Below are positions 1-64,000 of a stretch of DNA of 64,000 nt, piece by piece (position 1 is the stretch's first letter; the number at the start of each line of letters is the position of its first letter). The notes under the pieces were generated by a model that worked only from the letters and a program-made list of their open reading frames with translations, was not told the origin of the DNA and did not search any database. Source of the DNA: Holosporales bacterium (GTDB lineage: Bacteria; Pseudomonadota; Alphaproteobacteria; Holosporales; CAZGKG01). A program made the translations under genes and the position numbers. Where the stretch lies: assembly GCA_044361745.1 (NCBI GenBank), contig JBIKIF010000001.1, positions 16,104 to 80,103 on the forward strand, written 5' to 3'.

Positions 1-281
1 AGAGGGGGCACAAAGAATCACCCCACGGGCAAGGGCCAGCTTTAGGCTGCTTTCCGGATTTTTATTAACGAAGACTTCCTCAACCGCGACTTCGTGAGGC
101 TGATACATTTCAAGAATGGCGGTGACTTCCTTGAAAATATGGGCAAGACGTTCCGGGATGGATGCGGATGTCCGGGTGGTAATGAGGCCCGAGGCTTTGT
201 AGATGAGGCGGCTGTTCTGGGTATTCTCAAGCACACCCCATCCACTTTGTTTCAGGCCAGGATCAATGCCTAAGACAATCA
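1..281 (-). CDS. ruvC: Crossover junction endodeoxyribonuclease RuvC, N-terminal part (gene runs off the left edge)
   Basis: Own minus-strand translation from ATG at 281 gives MIVLGIDPGLKQSGWGVLENTQNSRLIYKASGLITTRTSASIPERLAHIFKEVTAILEMYQPHEVAVEEVFVNKNPESSLKLALARGVILCAP. The GIDPG start and the EE.F.N.N..S..KL..ARG pattern fit RuvC. It is missing from the ORF track only because no stop lies in the window; track ORF 42..245 is an off-frame shadow. Confidence 0.85.
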
Positions 282-294
282 TCGGGGTTCAGGT

Positions 295-789
295 TCAAGC
301 ATTGCCTTCTGTGTCTCCGGAGGTCAATGATTCCCCCTGAAGCCTTTGCTCAAGCAGAGAAGCGAAATCTACAGGCTTGAGATACAGGGGTGGGAATCCA
401 CTTTCTTGAGTGATCTGGGCCACGAGATTTCTTACAAAAGGAAAGAGAAGGCGCGGGCATTCCACAAACAAAACAAATCTCAGAAGTTCTTCAGGAATGC
501 CGGAAAGTGTAAAAACACCGGCGTAAGCAAGCTCCACCAAGTAAACGGTTTTATCATTCCGCTGAATATGGGATTTCACGCCGAGAACGACCTCAAAAGT
601 TCCTTCGTACAAAGGGGTGCATCCAACTTCGATATTCACGAGGGTTGATGCCTCTTCGTCTTGCTTGAGTAAATTTTCGATGGGTGCGGGGTTCTCAAAA
701 GAAAGGTCCTTGATGTACTGGGCATTGATCGCCAGGCCGGGTGCGTTCTCTTGGGACTGTAAGTCTTTGTCTGAAATGTCTTGCGCCAT
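295..789 (-). CDS. secB: Protein-export chaperone SecB
   Basis: 164-aa ORF. The pattern INAQYIKDLSFENP...FTLSGIPEE...LLFPFVRNLVAQIT and the acidic C-terminus match SecB in length and motifs. Confidence 0.9.
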   Translation of the reverse strand: MAQDISDKDLQSQENAPGLAINAQYIKDLSFENPAPIENLLKQDEEASTLVNIEVGCTPLYEGTFEVVLGVKSHIQRNDKTVYLVELAYAGVFTLSGIPEELLRFVLFVECPRLLFPFVRNLVAQITQESGFPPLYLKPVDFASLLEQRLQGESLTSGDTEGNA

Positions 790-1110
790 CAGTGAGCGTC
801 CTCCTTATCCAAAATATGTCGTCCTTTATTCATACCGGAAGTGCCTTGGTTCGTACAGATGGAGCAAAGGCTTGTTGATTGGACTCAAAAGTTCAGAGAC
901 GAATCTCATCTTGGTGACTCTTCATCCCTCGCTCCCGTTTCTCGTCAACGGGTTCTCTTCCCTCCCCTATTGGAGCACTTCTGTTTTTTGAATCAAACGC
1001 AAGAAAATTTTTAAGAAAGGCTTGAAGCTGGAGCCTTGAAGCGCAAAATACAGATGAAGCTGTTAGGGGCTGTGAAGCTGAGGGAGATCACATCAAATGG
1101 GCTGGAGGAG

Positions 1111-1920
1111 TCAACCCATTTGTGTTTGAAGGCCAGAGGTCTTCCCTATACGAGAATAAAATCCATCAGGCCTATGTTCTCTTGTGTTTGCAGAAAAGAC
1201 AGTACAGGAGCCTTGGTAGCATTCTTGCCTATCTTTTTCGGATACGGTCTTCAGCATGATTTCATCCAACGCGATCCAATCAGCTTGGCGCCTTGCCATC
1301 CCTTGTAAAAAATCAACACAAGATTTTTCATCTTCAGCTGTCCAAGATATCTTGAATCGGTGGGCTTTTTCTCCTCTTTTTTTCACAAACTCTGGTGCAT
1401 TCGCACGGACAGGAAACCGCGTGATATCCAGGGTCAAAAGCCCGCACGACTCCCCCATTCTTTTCAGTTCAGCATACCATTGCTTCAAAGACAGATTTGG
1501 TGGCGATGCCAGGCGTTCTAAAATTTCTTGGACAGCCACATGATTTTTTTTCCAAAAAAACAGCATCTCTTCCTGCTGAGACACTTTCTCCTTCAGGTCT
1601 TCAACACTGCGAACCTCTGAGGATTCGATCGCTTTCAAATAAGAGATGCCGCCCAAAAGCCCCACGCCCAAAAGCAGACACCCCATACATGCAATTTTCA
1701 AAAAAACATTTGGCAAGGACCCCCCTTCATTCACAGAAAGGGTTTTTTTGAAAAAATCTCCTCTGACCCAGTCCCCTAACGCTCCGCTGCGAGAGGGTAT
1801 GGGTGGATCATCGATCCATTTTTCCATAGGCCTAGGAGCCCCCTTCAAAAACCGAAAACCCCTGAAAGGGTTCTGCAAATTTCCCCAAAAACCTTTTTTT
1901 GTGCCCATGTAGACCGCCAT
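1111..1920 (-). CDS. Hypothetical single-pass membrane protein, last gene of the type IV filament-like operon (GspM/PilO-like topology only)
   Basis: 269-aa ORF, co-directional with and 64 bp downstream of the 509-aa ORF. It has one hydrophobic helix (IACMGCLLLGVGLLGGISYL) followed by a coiled-coil-like segment (SSEVRSVEDLKEKVSQQEEM). No family was recognised by eye and the start codon is uncertain. Confidence 0.45.
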   Translation of the reverse strand: MAVYMGTKKGFWGNLQNPFRGFRFLKGAPRPMEKWIDDPPIPSRSGALGDWVRGDFFKKTLSVNEGGSLPNVFLKIACMGCLLLGVGLLGGISYLKAIESSEVRSVEDLKEKVSQQEEMLFFWKKNHVAVQEILERLASPPNLSLKQWYAELKRMGESCGLLTLDITRFPVRANAPEFVKKRGEKAHRFKISWTAEDEKSCVDFLQGMARRQADWIALDEIMLKTVSEKDRQECYQGSCTVFSANTREHRPDGFYSRIGKTSGLQTQMG

Positions 1921-1984
1921 GAATAGAGTCAGGTTGATTTCAAAGACGGTCAGTTTCAGCTGACTGTCTTTGCGATACCGGTGT

Positions 1985-3493
1985 TTAAAAAATCTTTGAT
2001 CCCAGAATGTTCAGTCTCTCTTTTTGAGAAGACACATGCGCTCTTGACTCCTCATCTGACCACCGAACTGTTAGCTCCCAAAGAGGAGGAGATCTAGGCC
2101 CCGGGGAATGGCGCGGAGAAGCACTGCGGACCAGTTGAGCGCCCGGGAAAAGATCCTGAAGAGATGCTTTCCAGCTCTCCCAAGTTTGATCATTGGGCTC
2201 ATTGAAGGTGTTTGAATCCTCCACCCCCCTCTCCTCCAATCTGCGTGAACTCTCAAAAACCCAAAGACGCATCCAGTAATGACCTGGTCTCAGACGCCGC
2301 CACAGGATTTTTTGACATTCAACGGGGGGCTGTATCAGGTTCTGGACTTTCTGAAGAAAAAGCAAAGAGAGATCACGCTCGGCCTCTTCTTTGAGAAGTC
2401 TTTGTGCCTCCAAAAACGCCACAGGAAGAGACGCTTCCCAAGCATGGCCCTCTTGAATTTGCTTTTGCAACACAGGAATTTTTGTTCTCAGCTGCCCGAC
2501 AGCTTCCCATGTTTTTTGCAAGAGGACTCCTTCAAAACACAAGCCCCCAATCAAAACGAGTGCCACTCTTTTTAAAAATTGGTTCTGGCGGACAGGCGCT
2601 TGAAAAGTCCGAACCCAAGCGGAAAATTTTTGAAAAAAGGATCCATTCTCTGTGAGAGGACCCACCGGGGAAGCCTTAGACGCTTGCCTTTTCAGGAGAG
2701 CGAGATCGAGAACATCAAAACCTTTCAGATCATTGACCTGTTCCTGTCCAAAGGGGCTTCGGAGAAAAAAGACGTTGGGGGAAGACGTGCTCAGATCTGG
2801 GGACCAACGCCCCACATAAGCCGCTGTTTCGAGAGCAGCCTTCTTGAGGGTATCTTCGGTCCCCTCCGTATCCAGGGGGTCCTCTCCATTCAGAGAAGTC
2901 TCTCCTTCATACCCAGGTGTTCGTGTAAAAAGAGGGACCCGCCCCCAAAAAACAAAATGCGCCAAAAACTCAGGAGACCCAGAAGAACTCTCTTGAAAAA
3001 CAACAACTGTCAGGGTTTTTTCCGAAAACAGGCAACCGTTGTGGCAGGCCCACTCATAAACAAGACCGGCTCTCTCAATCGCAAGACTGTAAACTTTGAA
3101 ATCCGCAATTCCCGAAGAGCCCTTCAGAGCCGAGACAAGAGACCTTAAAGGCTGAGACAGAACGCAACCCACGGAAAGACTCTCTCTTGGATTCCAAAAA
3201 CACCCTATCAGGGCCCAAAAGCCCATGCTTTTTTTTAAAAAAGCTCTCCGAGCTCGGAACAAGCGTATTCGGTCAACCCAACCCAAAAGGGGTGAGAACG
3301 ATTCCCACGTCCAAACATTGCCGTCTCCACCTACATACAAATCGACTTCCTGAGGAGAAGCTCCCCAGGTTTGAAGGAGGGTAGGTAAATCGTTCCATCC
3401 CTGATCCCAAATGTGCACGGTTGTGTTTGACAGACCGACTCCCTGAAGGGCCAAAATCTCCCCCTTTAAGATGAGAAGCTGTTTGTTAAACAT
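1985..3493 (-). CDS. Hypothetical bitopic protein of the type IV filament-like operon (GspL-like or fused PilM/PilN-like architecture)
   Basis: 502-509-aa ORF overlapping the gspF-like stop by 8-29 nt. It has a soluble N-terminal region of about 320 aa, one TM helix (RVALVLIGGLCFEGVLL), then a coiled-coil/periplasmic tail. The assignment rests on architecture and position, not motifs. Start taken at MFNKQLLIL (3493); the track start is 3514. Confidence 0.45.
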   Translation of the reverse strand: MFNKQLLILKGEILALQGVGLSNTTVHIWDQGWNDLPTLLQTWGASPQEVDLYVGGDGNVWTWESFSPLLGWVDRIRLFRARRAFLKKSMGFWALIGCFWNPRESLSVGCVLSQPLRSLVSALKGSSGIADFKVYSLAIERAGLVYEWACHNGCLFSEKTLTVVVFQESSSGSPEFLAHFVFWGRVPLFTRTPGYEGETSLNGEDPLDTEGTEDTLKKAALETAAYVGRWSPDLSTSSPNVFFLRSPFGQEQVNDLKGFDVLDLALLKRQASKASPVGPLTENGSFFQKFSAWVRTFQAPVRQNQFLKRVALVLIGGLCFEGVLLQKTWEAVGQLRTKIPVLQKQIQEGHAWEASLPVAFLEAQRLLKEEAERDLSLLFLQKVQNLIQPPVECQKILWRRLRPGHYWMRLWVFESSRRLEERGVEDSNTFNEPNDQTWESWKASLQDLFPGAQLVRSASPRHSPGPRSPPLWELTVRWSDEESRAHVSSQKERLNILGSKIF

Positions 3494-4718
3494 TTGCCAG
3501 ACCTCCCCCTTCAAAGGTGTGATACATGGGCAGTAGAAGGCCCGCGATAAGCCATAAGATCATCCCGCCCAGGGCAAGAAAAGACAACGGCTGTAGATAG
3601 GCGATGAGACGTGACCGCAACTCTTCCAGGTTTCGTTGGTACATGTGGGAAATCCGAATCAAAGCAGCCCCTAAAGATCCGGTCTTTTCACCCCAAACGA
3701 TCATTTGAAGGGCACGGGCGGAAATCCCCGAAAGGCCAAAAAAACAGGAACTAACGCTCGATCCACCTCGAATATCTAAAGAAACCGCCATTAATTGCGT
3801 TTTCAAAAAAGGATTTTGAATATGCTCCCCCGCTTCTTTCAGCCCCTCAAGTAAGGGAATTTGATGGGTCAACAAAATTCCCCAGGTATAAAAAAAGCGG
3901 GCCCAGAGTGTTCCTAAGCGCATACGCCCCAGGAATGGTATCCGTACAGAAAGTCCATGGGCCAAAAAACGGACAGGTGGATAGAAGCGCGCAAGGACAA
4001 TCAGTCCTCCGCAAATGATTCCCAAAAGGATGCTCAGCTGAAACCCATAGGTGATCAGAAACGTTTGAAAGGATAAAAGGCTTCTGCTTGCAAACCCAAG
4101 ACCCACGGTCTCCCCTGAGGTTTGGTGCATCTCTACCCGCATTAACTCCAAAACCTCTGGCAGAACTTGGGTAAACCAGACGAAAAAAGTTCCCAGCAAA
4201 CACAGGAAGACGATCAAAGGATAGCGAAGGGATTCAAAGGTGAGACTTCGCATGTGCTCAATATGACCGAGGCTTTCCGAGAGTCCCTTCAGGGCAGAGG
4301 GGAGATTACCGGTTTTTTCCCCCAGGCTAAGAAAAGCGCGAATCAAAGGTCCCTCCCAACGAGACCCCCAAATCGCTGAGAGCACGGCACCTTCCTGAAG
4401 ACGATCTCGCAAAGCTTTGAGTTGGCAGCGGCTATAAAGATCCATTTCATCTGCCAGCGCATCCAAAGCGTGAACAAGCGTGAGACCACTCCCTATGAGT
4501 TCTGAAAGGTTCAAAAAAATCTGTTGGTATTTCAACAGAAAAGATTTTTTGAACCGGGGCTCGGAGGCTGTCCACAAACGACGACATCTCAGAACATCTA
4601 AAGACTTTTGCCTGGCTAGGTGGAATGCCTGAGGACGACCTAGAGCCAGAATGGGGATTTCCCGAAGAGAGCCTTCGGGGTCTAAAACTCTGCAAAGATA
4701 GACGTGGGGATGGGTCAT
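3486..4718 (-). CDS. Type II secretion / type IV pilus inner-membrane platform protein (GspF/PilC family)
   Basis: About 410 aa with two repeated GspF-type halves and three hydrophobic segments, immediately downstream of the ATPase. The ATG at 4718 overlaps the upstream TGA (ATGA at 4715-4718), suggesting translational coupling. Confidence 0.85.
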   Translation of the reverse strand: MTHPHVYLCRVLDPEGSLREIPILALGRPQAFHLARQKSLDVLRCRRLWTASEPRFKKSFLLKYQQIFLNLSELIGSGLTLVHALDALADEMDLYSRCQLKALRDRLQEGAVLSAIWGSRWEGPLIRAFLSLGEKTGNLPSALKGLSESLGHIEHMRSLTFESLRYPLIVFLCLLGTFFVWFTQVLPEVLELMRVEMHQTSGETVGLGFASRSLLSFQTFLITYGFQLSILLGIICGGLIVLARFYPPVRFLAHGLSVRIPFLGRMRLGTLWARFFYTWGILLTHQIPLLEGLKEAGEHIQNPFLKTQLMAVSLDIRGGSSVSSCFFGLSGISARALQMIVWGEKTGSLGAALIRISHMYQRNLEELRSRLIAYLQPLSFLALGGMILWLIAGLLLPMYHTFEGGGLANV

Positions 4719-6514
4719 TGGAGAACCGTAGACGTTGGCGCGTTTGGCAAGGAAAAACCTTCTGGAGATAAAAGAGCCTCCTCCCAAGGAATCGAAAAGG
4801 ACACATCCCCAAGAACACGTTCGAGCTCAAGCAAGCTTGTTTCTCCCCGAAATACAAGGGACAAACCGGATTCCCAAAGAGTCCGGTAGTGATTGTGCCT
4901 TCGCAGAATCTGCTCTGCGGCTCGGCGATCTTTGCCCGTTAAAAGCCATCCGTCAAACTCAGGATTCAGCTGTATCAATTCTGCAATCAGCTGACGCCCC
5001 TGATAGCCTGTCCCTGAACAGATAGAACACCCCGCCGCTTCAAAGATAAGATCCGTCCCATAGGGAATGCTCCCAAAGTCCTTCTGAATTTTTTGAGGAA
5101 TTTTGCATTGTCTACACAGAAGGCGCACCAACCGCTGAGAGAGAACGCCCCGAAGATGACCGGCCAAAAATGGGGCCTCCAACCCCAATTCCATCATTCG
5201 AAACACCGCTGATAAAGCATCCGATGTATGGAGCGTTGACAACACTTGATGGCCTGTCATGGCAGCCCGAAGAGCCATATGGGCCGTTTGAGGATCTCGA
5301 ATCTCCCCAATCAAAATCACATCTGGATCCTGCCGGAGGATAGAGCGCACCCCTTCTGCAAATCCAAAGTCGCCCTGCTCCCGAATGCTCGTTTGACGCA
5401 CACAGGGGCGAGCGTATTCCACAGGCTCCTCAAGGGTCATAATATTGCGGGTCTCTGGGCTGAGTTGGGTGAGAAAGGCATACAACGATGTGGTTTTGCC
5501 ACTGCCCGTTGGCCCTGTCACCAGAAACAATCCATCGGGACGCTTTAATGCCGTCTCAATGGCCGCCTGAGTTCCCGCTTCATATCCCAAAGAGGAGAGG
5601 CGAAGCTCTGTCTTCAGAGGGGCCAAAATGCGGATGACTACATTTTCCCCATCAATCACCGGGTGGGAGGAGATCCGAAAATCCACCATTCGCCCCAAAA
5701 TCATGAGACGGGCGCGACCACTTTGCGGTGCCCGTGTTTCCACAATATTAAGATCCGCAATCAGCTTGAGACGAACGAGGATAGCGCCCCAAGACTTTGG
5801 ATGAAATGCAAAAACGGTGCGTAGCAATCCATCACACCGGAAGCGCACCCGCACAAAATCCCCCTCTGGCTCTAAATGGATATCAGATGCCAAAACTCTG
5901 ACGCCTTCCCGGAGTAATCCCTCCACAAAGCGTACGATAGGGTGATCTTTGATCTCAAAAGAGAGAGCCGAAACCCCTCCCCCTCCAGAGGCACCTCCCC
6001 ACTCTTCTGCCTCTGCTGTCGCCAAAAGGTCTCCAAAATGAGGTGAGGCTAGGGGCGTTGAACGGGCTAAAATCGCTTCAATCATCTCTTGAGGCGCTTC
6101 CCAAAAACGCACTGAACCTAAAATGCGCCGTACATGATCCCGACTTGCCACCTCTCCAACATCTGCCATCACCACCCATGTCATTCCCTGATCATCCACT
6201 AAAGGGCAAAGGCATGCTTTTTGACAAAATGGCAGAGTCAGTTTTTCTAGCAATCCAGAAGGGCATACCTGGCTTTCTAAGTTTAATCCGCGCCTAGAAG
6301 ACCATTGGGCCGTAACGGACGCCATAGCTTCTGCACTGACGAATCCTAAGCTCACACACAGAGACACCATATGATCCTGGCACCTTGGATTTTCTTGCAT
6401 CAGACGCTTTCGATTACAAGGATCCAAAATCCCGCGGAAGATCAAGTAAGACAAAAAATCCTGTCCCTGGACCCCCCGATCTAAAGCTGAGTCTTGTCGC
6501 AAAAAATTGTCCAT
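4715..6514 (-). CDS. Type II secretion / type IV pilus assembly ATPase (GspE/PilB family)
   Basis: 599 aa. It has Walker A GPTGSGKTTS, an Asp box/Walker B region ILRQDPDVILIGEIRD, His box STLHT, and a tetracysteine CRQC...CSICSGTGYQGR. The N-terminal region of about 150 aa looks like an MshEN/T2SSE_N domain, as in PilB. Confidence 0.9.
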   Translation of the reverse strand: MDNFLRQDSALDRGVQGQDFLSYLIFRGILDPCNRKRLMQENPRCQDHMVSLCVSLGFVSAEAMASVTAQWSSRRGLNLESQVCPSGLLEKLTLPFCQKACLCPLVDDQGMTWVVMADVGEVASRDHVRRILGSVRFWEAPQEMIEAILARSTPLASPHFGDLLATAEAEEWGGASGGGGVSALSFEIKDHPIVRFVEGLLREGVRVLASDIHLEPEGDFVRVRFRCDGLLRTVFAFHPKSWGAILVRLKLIADLNIVETRAPQSGRARLMILGRMVDFRISSHPVIDGENVVIRILAPLKTELRLSSLGYEAGTQAAIETALKRPDGLFLVTGPTGSGKTTSLYAFLTQLSPETRNIMTLEEPVEYARPCVRQTSIREQGDFGFAEGVRSILRQDPDVILIGEIRDPQTAHMALRAAMTGHQVLSTLHTSDALSAVFRMMELGLEAPFLAGHLRGVLSQRLVRLLCRQCKIPQKIQKDFGSIPYGTDLIFEAAGCSICSGTGYQGRQLIAELIQLNPEFDGWLLTGKDRRAAEQILRRHNHYRTLWESGLSLVFRGETSLLELERVLGDVSFSIPWEEALLSPEGFSLPNAPTSTVLQ

Positions 6515-6533
6515 TTTTATTTTTAATGCCCAT

Positions 6534-6565
6534 ATTTGCCTAATTTAAATTCAATATAGGCAAAT
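6534..6565. promoter_or_regulatory. Inverted repeat ATTTGCCTA-N14-TAGGCAAAT in the divergent gspE-like / irr-like intergenic region
   Basis: Perfect 9-bp arms at 6534-6542 and 6557-6565, read directly from the sequence in an AT-rich promoter region. The binding protein is unknown. Confidence 0.3.
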
Positions 6566-6769
6566 TATTTTTCAAAAACAAGAGGTTTTTTTGGTTTTTT
6601 TGCAAAAAAAGTCCTGCATTCGCCATGTCTTTTAAAAGAGACCTTGAGAGAAAATGCCATCTTCGGTATAAAAGATAAGGAGCGGATTCAGTCAAACTTT
6701 TGATCATAGGTTCTCGAATGACCGAAACGTACGAACATTTTACTCAAGCATCCTTTCAAAGGAGGGGTG

Positions 6770-7186
6770 ATGAATTCAAGAGTTGAGGAGCGATGCATTG
6801 CCCAAGGTGTCCGTATGACGGATCAAAGGCGCACTATTGCAAAGGTTTTATCCGAATCAACCGATCACCCTGATGTGGATCAAGTCCATGCCCGTGCTGT
6901 CAAACTCGATCCGGAAACATCTATTACAACAGTTTATAGAACTCTCAGGCTCTTCGAGGAAGCAGGGGTCCTTGAAAAACACGATTTCAGGCAGAGACGT
7001 TTTCGCTATGAGGAAGCGACAGATCAGCCCCATGATCATCTGATTGACGTCAAAACGGGAGCTGTTTTGGAATTTTACGCGCCTGAAATTGAGAAAATTT
7101 TAGAAGAGCATGCTAAAACTCTTGGGTATCAACTCATTGATCGCCGACTTGAACTCTATGCAATCCCCTTGACCAAAGACGCGTAG
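6770..7186 (+). CDS. irr: Fur-family transcriptional regulator, Irr-like
   Basis: It has a Fur-family winged helix (RMTDQRRTIAKVL...TVYRTLRLFEEAGVL). The C-terminal HDHLIDVKTGAVLEFYAPEIEKILEEHAKTLGYQLIDRRLELYAIP lacks the CxxC pairs, as in alphaproteobacterial Irr. The ATG at 6770 follows AAAGGAGG; the track start is GTG 6767. Confidence 0.65.
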   Translation: MNSRVEERCIAQGVRMTDQRRTIAKVLSESTDHPDVDQVHARAVKLDPETSITTVYRTLRLFEEAGVLEKHDFRQRRFRYEEATDQPHDHLIDVKTGAVLEFYAPEIEKILEEHAKTLGYQLIDRRLELYAIPLTKDA

Positions 7187-7308
7187 CCCCTCTTTAATGA
7201 TCTATAGCTAAGCCTTTGTCACTTGATGATGCGTTGTTCGGTCTCTCATGTCGGTTGACTCCACTTCGCTTCTTGCGTTTATACTCAAATTAAATTCTTG
7301 CGTTATAA

Positions 7309-8037
7309 GTGTCATCTCACTGTTTGCGCACCAACTGTTTTCCAGGAGTTTTTTTGACAAAAAGTCACGATTTTTGCTCTCGCCACGACAGAGCGTTTGA
7401 GCCGATTGTCGCGGGGGCCTTCAAGACTTTTCTGGCCGAGACACCTGAAGACATTCAGGAGGTTCAGTCCCTACGTTATGAGATTTTTTCAAAAGAAAGA
7501 GGTGCCTGCCTTCCCGATCCAAAAGAAGCGCCCAACGCAGATCCTTTTGATAGAATTTGCAGTCATTTGGCTGTCAAAGACACGAGAGTAAACAAAATTG
7601 TTGGCACATATCGCTTAGCTCGTCGCCAAGAAGAACGGCTTTTGGGGGCTTTTTTGACAGAGAATGAATTTAACTTGTCCTGCCTTCTGAGCGAACCAGA
7701 TGAAATTTTAGAGCTCTCAGGTGCCTGTGTCGCCCTCCCTTACTGGACGCTTCCAACGCTTACGCTTTTATGGCGCGGCCTTGCAGAATATGCTCTGCAC
7801 TATCACATTGCCTATTTTTTTGGTTGCGTTAGTCCCCCTGGGACTGACCCCTTTCGTTTTGCCCATGCCTTGTCTTATTTGCGCATCGGCTGCTTTGTCG
7901 GGGACGGATTGTTTATCGATCACAGTTTTAATACAATGGATGTGTGTATTGTGGTGAAAACCGATAGCCTGACTGAACGTTACGCCCATTATTTTAATGT
8001 CCGATCTCAAGAAACAAAGCGTTTTTCCGTGCGATGA
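7309..8037 (+). CDS. olsB: GNAT-type N-acyltransferase, ornithine lipid synthesis OlsB-like
   Basis: The segment ETPEDIQEVQSLRYEIFSKERG...DPFDRICSHLAVKD...IVGTYRL is typical of OlsB/hemolysin-like acyltransferases. It overlaps the downstream acyltransferase gene by 4 nt, as in olsBA operons. The N-terminus (GTG start) is uncertain. Confidence 0.6.
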   Translation: MSSHCLRTNCFPGVFLTKSHDFCSRHDRAFEPIVAGAFKTFLAETPEDIQEVQSLRYEIFSKERGACLPDPKEAPNADPFDRICSHLAVKDTRVNKIVGTYRLARRQEERLLGAFLTENEFNLSCLLSEPDEILELSGACVALPYWTLPTLTLLWRGLAEYALHYHIAYFFGCVSPPGTDPFRFAHALSYLRIGCFVGDGLFIDHSFNTMDVCIVVKTDSLTERYAHYFNVRSQETKRFSVR

Positions 8038-8846
8038 CAGAGCATCCTTTGCCAATAGCTCCCTTGGGTTTTGTGCCACAATCGATCGTGTGGATCCGCC
8101 TTTTTCTTTTGGGGGTTTTGCTGACGACAGCCCTTCCTTTGATTGGCGTTCTTGCGCTCATGATGCCCCAAAAGCCCACCCGAACTCGGCAGTGGGTTTT
8201 TGGCTGGCTCTATAAAGCTGCCGGTATTCGCCTTCGTATTCAGGGGAATCCCTCCCAAAACCCTACTCTCTTTGTGTCCAATCACACGTCTTACCTGGAT
8301 ATTATTCTCTTGGGCCATCTTTTGAGGGGCCGTTTTGTCTCCAAACAAGAGGTGAAACACTGGCCTATTATTGGTTGGGTCGCAGCATGCACAGGCACGC
8401 TGTTTATTAGTCGCAAACCTCAGAAAGCACTGGAAGAACGGGGTCTTCTGAGGGACGTTTTTGCCTCTGGAGAGAGCCTCATTCTTTTTCCAGAAGCCAC
8501 ATCCACAGCAGGGACTTCTGTCCTCCCATTTAAAAGTGCTTTTTTTGACATTCTCTTTGGTGAAGGAGCGCCATCTTCGGGTGTGCAGCCGGTCACTTTG
8601 GTTTATGGAACCCTCAATGGCATTCCCATGGGAAGGTTTTTGCGCCATCTCTACGGATGGCCCGCAAAGGTGCCCTTGAAATCCCATCTTCTTCAAATCC
8701 TCCGTCTCGGATCTGTCACCGTTGATGTGATCTTTCACAACCCTCTGTCGCCGGAGCATTTCTCGTCTCGCAAAGACCTAGCCATAAAGGCGCATGCGAC
8801 TGTACTTGAAGGTTTTTCTCAAACCCCAGAGATTACAGAACCCTAG
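8034..8846 (+). CDS. olsA: Lysophospholipid/1-acyl-glycerol-3-phosphate-type acyltransferase, OlsA-like
   Basis: It has an N-terminal TM segment, the H(X)4D acyltransferase motif NHTSYLDI, and FPEATST. The call rests on its operon position after the olsB-like gene. Confidence 0.65.
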   Translation: MTEHPLPIAPLGFVPQSIVWIRLFLLGVLLTTALPLIGVLALMMPQKPTRTRQWVFGWLYKAAGIRLRIQGNPSQNPTLFVSNHTSYLDIILLGHLLRGRFVSKQEVKHWPIIGWVAACTGTLFISRKPQKALEERGLLRDVFASGESLILFPEATSTAGTSVLPFKSAFFDILFGEGAPSSGVQPVTLVYGTLNGIPMGRFLRHLYGWPAKVPLKSHLLQILRLGSVTVDVIFHNPLSPEHFSSRKDLAIKAHATVLEGFSQTPEITEP

Positions 8847-8975
8847 GCTCTGTGGAGGAATTTTTTTGAGAAGGTCTCAAGTTTCAAGGGTCAACAAGGA
8901 ATGTCGCGCTGAAATTGAGGGGGATGTTTGCATCAAATGGAGGTTTGGGCTAGAGATGGGGCGGACGGGGGTGGA

Positions 8976-9734
8976 ATGACCAAGATTAAAAACAATCAAT
9001 CTTTTTTTGGGGCGATTGCGGATAAGGCACGGATTCAAGGTCTTTTTGGGCGTGTGGCGCCTGCTTACGATCGAATGAACGATATCATGAGCTTGGGACT
9101 CCATCGGTGTTGGAAAGACACTTTTGTCTCTGGTTTGCCTTTGGACCACTTGCCTGCTTCCCAGGGTCGTACAATCATTCTGGATGTGGCTTCAGGGACT
9201 GGGGACATTGGGGTGCGGATTCAAAAGCGCCTTGTGAGTCATCTTTTTCTGGCCAACAATCCGCTTCTTGTTATTTCGGATTTAAACGAGCCTATGCTCA
9301 GGGTGGGATTGGGGCGTGTGGCAGGGGCGCCTTCTGTGATTGCGGACGCCCTTCATCTTCCTTTTGCGGACCGATCCGTGTCCCTTTATACTGTCGCGTT
9401 TGGCCTGCGAAATATGGCAAGCACAGAGGGTGCGTTGGAGGAAGCTTTTCGTGTTCTGGCTCCTGGAGGGTTTTTCTATTGCTTAGAGTTTAGTGAAATT
9501 GCTTCTCCATGGCTTTCCGGGCTGTACGAAATGTATGGGCGGGTGATTCCGTCCCTGGGGTCTTTGTTTGCCAAGGATGGAGAGGCCTACCAGTATCTTG
9601 TTCAAAGCATCCAAGCGTTCCCAGGGCCTCAACTTTTGGAGGCGTTAGTTCAGGACGAAGGGTTTACAGACACCGGATTCCGCTTGCTTTCCGGTGGATT
9701 GGTCGCGATCCATTGGGGGAGAAAGCCCAGCTGA
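8976..9734 (+). CDS. ubiE: Ubiquinone/menaquinone biosynthesis C-methyltransferase UbiE
   Basis: VAPAYDRMNDIMSLGLHRCWK and the SAM motif ILDVASGTGDI are present, and the C-terminal half is UbiE-like. Start taken at MTKIKNN (8976); the track ORF begins at 8928. Confidence 0.85.
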   Translation: MTKIKNNQSFFGAIADKARIQGLFGRVAPAYDRMNDIMSLGLHRCWKDTFVSGLPLDHLPASQGRTIILDVASGTGDIGVRIQKRLVSHLFLANNPLLVISDLNEPMLRVGLGRVAGAPSVIADALHLPFADRSVSLYTVAFGLRNMASTEGALEEAFRVLAPGGFFYCLEFSEIASPWLSGLYEMYGRVIPSLGSLFAKDGEAYQYLVQSIQAFPGPQLLEALVQDEGFTDTGFRLLSGGLVAIHWGRKPS

Positions 9735-9910
9735 TCGCTGATTGAGAGAGAACACTTTGCATCTGCCTTGTTTTTACGTAGAATGCTTTCAGCGTCTTGG
9801 GGAAAGTCTTTCAAGGCGACGTCTCATGTGACCCCACTTTCCAGTGGTGCTTCTGCTGCGGCAGATCCATTCCTCTGGGGGTTGCAGTGGTTTAACTGGA
9901 AAACAAAGGA

Positions 9911-10720
9911 ATGATTATGTCTGAATTAACTCAATTTACACTCCGTCAGCTGTTTACAGCTGGTGTTCATTTTGGTCACCATACTCGTCGTTGGAACCCG
10001 AAAATGCGTCCTTATATTTTTGGCGCGCGGGATAAGATCCACATCATTAACTTAGAACAAACCGTTGGATGTCTGACCCGCGCTTTAGATGCGGTCCGAG
10101 GGATCGCCTCGAGTGGAGGACGGGTTCTTTTTGTGGGAACCAAGCCCCAAGCATCTGAGCTTGTGAAAGAAGCAGCGCTTCGGTGTGGTCAATATTATGT
10201 GAATCACCGCTGGTTAGGTGGAACGCTGACAAACTGGGGCACTATTTCTAAGTCCATTAAGCGCTTGAAAGAGTTAAAGCATCAGATTGAAACGGGGGAG
10301 ATCAAAAAATACACCAAGAAAGAGCAGCTTGAGTTTGAGCGGAGCTATTTGAAGCTTGAGTCTTTTCTAGGGGGCATCAAAGATATGGGTGGGCTGCCGG
10401 ATGTGTTGGTGGTCATTGATACGAACAAAGAAAAGATTGCCATTGGAGAGGCTCATCGTCTCAACATCCCTGTGGTTGCGATTATTGACACCAACTCAAA
10501 TCCTGATCATATCATCTATCCGATTCCTGGAAATGATGATGCGTCTCGTGCCATTAAGCTGTATTGTCACCTGTTGTCTGGTGCGGTTGTGGAAGGAATT
10601 AAGGCAGACATGGTCTCAAAAGGCATTGACCTTGGAGATATGGTCCAGGTGCCAGGCGTGATTGCAGAAGCCATGGAAGAAGTGATTGCGGAATCTGTTC
10701 AAATATCTGCCTCAGAATAA
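9911..10720 (+). CDS. rpsB: 30S ribosomal protein S2
   Basis: [25 protein letters not shown]...[10 protein letters not shown] is the canonical S2 sequence. Confidence 0.95.
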
Positions 10721-10732
10721 GGATCAAAAATA

Positions 10733-11656
10733 ATGGTGACACCAGAAAAAATTAAAACTCTCCGGGAAACCACGGGCGCTGGATTTATGGATTGTAAAAA
10801 GGCGCTGACAGAATCCGAAGGATCTGTTGAAAAAGCGGTGGATTGGTTGCGGACCAAGGGTCTTGCGGCGGCTGCTAAAAAAGCAGGGCGCGTCACGGCG
10901 GAAGGTCTTGTGGGGGTTGTTCAGAAGGGGCCCTGGGCTGTGGCTCTTGAGGTGAACTCCGAAACAGATTTTGTGGCCAGAAACGACAAATTTCAGGGGT
11001 TTTTCAACTCTCTGTTAGAGATTATATCTTCCCAGAAAATTGAAACGCTAGAGACTCTTCAGAAATCTGTTTTGCCGACGGGTCGCAGTGTCGATGAAGA
11101 ACTCTCTGTGCAAGTGGCAACGATTGGAGAGTCTCTCAATATACGGCGTCTTGAGGCTCTTTCTGTAACTCAGGGTGTTGTGGCTTCTTATATTCATAGC
11201 GCTGTCAGTCCGCAATTGGGTCGGATTGCTGTTCTTGTCGCTCTTGAGAGTGCGTCCACTGAGACTTCCCTTCTCAATGATTTGGGCCGTCAAATTGCGA
11301 TGCATGTTGCAGCCACCAAGCCGCTGTTTTTAAAAGTGGCGGATGTCGATCAAGAGAATCTCACCCGTGAAAAAACAGTTTTGACAGAACAGGCACGGGC
11401 TTCTGGACGTCCGGAAGATGTGATTGAAAAAATGGTTTCGGGTCGTTTGCGGAAATACTTTGAGGAAGTTGTTCTTGAGGAGCAAATTTTTGTTGTGGAT
11501 GGCGTCACCCGCATTGCAGATCTCATTGCAGGTGCAGAAAAAACAGTAGGTGCGCCTGTGATGTTGAAAGGATTTTCCCGGATCGCTCTGGGTGAAGGCA
11601 TTGATAAGCCCACAACAGACTTTGCGGCAGAGGTTCAAGCTCAGGCACAACTTTAA
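10733..11656 (+). CDS. tsf: Elongation factor Ts
   Basis: IKTLRETTGAGFMDCKKAL...AVDWLRTKGLAAAAKKAGR is present, and the gene follows rpsB. Confidence 0.95.
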   Translation: MVTPEKIKTLRETTGAGFMDCKKALTESEGSVEKAVDWLRTKGLAAAAKKAGRVTAEGLVGVVQKGPWAVALEVNSETDFVARNDKFQGFFNSLLEIISSQKIETLETLQKSVLPTGRSVDEELSVQVATIGESLNIRRLEALSVTQGVVASYIHSAVSPQLGRIAVLVALESASTETSLLNDLGRQIAMHVAATKPLFLKVADVDQENLTREKTVLTEQARASGRPEDVIEKMVSGRLRKYFEEVVLEEQIFVVDGVTRIADLIAGAEKTVGAPVMLKGFSRIALGEGIDKPTTDFAAEVQAQAQL

Positions 11657-11665
11657 GAGTCTCCA

Positions 11666-11699
11666 CAGAAAGAATGTTCCACGTGGAACATTCTTTCTG
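11666..11699. repeat. 34-bp perfect palindrome CAGAAAGAATGTTCCAC|GTGGAACATTCTTTCTG, 10 nt after the tsf stop
   Basis: Verified base by base; the 17-bp arms have no spacer and a central CACGTG. It could form a hairpin terminator for tsf but has no clear U-tract. A degenerate second copy lies at 11873-11892. Confidence 0.9.
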
Positions 11700-11873
11700 G
11701 ATGGGGAATTTTCTTACGGTTATCCCCTCCAAAAAACCAGAGAGCATTGTGTTCAAGGCATAATCCAGGATTCAACTGGAGAGATTTTTTTTTGAGGTTT
11801 ATGGGTCAGTGATTCTTTTGCTTCCATCTTCTTCCAATATGTCAGGTATGGCCGAATCGTGTATTCAAAAGGG

Positions 11874-12626
11874 ATGTTTCACGTGGAACATTTAAACCAA
11901 TGGATTGAAAGACAACATCCAAAGCGTGTTTTAATTAAAATTTCTGGAGAAGCCCTCGCGGGGCCCCAAGGATATGGCTTTGATGCTTCTTTTATTCGCT
12001 CTTTTCTGACTCAGATTGCAGAGCTTCCCTCCTCTTGGGACGTGGCTCTCTTGGTGGGAGGGGGTAATTTTTTTCGAGGCGCTCAAGAAACCGAGCTTTC
12101 CCGTGGTGTGGCAGACCAAGTGGGAATCCTGGCAACGGTGATGAACGGTCTTGCCCTTCAGGACGAATGGAATCGTCGTGGAGGCCGTGCAACGTTGTTT
12201 TCAAACCTGATGATGGATGGCTTCGCTCAGCCATTTATCCAAGCCCAATGTGAGTCTTATTTTGGCCCTGGGTGTCTTCCCATTTTTGTCGGTGGGTCTG
12301 GCCATCCTTATTTTACAACAGATACGGCGGCTGTTTTGTGGGCTCTGCGTTCTAAGTGTTCTTTGCTTGTGAAAGGAACCAAAGTGGATGGACTGTACGA
12401 TCGGGACCCGATGTGTGATTCCAATGCACGCTTTTATCCATTTGCAAGTTATGATCAAGTTGTGAGAGAAAATTTGCGTGCGATGGATTTGACAGCGATT
12501 ACTCTTGCCAAAGAAAACAATCTTCCTCTTGTTTTGCTCAATATTCAGAAACCTAACGGTCTCCTGGAAGCTTTTGCGGGAGCGGCTCCTCTGACCTGGA
12601 TTCATACTTCTAACACAAAGGATTAA
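11874..12626 (+). CDS. pyrH: UMP kinase
   Basis: KRVLIKISGEALAG...LLVGGGNFFRG...FTTDTAA is present. The start is ambiguous: ATG 11874 lies inside the second palindrome copy, and GTG 11859 is used in the track. Confidence 0.9.
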   Translation: MFHVEHLNQWIERQHPKRVLIKISGEALAGPQGYGFDASFIRSFLTQIAELPSSWDVALLVGGGNFFRGAQETELSRGVADQVGILATVMNGLALQDEWNRRGGRATLFSNLMMDGFAQPFIQAQCESYFGPGCLPIFVGGSGHPYFTTDTAAVLWALRSKCSLLVKGTKVDGLYDRDPMCDSNARFYPFASYDQVVRENLRAMDLTAITLAKENNLPLVLLNIQKPNGLLEAFAGAAPLTWIHTSNTKD

Positions 12627-12630
12627 TTCC

Positions 12631-13188
12631 ATGCATGATGATTTAAAAGCGGATTTGAAAAGGCGGATGACATCAAGTTGTGATGTTTTTTCAAAAGAAC
12701 TTCAGGGGCTCCGGACAGGACGGGCGTCTCCTCAATTGCTAGAACCGGTTCTGGTGGAAGCTTATGGATCGAAAACACCCCTCAATCAAGTGGGAAATAT
12801 TCAAATTTTAGAGCCCCGTTTGTTGGGGGTTCAAGTTTGGGATCAGGGGTTGGTTAAAGCAGTTGAAAAAGCCATTCGGGAGAGTGGACTTGGGCTCAAT
12901 CCTTCTGCAGATGGAGCTCTTGTGCGGGTCCCTTTGCCAGATTTAACTGCCGAGCGTCGTAAAGACCTCGTGAAGCTTGCCCATAAATATGCAGAAGAAA
13001 CCCGCGTGGCGGTCCGCTCGGTGCGTAGAGATGGCATGGACATGATTAAAAAACTTGAAAAGGATAAGAAAATTTCTGAAGACGAGGGGCGTCAAATCTC
13101 TGATGATATTCAGAAACTGACAGATTCTTTTGTGCAGCAGATTGATGCGCTTTTGGTGACGAAAGAAAAAGATATCCTGACTGTTTAA
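12631..13188 (+). CDS. frr: Ribosome recycling factor
   Basis: 185 aa, with LQGLRTGRASPQLLE...LGLNP...RVPLPDLTAERRKDLVK. Confidence 0.95.
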   Translation: MHDDLKADLKRRMTSSCDVFSKELQGLRTGRASPQLLEPVLVEAYGSKTPLNQVGNIQILEPRLLGVQVWDQGLVKAVEKAIRESGLGLNPSADGALVRVPLPDLTAERRKDLVKLAHKYAEETRVAVRSVRRDGMDMIKKLEKDKKISEDEGRQISDDIQKLTDSFVQQIDALLVTKEKDILTV

Positions 13189-13278
13189 GGCACCATCCTC
13201 GATGACACAGAAAGAGGGACGTTTCTATAGATATACGAGCTTTGATCTGACGTTTTCACGTTTAAAAATCGATCTTGT

Positions 13279-14022
13279 GTGATTGTCAGTGTTTCTTCGG
13301 AACTCTGCAAAATGACTTTTGAAAAAAGTGACCAGCTTTCGGACGATGAGATGGCGTTTCAGCTTTATGATCGCCTGAGTTTCCGGCAGTTTGTGGGGCT
13401 GAGAGAATTGGATCGTTTCCCGGATTCGAAGACTATTGGGCTGTTTAAGAATGGTCTGGCGGCTTCGGGCGCCCACCTGGAGGTCTTGGGCTACCGGGCT
13501 CAAAAAGGTCAACTCATCGATGCCAGCATCCAATAAGTTCGCAAGCCAAGAAGTTTGGTCCCAGAGGACTTATGAGACAGAGGCTGGGAAAGCGCAGCAC
13601 GACACAGACGCCACGTTTACAAAGAAGGGGAGCAAGACGTATTTTGGGTACAAGAATCACGTCAGTTTAGACGAGCGTTTTGGTTTTGTGAGGCGTTACG
13701 GAGTGTCTTTCAGGAGAGTCAAGTCTTTGAGGATGTGTTTGACGCAAGCAAGATGGGCTCCAACCTGTATGAAGACACCGCTTACCGTGGAGGTTTGATG
13801 GATGGATTTGTGGAAGAAAAACTTCTGACGGATAAACGGCAGCACCGGGCGTATTGGGGAAAGCCGCTCAAGGAGCATCAAAAACACGCCAATAAATCCA
13901 GGGGCAAAGTTCGGGGGAAGGTAGAGCCTATGTTTGCATGGAACAAAAACGGGCGACAACGGTTTCAGATTCCCAGCATTGGTACGTGTGGGATTTTCTA
14001 TCGACATGCACACCTTGATTGA
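13279..14022 (+). pseudogene. Decayed IS5-family transposase (at least three frame fragments, truncated N-terminus)
   Basis: Three overlapping track ORFs (13279-13536, 13436-13798, 13735-14022) carry successive IS5-type segments: LSDDEMAFQLYDRLSFRQFVGL..PDSKTI; DTDATFTKKGSKTYFGYKNHV; and YEDTAYRGG...SRGKVRGKVEPMFAW. No intact frame or clear terminal inverted repeats were found. Confidence 0.7.
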
Positions 14023-14313
14023 TCATATGCGCCCGCTGATTTTCTTGTCTGATGAAGTTGTTTATCAAGATTATTGCGCCAGCCCCCCTTAAATCAATCT
14101 CAAAAAATATAAAATTCCCAAAGAGCCCGCCTTTGCACATTTGCAGCCTTCCGCTGCAGGTGAACATTCAGAATCACGGATGAATCGAGGTGCCGCTCAC
14201 TCAAAAAATAAAGAAAGTTTTTTTATTTTGATGAAAGCTTCTATCATAGAATTCCATTTGCGCTGATTTAACAGCATGAGATTTGGCAGGCCTCTGGAGT
14301 GAGCTAAGCCCTT

Positions 14314-16992
14314 CTACCCATGGGCCTCTTCCCAGGTTCGTCCGGTCCCGGTGTCAACGACCAGAGGGACGGACAGGGTCAGGGGGGTGGTCATGAGGTT
14401 CTTGAGGTCAGGGGTGAGGGACATGATCTCTTGGGCCGGGCCTTCAAAGAGAAGCTCGTCATGAATTTGAAGGACTAAGCGGGTGGCGCAGGCTTGCTCT
14501 TTCAGGAATGCGTGGATGTTGATCATGGCCTTTTTAATGAGCTCCGCCGCGGTGCCTTGAAGAGGGGCGTTGATAGCCTGGCGTTCTGCCCCCATCCGGA
14601 GAGCATGGTTTTTGTCATGAATTTTTGGGATGAAACAGCGGCGGCCTGCCAAGGTTTCCACGTAACCATGGGTTCGGGCGAAGGCTTTCGTTTCCTCCAT
14701 ATAGCGGACGATGCCGTGATAATGGGCCAGGTATTCTTCAATAGCCTGGCCCGCCTCTTTGGAAGAGATCCCGAGGCGACTCGCCAGGCCGAAGGGACTG
14801 ATGCCGTAGATGATCCCAAAATTAATCATTTTGGCTTTTCTGCGGAGATCTCGGTCCACTTGATTCAAAGGTACGCGAAAAACTTGGGACGCGGTTTGGG
14901 TGTGGATATCGATCCCTCCTTGGAAGGCCTCGATGAGAGGGGTCACCTGCCCCAGATGGGCTAGCAGGCGCAGTTCAATTTGGGAGTAATCAAAGGATGC
15001 GAGAACACAACCTGGGCGGGCGACAAAAGCTCGTCGGATTCCCCGTCCTTCCTCCGTTCGGATCGGAATGTTCTGAAGGTTCGGGTTTGAGGAGGCCAAG
15101 CGGCCTGTAGATGTGCCCGCCATCACAAAAGATGTGTGAATGCGGCCGGTCTGGGGGTTGATAGATTTGGGCAACGCATCGGTATAGGTTCCCTTGAGTT
15201 TAGCGAAGGTGCGCCAGGACAGAATCCATTTCGCCACTTCGTGCCCTTGGGCCGCCAGGGACTCCAGAACATCAGAGGCAGTACCGTAAGCGCCCGTCTG
15301 GCTTTTCTTTCCACCGGAGAGCTTGAGGGTTTCAAATAAAATCTCCCCCAGTTGTTTGGGGGAGGCAAGATTGAAAGACATCCCAACGTGGCGATAAATC
15401 ATGTCTGAGAGCTGGGTCATCTGGACTTCGAAGACATGGCTAAGGTCCGCAAGGGCTGCTGCGTCCACTTCAATACCTGTGTTCTCAAGAGTGACGAGCA
15501 CCGGAATCAAGGGTCGCTCAAACGTTTCATAGAGGGGAAGAGTGCCGGCCTCTGTCAGCCCTTTTTGCAAAGCCTCCCCAAGGGGTATGAGAATGCGCGT
15601 ACGCTCTGCCAGTGTTTGAAAAGAGTTTACGAGCGTCTCTGGGTCTTTGGTACTTTTGCGTGGGAGAGGTGTGAGGGTTTGATTCAGATGCGTTTGCACA
15701 AGCTGGGGTAGGTCACGGGCCGCTTCATTCCCTTCCAGAATGTCCGCCATCACTAAGAGATCTTCAAATGATTTCGTGTCGATCCCCCAAGCAGTCAAAT
15801 GGTGGAGCATGGGTTTAATGTCATAGGCAATTTTGGTGATGGAGTGGTCTTCTAGGAGAGTCTTGAGAATGGGAATCGCCTGTGGGAGCGTTAAAACATC
15901 CTGGGTGAGAAGGGTGGCCTCTCCCAAGGAGAGAATAGAGGTCTGGTCTCCAGACACGGATAAAGCCAGCGTTCGCTCCCCCTCCAACGTGAGGGCCACC
16001 CGGCCGGTTTGTTGGATTCGACGGGCCAGATCCTCAAGCTCGTTAATTTTTTGAATTTCCCTAAAAGTCACAGATACGGCTAGAGGCTCTGGGGAAGGCC
16101 CAGGGCTTTCAGATAGGGGCGTTTTTTGTTTAAGAAGCCGGGGGAGAAGGGTTTTCAGACCATGGGTTTCAAGAAAGTCTTGGGCCGCCGCTAAGGGGAT
16201 TCCTTGAAAGGCAAGATCGGCGATGGGCACCGGAAGTGGAACGTTTTGAGCCAGCTCTACCAAGCGTCTTGAAATCAAAGCTTGGTCCTTGTAGGTCTGA
16301 AGAAGGTCCCGTCTGCGGGCTTGGGGAATTTGATCTAGATGAAGATAAAGGGTATCGAGGTCTTGGAATTCCTGAATCAGAGCAGCGGCAGTTTTAGGCC
16401 CAATGCCTGGGATTCCGGGTATGTTATCAGAGGCGTCCCCCATGAGTGCTTGGACCTGGACGACCTGATCTGGTGGGACTCCAAATTTTCCAATGACCTC
16501 AAGAATTCCCATCGCCTTGTTTTTCAGGGGATCCCACAGGCGCACAGTGTCTGAGACCAGTTGCATCAAGTCCTTATCAGAGGAAACCAGGGTGACGGGA
16601 AAGCCTGCACGAGTTGCCTCAACTGTATAGCTGGCAAGGAGATCGTCTGCTTCAAATCCGGGGCTTTCCAGGACAGGAAGGCCGAAGGCTGTACATGCTT
16701 CCCGCACCAGAGAAAACTGGGGGATCAAGTCCTCTGGAGGCTCCGAGCGGTTCATTTTATAAGAGGGATAAATGGCTTGCCGGAAAGTCACGCGCCCGAC
16801 ATCAAAGATGATGCCGAGGTTCTGGGGCTTGTGCTCCGCCAATAAGCGCAAAAGCATACTGATAAAGCCATAAACCGCACCAATTGGGAGACCATGAGGG
16901 CTGAGAAGAGGAGGTAAAGCATGAAAAGCGCGGAAGATAAAACCAGAGGCATCGACAAGATAAAATTCGCTTTCGCTTTTATTTGAATTCAA
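14314..16992 (-). CDS. polA: DNA polymerase I
   Basis: 892 aa. It has a 5'-3' exonuclease N-terminus (YLVDASGFIFRAFHALP), a central 3'-5' exonuclease-like domain, and polymerase motifs (DYSQIELRLLAH, QGTAAELIK, QIHDELLFE). Confidence 0.95.
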   Translation of the reverse strand: MNSNKSESEFYLVDASGFIFRAFHALPPLLSPHGLPIGAVYGFISMLLRLLAEHKPQNLGIIFDVGRVTFRQAIYPSYKMNRSEPPEDLIPQFSLVREACTAFGLPVLESPGFEADDLLASYTVEATRAGFPVTLVSSDKDLMQLVSDTVRLWDPLKNKAMGILEVIGKFGVPPDQVVQVQALMGDASDNIPGIPGIGPKTAAALIQEFQDLDTLYLHLDQIPQARRRDLLQTYKDQALISRRLVELAQNVPLPVPIADLAFQGIPLAAAQDFLETHGLKTLLPRLLKQKTPLSESPGPSPEPLAVSVTFREIQKINELEDLARRIQQTGRVALTLEGERTLALSVSGDQTSILSLGEATLLTQDVLTLPQAIPILKTLLEDHSITKIAYDIKPMLHHLTAWGIDTKSFEDLLVMADILEGNEAARDLPQLVQTHLNQTLTPLPRKSTKDPETLVNSFQTLAERTRILIPLGEALQKGLTEAGTLPLYETFERPLIPVLVTLENTGIEVDAAALADLSHVFEVQMTQLSDMIYRHVGMSFNLASPKQLGEILFETLKLSGGKKSQTGAYGTASDVLESLAAQGHEVAKWILSWRTFAKLKGTYTDALPKSINPQTGRIHTSFVMAGTSTGRLASSNPNLQNIPIRTEEGRGIRRAFVARPGCVLASFDYSQIELRLLAHLGQVTPLIEAFQGGIDIHTQTASQVFRVPLNQVDRDLRRKAKMINFGIIYGISPFGLASRLGISSKEAGQAIEEYLAHYHGIVRYMEETKAFARTHGYVETLAGRRCFIPKIHDKNHALRMGAERQAINAPLQGTAAELIKKAMINIHAFLKEQACATRLVLQIHDELLFEGPAQEIMSLTPDLKNLMTTPLTLSVPLVVDTGTGRTWEEAHG

Positions 16993-17045
16993 AGGCCTCT
17001 CCTTATTTTATAATTATAATATAAAAAATAAAACGAATATTTTCC

Positions 17046-17167
17046 ATTAAAGGAATTTTATTTTTGTTACATGGAGCAAAAGTTTTTTCTTTTTTCTATC
17101 AAAATAATACAAAAAACAAAAAATATTTGCCTTTAAAAGGTGTTATATTTTTGTTACATTAAGCAAA
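17046..17167. repeat. Two copies of a roughly 32-bp direct repeat (core TATTTTTGTTACAT..AGCAAA), 87 bp apart, in the polA/porin divergent intergenic region
   Basis: An identical 14-mer sits at 17059-17072 and 17146-17159, with flanking similarity (AAAGG upstream, AGCAAA downstream), about 27/32 overall by hand alignment. Confidence 0.6.
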
Positions 17168-17262
17168 CGGTTCATGAAAAATCAAAATAAAGACTTGATT
17201 ATGTGCAGCTTCCCATTTTACTGTCCTGTTAGCTCTGTACGGGATATTAAGAAGGAATTCAT

Positions 17263-18735
17263 ATGAATAGTAAACAATCTAGCGTGCTCCTGGTCCTCTC
17301 CCTCTGCGGGGCGAGTGTTTGTTCGGTCACTGCTGCCTTCGCTGATCAGGTGTCTCCTAAAGGCTCTCAGTTTAAAGGACCTGTTGTTTCGATTCCTGCC
17401 TTGAAAAAGCCTGTGCCTCAAAAGCGGTTTATTGTTGTGCAAAAGCCAAAAAAGCCTGCAGTGACTGTCACGGGAAGCCTTGGATTTAACGCAATACTTG
17501 GATCCCAAGATAATAAATTTATGAACACAGTCCAGACCTCCACCGATGCCGCCGGAGCTCCGAAAACGACTGTTACGAGTGAAAAAAATCGTGAAGACAG
17601 CAACATGTTTGGCCTCTATGGAGCCCACATTGAGTTCCAGGTGAAGAATGCTCTCAGGTCTCCTCTCTTCAACACGTGGTCTGCCAATATCGTCTTGAGT
17701 GCAGATCGGGACAAATACGCCTCTGCTGCGGGGAAAGCCGTCAAGCGGGCGTATCTGACCTTTAGGGGCGCTGGTGGGCTTGCTCTTTATCTTGGGAATT
17801 ATCAAGGCGTTGAAGGTCTCGTCTCCTATTCTGGGAACAACCTTGCAGGTGTTGATGGGGGTATTGAGGCGAATTGGAATTCCATCCTGTCCCCTGCGTT
17901 TGGAACATATACAGTGGTGAATCAAGTTGGCTCTACCGCAGAGGCGACCAAAATTACCCTGCTCTCTCCGCGGTTTGGGGGGGTTCGTTTAGGCGCAAGT
18001 TATACGCCAAGCTCCAATCAATATGGATCCATGTCTCAAAACACGTCTCGGAACTTGCTCTCAAGCACGACTCCTGGGACCTCTGAAAACCTTGCGATGA
18101 CCATGGATTATCTGACCTATATTGGGCAAGATTTAAAACTGAAGCTCTCAGGGACCTGGATTACGGCGAATGCCCGTACGGAAGCTCCTGGTGCGGAATT
18201 TGTAGCTGATAGCATGGCGCGCAATAAGGTCAACTCTTGGGCTCTCGGTGGCGTGCTGGAATACAAAAATTTGAGCTTTGCTGCAGAATACCAGAATGGC
18301 GGGAAATCTCTCCAGTTTTCCAACGATCGCACTTTAGACGGGGAAAAAATCACATTGCCTGATGGCAAAACTGCTGATACAGTCGATGATTTCCCTCTTG
18401 CGTACACGGCGTCCAAAGCGAAAGCGCCTCAGCAATTTAACGTAGGCGTTCGGTGGGTTCAGGCTCCTTACAAGTTTTCCGCGATTTATATGCAAAGCTG
18501 GCGGAAAACAGGGTTTGGAGATGCATCAGCCAAAGCGAAAATTCTCAACTTGTCTGTGACACGGAATATTGCGCCGGGGCTTGATGTCTATCTTTCTGGA
18601 TTTGATATCAAAACAACAAACCCTGCCGCAAACTCTGAGGCGATTCTCCAGTCCCAGAATGGGAACCTGAAAGTTCCGGCTGTGACGGATAACAAAGGAA
18701 AAATCCTCATTGCAGGTGTGAAGACGAACTTCTAA
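17263..18735 (+). CDS. Outer-membrane porin-like beta-barrel protein
   Basis: 490 aa with signal peptide MNSKQSSVLLVLSLCGASVCSVTAAFA and alternating amphipathic segments. It ends in ...IAGVKTNF; a C-terminal Phe is typical of OM beta-barrels. The subfamily was not identified. Confidence 0.7.
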   Translation: MNSKQSSVLLVLSLCGASVCSVTAAFADQVSPKGSQFKGPVVSIPALKKPVPQKRFIVVQKPKKPAVTVTGSLGFNAILGSQDNKFMNTVQTSTDAAGAPKTTVTSEKNREDSNMFGLYGAHIEFQVKNALRSPLFNTWSANIVLSADRDKYASAAGKAVKRAYLTFRGAGGLALYLGNYQGVEGLVSYSGNNLAGVDGGIEANWNSILSPAFGTYTVVNQVGSTAEATKITLLSPRFGGVRLGASYTPSSNQYGSMSQNTSRNLLSSTTPGTSENLAMTMDYLTYIGQDLKLKLSGTWITANARTEAPGAEFVADSMARNKVNSWALGGVLEYKNLSFAAEYQNGGKSLQFSNDRTLDGEKITLPDGKTADTVDDFPLAYTASKAKAPQQFNVGVRWVQAPYKFSAIYMQSWRKTGFGDASAKAKILNLSVTRNIAPGLDVYLSGFDIKTTNPAANSEAILQSQNGNLKVPAVTDNKGKILIAGVKTNF

Positions 18736-18747
18736 TCTCAACTCTAT

Positions 18748-18804
18748 CCCCTCATCCCTCACCGGGTTTCCAACACGTGTGTGAGAAAGATGGGAGGGTT
18801 TTTT
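18748..18804 (+). terminator. Putative Rho-independent terminator after the porin gene
   Basis: An imperfect, bulged stem (CCCTCATCCCTCAC ... GTGAGAAAGATGGGAGGG) is followed by TTTTTTATT, 13 nt after the stop. Confidence 0.45.
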
Positions 18805-19038
18805 ATTGGGATCGATTTTTATGTCACCACTGGCCTGAGAGGATCCCTAAGTTTTTCTTGGAAACGAACCGAGCCGGATCTATTTTGAGACCGTCTATGG
18901 TGTGCCAATGGTTCCCGGATGGAGATTTCAAAAGCGAGCCAGCCCGCAGAAACTCTAGCCCCGGGAGGGCATTAACGACAGAATTGATGACATGACATTT
19001 TTGAGAGATGTCATCATCGATCTGAGAATTCATCAGAC

Positions 19039-20343
19039 TTATGGGGCGCCTCCTTTCCAAATCACAGGACTCATCTGGACCAGGGGAGAGTCATGGGTGA
19101 GCATGAGATCTGTCAGAGCCCACACCAAGGCGTCCAGACGATCCGGGGAGAGAGGGCTTCCCGGGGTATAGGAAAGCATTTGGCTTTCCAGCTCTGGAAA
19201 TCTTTGGGTGTGAATCACGCGCTTTTGGGCGTACAGGGCTGCAATGGGTTCGGCTCGGATGTATTTCCCACGGCTGGCCCGGACTCCTGTGTAGGCGATC
19301 GCCTTATCCAGGCTGGTCATCAGGCTTTGGACTAAATCTCCTCCATTGTTGATTTCTGCAATCAGGGCGTTGGCTTGATACTTGTGGTATGCCGCAATGG
19401 CCCGCTTTCCCCAATCCACAGGACTCAAGCGACCACTCAGATCTTCAATCACATACGCCACTCCCTCTGTACTGATACCGGCCACCAGGATGCCCGTTTC
19501 ACAACTGTCATCGTGATAGGTGACTGCGGGATCCACCGCAACCACAAGGCGTTTGAAGGCCTCTGGGGGAGGGCTGGTTCCATGGACAATCATGTCTTCC
19601 CGCCAGAGCGCTGCTTCGGAAGAGGTTGGAAGCATCAGGCCTTCCAGTTCTTGGGCGCCAAATCGGGTGCCGCCGTAGCGGGCTTTGACATCTTTCAAAA
19701 AGCTCGGCGCCAAATGGTCTGCATTTTCAAAGGTGCTGCCGCGGGTGCACACACTGTCGGGACGCTCCAGAAGATGGGTGAGCAAAGGAATGGAGCGCGG
19801 GGTTGTGGTCACAATGACCCGAGGGTTTTGTCCTAAGCGAAGACCCAGCATTAACTGATCCCAGGATTCTTGAGCATAGGGAAATTTCCCCAGTTCATCC
19901 ACCCAGGCGGCATCAAACTGGGGGCCCCGCAGTTGTTCATAAACTTGCGCGCTGTAAAGCCATGCTTTCGCCCCGTTGGGCCAGATGAGGTGGTTGTCTT
20001 TTTTCCGGTAGACAGGTCCCGATCCCTTCGGAAACACAGAGAGAAGGCCGCTTTCCCCCTCCAGCATCACCTGACGGGCTTCTCCATAGGAGGCCCCTAA
20101 AAGGCAAATCCGCTTGGCCTTTCGGGACTCAATCCAGGCGCGAATCGTCTCTGCGCCGGTGCGGGTTTTCCCAAATCCCCGTCCGGCTAAAATCAACCAA
20201 ATTCTCCAGTCGCCCGAGGGCTCTCGTTGGGAGGGGCGGGCTTTGAGAGACCAATCATAGAGATGGCTTGTGTCCGCTCGGTGCGCCTTCTCGAGAGCGC
20301 CCCAGCGCGTCCATTTAGGAATGAGGGGATGGATCTGAGTCAT
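19039..20343 (-). CDS. Phage/GTA-type terminase large subunit
   Basis: WRIWLILAGRGFGKTRTGAETIRAW (Walker A) and DAAWVDELGKF (Walker B) resemble the RcGTA g2-type TerL of Alphaproteobacteria, and a C-terminal nuclease-like half is present. The ATG at 20343 is preceded by GGAG; the track start is TTG 20370. Confidence 0.8.
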   Translation of the reverse strand: MTQIHPLIPKWTRWGALEKAHRADTSHLYDWSLKARPSQREPSGDWRIWLILAGRGFGKTRTGAETIRAWIESRKAKRICLLGASYGEARQVMLEGESGLLSVFPKGSGPVYRKKDNHLIWPNGAKAWLYSAQVYEQLRGPQFDAAWVDELGKFPYAQESWDQLMLGLRLGQNPRVIVTTTPRSIPLLTHLLERPDSVCTRGSTFENADHLAPSFLKDVKARYGGTRFGAQELEGLMLPTSSEAALWREDMIVHGTSPPPEAFKRLVVAVDPAVTYHDDSCETGILVAGISTEGVAYVIEDLSGRLSPVDWGKRAIAAYHKYQANALIAEINNGGDLVQSLMTSLDKAIAYTGVRASRGKYIRAEPIAALYAQKRVIHTQRFPELESQMLSYTPGSPLSPDRLDALVWALTDLMLTHDSPLVQMSPVIWKGGAP

Positions 20344-20626
20344 GGGAAGAACTCCGCTCAAGGGCTTCAAGAAAAGCGTTCAAGGTTTCAGTGTCCCAGT
20401 TTGCAAAGGGGTTTGCTGGATCTGGGTTGGAACTTTTGGACTTTGAGGGCCCTTTGAGAGGAGGGGCAAGAAAGCCCCGGAGGCGTGCTGAGAGGGTCTT
20501 CGCACGGATGGCAGACGACCAAAGCTCTTGGGCGAGAAATTTTTCGTAGAGGTCTTCAACCTCTTGGATAAAGGTACGGCGTTCATGGACAGCGCCATGA
20601 TCGAAATCGCTCGGATGGAGGGACAT
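20315..20626 (-). CDS. Hypothetical protein in the position of a small terminase / GTA g1-like gene
   Basis: 103-aa ORF directly upstream of TerL and overlapping it by 29 nt. No motif was recognised; the call rests on position only. Confidence 0.35.
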   Translation of the reverse strand: MSLHPSDFDHGAVHERRTFIQEVEDLYEKFLAQELWSSAIRAKTLSARLRGFLAPPLKGPSKSKSSNPDPANPFANWDTETLNAFLEALERSSSHDSDPSPHS

Positions 20627-20805
20627 GGAATCTTCTCTTCAAAAATGGGGGAGACTTGATGATGACAGATCAATTGCCTTAAAAGCAAATTCTGAAAATT
20701 TTTTGAGAAGAAATTCTGGGGGCGATGCTTTAGAGACACATTTGAGGGCTTCAGTCAAAGAATTTTTTACCCATAAGTGGCAAAATTAAAGAATGAAATT
20801 AAAGA

Positions 20806-21669
20806 ATGAATGATGATGGGAAAAAAATCATGGCAAAAAATAAGCAGTCGTCCAGAGACTCTCGGGAATCCGAAGTGTCTCATCTGTCGTCCATCTCCTC
20901 TGGAATAATGGCTGCCGAGCTGGGGGCGAAAGACGTCTATAGGTGGCGGGTTTGGGCAAACGTTCTCTTTCCTCCATTAATGATCTGCCTTGTATTCTTG
21001 GCCCTCAAGCATTACCCGGTCTACAGCGGAGGCATATCATTCTTGGAACACATGGCGTCACTGGCCCGTGATCGCCAAGCTCTTGCTTTTCAAGAGGTTT
21101 TCTATGTATTTTTGTGGAAAGAATTGCTCCCCGAGGCCTTTCTTATCACCCTCATTTGGAGTTCAGTTGTTCCATTTCTCTTAGGGGGGGAGGCGCCCTC
21201 CTGGCGAAAGCCCCTTTTTTCTCCCGGGTTTTTTATCTATTACCTAGCCTTTTCATTATTCGCTCAAGTCAGCTGTACCCTAGGCTTTTTGGATGATTCG
21301 CTCTGGGGCAGTTTTTCCATTATGCTCGGTGTGTTCGTGTCTTGTTGGCTGGGCTTAAGATTTTTTTGTTTACCGGTTCTCATTGTCATGGGAAAACCCC
21401 ATCTGTTCAGGGTCAGTTGGCAATTAACCCGGAGACAGGTGTGGTCCATTTTTTGGGGAGCTCTCTATTTTGGCATCAAAATGGCTCTGACTATTCTTCT
21501 GCCTTTTACGATCGCTTCTTTTGTTTTTGTGTTCAAATCTCTGGACACGAATCTTTTCGTGAGGGGCTTTACCCAGATCTTTGCTCTGCTCTCGGCGCTT
21601 GTGACGTGCATTTACGCCTGTCAGTTGTACAAAGTTCTCAGCGCTTTCTCGGAGGAGCCAAAGGCCTGA
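20806..21669 (+). CDS. Hypothetical polytopic membrane protein
   Basis: 287 aa with about six hydrophobic helices after a charged N-terminus. No family was recognised. Confidence 0.5.
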   Translation: MNDDGKKIMAKNKQSSRDSRESEVSHLSSISSGIMAAELGAKDVYRWRVWANVLFPPLMICLVFLALKHYPVYSGGISFLEHMASLARDRQALAFQEVFYVFLWKELLPEAFLITLIWSSVVPFLLGGEAPSWRKPLFSPGFFIYYLAFSLFAQVSCTLGFLDDSLWGSFSIMLGVFVSCWLGLRFFCLPVLIVMGKPHLFRVSWQLTRRQVWSIFWGALYFGIKMALTILLPFTIASFVFVFKSLDTNLFVRGFTQIFALLSALVTCIYACQLYKVLSAFSEEPKA

Positions 21670-21709
21670 CCCTTTGATGGAACGGGGTCATCATTGAATG
21701 GATCCCATC

Positions 21710-22525
21710 CTAGGATCCCTCTTTCTCCGGAGGGGCTGAGCAAAAAAGCCTTCCATAAAAAGCAGCGAAAAATTGACGGGGGATCCAGAGATTTTCCCCT
21801 GTGGCGTCCCCTAAAACGGGATGGTGATCCAGGGTTCCTAAAACCGGCGGGGGGTGACCTTCTCCTTGACGGCTTCCGATCAGGTAGAACGCAAAGGGGT
21901 CAAAGGGATGGGTTTCCGGTGGATGTTTTATGAGCAAGTGCTTGAGAGGTCTGCAACAAAATTCCTGGTTGGACTGGGTCAGGGTCAGCTGGGGGTGTAC
22001 GCCATACCGAAAAAACTGACGCTGTCCGTCTTGGGCGATCCGTGAATTGAGGCCCAGAGTTGCAAAAGGGATGATCCCTTGGGCAAGAGATGGAGTCTGG
22101 CAGCGCCCCCTCTCCGCGCCATCGCCTTTTGGGTCCGCCGGACAGGGAAGACGTCCATGGGTTTGGACAAAGGCTGCCAGGGCGTAGAGGATTTGCTCTT
22201 GATGGGTGCGCGTTGTTTGAAGATGATGGGCCCATTTTTGGGCCCGATAGAGGGGGAGGCTGGCGCTGAGCAAAAGCCCAAAAACCATCAAACTGACCGT
22301 AAGCTCAATGAGGGAGAAGCCGCTCTCCCCGTTGGAGGGCAGGGAGGGAGAGGCGGCAGGCTGGGGATCATTCCCCAGGGGCTGTCTTTGGATCCTTGCT
22401 GCTGTCATGCCCCCCTTCAGCCAAGATTTTGAATGGGGAAATAGGCCCGATCCCCAGCGTTTGCGGGCCGCAAGCAAGATGTCCCCCACAGGTTCGGTTG
22501 GGGGTCGTTTTGGTCTCCCCGCCAT
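21710..22525 (-). CDS. Prepilin-type N-terminal cleavage/methylation domain protein (pseudopilin/pilin-like) with a long pre-sequence
   Basis: The G|FSLIELTVSLMVFGLLLSASL motif lies at residue 68 of the track ORF. The alternative start M40 (22408) still leaves a 30-aa leader. The gene starts 4 nt after the upstream pilin gene's stop. Confidence 0.7.
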   Translation of the reverse strand: MAGRPKRPPTEPVGDILLAARKRWGSGLFPHSKSWLKGGMTAARIQRQPLGNDPQPAASPSLPSNGESGFSLIELTVSLMVFGLLLSASLPLYRAQKWAHHLQTTRTHQEQILYALAAFVQTHGRLPCPADPKGDGAERGRCQTPSLAQGIIPFATLGLNSRIAQDGQRQFFRYGVHPQLTLTQSNQEFCCRPLKHLLIKHPPETHPFDPFAFYLIGSRQGEGHPPPVLGTLDHHPVLGDATGENLWIPRQFFAAFYGRLFCSAPPEKEGS

Positions 22526-22528
22526 CGC

Positions 22529-23194
22529 CTACTCCAAGGCCACGTAAAGAATACATGTGGGGTCTGTCACGTCCAAGCGATAGGTTCCGTCCCGCACACA
22601 TTGGCCCGCCTGGATCCCATGGCCCTCTCGCGCTTGGACACGCCCGCGGTGGGGGGCGCCATCATCCAGGTTTCCATCTAAAAAGGACGCTTGTGCCGGG
22701 GTCAAAAGGGGGCTTGTGTTTCGGTCCCCGTTCGCCTTACCCAGGATCAGCCACAATCCAGAGAGTCCGTCTGGGTCTTCTTCCACCGTGAATTCTCCTC
22801 CAACAGGGGTGGTGGGAAGACTGTGGGAAAATAAGGGATCGGAGGTTTTTCCTCCAGAGATCAGTCCACTTAACGCCAAGTGATTCCAAAATCCTGTACT
22901 CTCTTGCTGGGGCGCTCGACCAAGACCCGAAACATGACCGTCTTGATTTCCATCAAAGGTGTCTGCCCCCCAGAGCTGGGTGGCCCTTCCAAAATCTCCA
23001 GGCAGCGCCCCGTACCGTTCTTGAAAGACGCTTTTCCCCAATTGAATCTGGGTTATTTGAGACAACGTTTTGTGAAGGCGCGCGCTGAGGATAATGTCTC
23101 GCCCTTTAAGGGTGGCCCCAATCAGAACGCCCACCACCATGAGGCTCATGGCAATTTCGATGAGGCTAAAACCGGACTCTTTGTGGGACATCAA
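22529..23194 (-). CDS. Prepilin-type N-terminal cleavage/methylation domain protein (major pilin/pseudopilin candidate)
   Basis: MMSHKESG|FSLIEIAMSLMVVGVLIGATL is a classical short leader, followed by Gly-Phe, Glu5 and a hydrophobic helix. 221 aa, with an AT-rich promoter region upstream. Confidence 0.8.
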   Translation of the reverse strand: MMSHKESGFSLIEIAMSLMVVGVLIGATLKGRDIILSARLHKTLSQITQIQLGKSVFQERYGALPGDFGRATQLWGADTFDGNQDGHVSGLGRAPQQESTGFWNHLALSGLISGGKTSDPLFSHSLPTTPVGGEFTVEEDPDGLSGLWLILGKANGDRNTSPLLTPAQASFLDGNLDDGAPHRGRVQAREGHGIQAGQCVRDGTYRLDVTDPTCILYVALE

Positions 23195-23808
23195 ACCATA
23201 CTTTAAAAATTGAGCTATCTAAAATATATCAATATGTCAAAAAAACAAGAAAATCTAGAGATTTTTATGCTTTTTAAATATTTTTTAAAAAATGGAGGCT
23301 GTGTCTCGGGCTGAGGGGGAGTCTGTGGCACGAGGCTGCATGAGGTCCAGATGTTTATACGCCCGAACCTTAACCGGAACGCTGTCATCTTTGAGTGCAG
23401 TATTGAACGGAAGTACACAATCAAATGATTGTTTTTTATTCTGGAAACAGCAGGCTATCCCCAATTTTCCCCTTCTAACGTATTTGAGTGCTCCAAGGGT
23501 CTGGAAATTGTCATTGATCCTGTTGATGAAGGAGTATTGGGTATAAATTATCGAGATCTCATTTTTAAGAAATGTGATCTATCCCGTCCCTACTTTAGGG
23601 CAATGGAACGGTGCGCTCAAGTTTGAATGCATTCCAGAGCAGAGTTTAACTTACCCACAGTGCGCACCTCTTCTCAAGCTCTGCTTCAGCCCAATATTCC
23701 AAAAGTTTTGTTCTGCGGGTCTTTGACCTCCGTTCAGACTCTGTGAGGTCATGTGCCGCTATCCGTTGCGTCCTAATTTATGACGGACAGGCTCCTTGCT
23801 CTCTGGCA

Positions 23809-24111
23809 TCAAGGGGTTTTGCTTTGGGGGGGAGGAACAGGCTCATAAACGCCTAAAAGCCGGGAGGTAAATGGGTGCTGTGGTGCTTCGTAGCAGTCAG
23901 GATTCCCTAGGGTTTTATAGCAGTAAAGGGTCTTGCGTTTTGCCATTTGCGCCCGTGCTTCTGTACTGGGCCCAACCCATCCTGTTTTGAGGAGCTCACT
24001 TGCATGCTCGGCAGAGCTGCAGGCCATTAAAAGCCAAACTGTGCCCCAAATACAGACCACCCAACTCATGCGCACCCAGAAGATGGCTTTGCTTTTAAGG
24101 CGATTTAGCAT
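23809..24111 (-). CDS. Small hypothetical lipoprotein
   Basis: MLNRLKSKAIFWVRMSWVVCIWGTVWLLMAC|SS has a lipobox-like LMAC. The mature part contains CYKTLGNPDCY. The start is uncertain; the track ORF extends to 24174. Confidence 0.5.
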   Translation of the reverse strand: MLNRLKSKAIFWVRMSWVVCIWGTVWLLMACSSAEHASELLKTGWVGPSTEARAQMAKRKTLYCYKTLGNPDCYEAPQHPFTSRLLGVYEPVPPPQSKTP

Positions 24112-24444
24112 GAGAGATGCCCTTCTTGATTCCCGAATGAATGGATCGGTTACTGACGATCGATTGCCCTGCAATTTACAGGTCCTAGGTTAACAAGCTG
24201 TTCTTTAAACAAAAAAATGTTTGGAGTGAGCGATTTTCCCATCTCATGCAAAGTGCTTGTCATGGAGTGACTGAGTTGATTGTGTTTGCAGACAGGGTGG
24301 AGAACCCGGTGGAACATCACGGCTACCTTGAATTTGGAGACGATGGGCCTTGTGACTGTAGAGCACGAGACAATCAACCAGCACTTGGAGTCTTGGATTT
24401 CTGGAGGTGATCCAGGAGACGGATTCTGAGACTCTTTGGATTCA

Positions 24445-24478
24445 TCTGATACTAAGTTGGGTGCAACTTAGTATCAGA
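24445..24478. terminator. 14-bp perfect-stem hairpin (TCTGATACTAAGTT-GGGTGC-AACTTAGTATCAGA) 36 nt downstream of the rne stop
   Basis: Arms at 24445-24458 and 24465-24478 were verified by reverse complement. There is no strong U-tract on either strand, so terminator function is tentative. Confidence 0.4.
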
Positions 24479-24513
24479 CCTTTATTCAGATCGAAGCCGG
24501 CTTTGATCTGAGC

Positions 24514-27204
24514 CTAGGAATCCAGAAGGCGTTTCCACCAGGCCCCTTTAGGGTTTTTGGTGCCTCCCTCAGGCAGAGGCTCGGGTTCTGTCTTGCCTGT
24601 CTGATCATCTTTTGAGGCCTTGGCAGAGGTCCGGCGGGCCCGAGGTTTCGCAGGCGCAGGCGCTTCGGGGGAAGCCTGGGGGGCGCTGACGGGCGCTTCC
24701 TTTGGGGTAGCCCGTGAGCGAGGTTGACGTGCCTTCGTCGGTACGACCGTGGCTTCCTCAGAAGCGGGAGCACTCTCTGGCGGTAGGGCGTCTACTACAG
24801 TTTTCGGCTTTGAAGGAGCGCGCCGCTTCTTTGTGGGCGCAGGGGCTTGCGTAGCAGAGGGAGGCACAGGGTGCGCCAAAGGAACCAACGCTTCAACGTC
24901 CCCCGTCTCGGAATCCTCAGAGAGTACGCGCCGGATGGTTTCCCGCCCGCCTTTCGCAAAACGGCGGCCAAAATGCCGCGCTCCTCCAGGCCCCACCTTC
25001 AGATGAGTGGCGCCCCGCCGATTCAGACCCGTCAAGCTCTGAGTCTCTGAAGACGCGATCTCTTTTTCCTCTTCTCCAGAAGCTGCATCTAGGGAGGGAG
25101 CAGGTGCTGCCCGACTCTCAGATCTTTCCGGTCTGCGTCGTCTAGAACGTTGTTTCCGAGAAGGCGCAGAAATTTTTTCTGGGGGTGCTTCAGGGGAGGC
25201 GATTTCTTGAGCCGCAACAGCTACGCCTTCTTCTCCCTCTCCCTCATCGGTCATTCCAGGGACCACGAGCGGGCGCTTACGGGCAAAACGTCCTCCACGA
25301 TCAAATCCTTCTTGGGGCCTCTGATGGGAATGCTTGGGACGCTTGTCTTCGGACGGTACGGCAGAAACAGCACCCTGGGAGCTCTCAGCCTCTTCCCCCT
25401 CAGACGTGGTGTCCGGCGTTCCCTCAGGGTTTGGCTTCCGCCCACGATTCCGTCTTCGGGACCGACGACGTTTCGACCCCGACGGACGCTCCTCCGTTGA
25501 CCCCTCTGTAGAGCTTTCCGGAGTCTGGGCTTCTTCTGCCGCCGCCTCTGCCTCTAGATCAGCCGGATCGACTGTCATTTCGAGGGGAGGGAGGGTGGCA
25601 ATCCGCTCCGCCGCAGGCCTGTCTGACCCCTTCACATGCTCCACACGGAAATCTGGAGGAATCAAACTATCGTCCCGAATCACCGTGATTTTAAGATCAT
25701 ATTTTTGCTCTAGAGAAACCAGGCTGTCCCGTTTCTGATTGAGCAAATAAAAGGCCACTGTGGTGGGCAAATAAACCAGAAGTTCAGAGAACGTTCCTTC
25801 TATGCCCTCCATCTCCAAAGAGCGCAAGACCTGAAGAGAAGACGATTCCACAGAGCGCACGGTTCCTGTTCCCCGACATTGGGCACAGGGCATGCTAATG
25901 GTTTCCTCCAAGCTGGGCCGGAGGCGCTGACGCGACATCTCGAAAAGCCCAAAGCCACTGATAGTCCCCGTTTGAATGCGGGCCCGATCCCCTTTCAGAG
26001 ACTCCCGAAAGCGCTTTTCCACTTGGGCATTGGCCTTGCTGCTTTCCATGTCAATAAAATCGACGACAATGAGACCCGCCAAATCTCTCAACCGCAGCTG
26101 TCTCGCCACTTCTTCCGAAGCCTCAAGGTTTGTTTTCAGGGCTGTTTCTTCAATGTGACGCTCTCGAGTGGCACGCCCCGAGTTCACATCAATCGCCACC
26201 AAGGCTTCCGTTGGGTTGATCACAATGTACCCACCTGATGGCAGGGTCACGACGGGATGATGGATGTTGTCAATCTTACTTTCCACCCCGTAACGATGGA
26301 ACAAGGGAACCCGATTGTCCTTGTAGAGCTGCACCCGTTTAGCATGGCTAGGGGTGAGGATACGCATCAAACGTTTGGCCTCTTTGTAGCTCTCCTCTCC
26401 TTCGACCCAGACTTCCTCAATCTCTTTGCTATAAAGATCGCGGATCGCCTTGATCACCAGGTTCCCTTCTTCATAAATGAGCTGGGGTGCTTCAGCGGTG
26501 AGCGTTTTATCCCGGATCTCCTCCCAGAGACGCATGAGATAGTCGTAATCTCTTTTGATTTCCAGCTTGGTCCGCCCCATGCCTGCTGTCCGTAAAATAA
26601 GGCCGGCCCCTTCCATCACCTCCAAGGACCCCATAAGTTCCTTTAGACGTTTCCGATCGTCTGTATTGGTAATTTTACGGGAAATCCCCCCTCCTCGAGG
26701 CGTGTTCGGCATGAGAACACAGTAGCGCCCTGGGAGAGAGAGATAGGTGGTCAGTGCTGCCCCTTTCCCACCCCGTTCGTCTTTCACGACTTGCACCAAA
26801 AGCACCTGGCGCTTTTTAATGACCTCTTGAATTTTATAGGGCCGGGCACTCTTCAAGCGAGAGCGCACTTTGGGGGTTTCTTCATCCCCGTCTTCTTCCT
26901 CATCTCGCGCCTGGTTTTCTTCCGACAGCGATTGGCGTAATTTTTCTTGGTCCTCCACGGGAACCTTGTAATAATCGGGGTGAATTTCGCCGAAGGCTAG
27001 AAACCCATGGCGATTACTCCCAAAATCCACAAAGGCCGCTTGGAGAGAGGGCTCGACCCGCACCACTCGTGCGAGATAAATATTCCCCTTAATGGGTTTT
27101 TTGGTGGAAGTTTCACATTCAAATTCTTCTAGATAGTCTTTATCTAGTACCACTACACGGGTTTCTTCCACGTGCGAGGCATCAATCAGCATTCGCTTTG
27201 CCAT
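24514..27204 (-). CDS. rne: Ribonuclease E
   Basis: The N-terminal catalytic half begins MAKRMLIDASHVEETRVVVL and contains an S1 domain, DVNSGRAT, and the CxxC Zn-link CAQCRGTG. The long C-terminal half is Arg/Glu/Pro-rich and low-complexity. Start at 27204; the track ORF extends to 27306. Confidence 0.9.
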   Translation of the reverse strand: MAKRMLIDASHVEETRVVVLDKDYLEEFECETSTKKPIKGNIYLARVVRVEPSLQAAFVDFGSNRHGFLAFGEIHPDYYKVPVEDQEKLRQSLSEENQARDEEEDGDEETPKVRSRLKSARPYKIQEVIKKRQVLLVQVVKDERGGKGAALTTYLSLPGRYCVLMPNTPRGGGISRKITNTDDRKRLKELMGSLEVMEGAGLILRTAGMGRTKLEIKRDYDYLMRLWEEIRDKTLTAEAPQLIYEEGNLVIKAIRDLYSKEIEEVWVEGEESYKEAKRLMRILTPSHAKRVQLYKDNRVPLFHRYGVESKIDNIHHPVVTLPSGGYIVINPTEALVAIDVNSGRATRERHIEETALKTNLEASEEVARQLRLRDLAGLIVVDFIDMESSKANAQVEKRFRESLKGDRARIQTGTISGFGLFEMSRQRLRPSLEETISMPCAQCRGTGTVRSVESSSLQVLRSLEMEGIEGTFSELLVYLPTTVAFYLLNQKRDSLVSLEQKYDLKITVIRDDSLIPPDFRVEHVKGSDRPAAERIATLPPLEMTVDPADLEAEAAAEEAQTPESSTEGSTEERPSGSKRRRSRRRNRGRKPNPEGTPDTTSEGEEAESSQGAVSAVPSEDKRPKHSHQRPQEGFDRGGRFARKRPLVVPGMTDEGEGEEGVAVAAQEIASPEAPPEKISAPSRKQRSRRRRPERSESRAAPAPSLDAASGEEEKEIASSETQSLTGLNRRGATHLKVGPGGARHFGRRFAKGGRETIRRVLSEDSETGDVEALVPLAHPVPPSATQAPAPTKKRRAPSKPKTVVDALPPESAPASEEATVVPTKARQPRSRATPKEAPVSAPQASPEAPAPAKPRARRTSAKASKDDQTGKTEPEPLPEGGTKNPKGAWWKRLLDS

Positions 27205-27639
27205 ATATCGTCCTTTGTCGCGCCTGAGCGCCATCACACAAAGGAGACGCCTCAAGGCACATAAATGGTTTTGAAACACATGAAGAGGAGATAGACCCCT
27301 ATGCAATGAGTTTCCCTGTCGAAAAGGGAAATCACGGGAGCCTCACGATTCCTTGGACAGAAGGGCGGCATCTTACAAAAAAACAAAGCGTAAGATGAAC
27401 CCGTCAAGGAACACATGGCTTAGATGAAGTCCGGGAACGTTGAGCCCATAAGCTCAAACCCACACAGAACACTCAACTGACAAACACTCAAATCCAGCCC
27501 TATCAAAAAGTGACACAGGAAGACCCGACGATTTCCAAAATCTGCAAATCTACCATACAAACGATCCCTCTGATTCACAACAGAAAAATTTTTCTTTTGG
27601 GGATTCACCTCCGCATCGAGAAAAATGGTCTCGTGAAAA

Positions 27640-27873
27640 TCATCGTGAAGATGACATCTGATCCGGCGTGACCCCGAGGGTTCCGTCAGGGGCACACGTA
27701 ATCTGATCTACCCGCATACGGGCAGATTTTAGCTGTTCATCGCAGAGGTTTTTTAGGGTGATGCCCCGCTCATAGACAGAAACCGCTTCCTCAAGGGTGA
27801 CCTGTCCTTCTTCTAGGCGGCGGACCAGTTGCTCTAGTTCCTTCAGAGCGTCTTCAAAACGGATGTCGGTCAT
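27640..27873 (-). CDS. xseB: Exodeoxyribonuclease VII small subunit
   Basis: MTDIRFEDALKELEQLVRRLEEGQVTLEEAVSVYERGITLKNLCDEQL is the XseB pattern. Start at the internal M of track ORF 27640..28020. Confidence 0.85.
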   Translation of the reverse strand: MTDIRFEDALKELEQLVRRLEEGQVTLEEAVSVYERGITLKNLCDEQLKSARMRVDQITCAPDGTLGVTPDQMSSSR

Positions 27874-28061
27874 AGGATTCTCCCATAAAAAAATAATCCA
27901 AGAAGTGCAATGGCAATGCCTTGCAACAGAATACGGGCGCGCATCCAGAAGGCAGAATTCTGAGAAGGTTCCGCCCGGATAAAAGATTTGAGGCCCATTC
28001 CAAGAGAGGCGACGACACAAAGCAAAGAGAGTCCTAAAATAACCATTTCTGTCATAGTCAA
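27870..28061 (-). CDS. Twin-transmembrane-helix small protein (HIG1-like)
   Basis: 63 aa with two hydrophobic helices and an R-x-R-x3-Q motif (MRARILLQ) between them, as in HIG1-domain proteins. It overlaps the xseB start by 4 nt. Confidence 0.5.
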   Translation of the reverse strand: MTMTEMVILGLSLLCVVASLGMGLKSFIRAEPSQNSAFWMRARILLQGIAIALLGLFFYGRIL

Positions 28062-28068
28062 AAGACCT

Positions 28069-29862
28069 TTATGGATGACGCTTTATGGGAAGGGTTTGAG
28101 TCTTTAGCCAACGATTCACCTCCTCATCAAGATGGGGGGCCAGGGTGTCATACACACGGGCATGATAAGCATTGAGCCAAGACACTTCAGGCTCTGTCAA
28201 AAGCTCTGGGAGGATGGCTTTGGGATCAAAAGGGACCAGGGTGAGGGGTTCAAACCTTAAGGAAAATTCCCGCCCATGGTCTTGGGGGTGCTCTACAATC
28301 TGGGTCATATTTTCAAGGCGAATGCCGAATTGCCCCTGGAGATAGTAGCCCGGTTCAATAGTGATCACCATGCCTGCTTGGAGCGGAAGACCATCATCTC
28401 GCTGAGAAATACCGCAGGGACCTTCATGCACTTTTAAGAAAGCGCCAACTCCATGGCCTGTGCTGTGACCGTAGTCTTCTCCGACCTCCCAAAGAGGGGT
28501 GCGCGCGAGAGTATCCAGCTGGCAGCCGCGCGTTCCTTTGGGGAAAACCACCCGACTGAGGGCAATGTGGCCTTGCAAAACCCGTGTATACCAAGATTTT
28601 TGAAGATCGCTCACGTCCCCCAAAGCAAGGGTTCGGGTGACATCTGTGGTGGCACCTGTCCGGTATTGGCTGCCTGAATCCAGCAGGAAAAAAGTCCCTG
28701 AGCCCAGTGGATTTCGGGCCTCTGGTTGTGGGCGGTAATGAATGAGGGCGCCGTTGGGTCCAAATCCTGAAATGGTTGGGAAACTGTCCCCCGCGTAAAA
28801 AGGGTTGTGTTTCTTAAAGGACCAAAGCTTTTCCACCACATCCCATTCGCTGACGTCTGAAAGGCAGGGGTGAGTCTGCAGCCAGTAAAACAAACGGACC
28901 AGAGCAACGCCATCCCAGACATGCCCTTCTTGAATTTGTTTGAGCTCCTGGGTATTTTTAATGGCTTTAGGCAGAAGGCAGGGGTTGGGACCCTGAATGA
29001 TCCTGGTGGGTTTTGCGGCTTGAACAATAGAACGGACTGCCTCTGGGATTTCGACAGGGTCGAACAAAACAGTTTTTCCCTGGGCGAACCCGGACAAACG
29101 GGAGGTGAAATCCTCAAGGGGCCAGAAAGAGACGCTGTCTTTCAAGGCCGCCTCAACCTCTGGGGTGATTTTTCTTGGGTCGGTCAATAGATGGACATGG
29201 CCTGAAGACTCAAGAACCCCATATCCCTGGAAAGTAGGAACGTAATCACTGTCCTGACCCCGCACATTCAGAAGCCAGCACAAACTATCCCCTCCTGCAA
29301 TCACAAGAAGGGCATCTGGGGGAAGAGACTGTGCAATACGGGACCGCTTAGAATCAGAAGATTCTCCGGCTAAAGACGCGTCGTAAAGGAAAAGTTTTCC
29401 GTCAGCAGGGGCTGGCCGGTTTATCCAGAGCTGATCAATCGGATTCGGGGACAGGGACACAAGGTCAACGCCCAGAGGTCGCAGGGTGTTTTCAATGCGA
29501 CTCACCGTTTGCGCCCGGTATAACCAAGGATCATAGGCTAAGCGATCCCCCGAATCTAGATGGGTTTTAAGCCACATCAGCCAGGGCATCTGTGCAGTGT
29601 TCAGGACCTCAAAGAGGTCCGGGTCCATGGTTTCTTGGGCTTGGGTTGCGTACCGTGTGTCCGTAAAAAAAACCGCTTGGGTCTGGGTGACAATCAGCAG
29701 GCCAGTTGTTCCCCCAAAGCCACAGAGCCACTCAAGCCTGCGGTCGCACGGAGATAAAAGAAGGCTTAAAAACTCATCTTCTTGGGGAACCAAAAAAGCT
29801 GTGATGTTTTCTTTGTGGAGCAGAGTGCGAAGCGCCTGAATGCGTTCCCTATAAATGTTCAT
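28069..29862 (-). CDS. pepP: Xaa-Pro aminopeptidase (M24B family)
   Basis: 597 aa. HSTGHGVGAFLKVHEGP, ITIEPGYY and the FLLDSG metal-ligand context are present. Confidence 0.85.
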   Translation of the reverse strand: MNIYRERIQALRTLLHKENITAFLVPQEDEFLSLLLSPCDRRLEWLCGFGGTTGLLIVTQTQAVFFTDTRYATQAQETMDPDLFEVLNTAQMPWLMWLKTHLDSGDRLAYDPWLYRAQTVSRIENTLRPLGVDLVSLSPNPIDQLWINRPAPADGKLFLYDASLAGESSDSKRSRIAQSLPPDALLVIAGGDSLCWLLNVRGQDSDYVPTFQGYGVLESSGHVHLLTDPRKITPEVEAALKDSVSFWPLEDFTSRLSGFAQGKTVLFDPVEIPEAVRSIVQAAKPTRIIQGPNPCLLPKAIKNTQELKQIQEGHVWDGVALVRLFYWLQTHPCLSDVSEWDVVEKLWSFKKHNPFYAGDSFPTISGFGPNGALIHYRPQPEARNPLGSGTFFLLDSGSQYRTGATTDVTRTLALGDVSDLQKSWYTRVLQGHIALSRVVFPKGTRGCQLDTLARTPLWEVGEDYGHSTGHGVGAFLKVHEGPCGISQRDDGLPLQAGMVITIEPGYYLQGQFGIRLENMTQIVEHPQDHGREFSLRFEPLTLVPFDPKAILPELLTEPEVSWLNAYHARVYDTLAPHLDEEVNRWLKTQTLPIKRHP

Positions 29863-29965
29863 ATCCCTTCACCCTCCAGTCGCTTGCAATGCGTTAACGA
29901 ATGTTTTTCTCTTCTTGCACAATGGTTTCCCAGAAGACTATGGGTTTTCCTACGGCAAAAAGAGT

Positions 29966-30436
29966 TTAAAAAGGGATATCGTCATCAAAACTGTCCAGAG
30001 CTTTGGACGAAGATCCTGAAGAAGGCAGAGGGCTGAATCCATCTCTGGCGTCAATGGCATCGCCAAATCCCCCATCCCGTCCGCCGCTGTCGCACAGAAT
30101 GATCTCTCCGCGAAAGCGTTGGATCACAACTTCCGTAGTGTATTTTTCTTGACCAGATGCGGCATCGGTCCATTTGCGGGTTTGAAGTTGCCCCTCAAGG
30201 AAAACCTTTTTTCCTTTTTTCAGAAAACGCTCACACACATCTGCAAGCTTTTCATTAAAGACAACGACCCGGTGGAATTCAGCCTTTTCTTTCCGTTCCC
30301 CCGTATTTTTATCTTTCCATTGCTCAGATGTTGCGACAGAAAATGTCACGATTTTGCCCCCATCCGGACCATAGCGGACCTCTGGGTCCCGGACCAAATT
30401 CCCAAGAAGAGTGACTTTATTTAAGGTGCCCGCCAT
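29966..30436 (-). CDS. ssb: Single-stranded DNA-binding protein
   Basis: LNKVTLLGNLVRDPEVRY...EFHRVVVF is present, with a Gly-rich tail ending DDDIPF. Confidence 0.95.
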   Translation of the reverse strand: MAGTLNKVTLLGNLVRDPEVRYGPDGGKIVTFSVATSEQWKDKNTGERKEKAEFHRVVVFNEKLADVCERFLKKGKKVFLEGQLQTRKWTDAASGQEKYTTEVVIQRFRGEIILCDSGGRDGGFGDAIDARDGFSPLPSSGSSSKALDSFDDDIPF

Positions 30437-30528
30437 AGCTCTTTCATTTCCTTGTTCATCACGCTGAGATCCTTCCTTATACCCACAATCTGAAGCAGAT
30501 GCAAAGAGATCAGAGGCAATTTATTGGA

Positions 30529-31668
30529 CTAAACGTCGATCCGTTTCCGCGTCAACGCCAAGAGAACCCCGACGGTGATGGACGCGCTCCATAGGGAGGA
30601 GCCTCCGTAGCTAATGAAAGGAAGGGTCATCCCTTTCGCAGGCATGAGGTGAAGTGTGGAGGCCATATTGATGATAATCTGAAGAGCCAGCTGAAGAGAC
30701 AGACCTGAAACGGCTAAAAAAATGAATAGATCTGACTGATGAAACGCACGCCAAAGAGATCTGAAAATCACGATGGCAAATAAAGCGATCATCCCTGCGC
30801 AGAGCACAAATCCGAACTCTTCTCCTGCGACGGCGAAGATAAAATCTGCGTGAGCATCAGGAAGTGACTTTTTAATGATTCCTTCTCCGGGACCGCGGCC
30901 CCAGAGGCCTCCGCTTGCAAACGAATCAATAGCCTGCAAAATCTGGAATTGATCCCCAAAGCGGTCCCCCCCTTGAGAGAAAAAAATATGAATCCTTTGC
31001 TGCACGTGGGGAAGGAGAAGGTAGGACAGGACGCAAGCGCCGGAAGCAAGACCCACAGCCAAACCCACCCAGATCAAAGAGAGGCCGCTTAAAAAAAATT
31101 GAATGAGCCAAACACTTGTGATGAGAAAAGTCATTCCAAAGTCTGGTTGTAAAGTCAACAAAAAAGCCACCAGGGCGTACAAAGCAAAAGAGAGGCTGTT
31201 CCCGGGAAAGATTGGCAGGCGCTTTGCTTCAGAAAACATCCATGCGCACAAGACTACAAGGGCAGGTTTTGCAAATTCGGAGGGTTGAAGCGTCAGTCCT
31301 CCGCCGAGACTGAGCCAGCGCCGGGCTCCCTTAATTTCAACCCCCATCCAAAACGTGAGAATCAGTAAAACCAGACTGACAAAATAGATAATCAAGGATA
31401 TTCTCCGGGCCCCTTTGGGGGAGAGCCATGCGCATCCAATCAGCAAAGAGAATCCTGGGACCAGCATCATCAAGTGACGTTTGACAAAATGAAAAGATTG
31501 CCCCGTGTAATGGGCAGAAACGCTTGGGCTGGCAGCTAAAATGAGTAATGTCCCAACCCCCATGAGAATGAGGGTCGCAAGAAGGCTGAACATATCGACG
31601 CTCCACCACCAATAGCCAAAAAACGTGCGATTGGTTCGGGCGCGTGAAAAATTCAGAGGTGATGACAC
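30529..31668 (-). CDS. SEDS-family peptidoglycan glycosyltransferase (FtsW/RodA/SpoVE family)
   Basis: 379 aa and polytopic, with GARRWLSLGG.TLQPSEFAKPALVV, DFIFAVAGEEFGF and LPFISYGGSS. RodA and FtsW cannot be distinguished from context. Confidence 0.8.
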   Translation of the reverse strand: MSSPLNFSRARTNRTFFGYWWWSVDMFSLLATLILMGVGTLLILAASPSVSAHYTGQSFHFVKRHLMMLVPGFSLLIGCAWLSPKGARRISLIIYFVSLVLLILTFWMGVEIKGARRWLSLGGGLTLQPSEFAKPALVVLCAWMFSEAKRLPIFPGNSLSFALYALVAFLLTLQPDFGMTFLITSVWLIQFFLSGLSLIWVGLAVGLASGACVLSYLLLPHVQQRIHIFFSQGGDRFGDQFQILQAIDSFASGGLWGRGPGEGIIKKSLPDAHADFIFAVAGEEFGFVLCAGMIALFAIVIFRSLWRAFHQSDLFIFLAVSGLSLQLALQIIINMASTLHLMPAKGMTLPFISYGGSSLWSASITVGVLLALTRKRIDV

Positions 31669-31746
31669 AGGAAACTCCGAAGATCTAAGAGATCAGATAA
31701 TGAAGTGAAATCTCTAGGCGCCGTCTCGTCAAGAGGGGAAAATTAC

Positions 31747-31773
31747 GGGGGAGTGCTCCAAAGTTCCTCCCCC
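31747..31773 (-). terminator. Possible terminator hairpin downstream of mdh
   Basis: On the minus strand, GGGGGAG-N13-CTCCCCC is followed by GUAAUUUUCCCC. The U-tract is weak. Confidence 0.35.
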
Positions 31774-31833
31774 TGTTGAGAAAGGCTCGGTTGCCTTGAC
31801 TCTCTTTTGGGATCAAGCCCAGTCCAGAGACAC

Positions 31834-32778
31834 TTACTCAGCCAAACTTTGAATCAGCTTGCGCACACTGAGCACAGAGGCATCAAAGGCAGCTTGCTCA
31901 TGGTCTGATAAGTCCAGATGCACAATCGATTCCACCCCTCCTTTGCCCAGGATGACTGGGACACTGGCGTAAGCGTTATGGTGGCCATAAGCACCGTCTA
32001 GCCAAGCCGCACAGGGAAGGACCCGCTTCCGATCAAACAAGATAGACTCTGCCATTTGGATCGCCGCATGGGCCGGGGTGTAATAGGCAGACCCCGTTTT
32101 CAGAAGCGACACGATCTCCCCGCCACCGTTGCGGGTGCGGGTGATGATGGCTTCCAGATCTGCCTCCGTCAAAGCGCCGCGGGCAACCCACTCACTGAGA
32201 GGGATTCCGGAAATCGTTGTATAACGGGCCAAGGGAACCATCAGGTCTCCGTGTCCCCCCAGAACCATCGCTTGAATCTCCTCTCCGTCTACAGAGAGCG
32301 CGCTGGCGAGAAACGTGCGGAAGCGTGCCGTATCCAAAATGCCGGCCATCCCGATCACTTGATGGGCGGCAAACCCTGTGGCTTGCTTCATGACCCACAC
32401 CATCACGTCCAGGGGGTTAGTCACCACAATCACAAAGGCGTTCGGCGCATGGACCCGAAGCATCTGAGCAACGTCTCGAATCACGCCTGCATTTTTGTTG
32501 AGAAGGTCATCCCGGCTCATTCCGGGCTTGCGGGCAAACCCAGCGGTCACAATAACAACATCGCACCCGGCCAAATCTTCTGGACAATCAGTGCCCATGA
32601 TCTTACAGCTCCATCCCTCCAGGGGGGCGCTTTGAGAGAGATCCAGTGCTTTGCCTTCTGCAAAGCCAGGGGCAATATCAAAAAGAACCACAGAGCCTAG
32701 GTTTTTGATGAGGGCGAGATGGGCCAATGTCCCCCCGATTTGCCCTGCCCCAATAAGTCCAAGTTTGTGCTGCGCCAT
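31834..32778 (-). CDS. mdh: Malate dehydrogenase (LDH-like type)
   Basis: MAQHKLGLIGAGQIGGTLAHLA, VVIVTAGFARKPGMSRDDLL and VTNPLD are present. 314 aa. Confidence 0.95.
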   Translation of the reverse strand: MAQHKLGLIGAGQIGGTLAHLALIKNLGSVVLFDIAPGFAEGKALDLSQSAPLEGWSCKIMGTDCPEDLAGCDVVIVTAGFARKPGMSRDDLLNKNAGVIRDVAQMLRVHAPNAFVIVVTNPLDVMVWVMKQATGFAAHQVIGMAGILDTARFRTFLASALSVDGEEIQAMVLGGHGDLMVPLARYTTISGIPLSEWVARGALTEADLEAIITRTRNGGGEIVSLLKTGSAYYTPAHAAIQMAESILFDRKRVLPCAAWLDGAYGHHNAYASVPVILGKGGVESIVHLDLSDHEQAAFDASVLSVRKLIQSLAE

Positions 32779-32963
32779 GGATGCTCCCTCTCGAATTCTC
32801 CTTGCGGTGCTGTCAGGTTGGAACTTAAACGATGACCCAGAACAGATGCGCCGGAGCTGCTTTCTTCCGAATCTGACTCGTTAGACGCGCGCTCTGTCCA
32901 TGTCTAAGTTCCTAAAAATCACTGTACGCCATTTTGGGAGTAGGGGAAATAGGATCTCGCCCC

Positions 32964-33626
32964 CTAAGATTTTTGACTGAGAAGAAGTTGGATTTGTTCT
33001 CTGACCACCCGCTCAACAAGAGACGCAAGATGGGCATCCATCCAAGCTCTGAGGAGAGGTTTTGAAAGCTCTTGAATCATATCTTCCAAAGTTTGTGACT
33101 GATTCCCGCCCACCAAAATCTGAGGAGATTGTGCTAATTTTTGAAGAACTGCCGAGGAAACAGACTGGGTTTCTGAGGACATCAGCAACGGAGAAGAGGT
33201 CGCTGAAGCCCCATCTAGAGCCCGGCGCGTGACTGACGAAGGCGCTGCCGATGGAACCGTGGGTAAGGCGGCATGGTGATGGTTTCTGGCCGTCTGCTGA
33301 GGCTGACCCATCTGGGAAGTGTTTGCCCGGGCTAAACGTTGGTTATGGGCTTCCAGAGATGCTTGAATCCCTTGGGAAGGCCGGCTGTCTTCAGAGGGCT
33401 GGAGTGGGTTTTTGAGGTCCAAAATCCCTCCTTGATTTCTCCCAGGCGAACTTTCTTTGTTCAAAAAAGACGAAGGAACGCCAGGTTTTTGATCGTCCGA
33501 TATGATTTTACGTATAGACGTCAGGATTTCGTCCATAGACATCTCCTGATCAAACGTGTCTGTTGTTTCAGCATTTTTTGGTTGTGCGACCATTGTGCAA
33601 CCCTTTTTTTCGACCATAAATTTCAC
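32964..33626 (-). CDS. DUF2497 / PopZ-like protein
   Basis: The N-terminal MSMDEILTSIRKIISDD, a Pro/Ser/Gln-rich disordered middle, and the C-terminal TLEDMIQELSKPLLRAWMDAHLASLVERVVREQIQ match the PopZ/DUF2497 layout. The start is uncertain (M1, M12 or M29). Confidence 0.6.
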   Translation of the reverse strand: MKFMVEKKGCTMVAQPKNAETTDTFDQEMSMDEILTSIRKIISDDQKPGVPSSFLNKESSPGRNQGGILDLKNPLQPSEDSRPSQGIQASLEAHNQRLARANTSQMGQPQQTARNHHHAALPTVPSAAPSSVTRRALDGASATSSPLLMSSETQSVSSAVLQKLAQSPQILVGGNQSQTLEDMIQELSKPLLRAWMDAHLASLVERVVREQIQLLLSQKS

Positions 33627-35188
33627 TCGGCTCTCTCTTCCACCCCGATTGTGAACCAGGGATCGTAAGCTTCCGGGTTATATTGATGGACTTTAAGTCC
33701 TAAATTTTTCGTTAAAAATTGGCCCAAAAGTGTTTTTATTTGAACTTTAGCCATAATTAGATCTTTCTTGCTCTGAACCCGTTGGGTTTGGGATTCCACG
33801 AGAGAATACTGAGCGAGACGAACATCCGTTATGGATTTGCTTCCCAAGTTCCACTCCTCAAGAAGCCCTTGATACGCCTGCTCCCGCGCTTTAACTTCTC
33901 TGTCGAACTGGCGCGTTGCCTCAAATGTCGCTTGCATTTGCGCATAGGCTTGCAGCATGTTGGAGCGAATGGTTCTTTGGGCCATCTGTCTTTGATAGCT
34001 GATTTTCGTCAAGTTATTCTGTCCCGCACGCACCTGAGCCTGTTGTCGACCTGTGGGAATGGGAACAGTGAGGCTAAACATCACAGACAAATTTCTTACA
34101 TTCGCGGTGTCTTCCCCAAGCTTGTAACGATCGAGCCTACGGGTAGCACTGGCGTTCGCCTTTACACTGGGAAGCATTTGGTCAGCTGTGGTTGCGTAGA
34201 CATCCCTTTCCGCAGCGCGTTCCTGATCCAATGCGCCGAGAACTGATGGGCTCTCCCGCAGTCCCCGGGCAATCAGCTCCTCCGAAGATTCCACAATGTC
34301 GATCGGCAAATCTTCCGGCCACGTCAGCTCTTGGGAAGGCTCTTTGCCAATAATTCGCGCAAAGTCTCCACGGGCAGAGAGTAAATCTCCTTCTGCTTTT
34401 ACGCGGGCAGCCGTGGAAGCCGAGCGCTTCGCCTGCTGGCTTAACACCTCCCCTTGAGAGATGCTTCCCACATGGAATTGGGCTTCCACCTGCTCCAAAG
34501 TCATTTGGGAATTGGCTTCATCCTGCTTGCGAATCTTGAGGATTTCTTGCTTTAGCCAGACGTCTAAAAACGCATTAATGGCCTCTAAGAGAACTTTGTT
34601 TTCTGCAGCCACCAAAGACATTAAAGCGCTTTGTGTGTTGTAGTCAGCGCTCTTCAGGCGGGCAAGAGACGCGCCACTTGAAAACAAAGATTGCTCAAGA
34701 GACAGTCCCGCTTCTCGATAGCCATCAACCTTTGTCTCTGTTCTTTTGTTTTGAGAGGCCTGTTGAGACAGCGTGACGTTCAGCTGGGGAATCCACTCAG
34801 ACCACGCGATATTTTTCCCCTCTTGGATTCTCCGAAGATCCGCTTGCGCAATTTTTAAGTCTGGGTTTGAGGCATAGGCCTGGGACAGCGCTTCCTTCCA
34901 AGTTTTGATGCCACCAATCACAGGCTTCACCAATAAATCATCCGGCTGAGAAATGGGCGTGGTTGCCGCAAGAGGGGGGAGAGGTTTGCCTGCTTGAGAC
35001 GTTTTATTGACAGGACCCTTCTGAGGCTGAGTTCCCATCGACGATGTCAGTTCTTTCGATTTTTGAGCATCTGTTTGGGGCGCGCTCTCCTGATGCCCAG
35101 GCGCAAGATCAACTACTTCGTCTCCGTGAGAACAATCCACAAATGACAAAAAAAACCCTGCTACAAAAACCCCCATCCGGTATGTCAT
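33623..35188 (-). CDS. tolC: TolC-family outer-membrane efflux protein
   Basis: 521 aa with a signal peptide and two repeated coiled-coil/OEP halves (AQADLRRIQEG..., ...AQVRAGQNNL...). It overlaps the downstream DUF2497 gene by 4 nt. Confidence 0.8.
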   Translation of the reverse strand: MTYRMGVFVAGFFLSFVDCSHGDEVVDLAPGHQESAPQTDAQKSKELTSSMGTQPQKGPVNKTSQAGKPLPPLAATTPISQPDDLLVKPVIGGIKTWKEALSQAYASNPDLKIAQADLRRIQEGKNIAWSEWIPQLNVTLSQQASQNKRTETKVDGYREAGLSLEQSLFSSGASLARLKSADYNTQSALMSLVAAENKVLLEAINAFLDVWLKQEILKIRKQDEANSQMTLEQVEAQFHVGSISQGEVLSQQAKRSASTAARVKAEGDLLSARGDFARIIGKEPSQELTWPEDLPIDIVESSEELIARGLRESPSVLGALDQERAAERDVYATTADQMLPSVKANASATRRLDRYKLGEDTANVRNLSVMFSLTVPIPTGRQQAQVRAGQNNLTKISYQRQMAQRTIRSNMLQAYAQMQATFEATRQFDREVKAREQAYQGLLEEWNLGSKSITDVRLAQYSLVESQTQRVQSKKDLIMAKVQIKTLLGQFLTKNLGLKVHQYNPEAYDPWFTIGVEERAE

Positions 35189-35575
35189 CGTTTGTTCCTA
35201 GCTCTCTGAATGTCCGTTTCCCAAAATATGTCTGTTTTTATACGCGCTTCCCAGCTTTTTTCAAAGAGTGTTCCTTTGAGCCCCTGAAGAGGCCCGTTCA
35301 AGATATCTTCCTATATCTTCAAAAATTCTTTTTTTAATTAAATGGGGCGCTTTTGAGTTTTGGCAAAAATATTGATTGGTTTGCTTTTTGAATCCCTATG
35401 ACCTTGACCATTTGATCCGTGCTTTCTGTCCAAGCCAGCTAAAGCCTTCTGCTTTGCTTGCGGCGATGAGACACGAATTGGGGCGGCCGGTTCCTATCGC
35501 CCAAGCCTTACTCCTGACAGAAGAGACGGTCCGCAAGCATATCCAAATAAACGGCGTTGCCCCTCCCAAAAAACC

Positions 35576-36555
35576 TTAAGAACATTTTTCTTTCTCTCTG
35601 GAGAAGTAACGTTTGACAGAAAACATGACGCGACGCTCTTTGAGGTCTCTAAGCTTATGTGTATAGAGTGTTGGACCAGATCCAACGGTTTTTGATGAGG
35701 GATCTCTGAAACTTGTGTGTGTGAACTCGCAGTGAAATTTGGTATGGGGGAGGGATTTCAGTGAAAAACTAAGCCCAAACCCGCCCTTGACGCCCAGCAG
35801 ATTGTGATTTGCTTCGGTGGCGCTTTGGGGGTAAGGGGCGCCCGTATCTGAATCTGTGATCCAACTTGAGCTTTTCACCTGTTTCAGTGAGACGCCCGCA
35901 AGGAGAGAAATCCCAAAGGTTGGAGACAGGCGATATTCGCCCCGGACAACCAGGCCTGCTTGATTTTTCTCTTGAACACCTGTCGATCCCACAAGATTTT
36001 GCGCTGTCGTGGTCTGGATTGTCGTCGTATTCGGAATAGCCAAGGTTAATTGCTGCGGACCAGAGGATGTGGGAACAATTAGACCGGAACCTGTGCTGAC
36101 GGTCGTTGTAGTGTTTCCGTGGCTTACGGAGACAGGGGCGATCGAAGTGGTCGTGTAGGTTGAATTTTGAACATTTTGAACGCATTGATTATTTACAATT
36201 GGTCCGTTGACATCGACCTGATAGGGGGATGAAACCGTTTGAGCGACGTTTGTTGTCTGAAGGCCGCCGGCAGGCGTAATGGTTTCAGAGGTCGTTTTTT
36301 GAGGGGTGCTGCCAAGACCGACAGACACAAAAGGCTCGACTGAAACGTTGACGGACCCAACGTTCATTTCGTAGCCAAGCAAAAGAGACAATTGGGCCTG
36401 GGTCACTTGAGATTTTCCGCCAAAATTCACATCGTTGTTCTGAAAGACAGTTCCGTTGCTGGTGGCACTCTGTTGCGAATCAGACCAAGAAGACCCCAGA
36501 CTTACACCCGCATACGCACCTTTCGGGGATGAGGATGGATCGTCCATCCTTTCTT
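35576..36555 (-). pseudogene. 3' fragment (beta-barrel domain) of an outer-membrane protein gene interrupted by the IS element
   Basis: Track ORF 35576..36580 starts inside the IS inverted repeat, so MTRSYTR is IS-encoded. The native part, KERMDDPSSSPKGAYAGVSLGSSWSD..., lacks any signal peptide. It joins in frame to the 37418-37737 fragment when the IS plus one TA is removed. Confidence 0.65.
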
Positions 36556-36557
36556 TA

Positions 36558-37417
36558 GGCCTCGTGTAGGATCTGGTCAATTTTCCAGATAGGCTATTTG
36601 ATCCAGATGAGGGCTCCGACGATGTGAAGGAAGCTGAGGAAGGCTTGTGCAGATTTGTCGAACCTTGAGAAGACGCGCCGGAAGTGCTTCATTTTACCAA
36701 AGAAGCACTCGATGAGATGGCGTTCTCGGTACCAGTGTTTATCGTAATCCCTTGGATTTTTTCTGTTTTTACGAGGTGGAATCACAGGCGTTCCGTGCTT
36801 CTCTTGAATGTGCTGGATCAGGGCGTTGCTATTATACCCCTTGTCGGCAATGACCCAGGTGCCCCGATGGTCTCCCAAAAGGGCTTCAGCTTGGGTGATT
36901 TCATGCCTTTGACCACCGGTAAGCCTGAAGGCTAGAGGGTTTCCAAGGCCGTCCACAAGGGCATGAATTTTGGTGGTAAAGCCACCTTTGCTTCTGCCAA
37001 GGCCTTCATTTTCTTGATTTCCGTACCCTGAGGCACAGGCGTGGGCTCTGACAATCGTCGCGTCCATCATCAGTTCTTCGTGATCTGGGGCATCCTTGAG
37101 GTTTTCAAAGAGTTTTTCCCAGACGCCTTTTTGAGACCAGCTTTTAAAACGGGCGTGCACGGTCCGCCATTTTCCGTATACCCAAGGCAACAACCGCCAC
37201 TGGCAGCCACTGCGGCACACATAAAGAACAGCATCAACGAAGCGCCGGACACGGCGCTCATGCCGAAGGTGGATTCCCGGAATCGTCCTCAAAACACGAA
37301 AAAGTTTTTTCCAAACAGCATTTTTCACGTCGTATGGCATGGGGTAGGTTCTCCTCTTGTAACTCACGGAAAACCTACCGCTTTTTCGTCAATTTTTACA
37401 GTTTCCTACACGAAACC
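36558..37417 (-). mobile_element. Intact IS5-family insertion sequence (IS427-group-like), 860 bp, flanked by a TA target duplication
   Basis: The terminal inverted repeats are GGCCTCGTGTAGGA (36558-36571) and TCCTACACGAAACC (37404-37417), matching at 12/14. TA lies at 36556-57 and 37418-19. A single 257-aa DDE transposase ORF lies inside. Confidence 0.8.
36594..37367 (-). CDS. IS5-family (IS427-like) DDE transposase
   Basis: FVDAVLYVCRSGCQWRLLP...WRTVHARFKSW...DATIVRAH...GFTTKIHALVD...ADKGYNSNAL...YRERHLIECFFGKMKHFRRV matches the family. It is uninterrupted; the likely start is MPYDVKN (37340). Confidence 0.85.
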   Translation of the reverse strand: MSYKRRTYPMPYDVKNAVWKKLFRVLRTIPGIHLRHERRVRRFVDAVLYVCRSGCQWRLLPWVYGKWRTVHARFKSWSQKGVWEKLFENLKDAPDHEELMMDATIVRAHACASGYGNQENEGLGRSKGGFTTKIHALVDGLGNPLAFRLTGGQRHEITQAEALLGDHRGTWVIADKGYNSNALIQHIQEKHGTPVIPPRKNRKNPRDYDKHWYRERHLIECFFGKMKHFRRVFSRFDKSAQAFLSFLHIVGALIWIK

Positions 37418-37737
37418 TAGGTCCACCCGAATTCTTTGGGGTCTCCTCCGGTGTCGGCGGAACAACCGCGTTGTCTACACTTTCTTCAATCACGTCAAGA
37501 AGGCGGGTGGCCGTTTGTGCTTGGGGATTTATTTGCGAAACGCATTGCCCTGTATCAGAATTGCGCGTTTGATCTGATGGGCATTTGTTTTGACAAACCC
37601 CTTTAACCATTTCTGTGTTCGTGTCTGTGCAAACGGATTGATCTGTATTAGAATTGGGCGTTTGATCTCGTCGGTCTTCGCGTAGACACCCCCCCCAATA
37701 AACCGACTCCGAGTAAGATAAACAAAATGCGCCGCAT
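37418..37737 (-). pseudogene. 5' fragment of the IS-interrupted outer-membrane (lipo)protein gene, also out of frame at a G8 tract
   Basis: AAGGAG-N7-ATG lies at 37737, giving MRRILFILLGVGLLGG. With 8 G the frame stops at 37648. With 7 G it reads ...LLGGC (lipobox) LREDRRDQTPNSN...PEETPKNSGGP up to the IS junction (the frame of track ORF 37389..37844). Confidence 0.55.
37689..37696 (-). repeat. Homopolymeric G8 tract (C8 on the plus strand) at the signal-peptide/lipobox junction
   Basis: Counted directly: 37689-37696 are all C. Confidence 0.9.
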
Positions 37738-37876
37738 GGAAGGGCTCCTTTCGTGAAATGAGGTGCGGCTTTGAGCGCGTCTGCCTTCATCCAAAGACGG
37801 GTCTGCTTTTGCCGAATAAATATTTTTATGAGACTTTTTTTCAAAAGAAGAGCTTGAAAAATTGTTTTCTTCCATC

Positions 37877-37919
37877 AAAAAAACCTTTCAAAACAATCAA
37901 TTAAATTGTTTTGGAAAGG
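37877..37919 (-). terminator. Rho-independent terminator (minus strand)
   Basis: On the minus strand, CCTTTCCAAAACAAT-loop-ATTGTTTTGAAAGG (14-15 bp stem with one bulge) is followed directly by UUUUUUU. It lies about 275 nt downstream of the glmS stop. Confidence 0.6.
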
Positions 37920-38192
37920 TATGAAAAAAACCTATAAAAGTCAAATTTTAATCAAAATTGCATAAATTCCGACTTTAAAGGATGGCATTGACCCAACGGT
38001 CTTCCAATCAGTTTTCGATCTTTTCCTGCAGGGCATTTTCGATCCGATCCACAGCACTGGGAGGAGGGGACGCGACAACAGAGGGTGCCGCCTGTGGGGA
38101 TGGCTGCCGGTGTTGCTTGAGGGGCGGCAGGGGTTTGGGGAGCGGTTGGCGTAGGTGCCTTGTTGGAAGGGAGAGAGGCCTGAGTTTGCCCC

Positions 38193-40031
38193 CTATTCCA
38201 CGGTGACAGACTTCGCCAGATTGCGGGGCTGGTCTACGTCTCGGCCTAAAAGACAAGCGGTTTGATAGGCGAGCAGCTGAAGCGCCACCCCGTACACAAA
38301 AGGCGCCGTAACAGTGGATGTTTCTGGCAAAACCAAAAATGAGGCTTTCAGCTGGGGCATCCGGTCCCGCCCTTTGGCGTCTGTGAGAATCAACAAAGGG
38401 GCTTTGCGTGCCGCAACCTCCTGGATCGTCCCAATCATCTTATCAAATGTGTCTCCGAAGGGGGCCAGCACCACCACAGGAAGACTGGCGTCTAGGAGGG
38501 CAATAGGCCCGTGCTTCATTTCTCCCGCACCGTACCCTTCCGCGTGAATATAGGACAATTCCTTGAGTTTCAGGGCGCCTTCGGACGCTAGAGCTGCAAA
38601 AGCCCCCCGCCCCAAAAAAAGGGAACTCTTGGCATCCGCCAGATGGCGTGCTGCCAGTGTTTTGATCACAGGGTCTAAAGCCAGAACTTTCATCAGCACA
38701 GCAGGCAATCCTTGGGCTTCCCGAATCAATGTTTCAAAATGGGCGTCCGAGAGGGTGCCTCTCACCCGCCCCAAATCAAGGGCTAGGTTCAAAAGGGCGA
38801 AAAGCTGGGCGGTAAAAGCTTTGCTAGAGGCCACACCAATTTCAGGGCCCGCATGGGTTTCAATCACCACATCTGCCCGCCTTGCGAGAGAGCTGGCCGG
38901 GACATTCACCAGCGCAAGGGTGTGCTGCGCCAACGCTTGGGCTGTTTCAAAAGCGCCCAAAGTGTCCACGGTTTCTCCTGATTGGGAAACGAACACAACC
39001 CATCCGTCCTGAGGAAGAGGGGTATTTTGGTACCGCAACTCTGACGCCAATTCCCCAATGGTGCGCGTGCGGGTCCAGGCTTCAAACCAAGGACGGGCCA
39101 CCAAACCTGCATAGTAAGCGGTTCCGCAGGCGGTAATCGTGAGAGAGGAAAGTTTTTGAGCAGACTCCAGAAGTCCATGTCGCTCTAAGATTCCTGGGAA
39201 CGTTTGAGGGGCGTGCTCTAAAAGGGCAGCAAGCATCTGGGGTTGTTCAAAGATTTCCTTGTGCATAAAGTGGGGATGATTGCCCTTTTCAAGGCCTGTC
39301 GCGTCAATGGGATTGGGCAGACTGTCCCGCATGACCGGGGCGCCCTCAGCATCAAAAATTTGAATCCCCTCAGGGGACAGAAGGGCAAAATCCTTGTCTT
39401 CCAAGTACATGATGTGGCTGGAGAGTCCGGCGAGTGCAATGGCGTCTGAACCACAAAATGTCTCATGCTCCCCAAGAGCCACCGCCAGAGGGCTGTTCCC
39501 TTGACGATAAGCCACCAGGGTGTCTGGAAAGTCTTTCAACAGAATGGCGCAGGCAAAAGACCCTTCAAGACGACAGAACACAGACCTCAGAAGGCCAGGC
39601 AAATCCTCTTTGGATGGGGCGGATTCTAAGATTTTATCGACCAGGTGGACGATCACCTCTGTATCCGTTTCGCTGTCAAAGACAGCGCCTTGTTCCTTCA
39701 AAGCTTCCCGAAAAGGATGAAAATTTTCAATAATGCCGTTGTGCACCACAAAAATACGATGATTCCCCTGGGGGTGGGCATTGGATTCGCTAGGAACACC
39801 ATGGGTGGCCCAACGGGTATGGCCAATGCCCGCTGTCCCGTCGAGAGGCTGTGCGGCCAAGCAGGCTCGTAGAGCCTTAATTTTCCCGCAGGCCCGCCGC
39901 CGTTCAAAATGGGAGGCATTCATTGCGCAAAGGCCGGCGGAATCATATCCGCGGTATTCGAGACGCTGCAAGCCGTTGAGCAGACGATCGGTTACAGGCT
40001 GACGCCCCACAATCCCTATAATGCCACACAT
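38193..40031 (-). CDS. glmS: Glutamine--fructose-6-phosphate aminotransferase
   Basis: MCGIIGIVG is the N-terminal nucleophile. Two SIS domains are present and the C-terminus is ...NLAKSVTVE. 612 aa. Confidence 0.95.
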   Translation of the reverse strand: MCGIIGIVGRQPVTDRLLNGLQRLEYRGYDSAGLCAMNASHFERRRACGKIKALRACLAAQPLDGTAGIGHTRWATHGVPSESNAHPQGNHRIFVVHNGIIENFHPFREALKEQGAVFDSETDTEVIVHLVDKILESAPSKEDLPGLLRSVFCRLEGSFACAILLKDFPDTLVAYRQGNSPLAVALGEHETFCGSDAIALAGLSSHIMYLEDKDFALLSPEGIQIFDAEGAPVMRDSLPNPIDATGLEKGNHPHFMHKEIFEQPQMLAALLEHAPQTFPGILERHGLLESAQKLSSLTITACGTAYYAGLVARPWFEAWTRTRTIGELASELRYQNTPLPQDGWVVFVSQSGETVDTLGAFETAQALAQHTLALVNVPASSLARRADVVIETHAGPEIGVASSKAFTAQLFALLNLALDLGRVRGTLSDAHFETLIREAQGLPAVLMKVLALDPVIKTLAARHLADAKSSLFLGRGAFAALASEGALKLKELSYIHAEGYGAGEMKHGPIALLDASLPVVVLAPFGDTFDKMIGTIQEVAARKAPLLILTDAKGRDRMPQLKASFLVLPETSTVTAPFVYGVALQLLAYQTACLLGRDVDQPRNLAKSVTVE

Positions 40032-40070
40032 GGTTGCTTTGCCTCACTCGTCTAGGGGGTTACATCATCA

Positions 40071-41426
40071 TTACAAAAGAAAGCCCATGGCAAGGCTCAG
40101 AAAAATAGCAAAACCAAAAACATCTGTCGTTGTGTTCAGCAGAGGACCAGCACTGAGAGCAGGGTCCATCCCAAGGCGGGACACCAATAAAGGGAGCAGG
40201 GTCCCAGCAAATCCAGCCCAGAGCATGTTGAAAAGCATGGCGCTGCCCAAAACGATACTTAAAGGGCCGTCCCGGTACCATGAAAATGCCACCACACCCA
40301 GAACAAGGGCACAAATAATCCCATTTACAAAAGACACCATCACCTCTTTTGTAATGGTTCTGCGCATATTGACATGGGAAAGTTCTTGGTTGGCGAGGGC
40401 ACGCACCGTGACCGTAATGACCTGCATGCCCGCACTCCCTCCCATGGCCGCTACAATGGGCATGAGAATCGCCAGCGCCACCTTCTTTTCAAGGGCCACT
40501 TGGAAATGGGAAATCACGGCTGACGCTAAAAGGGTGTTCAGCAACGTTACCACAAGCCATTGAAGGCGCGCGATGCTGGTGGAAAAAATGGGAGAATAGA
40601 AGTCCGAAGCGGCGATCCCGCCCATATGCATGATGTCTTCTTCCGCCTCCTCATCAATGACGTCCATCACATCATCAAGAGTAATCATCCCCAGAAGTTG
40701 GCCATTCTCATCAACCACAGGCGCTGACAGAAGGCCATAACGCTTAAACAGTAAAGCCACACCCTCTTGATCCATGGTACTTGGAATGGGCTTTTGGCCA
40801 ACAGTCATGAGGTCTCCGAGGGTGGCCTTTTGGGGAGAATTCAGCAACCGAGATAACGGCACAAGACCTAAGGGGTGATTGTTCCCATCCACTACGCACA
40901 AATCGTAAAAGACATCCGGGAGATCTTTATTGCGGGCGACATATCGGATGGCCTGAACAACGGTACAGTCTTTGAGTAACGCCACAATTTCTTTTTGCAT
41001 GAGGCGGCCTGCGCTATCCTCAGGATAGCTGAGGCTTTTCTCAAGGCTAAGGCGCGCTTCCGGAGTAATCGAACTGAGGACCTGTTCTTGTTGATCCTCA
41101 TCCAAGTCCTCAATCACCAAAAACGCATCATCGCTTTCAAGATCAGAGACCGCCGCCGCCAGCTCCTGAGGATTGAGAAGACGGGTCACCTCTTCTCGCA
41201 CCGTATCATCCAGGTAGGTTAGAACCTCTGGATTCATGTGAGGTAAAATCGTATGGATCAAATCGGCCCGAAGATGGGGGCTGAGGTATTGGATAATTTT
41301 GGCCAGATCACCCGCATGAACGCCATCCAGCAAGTCTGAGAGATCTTGCAGACGTGCTTCTTGGAGGGCCTGCACAACTTGGGAGGCCCGCTCTTCAAGA
41401 GAGGGAGTGGATGTTTCAATAGACAA
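40071..41426 (-). CDS. mgtE: Magnesium transporter MgtE
   Basis: It has an MgtE_N region, tandem CBS domains, and a C-terminal five-helix membrane domain (GGIAASDFY..., AMGGSAGMQ). The start is TTG. Confidence 0.9.
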   Translation of the reverse strand: MSIETSTPSLEERASQVVQALQEARLQDLSDLLDGVHAGDLAKIIQYLSPHLRADLIHTILPHMNPEVLTYLDDTVREEVTRLLNPQELAAAVSDLESDDAFLVIEDLDEDQQEQVLSSITPEARLSLEKSLSYPEDSAGRLMQKEIVALLKDCTVVQAIRYVARNKDLPDVFYDLCVVDGNNHPLGLVPLSRLLNSPQKATLGDLMTVGQKPIPSTMDQEGVALLFKRYGLLSAPVVDENGQLLGMITLDDVMDVIDEEAEEDIMHMGGIAASDFYSPIFSTSIARLQWLVVTLLNTLLASAVISHFQVALEKKVALAILMPIVAAMGGSAGMQVITVTVRALANQELSHVNMRRTITKEVMVSFVNGIICALVLGVVAFSWYRDGPLSIVLGSAMLFNMLWAGFAGTLLPLLVSRLGMDPALSAGPLLNTTTDVFGFAIFLSLAMGFLL

Positions 41427-41728
41427 TGGTCAGCCCTCGAGCGTGCACAGCAAGCGGATATTCTCTCTTCTACGCGGCCATTGCCTGAAATGCAAGGGGT
41501 CAAGCATGGATAGCGGCCGGCGGAGGGTTGGGAGCTGAAGGGTTTCCATTTGCTCCGGAGATTTTGTCTCAAGTTAAAGTGTTTTGGCTCTATGATTCAG
41601 GCAGCGCTTGTGACTGTCCGGGATCTATCGGCAGAGGGTCGGTGATCTGGAAAGAGAATCCCTGATCAATCTTGCCTTTACGGCTTAGGTTCGATAGAAT
41701 GAGAGCATCATAAAGGAACCAGGCAAAG

Positions 41729-42376
41729 ATGCGTATTTTTCTGGATTCGGCCAATCTTTTGGACATTCGGGCTGTCGTTGAGACAGGTTTACTTGAGGGA
41801 TTGACCACGAACCCAACCCTCTTGGCTCAAGAAAAGTCTTTTCATTCGGGCCTCCTCAAAGACCTGTGTGAGCTGGTCCCAGGACCTGTCAGTCTCCAGG
41901 TGTCCGGTCACACTGCGTCTGAAATGATTGAACAGGGGAAGCGTCTTTACGGGCTTGCCCCCAATGTTGTTGTGAAAGTCCCCCTGACGCCGGATGGTCT
42001 GAAAGTCTGCCGTGCGCTTCGCATGCAAAATATTCCAGTGAATGTCACTCTTTGTTTTTCTCTGAGCCAAGCCCTTCTGGCGTCCCGCGCTGGGGCAACA
42101 TACGTCTCTCCTTTTTTGGGGCGTCTTGAAGATGGGGGACAGGACCCGGAGGAGCTTCTTCTGAGGATGCGGGAACTCTACGATCAACATGACTCTTCAA
42201 CTCTGATTTTAGCCGCCTCTATTCGTAACACAGCTCATGCCGAAATGGCTGCTTTGGCTGGCGCCCATGTGGCTACCATGCCTGCCTCCGTGTTCTGGTC
42301 GCTCTATGATCACCCTCTCACAGAGCAGGGACTTGCGAAGTTCGCTGAAGACAGTCATAAGGCGTCTCTGGATTAG
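41729..42376 (+). CDS. tal: Transaldolase, short (fructose-6-phosphate aldolase-like, type 3B) form
   Basis: MRIFLDSANLLDIRAVVETGLLEGLTTNPTLL...VVKVP...NVTLCFS...YVSPFLGRLED is present. 215 aa. Confidence 0.85.
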   Translation: MRIFLDSANLLDIRAVVETGLLEGLTTNPTLLAQEKSFHSGLLKDLCELVPGPVSLQVSGHTASEMIEQGKRLYGLAPNVVVKVPLTPDGLKVCRALRMQNIPVNVTLCFSLSQALLASRAGATYVSPFLGRLEDGGQDPEELLLRMRELYDQHDSSTLILAASIRNTAHAEMAALAGAHVATMPASVFWSLYDHPLTEQGLAKFAEDSHKASLD

Positions 42377-42421
42377 GGTCTCGAGTAGGTTTTGTGTCGT
42401 CATCTTAAGGGGGATCGGTCG

Positions 42422-43429
42422 ATGTCTCGTGGGCTTACACCCCTGTCACTCAGTGGTCTCAAACCTCTGTGCAACCCTTCCCTTTGGCCTTTGCTTGAGC
42501 GTTTTGAGCGGTGGCTTTTATCGGAGCGCATTCTCTCTCTCCAAACTTACAGAACGTACATGGGGGATTTGAAGCAAGCGTTTCAATTTTTTCGGGATGC
42601 CCACGGAACTCTTCCAGACGAACCTTTTTTGACCAGCCTGACCGCCAGTGATTTCAGGTCTCTTCTCGCGTCCCGTGTGAGTCAAAGTGTGAGCAAAAGG
42701 ACCAATGCGCGGATGCTTTCTGCCTTGCGGACTTTTTTTCGCTTTATGGAAATGGAGACCGGGGTCTCTCAAGAAGGGATTCACAGACTGAGAAGCCCTC
42801 GGCTTCCCAAACGTCTGCCGCGCCCTCTTACTCCGTCTCAAGCCCTTGAGCTGACAGAGCCTTTGACCGTTGCTGGTGAGGAGAGACAAGACTCTTGGCA
42901 GACGCTTCGAAACCGCGCTTTGTTTGCTCTTTTGTACGGATGCGGTCTACGAATTTCAGAAGCGCTTCGCTTGAATATGAGGGATTTTCCATGGGAATGG
43001 CACCCAGGGTGCGCCCTGAGGATTCTGGGCAAGGGACAAAAAGAGCGTTTTTCCCCTCTTTTAGAGAGAGTTCATGCTTTGATCTTGCAGTCTCTTGAGG
43101 CAACGCCCTTTGTCAAATCTCCAGACTCTCCACTTTTTTTCAGCACACGGGGGAAACGTTTTTGCGGCGCGCAAGCGGCTTCTGCTCTTGCGGCTTTGAG
43201 ACTCCCCCTTGGTTTGTCTCCGAAAGCAACGCCCCATAGTTTACGCCATAGCTTTGCGTCCCATCTTTTAGAGGCGGGGGTTGACCTGCGGCATGTCCAA
43301 GAGCTTCTAGGGCACAGCTCTCTCGCCTCAACTCAGGCCTATATTCAAGTCTCGGAAGACGGGATTCTAGAAGCTTACGCAAAAGCCCACCCGCTGATGA
43401 AGGGAAAAGGACGCAATGGCCCTATCTGA
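42422..43429 (+). CDS. xerC: Tyrosine recombinase, XerC-like
   Basis: It has an N-terminal SAM-like domain (RTYMGDLKQAFQFF), the catalytic RISEALRL, HSLRHSFASHLLEAGVDLRHVQELLGHSSLASTQAYIQV. XerC versus XerD is judged from the HSFA/VQELLGH pattern only. Confidence 0.7.
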   Translation: MSRGLTPLSLSGLKPLCNPSLWPLLERFERWLLSERILSLQTYRTYMGDLKQAFQFFRDAHGTLPDEPFLTSLTASDFRSLLASRVSQSVSKRTNARMLSALRTFFRFMEMETGVSQEGIHRLRSPRLPKRLPRPLTPSQALELTEPLTVAGEERQDSWQTLRNRALFALLYGCGLRISEALRLNMRDFPWEWHPGCALRILGKGQKERFSPLLERVHALILQSLEATPFVKSPDSPLFFSTRGKRFCGAQAASALAALRLPLGLSPKATPHSLRHSFASHLLEAGVDLRHVQELLGHSSLASTQAYIQVSEDGILEAYAKAHPLMKGKGRNGPI

Positions 43430-43478
43430 AATCTCTCCAAACCATCTGGGTCCATTGATCCCTTAGGAATCTCCATCT

Positions 43479-43557
<79 letters not shown>

Positions 43558-43943
43558 TTTGAATTGGCCTCAGGAAGCCATATTTAGGATTTTTTTGCAA
43601 GCAACTCTTTTAAAAATTTTTTCTCTTTTTTCTATTGTTAAACTGAGTCGTTTCAAAAGAATCCTTTAAAATCCATTTATTGAAAAGAAATACCTCCCGA
43701 GGATCGGATAAAATTTTATGTTTTAAGAGAATTGTTTGTAATCCAGGTGACCTATCAACGATGCCATCCTGGGAAGGCAAATGTTTATTAAATTTTATTA
43801 AATGGGGCAATAGCTGGATACCGCGGGAAAAAGTCTATTTCTGTTAGGGGAGGGCGATGTTAATCAATTTGAAAAAAAACAGGCGCACTATAAAATCATC
43901 GATCTAAAGGTTTTCTTGCTCATCTTTATTCAGGAGGTTCAAA

Positions 43944-44240
43944 ATGAACCCTTTTTCTGATGACAGTGCACGTGAAATTGACACTTTCAAAATTCGTTCC
44001 CGAACCCATAAACTTTTAGGTTTTTGGGTGGCGGATCTTTTGGGGCTGCCCCCCGAGGCTAAAGAACAGTATGTTGAGGATTTGCTGATGTTTGATCTGT
44101 TCCAAGGGCATTCATCAGACCTGCTTGAAAAAATTCATAACGATCTTTCCAAAGCCAATATTTTGATAAGTGAGGGACACTTGCAGAATCAAATGGATGC
44201 CCTTTGGCATTCCGCCCGTGCGTCTCTAACGGTTCATTAG
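43944..44240 (+). CDS. DUF1476 protein, F1-ATPase inhibitor zeta-subunit-like
   Basis: 98 aa. FKIRSRTHKLLGFWVADLLGL..EAKEQYVEDLL..D...G.SDLLEKIHNDL follows the pattern of the alphaproteobacterial zeta subunit, as recalled from Paracoccus. Confidence 0.55.
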   Translation: MNPFSDDSAREIDTFKIRSRTHKLLGFWVADLLGLPPEAKEQYVEDLLMFDLFQGHSSDLLEKIHNDLSKANILISEGHLQNQMDALWHSARASLTVH

Positions 44241-44246
44241 GTCTCC

Positions 44247-45920
44247 TTAACGCACCAAAGGCTTGTATTTGACCGGACGGGGTGTGAGGTCCCCCAGGCG
44301 TCTCTTGCGATCCACCTCATAGGCCTCATAGTTGCCTTCAAACCAGGTGACCATACTGTCTCCTTCAAACGCCAGAATATGGGTTGCGATCCGGTCGAGA
44401 AACCAGCGATCATGGGAAATCACAACGGCGCAGCCGGCAAAATTTAGGAGCGCCTCCTCAAGAGCCCGCAAAGTATCAATATCCAAGTCGTTGGTAGGCT
44501 CGTCCAAAAGGAGGACATTCACACCTGATTTCAAAAGTTTGGCAAGATGGACCCGATTCCGCTCTCCCCCTGAGAGGAATCCAACTTTTTTCTGTTGATC
44601 CGTTCCTTTGAAATGGAACCCGGCACAATAAGCGCGGCTAGAGACCTTCCGTTTCCCCAGTTGAATTTCATCAAGGCCTTCCGAAATTTCTTCCCAAACC
44701 GTTTTATCTGCCGACAAAGTGTCCCGAGATTGATCCACATACCCCAGCAGCACAGAGTCCCCAATACGAAGCTGACCTTTGTCTGGAGAGTCTGTCCCCG
44801 TCATCATGCGAAAGAGTGTGGTTTTACCAGCGCCATTGGGGCCAATGACCCCCACAATTCCACCAGCAGGCAAGCGGAAATCCAGATTTTCAATCAAAAG
44901 GTTGTCACCAAATCCTTTGGACACGCCTTCTGCTTCCACCACCAAATTGCCTAAACGGGGCCCTGGGGGAATCAAAATCTGTTGGGCTTCTTGGGCTTCG
45001 CGGCCAGAATCCGCCAGCAAAGCTTCATAAGACGATATCCGGGCTTTGTTTTTTGCTTGACGGGCTTTGGCGCCACTGCGAATCCACTCAAGCTCACGGG
45101 CTAAAATCTTCTGACGTCCCGCCTCTTGCTTCCCTTCAAGCTCAAGACGCTTTTGCTTCTGCTCAAGCCACGAGGAATAATTCCCCTCAAAAGGAATGCC
45201 TTCCCCACGATCCAGTTCTAAGATCCAGCTGACCACATTGTCGAGGAAATAACGATCATGGGTGACGAGAATCACGGTTCCCGTATACTCTTTTAAAAAG
45301 CGCTCGAGCCAAGCCACAGATTCTGCGTCGAGATGGTTTGTAGGCTCGTCTAACAGCAACAGATCCGGATGTTGCATCAAAAGGCGACAGAGGGCGACCC
45401 GACGTTTCTCTCCCCCAGAGAGCTGAGTCACGGAGGCGTCCCCTGGGGGGCACCGCAAAGCATCCATGGCAATCTGAATTTTACGGTCAATGTCCCATCC
45501 CCCAAGCACATCAATCTGCTCTTGCAGGTGTCCTTGCTCCTCAATTAATTGAGTCATTTCATCGTCCGACAAAGGCTCTGAAAAGCGTGCGCTGAGCTGT
45601 TCAAAACGATCCAGAAGATCTTTTGTATGGGTCAGGCCAGACATAATATTTTCATGAACTGTCAAAGTGGGATCCAGCGCAGGTTCCTGGGGAAGATAAC
45701 CAACAGACGTTCCCTCCGCCGCCCATGCTTCTCCCTGAAATTCCGTATCAAGGCCCGCCATTAATTTCATGAGGGTACTTTTCCCGGATCCGTTAACGCC
45801 CAGAATCCCGATTTTGGCGCCGGGGTAAAAAGACAAGTAAATGTTTTTAAAAAGTTCTCGCCCACCCGGTAGAATCTTTGAGAGCCCCTTCATAACGTAA
45901 ATATATTGATGGGTTGCCAT
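44247..45920 (-). CDS. ettA: Energy-dependent translational throttle ABC-F protein EttA
   Basis: 557 aa, starting [49 protein letters not shown]. It has two ABC cassettes ([22 protein letters not shown]) and no TM domains. Confidence 0.9.
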
Positions 45921-46083
45921 AAACCTCTCCTAAAGATTCTCTTTAAAAGGATCCTTATCAAATTACGTTCCAATTGCAAGAGGGGCTTCCCGCAAAATGT
46001 CCTTGATACATTTTGGTGCAAAACGCCACAAAGGCGCACGATTCCTGGGCAGATTCAGGATTACAGATGAGTCATGCACAATG

Positions 46084-46106
46084 TTATCCACAGGTTCCGT
46101 GGATAT
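46084..46106. promoter_or_regulatory. Convergent pair of DnaA-box-like 9-mers upstream of uvrC
   Basis: TTATCCACA (46084-46092) is a perfect consensus. The inverse-oriented CGTGGATAT (46098-46106) has reverse complement ATATCCACG, which matches at 7/9. A TTGACA hexamer follows at 46127-46132. Confidence 0.3.
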
Positions 46107-46162
46107 CTTTAGAAATAATTAACCTCTTGACAGGGGCTTCTTTTTGAGAGCCATAACCTATC

Positions 46163-48019
46163 ATGAGCGATTCTAAAATTTTTGACCGAACGAACCATAT
46201 CTGCGGTCTTCCCGTTGTCGAGGAGACGTTGCACACGCTCTCAGGAAGCCCTGGGGTCTACCGAATGCTGGGCACGAGGGGGGAAGTTCTCTACATCGGG
46301 AAGGCAAAAAACCTCAAAAAAAGGGTGAGAAGTTATACACAGGTTGACAAGCTTCCTCTCCGGCTGCAGCGGATGGTGTCCGAAACGGCCCGCATGGAAA
46401 TTATCGTCACCCACACGGAAATTGAGGCCCTGCTTTTAGAAGCCAACCTTATCCAAAAACTTTATCCTAAATACAATATTGTTTTTAAAGATAATCGCTC
46501 TATGGCGTACATCTTTCTCAGTGAAGAGGCTTATCCTGTGTTGCGCAAACATCGAGGCCCTCGCACCCAGAAAGGGGATTATTTCGGTCCGTTCCCCTCT
46601 GTGCAAGACGTTACCTCCACCTTATCCTCACTGCATCGTGCATTCTTGTTGCGCTCTTGCTCAGACCGTGTGTTTCAAACGCGGAAACGTCCCTGTCTTC
46701 AGTATTACATTAAACGGTGTAGCGCCCCTTGCGTCGATTTGATCTCAGAAAATAATTACAAGACTCTTGTGGGAAATGCTCGGTCGGCCCTTGCAGGCCA
46801 ATCCACTCAAGTTCAGGCGGATCTTGCCTCTGAAATGCAACGGCTCAGTCAAGACCAAGCGTACGAGCAAGCCGCCATTCTGAGGGATCGTATTCGTGCT
46901 CTGACCCAGTTGCAATCTCGGCAAACCATCTTTAGTGCATCTGTGGAAAACGGAGATGTGGTGGCCCTGGCCCAAGCCTCAAACCTGACCTGTCTCCAGA
47001 TGTTCTTCTTCCGAAATGGGGGGAATTATGGGACCAAAGTCTTTCTGATGCCTGCCCATGAAACCCAAGGGGAAGATCCATCCGCCATTCTTGAAGCCTG
47101 TCTTCTGCAGTTCTATCAAACGGTCACGCCTCCCCCTCTGATTCTTCTCAGTCAGCCCCCAGCCCATCTCAAATTGCTGACGGAGGCTTTGAGCACTCAG
47201 GCAGGGTTCCCGGTCACAATCGAAGTCTCCCCTTTGGGGGAGACCCAGGCCCTCATCAAGCACGCGCTTCAGAACGCCGAACAAGCTCTGGCCCGTGCCC
47301 TTGCGCAAAGGGAAAGCCAGGCGAAGGCCCTCCAGCGCCTTTCCAATTTTCTGAATCTTCCCCAGCAGCCTAACCGCATTGAAATCTATGACAACAGCCA
47401 CAGCTCTGGGAAAGAAGCCTATGGTGTCATGGTGGTGGCAGACTCAGAAGGGTTTGTCAAAAAACAATACCGTCAATTTAAAATCTCAGATGCGGTCATA
47501 CCTGGAGATGATTACGGCATGATGACAGAGGTCTTTGAGCGGCGCTTTCGACCCAGTGGGGATCACCCGGTCCTTCCGGATCTGATTGTGGTGGACGGGG
47601 GGGCGGGGCAGCTCAGCGTCTGTGCAGATGTCTTGCAGCGCTATCAATTGTCCATTCCCCTCCTGGCAGTCTCTAAGGGCCCTGAGCGCAATGCGGGCCG
47701 CGAAACCCTCCATCGGATGGGATGCACCCCCTGTCAGCTTCCCCCCGATGATCCCCTGCTTTATTATATTCAACGTCTTCGGGATGAGGCCCATCGCTTT
47801 GCCATTGCGACCCACGGACACCGCAAACAGAAGGGATCTCGGAAATCCACCCTGGACCAGATTCCAGGAATTGGACCCAAACGCAAGGCCAATTTATTAA
47901 AACATTTTGGATCAGTCGCGTCTCTGGCACGGGCCGGGATCAAAGATATGGTGGCGGTTGAAGGAATTCCAGAGGCTCTTGCGGAAAAAATCTATAGCTA
48001 TTTTCAAAATCATCATTAG
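46163..48019 (+). CDS. uvrC: Excinuclease ABC subunit C
   Basis: It has a GIY-YIG domain (PGVYRMLGTRGEVLYIGKAKNLKKRVRSY), a UVR domain, an Endo V-like domain and a C-terminal (HhH)2. 618 aa. Confidence 0.95.
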   Translation: MSDSKIFDRTNHICGLPVVEETLHTLSGSPGVYRMLGTRGEVLYIGKAKNLKKRVRSYTQVDKLPLRLQRMVSETARMEIIVTHTEIEALLLEANLIQKLYPKYNIVFKDNRSMAYIFLSEEAYPVLRKHRGPRTQKGDYFGPFPSVQDVTSTLSSLHRAFLLRSCSDRVFQTRKRPCLQYYIKRCSAPCVDLISENNYKTLVGNARSALAGQSTQVQADLASEMQRLSQDQAYEQAAILRDRIRALTQLQSRQTIFSASVENGDVVALAQASNLTCLQMFFFRNGGNYGTKVFLMPAHETQGEDPSAILEACLLQFYQTVTPPPLILLSQPPAHLKLLTEALSTQAGFPVTIEVSPLGETQALIKHALQNAEQALARALAQRESQAKALQRLSNFLNLPQQPNRIEIYDNSHSSGKEAYGVMVVADSEGFVKKQYRQFKISDAVIPGDDYGMMTEVFERRFRPSGDHPVLPDLIVVDGGAGQLSVCADVLQRYQLSIPLLAVSKGPERNAGRETLHRMGCTPCQLPPDDPLLYYIQRLRDEAHRFAIATHGHRKQKGSRKSTLDQIPGIGPKRKANLLKHFGSVASLARAGIKDMVAVEGIPEALAEKIYSYFQNHH

Positions 48020-48057
48020 ATTTGGAGGTATTATTGATTCTGAACCAAGGCGGCTCC

Positions 48058-48615
48058 ATGCTTGCGTCTCTCCCGAATGTTCTGACTCTTGCCCGCATTG
48101 CCGTCATTCCTCTCTTGGTTGGCCTGTTTTATGTCGAAAGTTTATGGGCCTTTTGGGTGCGCATTGGATTTTTTATTGCAGCTTGCTTGACGGATTATCT
48201 CGATGGTTACATTGCAAGAGCCTACCAAACGATCTCAGACCTTGGTCAGATTCTTGATCCTTTGGCGGATAAGCTTTTGGTTGTCCTGACCCTTTTTATG
48301 CTCACAGGATTCGGTCCCATTCGCGGTATTTTTCTCATCCCCGCCCTTTTGATCGTTGCAAGGGAGCTGTGTATTCCAGGCCTCAGGCAAATGATGAGTG
48401 TTCGGAATGTTCCTGTGTTTTCTGTCTCCCCCCTCGCCAAAATCAAAACAGGCGTGCAGATGATCACATTGACCCTCCTGATGTGTGACCGTTCGGGCCT
48501 TCCAGATATTTTGATCACTCTGGGCCTTTGGGGGCTTTGGTTTTCTGCTTTCCTGACCTGTCTCAGTGGATATTTTTACTGGAAAAAAACGCCCGCTGGG
48601 TTTTTTAAAGCATGA
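48058..48615 (+). CDS. pgsA: CDP-diacylglycerol--glycerol-3-phosphate 3-phosphatidyltransferase
   Basis: LPNVLTLARIAVIPL...DYLDGYIARAYQTISDLGQILDPLADKLLV is the CDP-alcohol phosphatidyltransferase motif. It follows uvrC, as is common in Alphaproteobacteria. Start at M13 of the track ORF. Confidence 0.85.
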   Translation: MLASLPNVLTLARIAVIPLLVGLFYVESLWAFWVRIGFFIAACLTDYLDGYIARAYQTISDLGQILDPLADKLLVVLTLFMLTGFGPIRGIFLIPALLIVARELCIPGLRQMMSVRNVPVFSVSPLAKIKTGVQMITLTLLMCDRSGLPDILITLGLWGLWFSAFLTCLSGYFYWKKTPAGFFKA

Positions 48616-49490
48616 GGATGCGCAGACTTTTTTACCGTCTTGAATTTTGGGGTGCTCTGGGATTGCGCAGTTTTTTGAGAGCCTTGCCCCTGGACAAGGC
48701 CTCTTTTCTGTCTGGGCGTCTTCTCAAGTGGGTTGGCCCGACGTTCCTTCGTGGGGCGGACCGAATGGCCCGTCAAAACCTCAAGGCTGCTTTTCCAGAT
48801 TGGAGTGAGCAGACTGTGACACAAACCCTGGCTCAGATGTGGGATCACTGGGGTCGCGTCATTGCGGAATTTTCTCATGGGCACACGTTCTCTAGGCCTG
48901 AGTTTTCAGAGCGGATTGAGGTGCATGGCGCAGATGTCCTGACACAGCTTTCCGAAGGGGGCCGCCCCATTCTCTTGATGAGTGCCCACTTAGGCCATTG
49001 GCAAATTCTCAGCCTCGTTGTGAAGAATCTGGGCATTCCAATCGCACAGTTTTATCGCCCCACAACGAATCCTTTCACGAACAGCATTCTCTCGGAGGCT
49101 CTGGCTCCTTTTGTCAACGAAGGGATCCCTAAGACGCGCCAAAGCTTCAAAGATCTTCTGCTGTGTCTGCGGGAAGGCAAAAGCCTTCTGATTCTTGCAG
49201 ATCAGGCTACCCGAACAGACCTTCAAAAGAGCCCTAAAATTCCTTTCTTTGGGCGACCGGTTTCGATGCCGAATGGGCCGGTTCAGCTGGCCCTCCGCAC
49301 AGGAGCCGCCCTTGTCATGGGCAGGGTGGAGCGTCTGAACGGAGGCGCCTATTTTAGGGTTTCTTTTGACCCCCCCCTGGATCCTTCTTTAGGGGAAGAC
49401 GCTCTGCTGCGTGCATTCAATGAGCGCCTTGAGTGTTGGATCCGTGACACGCCAGAGCAATGGTTTTGGTTTCACAACCGGTGGAAATAA
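48612..49490 (+). CDS. Lipid A biosynthesis (LpxL/HtrB-type) lysophospholipid acyltransferase family protein
   Basis: 292 aa. LLMSAHLGHWQIL is an HX4-type acyltransferase motif and ADQATR...FFGRPVSMPNGPVQLALRTGAAL is present. It overlaps the pgsA stop by 4 nt. Confidence 0.65.
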   Translation: MRMRRLFYRLEFWGALGLRSFLRALPLDKASFLSGRLLKWVGPTFLRGADRMARQNLKAAFPDWSEQTVTQTLAQMWDHWGRVIAEFSHGHTFSRPEFSERIEVHGADVLTQLSEGGRPILLMSAHLGHWQILSLVVKNLGIPIAQFYRPTTNPFTNSILSEALAPFVNEGIPKTRQSFKDLLLCLREGKSLLILADQATRTDLQKSPKIPFFGRPVSMPNGPVQLALRTGAALVMGRVERLNGGAYFRVSFDPPLDPSLGEDALLRAFNERLECWIRDTPEQWFWFHNRWK

Positions 49491-49499
49491 TTTTCTGTC

Positions 49500-49826
49500 T
49501 CAGGCGCCCACAGAAGCTCCTGTGCTCACAGAAAACCCGTGGTCTTTCCAGGCCCCAATTCCCCTCTCCAAAGAATAGACAACCAAAGTGCTGTCTTGAA
49601 CGTGGATCTTTCGACACGCTTCTTGACTCCGTCTTCCTAAGGCACAATAAAAAACAATCGGAAGGTCGGTCTTTGGAAGATCTTTGAGAGAGAGATTTCC
49701 CAAGGGAATCAGGTGCGCCCCTTCGATGAATTCTCTGGCATATTCCTCTGGTTCCCGCACATCAATGAGCAGCACTTCCTGGCGGTCTAATTTTTCTTTC
49801 AGGTCAATCGCGGTGATTCCGTACAT
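49500..49826 (-). CDS. Rhodanese-domain protein
   Basis: LIDVREPEEYAREFIEGAHLIPLG...IVFYCALGRRSQEA contains the active-site CxxxxR loop. Start at MYGITAIDL (M19 of the track ORF). Confidence 0.75.
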   Translation of the reverse strand: MYGITAIDLKEKLDRQEVLLIDVREPEEYAREFIEGAHLIPLGNLSLKDLPKTDLPIVFYCALGRRSQEACRKIHVQDSTLVVYSLERGIGAWKDHGFSVSTGASVGA

Positions 49827-50037
49827 CTTTTTGTCTTTCTTCGTAAGTGATTGCTTGGCCTGTAGGATAGAGGAAAACACCTCACACGGGAAAGCATCTT
49901 CGGGTGAGCATCCTCAGTCTTTTGTGCGAAAGCCCCAAAAAAGCCAAATAGTCAAAAATATACAGACAAGAATTTGCCTTTGCCTCTCGGGACCCTTTAA
50001 ATTAAAAGGGTGATGATTTTTTGAAGGATACAGAGCC

Positions 50038-50712
50038 GTGGTTCGTTGGTTTTTTTGTGGAGTAATTCTTTTGGGGTGTCTCTGTGCTCCTTTTGAAAAT
50101 CAAGGGTTCGGGAATAATCTAGATATTTGTTTAGTAGAGGATGAAAACTGTTCATCGGGGGTGAATGACGATTCTCAGATTGTTGATCTGCTCGATGAAA
50201 ATGATTCACCTGTTCCAGGGCGGGAGTATACAACTGAAGAATTCAAAAACTCTTCAGGACCTAAGAAAGCTGGCACCACCGAAGTGGTTCCTTCCAAGGG
50301 AAAAAGCCTTTTGGAGGGTGTGTTGCCACAGTTGACGAAAAAACCAGCAGATTTGTTTGAAGAATTGCTTCAGAGGATCAACGAAAATCCTGAGGATGCC
50401 TTTAATATCACTGCTTATTTTGTCATGGACTATAGAATGGTAGAGATCATCCTGAGAACTGCCGTTCTGTTTGTGATCGAATCCCAGGTGCTTATTGGCT
50501 TGAATGCCTTGGCTGCTGTCTCAGGGATGGAATTTTTAGCGCCCTACACGCCTAATGTCTCTATAATGGTCACACAAATGATCTCTTTTGGGATTGTGCG
50601 CCCCTTGTTTGAATGGATGGGGGATCACGCGAGAGCCTATGCAAAAAATTGGATTAAGCCTCCAAAAGATTATGAGAAAGATCAGCCGAAACTCCTATCT
50701 GCCTCTGTGTGA
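50038..50712 (+). CDS. Hypothetical secreted/membrane protein
   Basis: 224 aa with an N-terminal hydrophobic signal-like segment (WFFCGVILLGCLCAPF), an acidic Asp/Glu-rich stretch and C-terminal hydrophobic helices. The region looks visibly more AT-rich than its neighbours. No family was recognised. Confidence 0.45.
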   Translation: MVRWFFCGVILLGCLCAPFENQGFGNNLDICLVEDENCSSGVNDDSQIVDLLDENDSPVPGREYTTEEFKNSSGPKKAGTTEVVPSKGKSLLEGVLPQLTKKPADLFEELLQRINENPEDAFNITAYFVMDYRMVEIILRTAVLFVIESQVLIGLNALAAVSGMEFLAPYTPNVSIMVTQMISFGIVRPLFEWMGDHARAYAKNWIKPPKDYEKDQPKLLSASV

Positions 50713-50768
50713 CCCCAACCGGACTTAGAATGAGAGCTTAGATTAAAAATCTAATGGAGACCAAGACT

Positions 50769-51425
50769 TTATCTAATGATCCAAGCATTCCCAGGAAAAA
50801 GACTTCTAAAAACACCTAACATGTTCCTGCAAAGTTCTTTGAGTTCGTTTGAGTTACTTGGTTTGGTGACTTTTCTTGCAAAATCTGGAAAATACTCAGT
50901 CGCGTAAGATATCATGTGTTCGATGGACTCCATAACATAATCATCAGTCCCGCCGCAAAAATGCCGGGCTTCTTTCAAGCTAAGCCCGTGAAACTCTGCA
51001 AAAAATCCATAAATTGGAGTGAGTAGGTTTGAATTCGCTGTATGAGGTGCTGTGGTTTCTGTGCTGGGATCAGATGTTTGGTTTGTGATCACCCCTTGCA
51101 AACATTCTGGATGTAACAAACCTTGGTAATACGCAATTGCCAACACACCTCCCGTTACGACTGCCCCTGTGAGGAATGCTGTTGTGGATGCTAAGAATGG
51201 GTGTTTGAAAACACATTTTGCCAGTGTGGGAGATTTTTTTTGTTTGTTAGGCGGCGTCGAGAAATGATTCGCTATTGAGATTTTTACCGTAGCCTTACTC
51301 GGTAATAACAAACTCTCGTCCCTGTACTGCGAGTCGCCACCCGCAGCCAAAACCGGAATGCTGCTGGAGAGCGTTCCGACCAGCATGAAAACGGACGCAG
51401 TTCTGAATAAAAAATCTTTTGTCAT
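50769..51425 (-). CDS. Hypothetical secreted/membrane protein
   Basis: 218 aa with a signal-like N-terminus (VFMLVGTLSSSIPVLAAGG) and a central TM helix (FLASTTAFLTGAVVTGGVLAIAYY). A very AT-rich upstream region lies at 51426-51560. No family was recognised. Confidence 0.45.
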   Translation of the reverse strand: MTKDFLFRTASVFMLVGTLSSSIPVLAAGGDSQYRDESLLLPSKATVKISIANHFSTPPNKQKKSPTLAKCVFKHPFLASTTAFLTGAVVTGGVLAIAYYQGLLHPECLQGVITNQTSDPSTETTAPHTANSNLLTPIYGFFAEFHGLSLKEARHFCGGTDDYVMESIEHMISYATEYFPDFARKVTKPSNSNELKELCRNMLGVFRSLFPGNAWIIR

Positions 51426-51757
51426 ATGGAATTCTCACTTGATTTTTAATGAACAGATTTAAAAAAATTTTATAATTAATTATTTATTAATTAATATAAA
51501 ATTTTATTTTTATATATAAATAGTTTTGTTTATAAAACAAGTGCTTCTCTGGAAAAGGATCTATCTCAATACAGGGAATTGAAAAGAACATCCTCATGAT
51601 TTCTAGAGGTTTCCTTAAGGGAAATGCCAAAAGGCACAAGTGAATCTATGGCGCGCTTTTGCGCGTGCCAGATGGCCCCTACACACGAAGAAATTTTGTC
51701 TACGTTTCGTGTTATGTTATCATAGGGGGGCGCACTCACTTAAAGGAGATCGGAGGC

Positions 51758-52282
51758 ATGTTATTGATTGATTTGGTTTTATTGGCCCTCAGTGTATTCA
51801 TTGGTTTGCGCCTGTGGTCCCTCCTGGGTCAGAAACCCAAAGGCCCCGCCGGTCGGAACACCAAACCCAATCTTTTTATTGTTCCCCAGGATCAGGTTGA
51901 GATCACACCGCAAGCCACAAAAAGAGACGGCTTCTACCCGGGATTCGATGAATCTCTCTTCCTCAAGGGGGTTGAAAAGGCGTTTTATCAGATCGTGAAG
52001 GCCTATCATGCGCAAGACCAGACCTTCCTTGAAAAGCGTGTGGCCCCCAGCTTTCTCCCCGCGTTTCTCAAAAATAAACCTGCGTCCCTTGAAAAATTGA
52101 CCCTTTTGAGTTCGACCGTTCTTTCCAAAACCATTGTGAACGCCGTGGCTTATATTGATGTTCAACTGTCTTCAGAACAAACCTGCGGCGGACAAACGGA
52201 GACCATTGAAGAAGTCTGGACATTTGAACGCGCTGTTGACAGCGACAGTCCCCAGTGGTGGCTCTCCTCCGTGACCTCATAA
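51758..52282 (+). CDS. Tim44-like domain protein
   Basis: AAAGGAG precedes the ATG at 51758. It has an N-terminal TM anchor (MLLIDLVLLALSVFIGLRLW). A C-terminal domain (FLKGVEKAFYQIVKAYHAQD...WTFERAVDSDSPQWWLSSV) follows the bacterial Tim44-like pattern. Confidence 0.65.
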   Translation: MLLIDLVLLALSVFIGLRLWSLLGQKPKGPAGRNTKPNLFIVPQDQVEITPQATKRDGFYPGFDESLFLKGVEKAFYQIVKAYHAQDQTFLEKRVAPSFLPAFLKNKPASLEKLTLLSSTVLSKTIVNAVAYIDVQLSSEQTCGGQTETIEEVWTFERAVDSDSPQWWLSSVTS

Positions 52283-52361
52283 GCCTCCCAATTTCGACAG
52301 CCCAAACGTTGACAGATCCCGAGAGGCGTGGGATGGGTGATGTATTCCTTAAAGGTTATGA

Positions 52362-52961
52362 ATGATGACGTGCCCTCTTGTTCTTGGATCCGCTTCCCCG
52401 TCTCGTCTTGAATTGCTGAGGTCTCTCGGGATTCAAGAGATCAGAGTCCACCCTGCGGATATTGATGAAACCCCCCAGCTTCGGGAGGTTCCCAGAGCCT
52501 ACGTGTTACGCCTTGCGCAAGAAAAAGCCCAGCATGTTTTTGAAACATTGCCAGAAAAAATGTTCGTTTTAGGGGCTGACACCATTGTGGCTCTTGGCCG
52601 CCGTATTTTTCAAAAAGCTCAAGATCAAGAGGAAGCCCGGAGAAACATCACCCTTCTGTCCGGCAGAAGGCACCGTGTGTACACAGGGGTCTGTCTGATC
52701 ACCCCCTCCGGAGCCATCCGGTCTCGGGTCGCCTGCACCCACGTTTCTTTAAAATCCTTAAGCCCACAGGAAACTGATTTCTTTGTGGAGTCCGGGATTT
52801 GGAAAGGGGTGGCTGGATACCGTCTCGAAAGTTTTTTTGATGGTTTCGTGCGCCAAATCAACGGCACCCACTCGAATATTCGTGGCCTTCCAGCTTATGA
52901 AACCACCCAGCTTCTTGGGGGTAACGGCTTTCCCCTCTGGTCTCAAGAGGGCTCTCAATGA
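52362..52961 (+). CDS. maf: Maf-like nucleoside triphosphate pyrophosphatase
   Basis: LVLGSASPSRLELL...GADTIV...GKP-like context and ...GVAGYRLE are present. 199 aa. Confidence 0.85.
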   Translation: MMTCPLVLGSASPSRLELLRSLGIQEIRVHPADIDETPQLREVPRAYVLRLAQEKAQHVFETLPEKMFVLGADTIVALGRRIFQKAQDQEEARRNITLLSGRRHRVYTGVCLITPSGAIRSRVACTHVSLKSLSPQETDFFVESGIWKGVAGYRLESFFDGFVRQINGTHSNIRGLPAYETTQLLGGNGFPLWSQEGSQ

Positions 52962-53164
52962 ACAAATCATCCCCCGCGCGCAAAGGCTGCCCTCTCTGTG
53001 GAAAGCCCAGCCAGGCAGACAGCCCCTTTTGCTCAAAAGCCTGTGCCTACATTGATTTGGGCGTTTGGCTGTCAGGTGACTACCGAATCCCAGGGGATCC
53101 TTTAGAGTCTGAAGAAGATCTGGCGATTGACCCTCTCAGTGAAACTTCTTCAGAAGACTTCTGA
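52958..53164 (+). CDS. yacG: DNA gyrase inhibitor YacG (zinc-ribbon protein)
   Basis: CPLCGKPSQADSPFCSKACAYIDLGVWLSGDYRIPG is present, and the gene overlaps the maf stop by 4 nt. Confidence 0.8.
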   Translation: MNKSSPARKGCPLCGKPSQADSPFCSKACAYIDLGVWLSGDYRIPGDPLESEEDLAIDPLSETSSEDF

Positions 53165-53174
53165 GATTCTGGTA

Positions 53175-53690
53175 TTAGGATTCCCTCAGGCCCTTAAGAA
53201 TCTTCTGCCGAATCTTAATGCGACGGTTTTCAAGGGTCTCACGTGTTTGCTCAACGTTGTTGGCTGGCTCATCTTTTTGAGGGCGCACATGTTGATAGCG
53301 GGATTTGAAATTTCCCCCTGATAAGTTTTTTAATGTTTCATCTTGATCCTGGATTGCTTCTCTGAGCTCCTCTTTTTTCTCTCCAAAGCGCTTCTTTCGT
53401 TCTCCCAGCATCATCGCGACTGTCCTTTCTGTGTTTCTTGCCGTGTTCAGGGCTTTTTTTTTCGCAGGGTCTTGAGTTTTTTTCATCATTTCTTGGGAAA
53501 TTTCTGCGTCAAGATCCGCAATCCTTTTCTTCCGCTCAATCTTCTTAATTTTTTTCTCCAGCGTGTTTGATTCCTCCTGGAGGTGCTTCTTTCTCTCTCT
53601 GGCAATCTGATAAGCTTGATCAGCCATCACCCAAGAGGCTCCCCCTGCCCAGATCCACAGTCCACACAAAACAAAACAAATTTTTCTCAT
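53175..53690 (-). CDS. Hypothetical exported Lys/Glu-rich coiled-coil protein
   Basis: The signal peptide MRKICFVLCGLWIWAGGASWVMA is followed by about 150 aa of highly charged heptad-like sequence. No family was recognised. Start at M8 of the track ORF. Confidence 0.45.
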   Translation of the reverse strand: MRKICFVLCGLWIWAGGASWVMADQAYQIARERKKHLQEESNTLEKKIKKIERKKRIADLDAEISQEMMKKTQDPAKKKALNTARNTERTVAMMLGERKKRFGEKKEELREAIQDQDETLKNLSGGNFKSRYQHVRPQKDEPANNVEQTRETLENRRIKIRQKILKGLRES

Positions 53691-54113
53691 AGCCTTCTCC
53701 TGCAAAAACACCCTATCAAAAGTCTATTTTAGATATTTTTTAATAAGAGTGGATTAATCAATAGACGGATATGGCAAAAACCAGTTGGCTTGAAACAGCA
53801 GAGGGGACATGCCTCCGGAGCTCCAGAGTGCCACCAAGCATCCCCTGGGCTCTCAGCTTCGCTCATGAAGATCATGGGATCTCGAAAAAACTTTTTGGGG
53901 GATGGTCTGGAATTGAACTCCAGGAATGAGCCTCAGGAGTGCCAGACCCATCATCAAAATGGGAAGCGGACACCGAGAGCATGGTGATATTTTGGGGGGA
54001 CGTTTCCCAAAATCTGTATCACAGACGTTCCCCTCTTCCTTTTCCTCGAGAACGCGCTAACATGGGTGCGTTAACAGAATGTTAACAGAGTGTGAATGAG
54101 ACCAGGAGATCCT

Positions 54114-54590
54114 ATGGACAAGGCGAGTCAGCCCTTAACCGTTGAAGCAGAGGCTATATCGGCTCTTGCGCGTATTCTGAATGAGTCTGGGTTGACAGAG
54201 ATTGAGTACCGCCAAGGGGAGACCTTGATTCGTGTGGTCAAAACGCCGGCACCGATTGTCTCCTCTGTCACCGCTGTCTCCCCAACCCCCGCGCCCTTGT
54301 TGGAAACTCAAGCCGCACCCGTCGCTGCAGCCAGCCCACCGTCTGACAATCGAGGAACGCCTGTAAAATCTCCTCTCGTGGGCACAGTTTATTTGGCGCC
54401 TGATCCAAGCGCCCCGCCATTCGTTCAAGTAGGTGACCGAGTCCAGGTGGGGCAAACCCTGATGATTATTGAAGCGATGAAAGTGATGAACCCTATCAAA
54501 GCAACTGTTGCTGGGGAAATTACGGACATTCGAGTCACCAACGGGGGGCCTGTTGAATTTGGGGAAGCTCTTTTGTACATGATATCTTAG
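54114..54590 (+). CDS. accB: Acetyl-CoA carboxylase biotin carboxyl carrier protein
   Basis: It has a Pro/Ala-rich linker and the biotinyl domain ...GQTLMIIEAMKVMNPI... (EAMK motif). AGGAG precedes the ATG at 54114. Confidence 0.9.
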   Translation: MDKASQPLTVEAEAISALARILNESGLTEIEYRQGETLIRVVKTPAPIVSSVTAVSPTPAPLLETQAAPVAAASPPSDNRGTPVKSPLVGTVYLAPDPSAPPFVQVGDRVQVGQTLMIIEAMKVMNPIKATVAGEITDIRVTNGGPVEFGEALLYMIS

Positions 54591-54600
54591 GAGCATTGGG

Positions 54601-55965
54601 GTGATCAAAAAAATACTCATTGCCAATCGTGGGGATATCGCCCTGCGGACCTTGCGGGCGGCGAAAGAAATGGGCATCCAAACGGTGGCCGCCCACTCAA
54701 CTGCTGACTCTGAATCGATGGCGGTACGCCTTGCAGATGAAAGCGTGTGCATTGGCCCGGGGCCCTCGAAGGACAGCTATCTCAACATCCCTTCCATCAT
54801 CGCCGCCGCTGAAATCACAGGGGCGGATGCTATCCATCCTGGCGTTGGGTTTCTCTCAGAAAATGCCGCATTTGCCCGCATGGTAGAAGAACACGATATC
54901 ATCTTCATTGGTCCATCCGCCGAACACATCGCCCTGATGGGAGACAAGATCCAGGCCAAGAAAACGGCTGCTGAGATTGGCCTCCCTCTCACCCCCGGAT
55001 CGGACGGGGAGCTGACGTCCTTTGACGATGCCAAAGCGGTGGCAGATGCCATCGGTTACCCTATTTTGATCAAAGCCTCAAGCGGCGGGGGCGGAAAAGG
55101 GATGCAGGTCGCACGATCCCCCAGTGAACTGGAGGATGCCTATAATCTGGCCCGCTTTGAAGCCCAGAACAATTTTGGCAGCGACGTCATTTATATGGAG
55201 CGCTATCTCCAAGCCCCGCGCCACATTGAGGTCCAAGTCCTGGGGGATCGTCACGGCACTGTAGTCCATTTGGGAGAGAGAGACTGCTCTATCCAAAGGC
55301 GGCACCAGAAGGTGTGGGAAGAGGCACCATCCCCCGCTTTGACCCCGGATATGCGGGCTGAGCTTGGAGAATTGGTCCGCAGTGCGATGGAAAAGTTTGG
55401 TTATTACAGCGCGGGAACCCTTGAGTTTCTCTACGAAAATGGGGCTTTTTATTTCATCGAGATGAACACCCGTCTTCAGGTGGAACACCCTATTACAGAG
55501 ATGCTGACCGGGATTGACCTGATGCAGGAGCAAATCCGCATTGCCGCAGGCCTTCCCCTGTCGTTTACCCAGCAGGATATCACCTGGCAAGGGCATTCGA
55601 TGGAATGTCGGATCAATGCAGAACACTCGGAAACCTTTATGCCCTCCCCTGGAACCATCACCGCCTACCTGGCGCCTGGAGGATTTCGGGTGCGGGTCGA
55701 CAGTCCTCTTTATACGGGCTACACAATCCCCCCCTATTATGACAGCCTGATCTCTAAGCTGATCGTTCACGGGACAGACCGGACGGATTGTCTGAATCGC
55801 CTCCGCCGTGCGCTTCAGGAATATGTGATTGGCGGCGTCGAGACCCTTCTGCCCCTCCACCGACGTCTTCTGGAACAGCCAGCGATGCAATCGGGAGACT
55901 ACACCATTCACTGGCTTGAAACCTTCTTGAAGGAACAAGAGACCCAAAAGACGGCAACCCCATGA
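54601..55965 (+). CDS. accC: Acetyl-CoA carboxylase biotin carboxylase subunit
   Basis: IKKILIANRGDIALR, an ATP-grasp fold (GYPILIKASSGGGGKGM) and EMNTRLQVEHPITE are present. 454 aa. Confidence 0.95.
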   Translation: MIKKILIANRGDIALRTLRAAKEMGIQTVAAHSTADSESMAVRLADESVCIGPGPSKDSYLNIPSIIAAAEITGADAIHPGVGFLSENAAFARMVEEHDIIFIGPSAEHIALMGDKIQAKKTAAEIGLPLTPGSDGELTSFDDAKAVADAIGYPILIKASSGGGGKGMQVARSPSELEDAYNLARFEAQNNFGSDVIYMERYLQAPRHIEVQVLGDRHGTVVHLGERDCSIQRRHQKVWEEAPSPALTPDMRAELGELVRSAMEKFGYYSAGTLEFLYENGAFYFIEMNTRLQVEHPITEMLTGIDLMQEQIRIAAGLPLSFTQQDITWQGHSMECRINAEHSETFMPSPGTITAYLAPGGFRVRVDSPLYTGYTIPPYYDSLISKLIVHGTDRTDCLNRLRRALQEYVIGGVETLLPLHRRLLEQPAMQSGDYTIHWLETFLKEQETQKTATP

Positions 55966-56696
55966 CCCACCCTCTTCAGATCGGACTTCTGGGGATGGGG
56001 GGTCGGATGGGACGGGCTATTTTAGGGCTTGCTCAGACAGATCCCCGGGTTCAGATCTGTGGCGGTAGCTACCAGGGCACCCGTCCTGATGGTGATGTTG
56101 ATGTGTTCTTGACTCAGGATCTAAGTGAGCTCTTCATCAGAAGCGACGTCTTGATTGATTTCTCAAGTGTTTCGGCTCTGGAGGCCCACCTGGCCCTGGC
56201 GGTAGAGACCCAGAAACCCCTCGTCACTGGTGTGACGGGCCTCAGGGACCCTCAGAAGCAGGCTCTCAAGACAGCCTCCGAGGGGACAGCAATTTTAGCA
56301 GCCCCGAACATGAGCCTGGGGGCCTGTCTCCTCTCGGAAGCGGTCCGTCTTGTAGCCTCTCGGCTAGAGGCAGCTTATGAGACCGAGATTTTTGAGCGCC
56401 ACCACCAGCACAAAAAAGATGCGCCGTCCGGGACCGCTTTGGCTCTTGCGGAGGCGATTCAGGAAAGTCGTCCCACCAGCCCTCCCCCGTCAGTTCTTTC
56501 GTCAAGACTGGGGGAGGATTTTGGGGAGCACACGGTGTCTTTTGTGGGTCCCTGTGAGACCCTCACGGTGTCTCATCACGCTTTGGGGCGAGACGCCTTC
56601 GCATCCGGTGCCCTGCAGGGAGCCCTCTGGCTTGTGACGCAACCAAAGGGCCTGTACACGATGGAGGACGTTTTAGGGCTTCGTGCACATTTCTAA
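55962..56696 (+). CDS. dapB: 4-hydroxy-tetrahydrodipicolinate reductase
   Basis: IGLLGMGGRMGRAI is a Rossmann motif and ERHHQHKKDAPSGTALALAEAI is the DapB signature. It overlaps the accC stop by 4 nt. Confidence 0.85.
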   Translation: MTHPLQIGLLGMGGRMGRAILGLAQTDPRVQICGGSYQGTRPDGDVDVFLTQDLSELFIRSDVLIDFSSVSALEAHLALAVETQKPLVTGVTGLRDPQKQALKTASEGTAILAAPNMSLGACLLSEAVRLVASRLEAAYETEIFERHHQHKKDAPSGTALALAEAIQESRPTSPPPSVLSSRLGEDFGEHTVSFVGPCETLTVSHHALGRDAFASGALQGALWLVTQPKGLYTMEDVLGLRAHF

Positions 56697-56932
56697 GACT
56701 CCATTCATTAAACGGCTGTCATGCCGGCCTAGGTCAGCAGCCATCTGATGGTTCATGCGCATCTTGATCCGGTATTCATTTCTAGGCTGGCTACGGTCTG
56801 CGACTACGATCTACCAATAGATCCCGGGTGGAACTTCCTGCCCAAAGCAAAGCCTTGGACTCCCTTAGCCCCGGGATGACAGTGTGATACGGCGCCTATT
56901 GATTGAACGAAGTCATCAAATGTTCACAGAGC

Positions 56933-64000: not shown

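Follow-up and report, generated by a model that had tools for sequence, protein, structure and literature searches.

An IS5-family insertion in a putative outer-membrane beta-barrel gene of the variable glmS–TolC interval in a Holosporales bacterium

The interval between glmS (38193–40031) and a TolC-family gene (33623–35188) in a stretch of 64,000 nt from a Holosporales bacterium contig (JBIKIF010000001.1; the whole stretch is called the window below) contains two minus-strand reading frames separated by an insertion sequence (IS). This arrangement raises the question whether the two frames are the halves of a single gene split by transposition and, if so, what kind of gene it was and whether the IS is the only lesion in it. 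The original prediction was that of an IS lying in one continuous frame, whose excision would give back an intact lipoprotein gene with a beta-barrel domain.

Anatomy and classification of the insertion sequence

The element occupies positions 36558–37417 (860 bp, minus strand) and ends in terminal inverted repeats, GGCCTCGTGTAGGA on the transposase-distal side (36558–36571, plus strand) and GGTTTCGTGTAGGA on the transposase-proximal side (reverse complement of 37404–37417, minus strand), which are identical at 12 of 14 positions, while the TA at 36556–36557 and the TA at 37418–37419 form the first and the second copy of a 2-bp target duplication. Re-reading of the sequence confirmed these predicted features throughout, and the boundaries and the duplication were further upheld by five other full copies found in metagenomes (L006–L010; all 860 bp, 97–98% identity), each of which had the structure TA|GGCCTCGTGTAGGA...TCCTACACGAGGCC|TA. 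In total, TA was present on both sides in 6/6 copies compared, in a YTAR context. The inverted repeats of the other five copies were identical at 14/14 positions and had GGCC at both tips, while a GGTT tip occurred in the window copy alone, in its transposase-proximal repeat; the description of the repeats as well matched thus holds only in part. A 4-bp CCTA target duplication, fitting the window copy, was ruled out by the presence of TCTA, TTTA and the like upstream of the other copies, and a composite transposon was ruled out by the absence of a second IS end within the window. In the Logan data for SRR27421689, an independent assembly, both IS junctions were recovered.

The transposase is encoded at 36594–37367 (minus strand) by a single ORF of 257 aa, if started from GTG, or, with the ATG at 37340 that NCBI/JGI annotate, of 248 aa. 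It matched NCBIfam NF033580 (transpos_IS5_3) over the full length with 274.6 bits (cutoff 110), Pfam PF01609 (DDE_Tnp_1) with 70.4 (cutoff 23) and PF13340 (DUF4096) with 66.6 (cutoff 34.3), in agreement with the prediction of an uninterrupted transposase, and the ORF appears intact. The 248-aa form was recorded solely on the source contig (224,868 bp), and exact look-up of the 257-aa form found it not on record.

In the ISfinder scheme, elements of the IS427 group of the IS5 family are about 800–1000 bp long, and their transposases are commonly, although not obligatorily, encoded by two ORFs with a programmed frameshift. The window element shows an IS5-type DDE transposase, inverted repeats bounding a length within this range, and a target duplication within the short (2–4 bp) range of the IS5 family, and its sequence features make it IS427-group-like. 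With the IS427 group it has in common the combination of DUF4096 and DDE_Tnp_1 domains, short terminal inverted repeats beginning with GG and the 2-bp TA duplication. Among individual members, ISCaa13 has the same length of 860 bp and a 253-aa transposase (PMC3196728), while the best named plasmid matches of the transposase were ISLpl3-family elements at 45% aa identity, ISLpl3 being listed by ISfinder as IS5/IS427 (PMC9670130). In contrast to this likeness, the amino acid identity to named elements was just 45–54%, the tip of one window repeat is mutated (GGTT for GGCC), and the transposase is one unbroken ORF rather than the two-ORF programmed-frameshift layout, whereas ISLpl3 matched in two pieces, suggesting a frameshift in the ISLpl3 matches.

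The junction, the barrel part and the relatives

Removal of the IS together with one TA produced ...GGT GGA CCT AAA GAA AGG ATG..., a single frame reading ...NSGGPKERMDDPSS..., and the repaired, IS-free junction is predicted as GGGTGGACC-TA-AAGAAAGG; the predicted in-frame joining of the flanking ORFs was therefore borne out by translation. The TTG at 36580, which starts the apparent 334-aa ORF (MTRSYTR), lies inside the IS, confirming that this start is IS-derived.

The 3' part of the disrupted gene (35576–36555, minus strand) consists of approximately 326 codons plus a stop, including a Thr/Ser/Asn-rich insert, and retains no signal peptide of its own, the only export signal lying upstream of the IS, in another frame. 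The match to Pfam PF13505 (OMP_b-brl) reached 21.7 bits, below the gathering threshold of 28.7 (E = 2.5e-4). The AF2 model (3-sequence alignment, moderate confidence) had a mean pLDDT of 62, with values of 83–93 in the strand blocks, and contained 8 long strands. Each of the top 50 Foldseek matches was an outer-membrane barrel, among them OmpA, NspA and Pla/OmpT, with probability 1.0 to OmpA, NspA, Ail and OmpX and a target-normalised TM of up to 0.65. The predicted beta-barrel was thereby recovered: this part models as a small (~8-stranded) outer-membrane barrel with a long Thr-rich loop. It resembles the OmpA-TM, OmpX, NspA and Opa barrels in the predicted strands, in the weak PF13505 match and in the Sec signal found in the relative, and it resembles surface antigens in its fast evolution. 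It differs from the OMP_b-brl barrels in scoring under the Pfam gathering threshold and from the OmpA-type barrels in a disordered Thr/Ser/Asn-rich insert of about 95 residues (model residues 88–182 of the 323-aa P0001), in 8 residues beyond the C-terminal ...KRYF, and in the size of its family, with only 3 members in 1.84 billion representatives.

The only close relative of the barrel gene (P0002; 83% aa identity, same synteny) carries an ordinary Sec signal peptide of its own and lacks a Cys-rich N-domain, and the more distant homologue P0138 follows the same plan of Sec signal plus barrel, the Sec signal of these relatives ending in AQG. The dN/dS of the barrel against the close relative was 1.11, compared to 0.10–0.45 in six genes of the neighbourhood with similar dS. 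Thirteen contigs from closely related strains have 516 nt of unrelated sequence in place of the whole cassette (35545–38177, minus strand) that separates glmS from the TolC-family gene, and the barrel gene is absent at the site in 13/13 of them.

Across the insertion point, the relative's uninterrupted ...AAACCTAAAAAAAGGATGG aligned with the repaired ...GGACCTAAAGAAAGGATGG, and its empty-site analogue AAACC-TA-AAAAAAGG matched the repaired GGACC-TA-AAGAAAGG. Homology to this relative ended 3–5 nt upstream of the IS, which counts against a simple insertion. Further upstream, a 443-nt variable segment of the window, holding the 5' part of the gene, takes the place of 65 nt in the relative, and a lenient global alignment of the two segments gave no convincing internal homology; synteny resumed about 440 nt upstream with TTGAAAAAAAGTCTC, left over from the ancestral start region, followed by the same upstream gene and glmS. 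Were the IS and the replacement of the N-terminus independent events, a homology break so close to the IS would be an unexpected coincidence (~1% by position).

A different origin of the junction would be an IS-mediated rearrangement, either by adjacent deletion, by recombination of two IS copies or by co-mobilisation of flanking DNA, that joined a fragment of an unrelated small lipoprotein gene to a 5'-truncated barrel gene, the frame being kept by chance (1 in 3). The homology break next to the IS is what such an event would leave, and the TA flanks are uninformative here, since every copy of the element sits between TAs and the "duplication" alone cannot prove that the flanks were once contiguous. 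Moreover, L006 and L009 have one flank in common and differ in the other, and the IS is present in several copies in the sample, as seen from contigs ending within it, with a truncated second copy also present. However, the ACC preceding the TA is the same as in the relative's empty site, with a chance of 1/64 if the flanks were unrelated, and neither a second IS end nor a solo inverted repeat was found near the window IS. Since synteny resumes upstream, simple inter-IS recombination or inversion cannot account for the locus. We consider that the flanks were never contiguous only as a highly improbable scenario.

The 5' part, the G8 tract and the age of the lesions

The 5' part (37420–37737, minus strand) starts from the ATG at 37737, with a Shine-Dalgarno sequence AAGGAG (37745–37750, minus strand) located 7 nt upstream, and its translation gives a signal peptide, a lipobox Cys, Cys-rich repeats and a Pro-rich linker. 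The Cys-rich region includes an internal direct repeat, copy 1 at 37631–37668 and copy 2 at 37538–37575 (both minus strand), which are 87% identical and spaced by 93 nt. A homopolymer of eight G (G8; 37689–37696, minus strand, C8 on the plus strand) shifts the signal peptide into another frame. The span from 37737 to 35576 minus 862 nt equals 1300 nt, which is no multiple of 3, and the frame of the ATG (MRRILFILLGVGLLGG) differs from that of the rest, terminating after 29 codons (TAA at 37650–37648). With one G fewer, and with the IS also removed, the sequence reads LLGG|CLRED... in a frame of 432 aa; likewise, MRRILFILLGVGLLGG|C matches the PROSITE-like lipobox pattern only with one G removed, while in the sequence as it stands this Cys falls in another frame. 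Because this +1 frameshift separates the signal peptide from the lipobox Cys, excising the IS precisely would not bring back the 432-aa lipoprotein. Hence, the original prediction stands in its IS anatomy, in-phase junction, placement of the IS in a continuous frame and barrel domain, but not in a lipoprotein regained by IS removal alone.

A sequencing error in G8 was rejected, since an independent k-mer assembly (Logan contig L019) also had G8, albeit both assemblies may share reads; G8 was accordingly treated as real in the dominant population, and is either a further lesion or the OFF state of a phase-variable gene.

A search of 5.8 billion proteins with the Cys-rich N-domain alone gave no homologue; no gene is annotated for it in the source record, and exact look-up of the four possible N-terminal ORF products found none on record. 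A metagenome DNA scan with the signal peptide and its G tract, set to accept tracts 5–12 long, gave 0 matches, not even the source contig, in a collection that does not include the source sample. The search for an uninterrupted long allele in relatives, proposed originally, was negative both in 5.8 billion proteins and in an exhaustive HMMER scan, the nearest form being the short Sec type of P0002. Among GTDB representative genomes, the barrel alignment yielded no allele or relative, and a scan with the neighbouring TolC-family gene, which ran on N-terminal signal-peptide patterns, yielded none either (a weak negative), while a protein-guided metagenome scan returned only the known short-form contig. 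Taken together, the plan of P0002 and P0138, the 13 barrel-less contigs and the orphan N-domain point to the lipoprotein plus barrel architecture as a strain-specific, derived state with a putative function.

The G8 run belongs to the mutable simple repeats that set the frame from within the 5' coding region, as is typical of contingency loci, and the pilC genes of Neisseria undergo poly-G phase variation in the signal-peptide region. By analogy, slipped-strand mispairing could switch the gene between an ON state with G7, in which the lipoprotein is exported, and an OFF state with G8, the IS being a second and irreversible OFF. The run is placed exactly between the h-region and the lipobox Cys, the loss of one base combined with IS removal opens the 432-aa ORF, and the gene is fast-evolving and polymorphic in presence. 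In contrast to pilC-type loci, however, such tracts are not enriched, with 2 G/C runs of at least 8 in the 64 kb against about 1.5 expected, and G8 was the same in both assemblies, with no G8-like tract in the relative. A contingency switch was therefore judged distinctly unlikely.

The IS might also have entered a gene that was already dead, with export ended by the signal-peptide replacement and/or by G8; the N-domain would then be no real functional domain and the in-frame junction would merely reflect a recently decayed reading frame. An N-segment without homologues and uncalled in the source, the G8 frameshift in two assemblies, the ancestral-type architecture of Sec signal plus barrel, and the dispensability of the barrel gene in sister strains all agree with this sequence of events. 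Against it, the 5' part combines a strong Shine-Dalgarno sequence with an ATG and, if read with G7, a textbook n-region, h-region and lipobox, and its frame is free of stops over 141 codons up to the IS in DNA of 50% GC. Outgroup polarisation (7 vs 13 changes) gave no excess on the window branch, so that the barrel part is without extra decay, which fits a recent inactivation. Overall, prior death of the gene appears unlikely, although it deserves consideration.

The proposed history of the locus and its implications

The locus is probably best explained by a simple IS insertion, of fairly recent date, into an accessory surface-protein allele that is itself derived. In favour of this, the barrel ORF is still open, as in just 5.7% of unconstrained simulations; against it stand the failure to find an IS-free long allele in the searches and the orphan, unannotated N-domain. 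According to this scheme, the 860-bp IS5-family element would have inserted at a YTAR-type TA, duplicating the TA, within the codons CCT-AAA (Pro106-Lys107) of an outer-membrane protein gene specific to the strain, itself part of a swappable cassette immediately downstream of glmS. The 3' three-quarters of this gene would encode the outer-membrane beta-barrel of ~8 strands and its long, Thr-rich surface loop, while the 5' quarter is probably derived, its ancestral Sec signal peptide having been replaced by approximately 440 nt of orphan sequence that brought a new Shine-Dalgarno sequence and ATG, a lipoprotein-type signal peptide, the Cys-rich repeat and the Pro-rich linker. The present allele would then be doubly inactivated, by the IS that splits the export signal from the barrel and by G8 that misframes the signal peptide relative to the lipobox Cys. 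The long allele may once have been a functional lipoprotein-barrel fusion, and the insertion is presumably recent. As in other surface-protein genes inactivated by IS, the element lies inside an outer-membrane protein gene, and the insertion is in itself an ordinary kind of gene inactivation.

A bolder and quite improbable extension would regard the glmS-proximal cassette as a contingency locus of a near-orphan barrel family occurring in absent, Sec and lipoprotein states, switched by poly-G and locked OFF by the IS. The lipoprotein N-terminal module would in that case have arisen de novo or via illegitimate recombination, and the IS site near the module boundary would reflect a part played by the IS in creating or delivering this module.

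As regards annotation, the 323/334-aa "hypothetical protein" and the ORF upstream of it, which carries no annotation, are both pieces of a single inactivated surface-protein gene and should not be taken for functional proteins. The locus also documents, in an uncultured lineage, an IS5/IS427-like element that is unnamed, looks active and has TA (YTAR) as its defined target, and it marks the stretch from glmS to the TolC-family gene as a strain-variable surface-protein cassette. Loss or variation of the surface protein may be tolerated or even favoured in these bacteria, for example through escape from phages or from the host. If the long allele is functional in other strains, it would provide a small case of a Sec to lipoprotein signal-peptide swap in an outer-membrane barrel.

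Insertion sequence and its ends

The insertion sequence (860 bp, 36558-37417, minus strand) is bounded by terminal repeats, GGCCTCGTGTAGGA (36558-36571) and GGTTTCGTGTAGGA (reverse complement of 37404-37417), which in the window copy are identical at 12 of 14 positions, with TA directly outside each end. Its sole ORF (36594-37367) encodes a transposase of 257 aa from a GTG or 248 aa from an ATG at 37340, which matched NCBIfam transpos_IS5_3 over its full length (274.6 bits; cutoff 110 bits) and exceeded the cutoffs of both Pfam DUF4096 and DDE_Tnp_1. The nearest named transposases, among annotated plasmids, belonged to ISLpl3-family IS5 elements (45% aa). ISLpl3 is placed in the IS427 group of the IS5 family in an ISfinder table (PMC9670130), and ISCaa13 of the IS427 group has the same length of 860 bp (PMC3196728); the label "IS427-like" in the original prediction is therefore reasonable, and by its sequence the element would belong to a known group, as yet without a name of its own.

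The claim of an in-frame insertion hinges on the IS boundaries and might have failed at this point. The transposase cluster at ≥90% identity included 72 members, mostly on metagenome contigs of ~1 kb. Complete copies on five contigs (L006-L010), each 860 bp long and 97.3-98.0% identical to the window copy, were all organized as TA-GGCCTCGTGTAGGA...TCCTACACGAGGCC-TA with differing flanks in YTAR context, and a sixth other copy (L004), 5'-truncated and 95% identical, had the same end. Because of this agreement, the proposed ends and 2-bp TA duplication are solid. A 4-bp CCTA duplication, compatible with the window copy alone, was ruled out by the other copies. Among the copies compared, GGTT replaced GGCC at the transposase-proximal tip only in the window copy, and this variant recurred in an independent assembly.

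The truncated copy (L004 1-631), which starts at IS position 261 and adjoins dapF, recurs on a 144-175 kb contig (JGI/NCBI sample 3300059473). It represents an older remnant; its sample is that of the window, and the two may share a genome. No further copies were found elsewhere within the 64-kb window. Independent Logan contigs (SRR27421689) ran into the element from either side and broke off after 31 and 44 nt, a behavior expected for a multi-copy repeat in k-mer assembly. In contig L007 (1-140) the IS 3' end, TA and the IS 5' start were directly joined, which could represent tandem copies, a circle junction or a repeat assembly artefact.

Reading frame and barrel domain of the disrupted gene

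Removal of 36558-37419 produced ...GGT GGA CCT AAA GAA AGG ATG GAC... in a single frame (...PKNSGGPKERMDDPSS...), confirming the predicted in-phase junction after deletion of the IS and one TA; the start of the 334-aa ORF was also correctly attributed to the IS, since its TTG at 36580 falls inside the element. The anticipated 432-aa lipoprotein, on the other hand, did not result from IS removal. The ATG at 37737, preceded by a good Shine-Dalgarno (AAGGAG) with a 7-nt spacer, encodes MRRILFILLGVGLLGG in a frame differing from the remainder of the gene, and as sequenced this frame continues as ...VSTRRPTRSNAQF to a stop at 37650-37648. The frame shifts at a G8 run (C8 on the plus strand, 37689-37696), and precise IS excision with nothing else changed leaves 1300 nt, not a multiple of three. 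G7 instead of G8 is needed to obtain MRRILFILLGVGLLGG/CLREDRR..., a canonical predicted lipoprotein signal, and a repaired gene of 432 aa. The G8 is unlikely to be an assembly slip because the independent Logan contig L019, with 100% identity to the window along 858 nt, shows the same tract, although the underlying reads may be the same. A phase-variable G-tract, compatible with insertion into a single gene, seems distinctly improbable; G/C runs of at least 8 were not enriched in the window (2 observed against ~1.5 expected).

The 3' part of the gene (35576-36555) gave a weak, sub-threshold match to Pfam OMP_b-brl. Its AlphaFold2 model, built from an alignment of 3 sequences, contained eight long antiparallel strands (mean pLDDT 62; 83-93 in the strand blocks); residues 88-182 of P0001, the window's 323-aa fragment on record, form a disordered insert rich in Thr, Ser and Asn. 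Foldseek matches in the PDB were exclusively outer-membrane barrels, including the OmpA transmembrane domain and NspA at a target-normalised TM of 0.65, as well as OmpX, Ail and Pla/OmpT. This evidence agrees with the originally proposed beta-barrel-like domain and leads to the conclusion that this part forms a small outer-membrane beta-barrel whose surface loop is large. When 5.8 billion proteins were searched through a word index, only P0001 itself and P0002 (83% identity) were recovered; HMMER, run exhaustively over 1.84 billion representatives, contributed P0138 alone as a further homologue (31% identity, E = 3e-22). The family appears almost orphan by sequence, and the target, though rare, has the ordinary structure of a barrel protein.

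The barrel part compared with metagenome contig L001 had dN 0.097, dS 0.088 and dN/dS 1.11, against dN/dS 0.10-0.45 in six neighbouring genes at comparable dS. The ORF was open in both lineages, with a single indel between the alleles (three codons in the protein alignment, net 9 nt length difference); when the 83 observed substitutions were placed randomly, the frame stayed open in just 5.7% of simulations. Polarization with P0138 assigned 7 changes to the window branch and 13 to the relative's branch, therefore no extra decay is evident in the window copy. The G8 frameshift speaks for, and this lack of decay against, death of the gene before the IS arrived, a reading considered unlikely. The pattern, albeit from small numbers, is consistent with diversifying or relaxed selection on a surface protein that was recently inactivated in the window. 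The alleles (window 35576-36555, L001 339-1310) differed by 32 transitions and 51 transversions, a transversion richness unusual for neutral divergence.

Relatives, N-terminal segment and flank contiguity

The P0002 contigs shared with the window the downstream TolC-family gene, DUF2497, Mdh, FtsW, SSB and PepP and the small Pro-rich ORF upstream. P0002 begins with a Sec signal peptide of its own (MKKVSYFAILVFFVECISLAQG/KSKPKKRMGDPS...) and lacks the Cys-rich N-domain; since the distant P0138 has the same plan (...REAQG/N...), the short Sec-exported form is the ancestral architecture. The uninterrupted long allele expected in relatives was not recovered from any of the collections searched (the 5.8 billion proteins, the 1.84 billion HMMER-scanned representatives and the metagenome scans), both relatives being short and Sec-type. 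The relative and the repaired window were 91% identical in DNA on either side of a divergent segment, where 65 nt in the relative correspond to 443 nt in the window. Homology restarts at ACC-TA-AA, where just 3 nt precede the insertion TA, and part of the ancestral start region is retained at 37844 (TTGAAAAAAAGTCTC against GTGAAAAAAGTCTC). The N-segment contains an internal 38-nt repeat at 93-nt spacing and is without annotation in the source record; the N-domain search found no homologue anywhere. The Pro-rich ORF (38008-38256, minus strand) overlaps the glmS 3' end and stops 11 codons before its counterpart in the relative because CGA has changed to TGA; L001, L002 and L005, which are independent metagenome contigs, all start at one and the same base inside it.

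Contiguity of the flanks is indicated by the agreement of ACC with the relative's empty site (chance 1/64), the in-phase junction (chance 1/3) and the synteny restarting upstream. The TA "duplication" alone proves nothing, because every copy of this IS stands between TAs. Moreover, L006 and L009 had an identical 3' IS flank (TAGGGTGGTTGAGACGAAGG) and different 5' flanks, resulting from rearrangement by the IS or else from chimeric assembly of the metagenome, so that TA flanks are no proof of contiguity. It is an unexplained coincidence that the new N-terminal module has its boundary within 3-5 nt of the IS. IS-mediated juxtaposition of unrelated fragments is judged very unlikely. The probable explanation is that the IS simply inserted into an uninterrupted reading frame, that of a derived and accessory allele, which also carries the G8 frameshift.

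Variable cassette beside glmS

The barrel gene was missing altogether from 13 contigs of closely related strains, whose TolC-family protein fell in the same ≥90% cluster and whose flanking DNA was 94-99% identical to the window. Homology ended at 38178, 15-16 nt past the glmS stop, and restarted at 35544. In these contigs the two points are separated by 516 unrelated nt (L013 4129-4644), a replacement that holds an opposite-strand ORF of 100 aa. The entire interval from glmS to the TolC-family gene (35545-38177) is a swappable cassette. The divergence point lies near the position after glmS used by Tn7-like elements, but Tn7 genes are absent. Elsewhere in the window, a tyrosine-recombinase (phage-integrase family) ORF (42392-43429, plus strand) adjoins a tRNA gene (43484-43557, minus strand) and may mark the edge of an integrated element, and a cluster of 47-197-nt direct repeats (57238-59103; 77-98% identical) inside overlapping long ORFs of both strands looks like a repetitive protein gene.

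Disruption of outer-membrane protein genes by IS elements is commonplace. What is mildly unusual in this case is the predicted Sec-to-lipoprotein swap of the N-terminus, the presence/absence cassette beside glmS and the unexplained closeness of the module boundary to the point of IS insertion.
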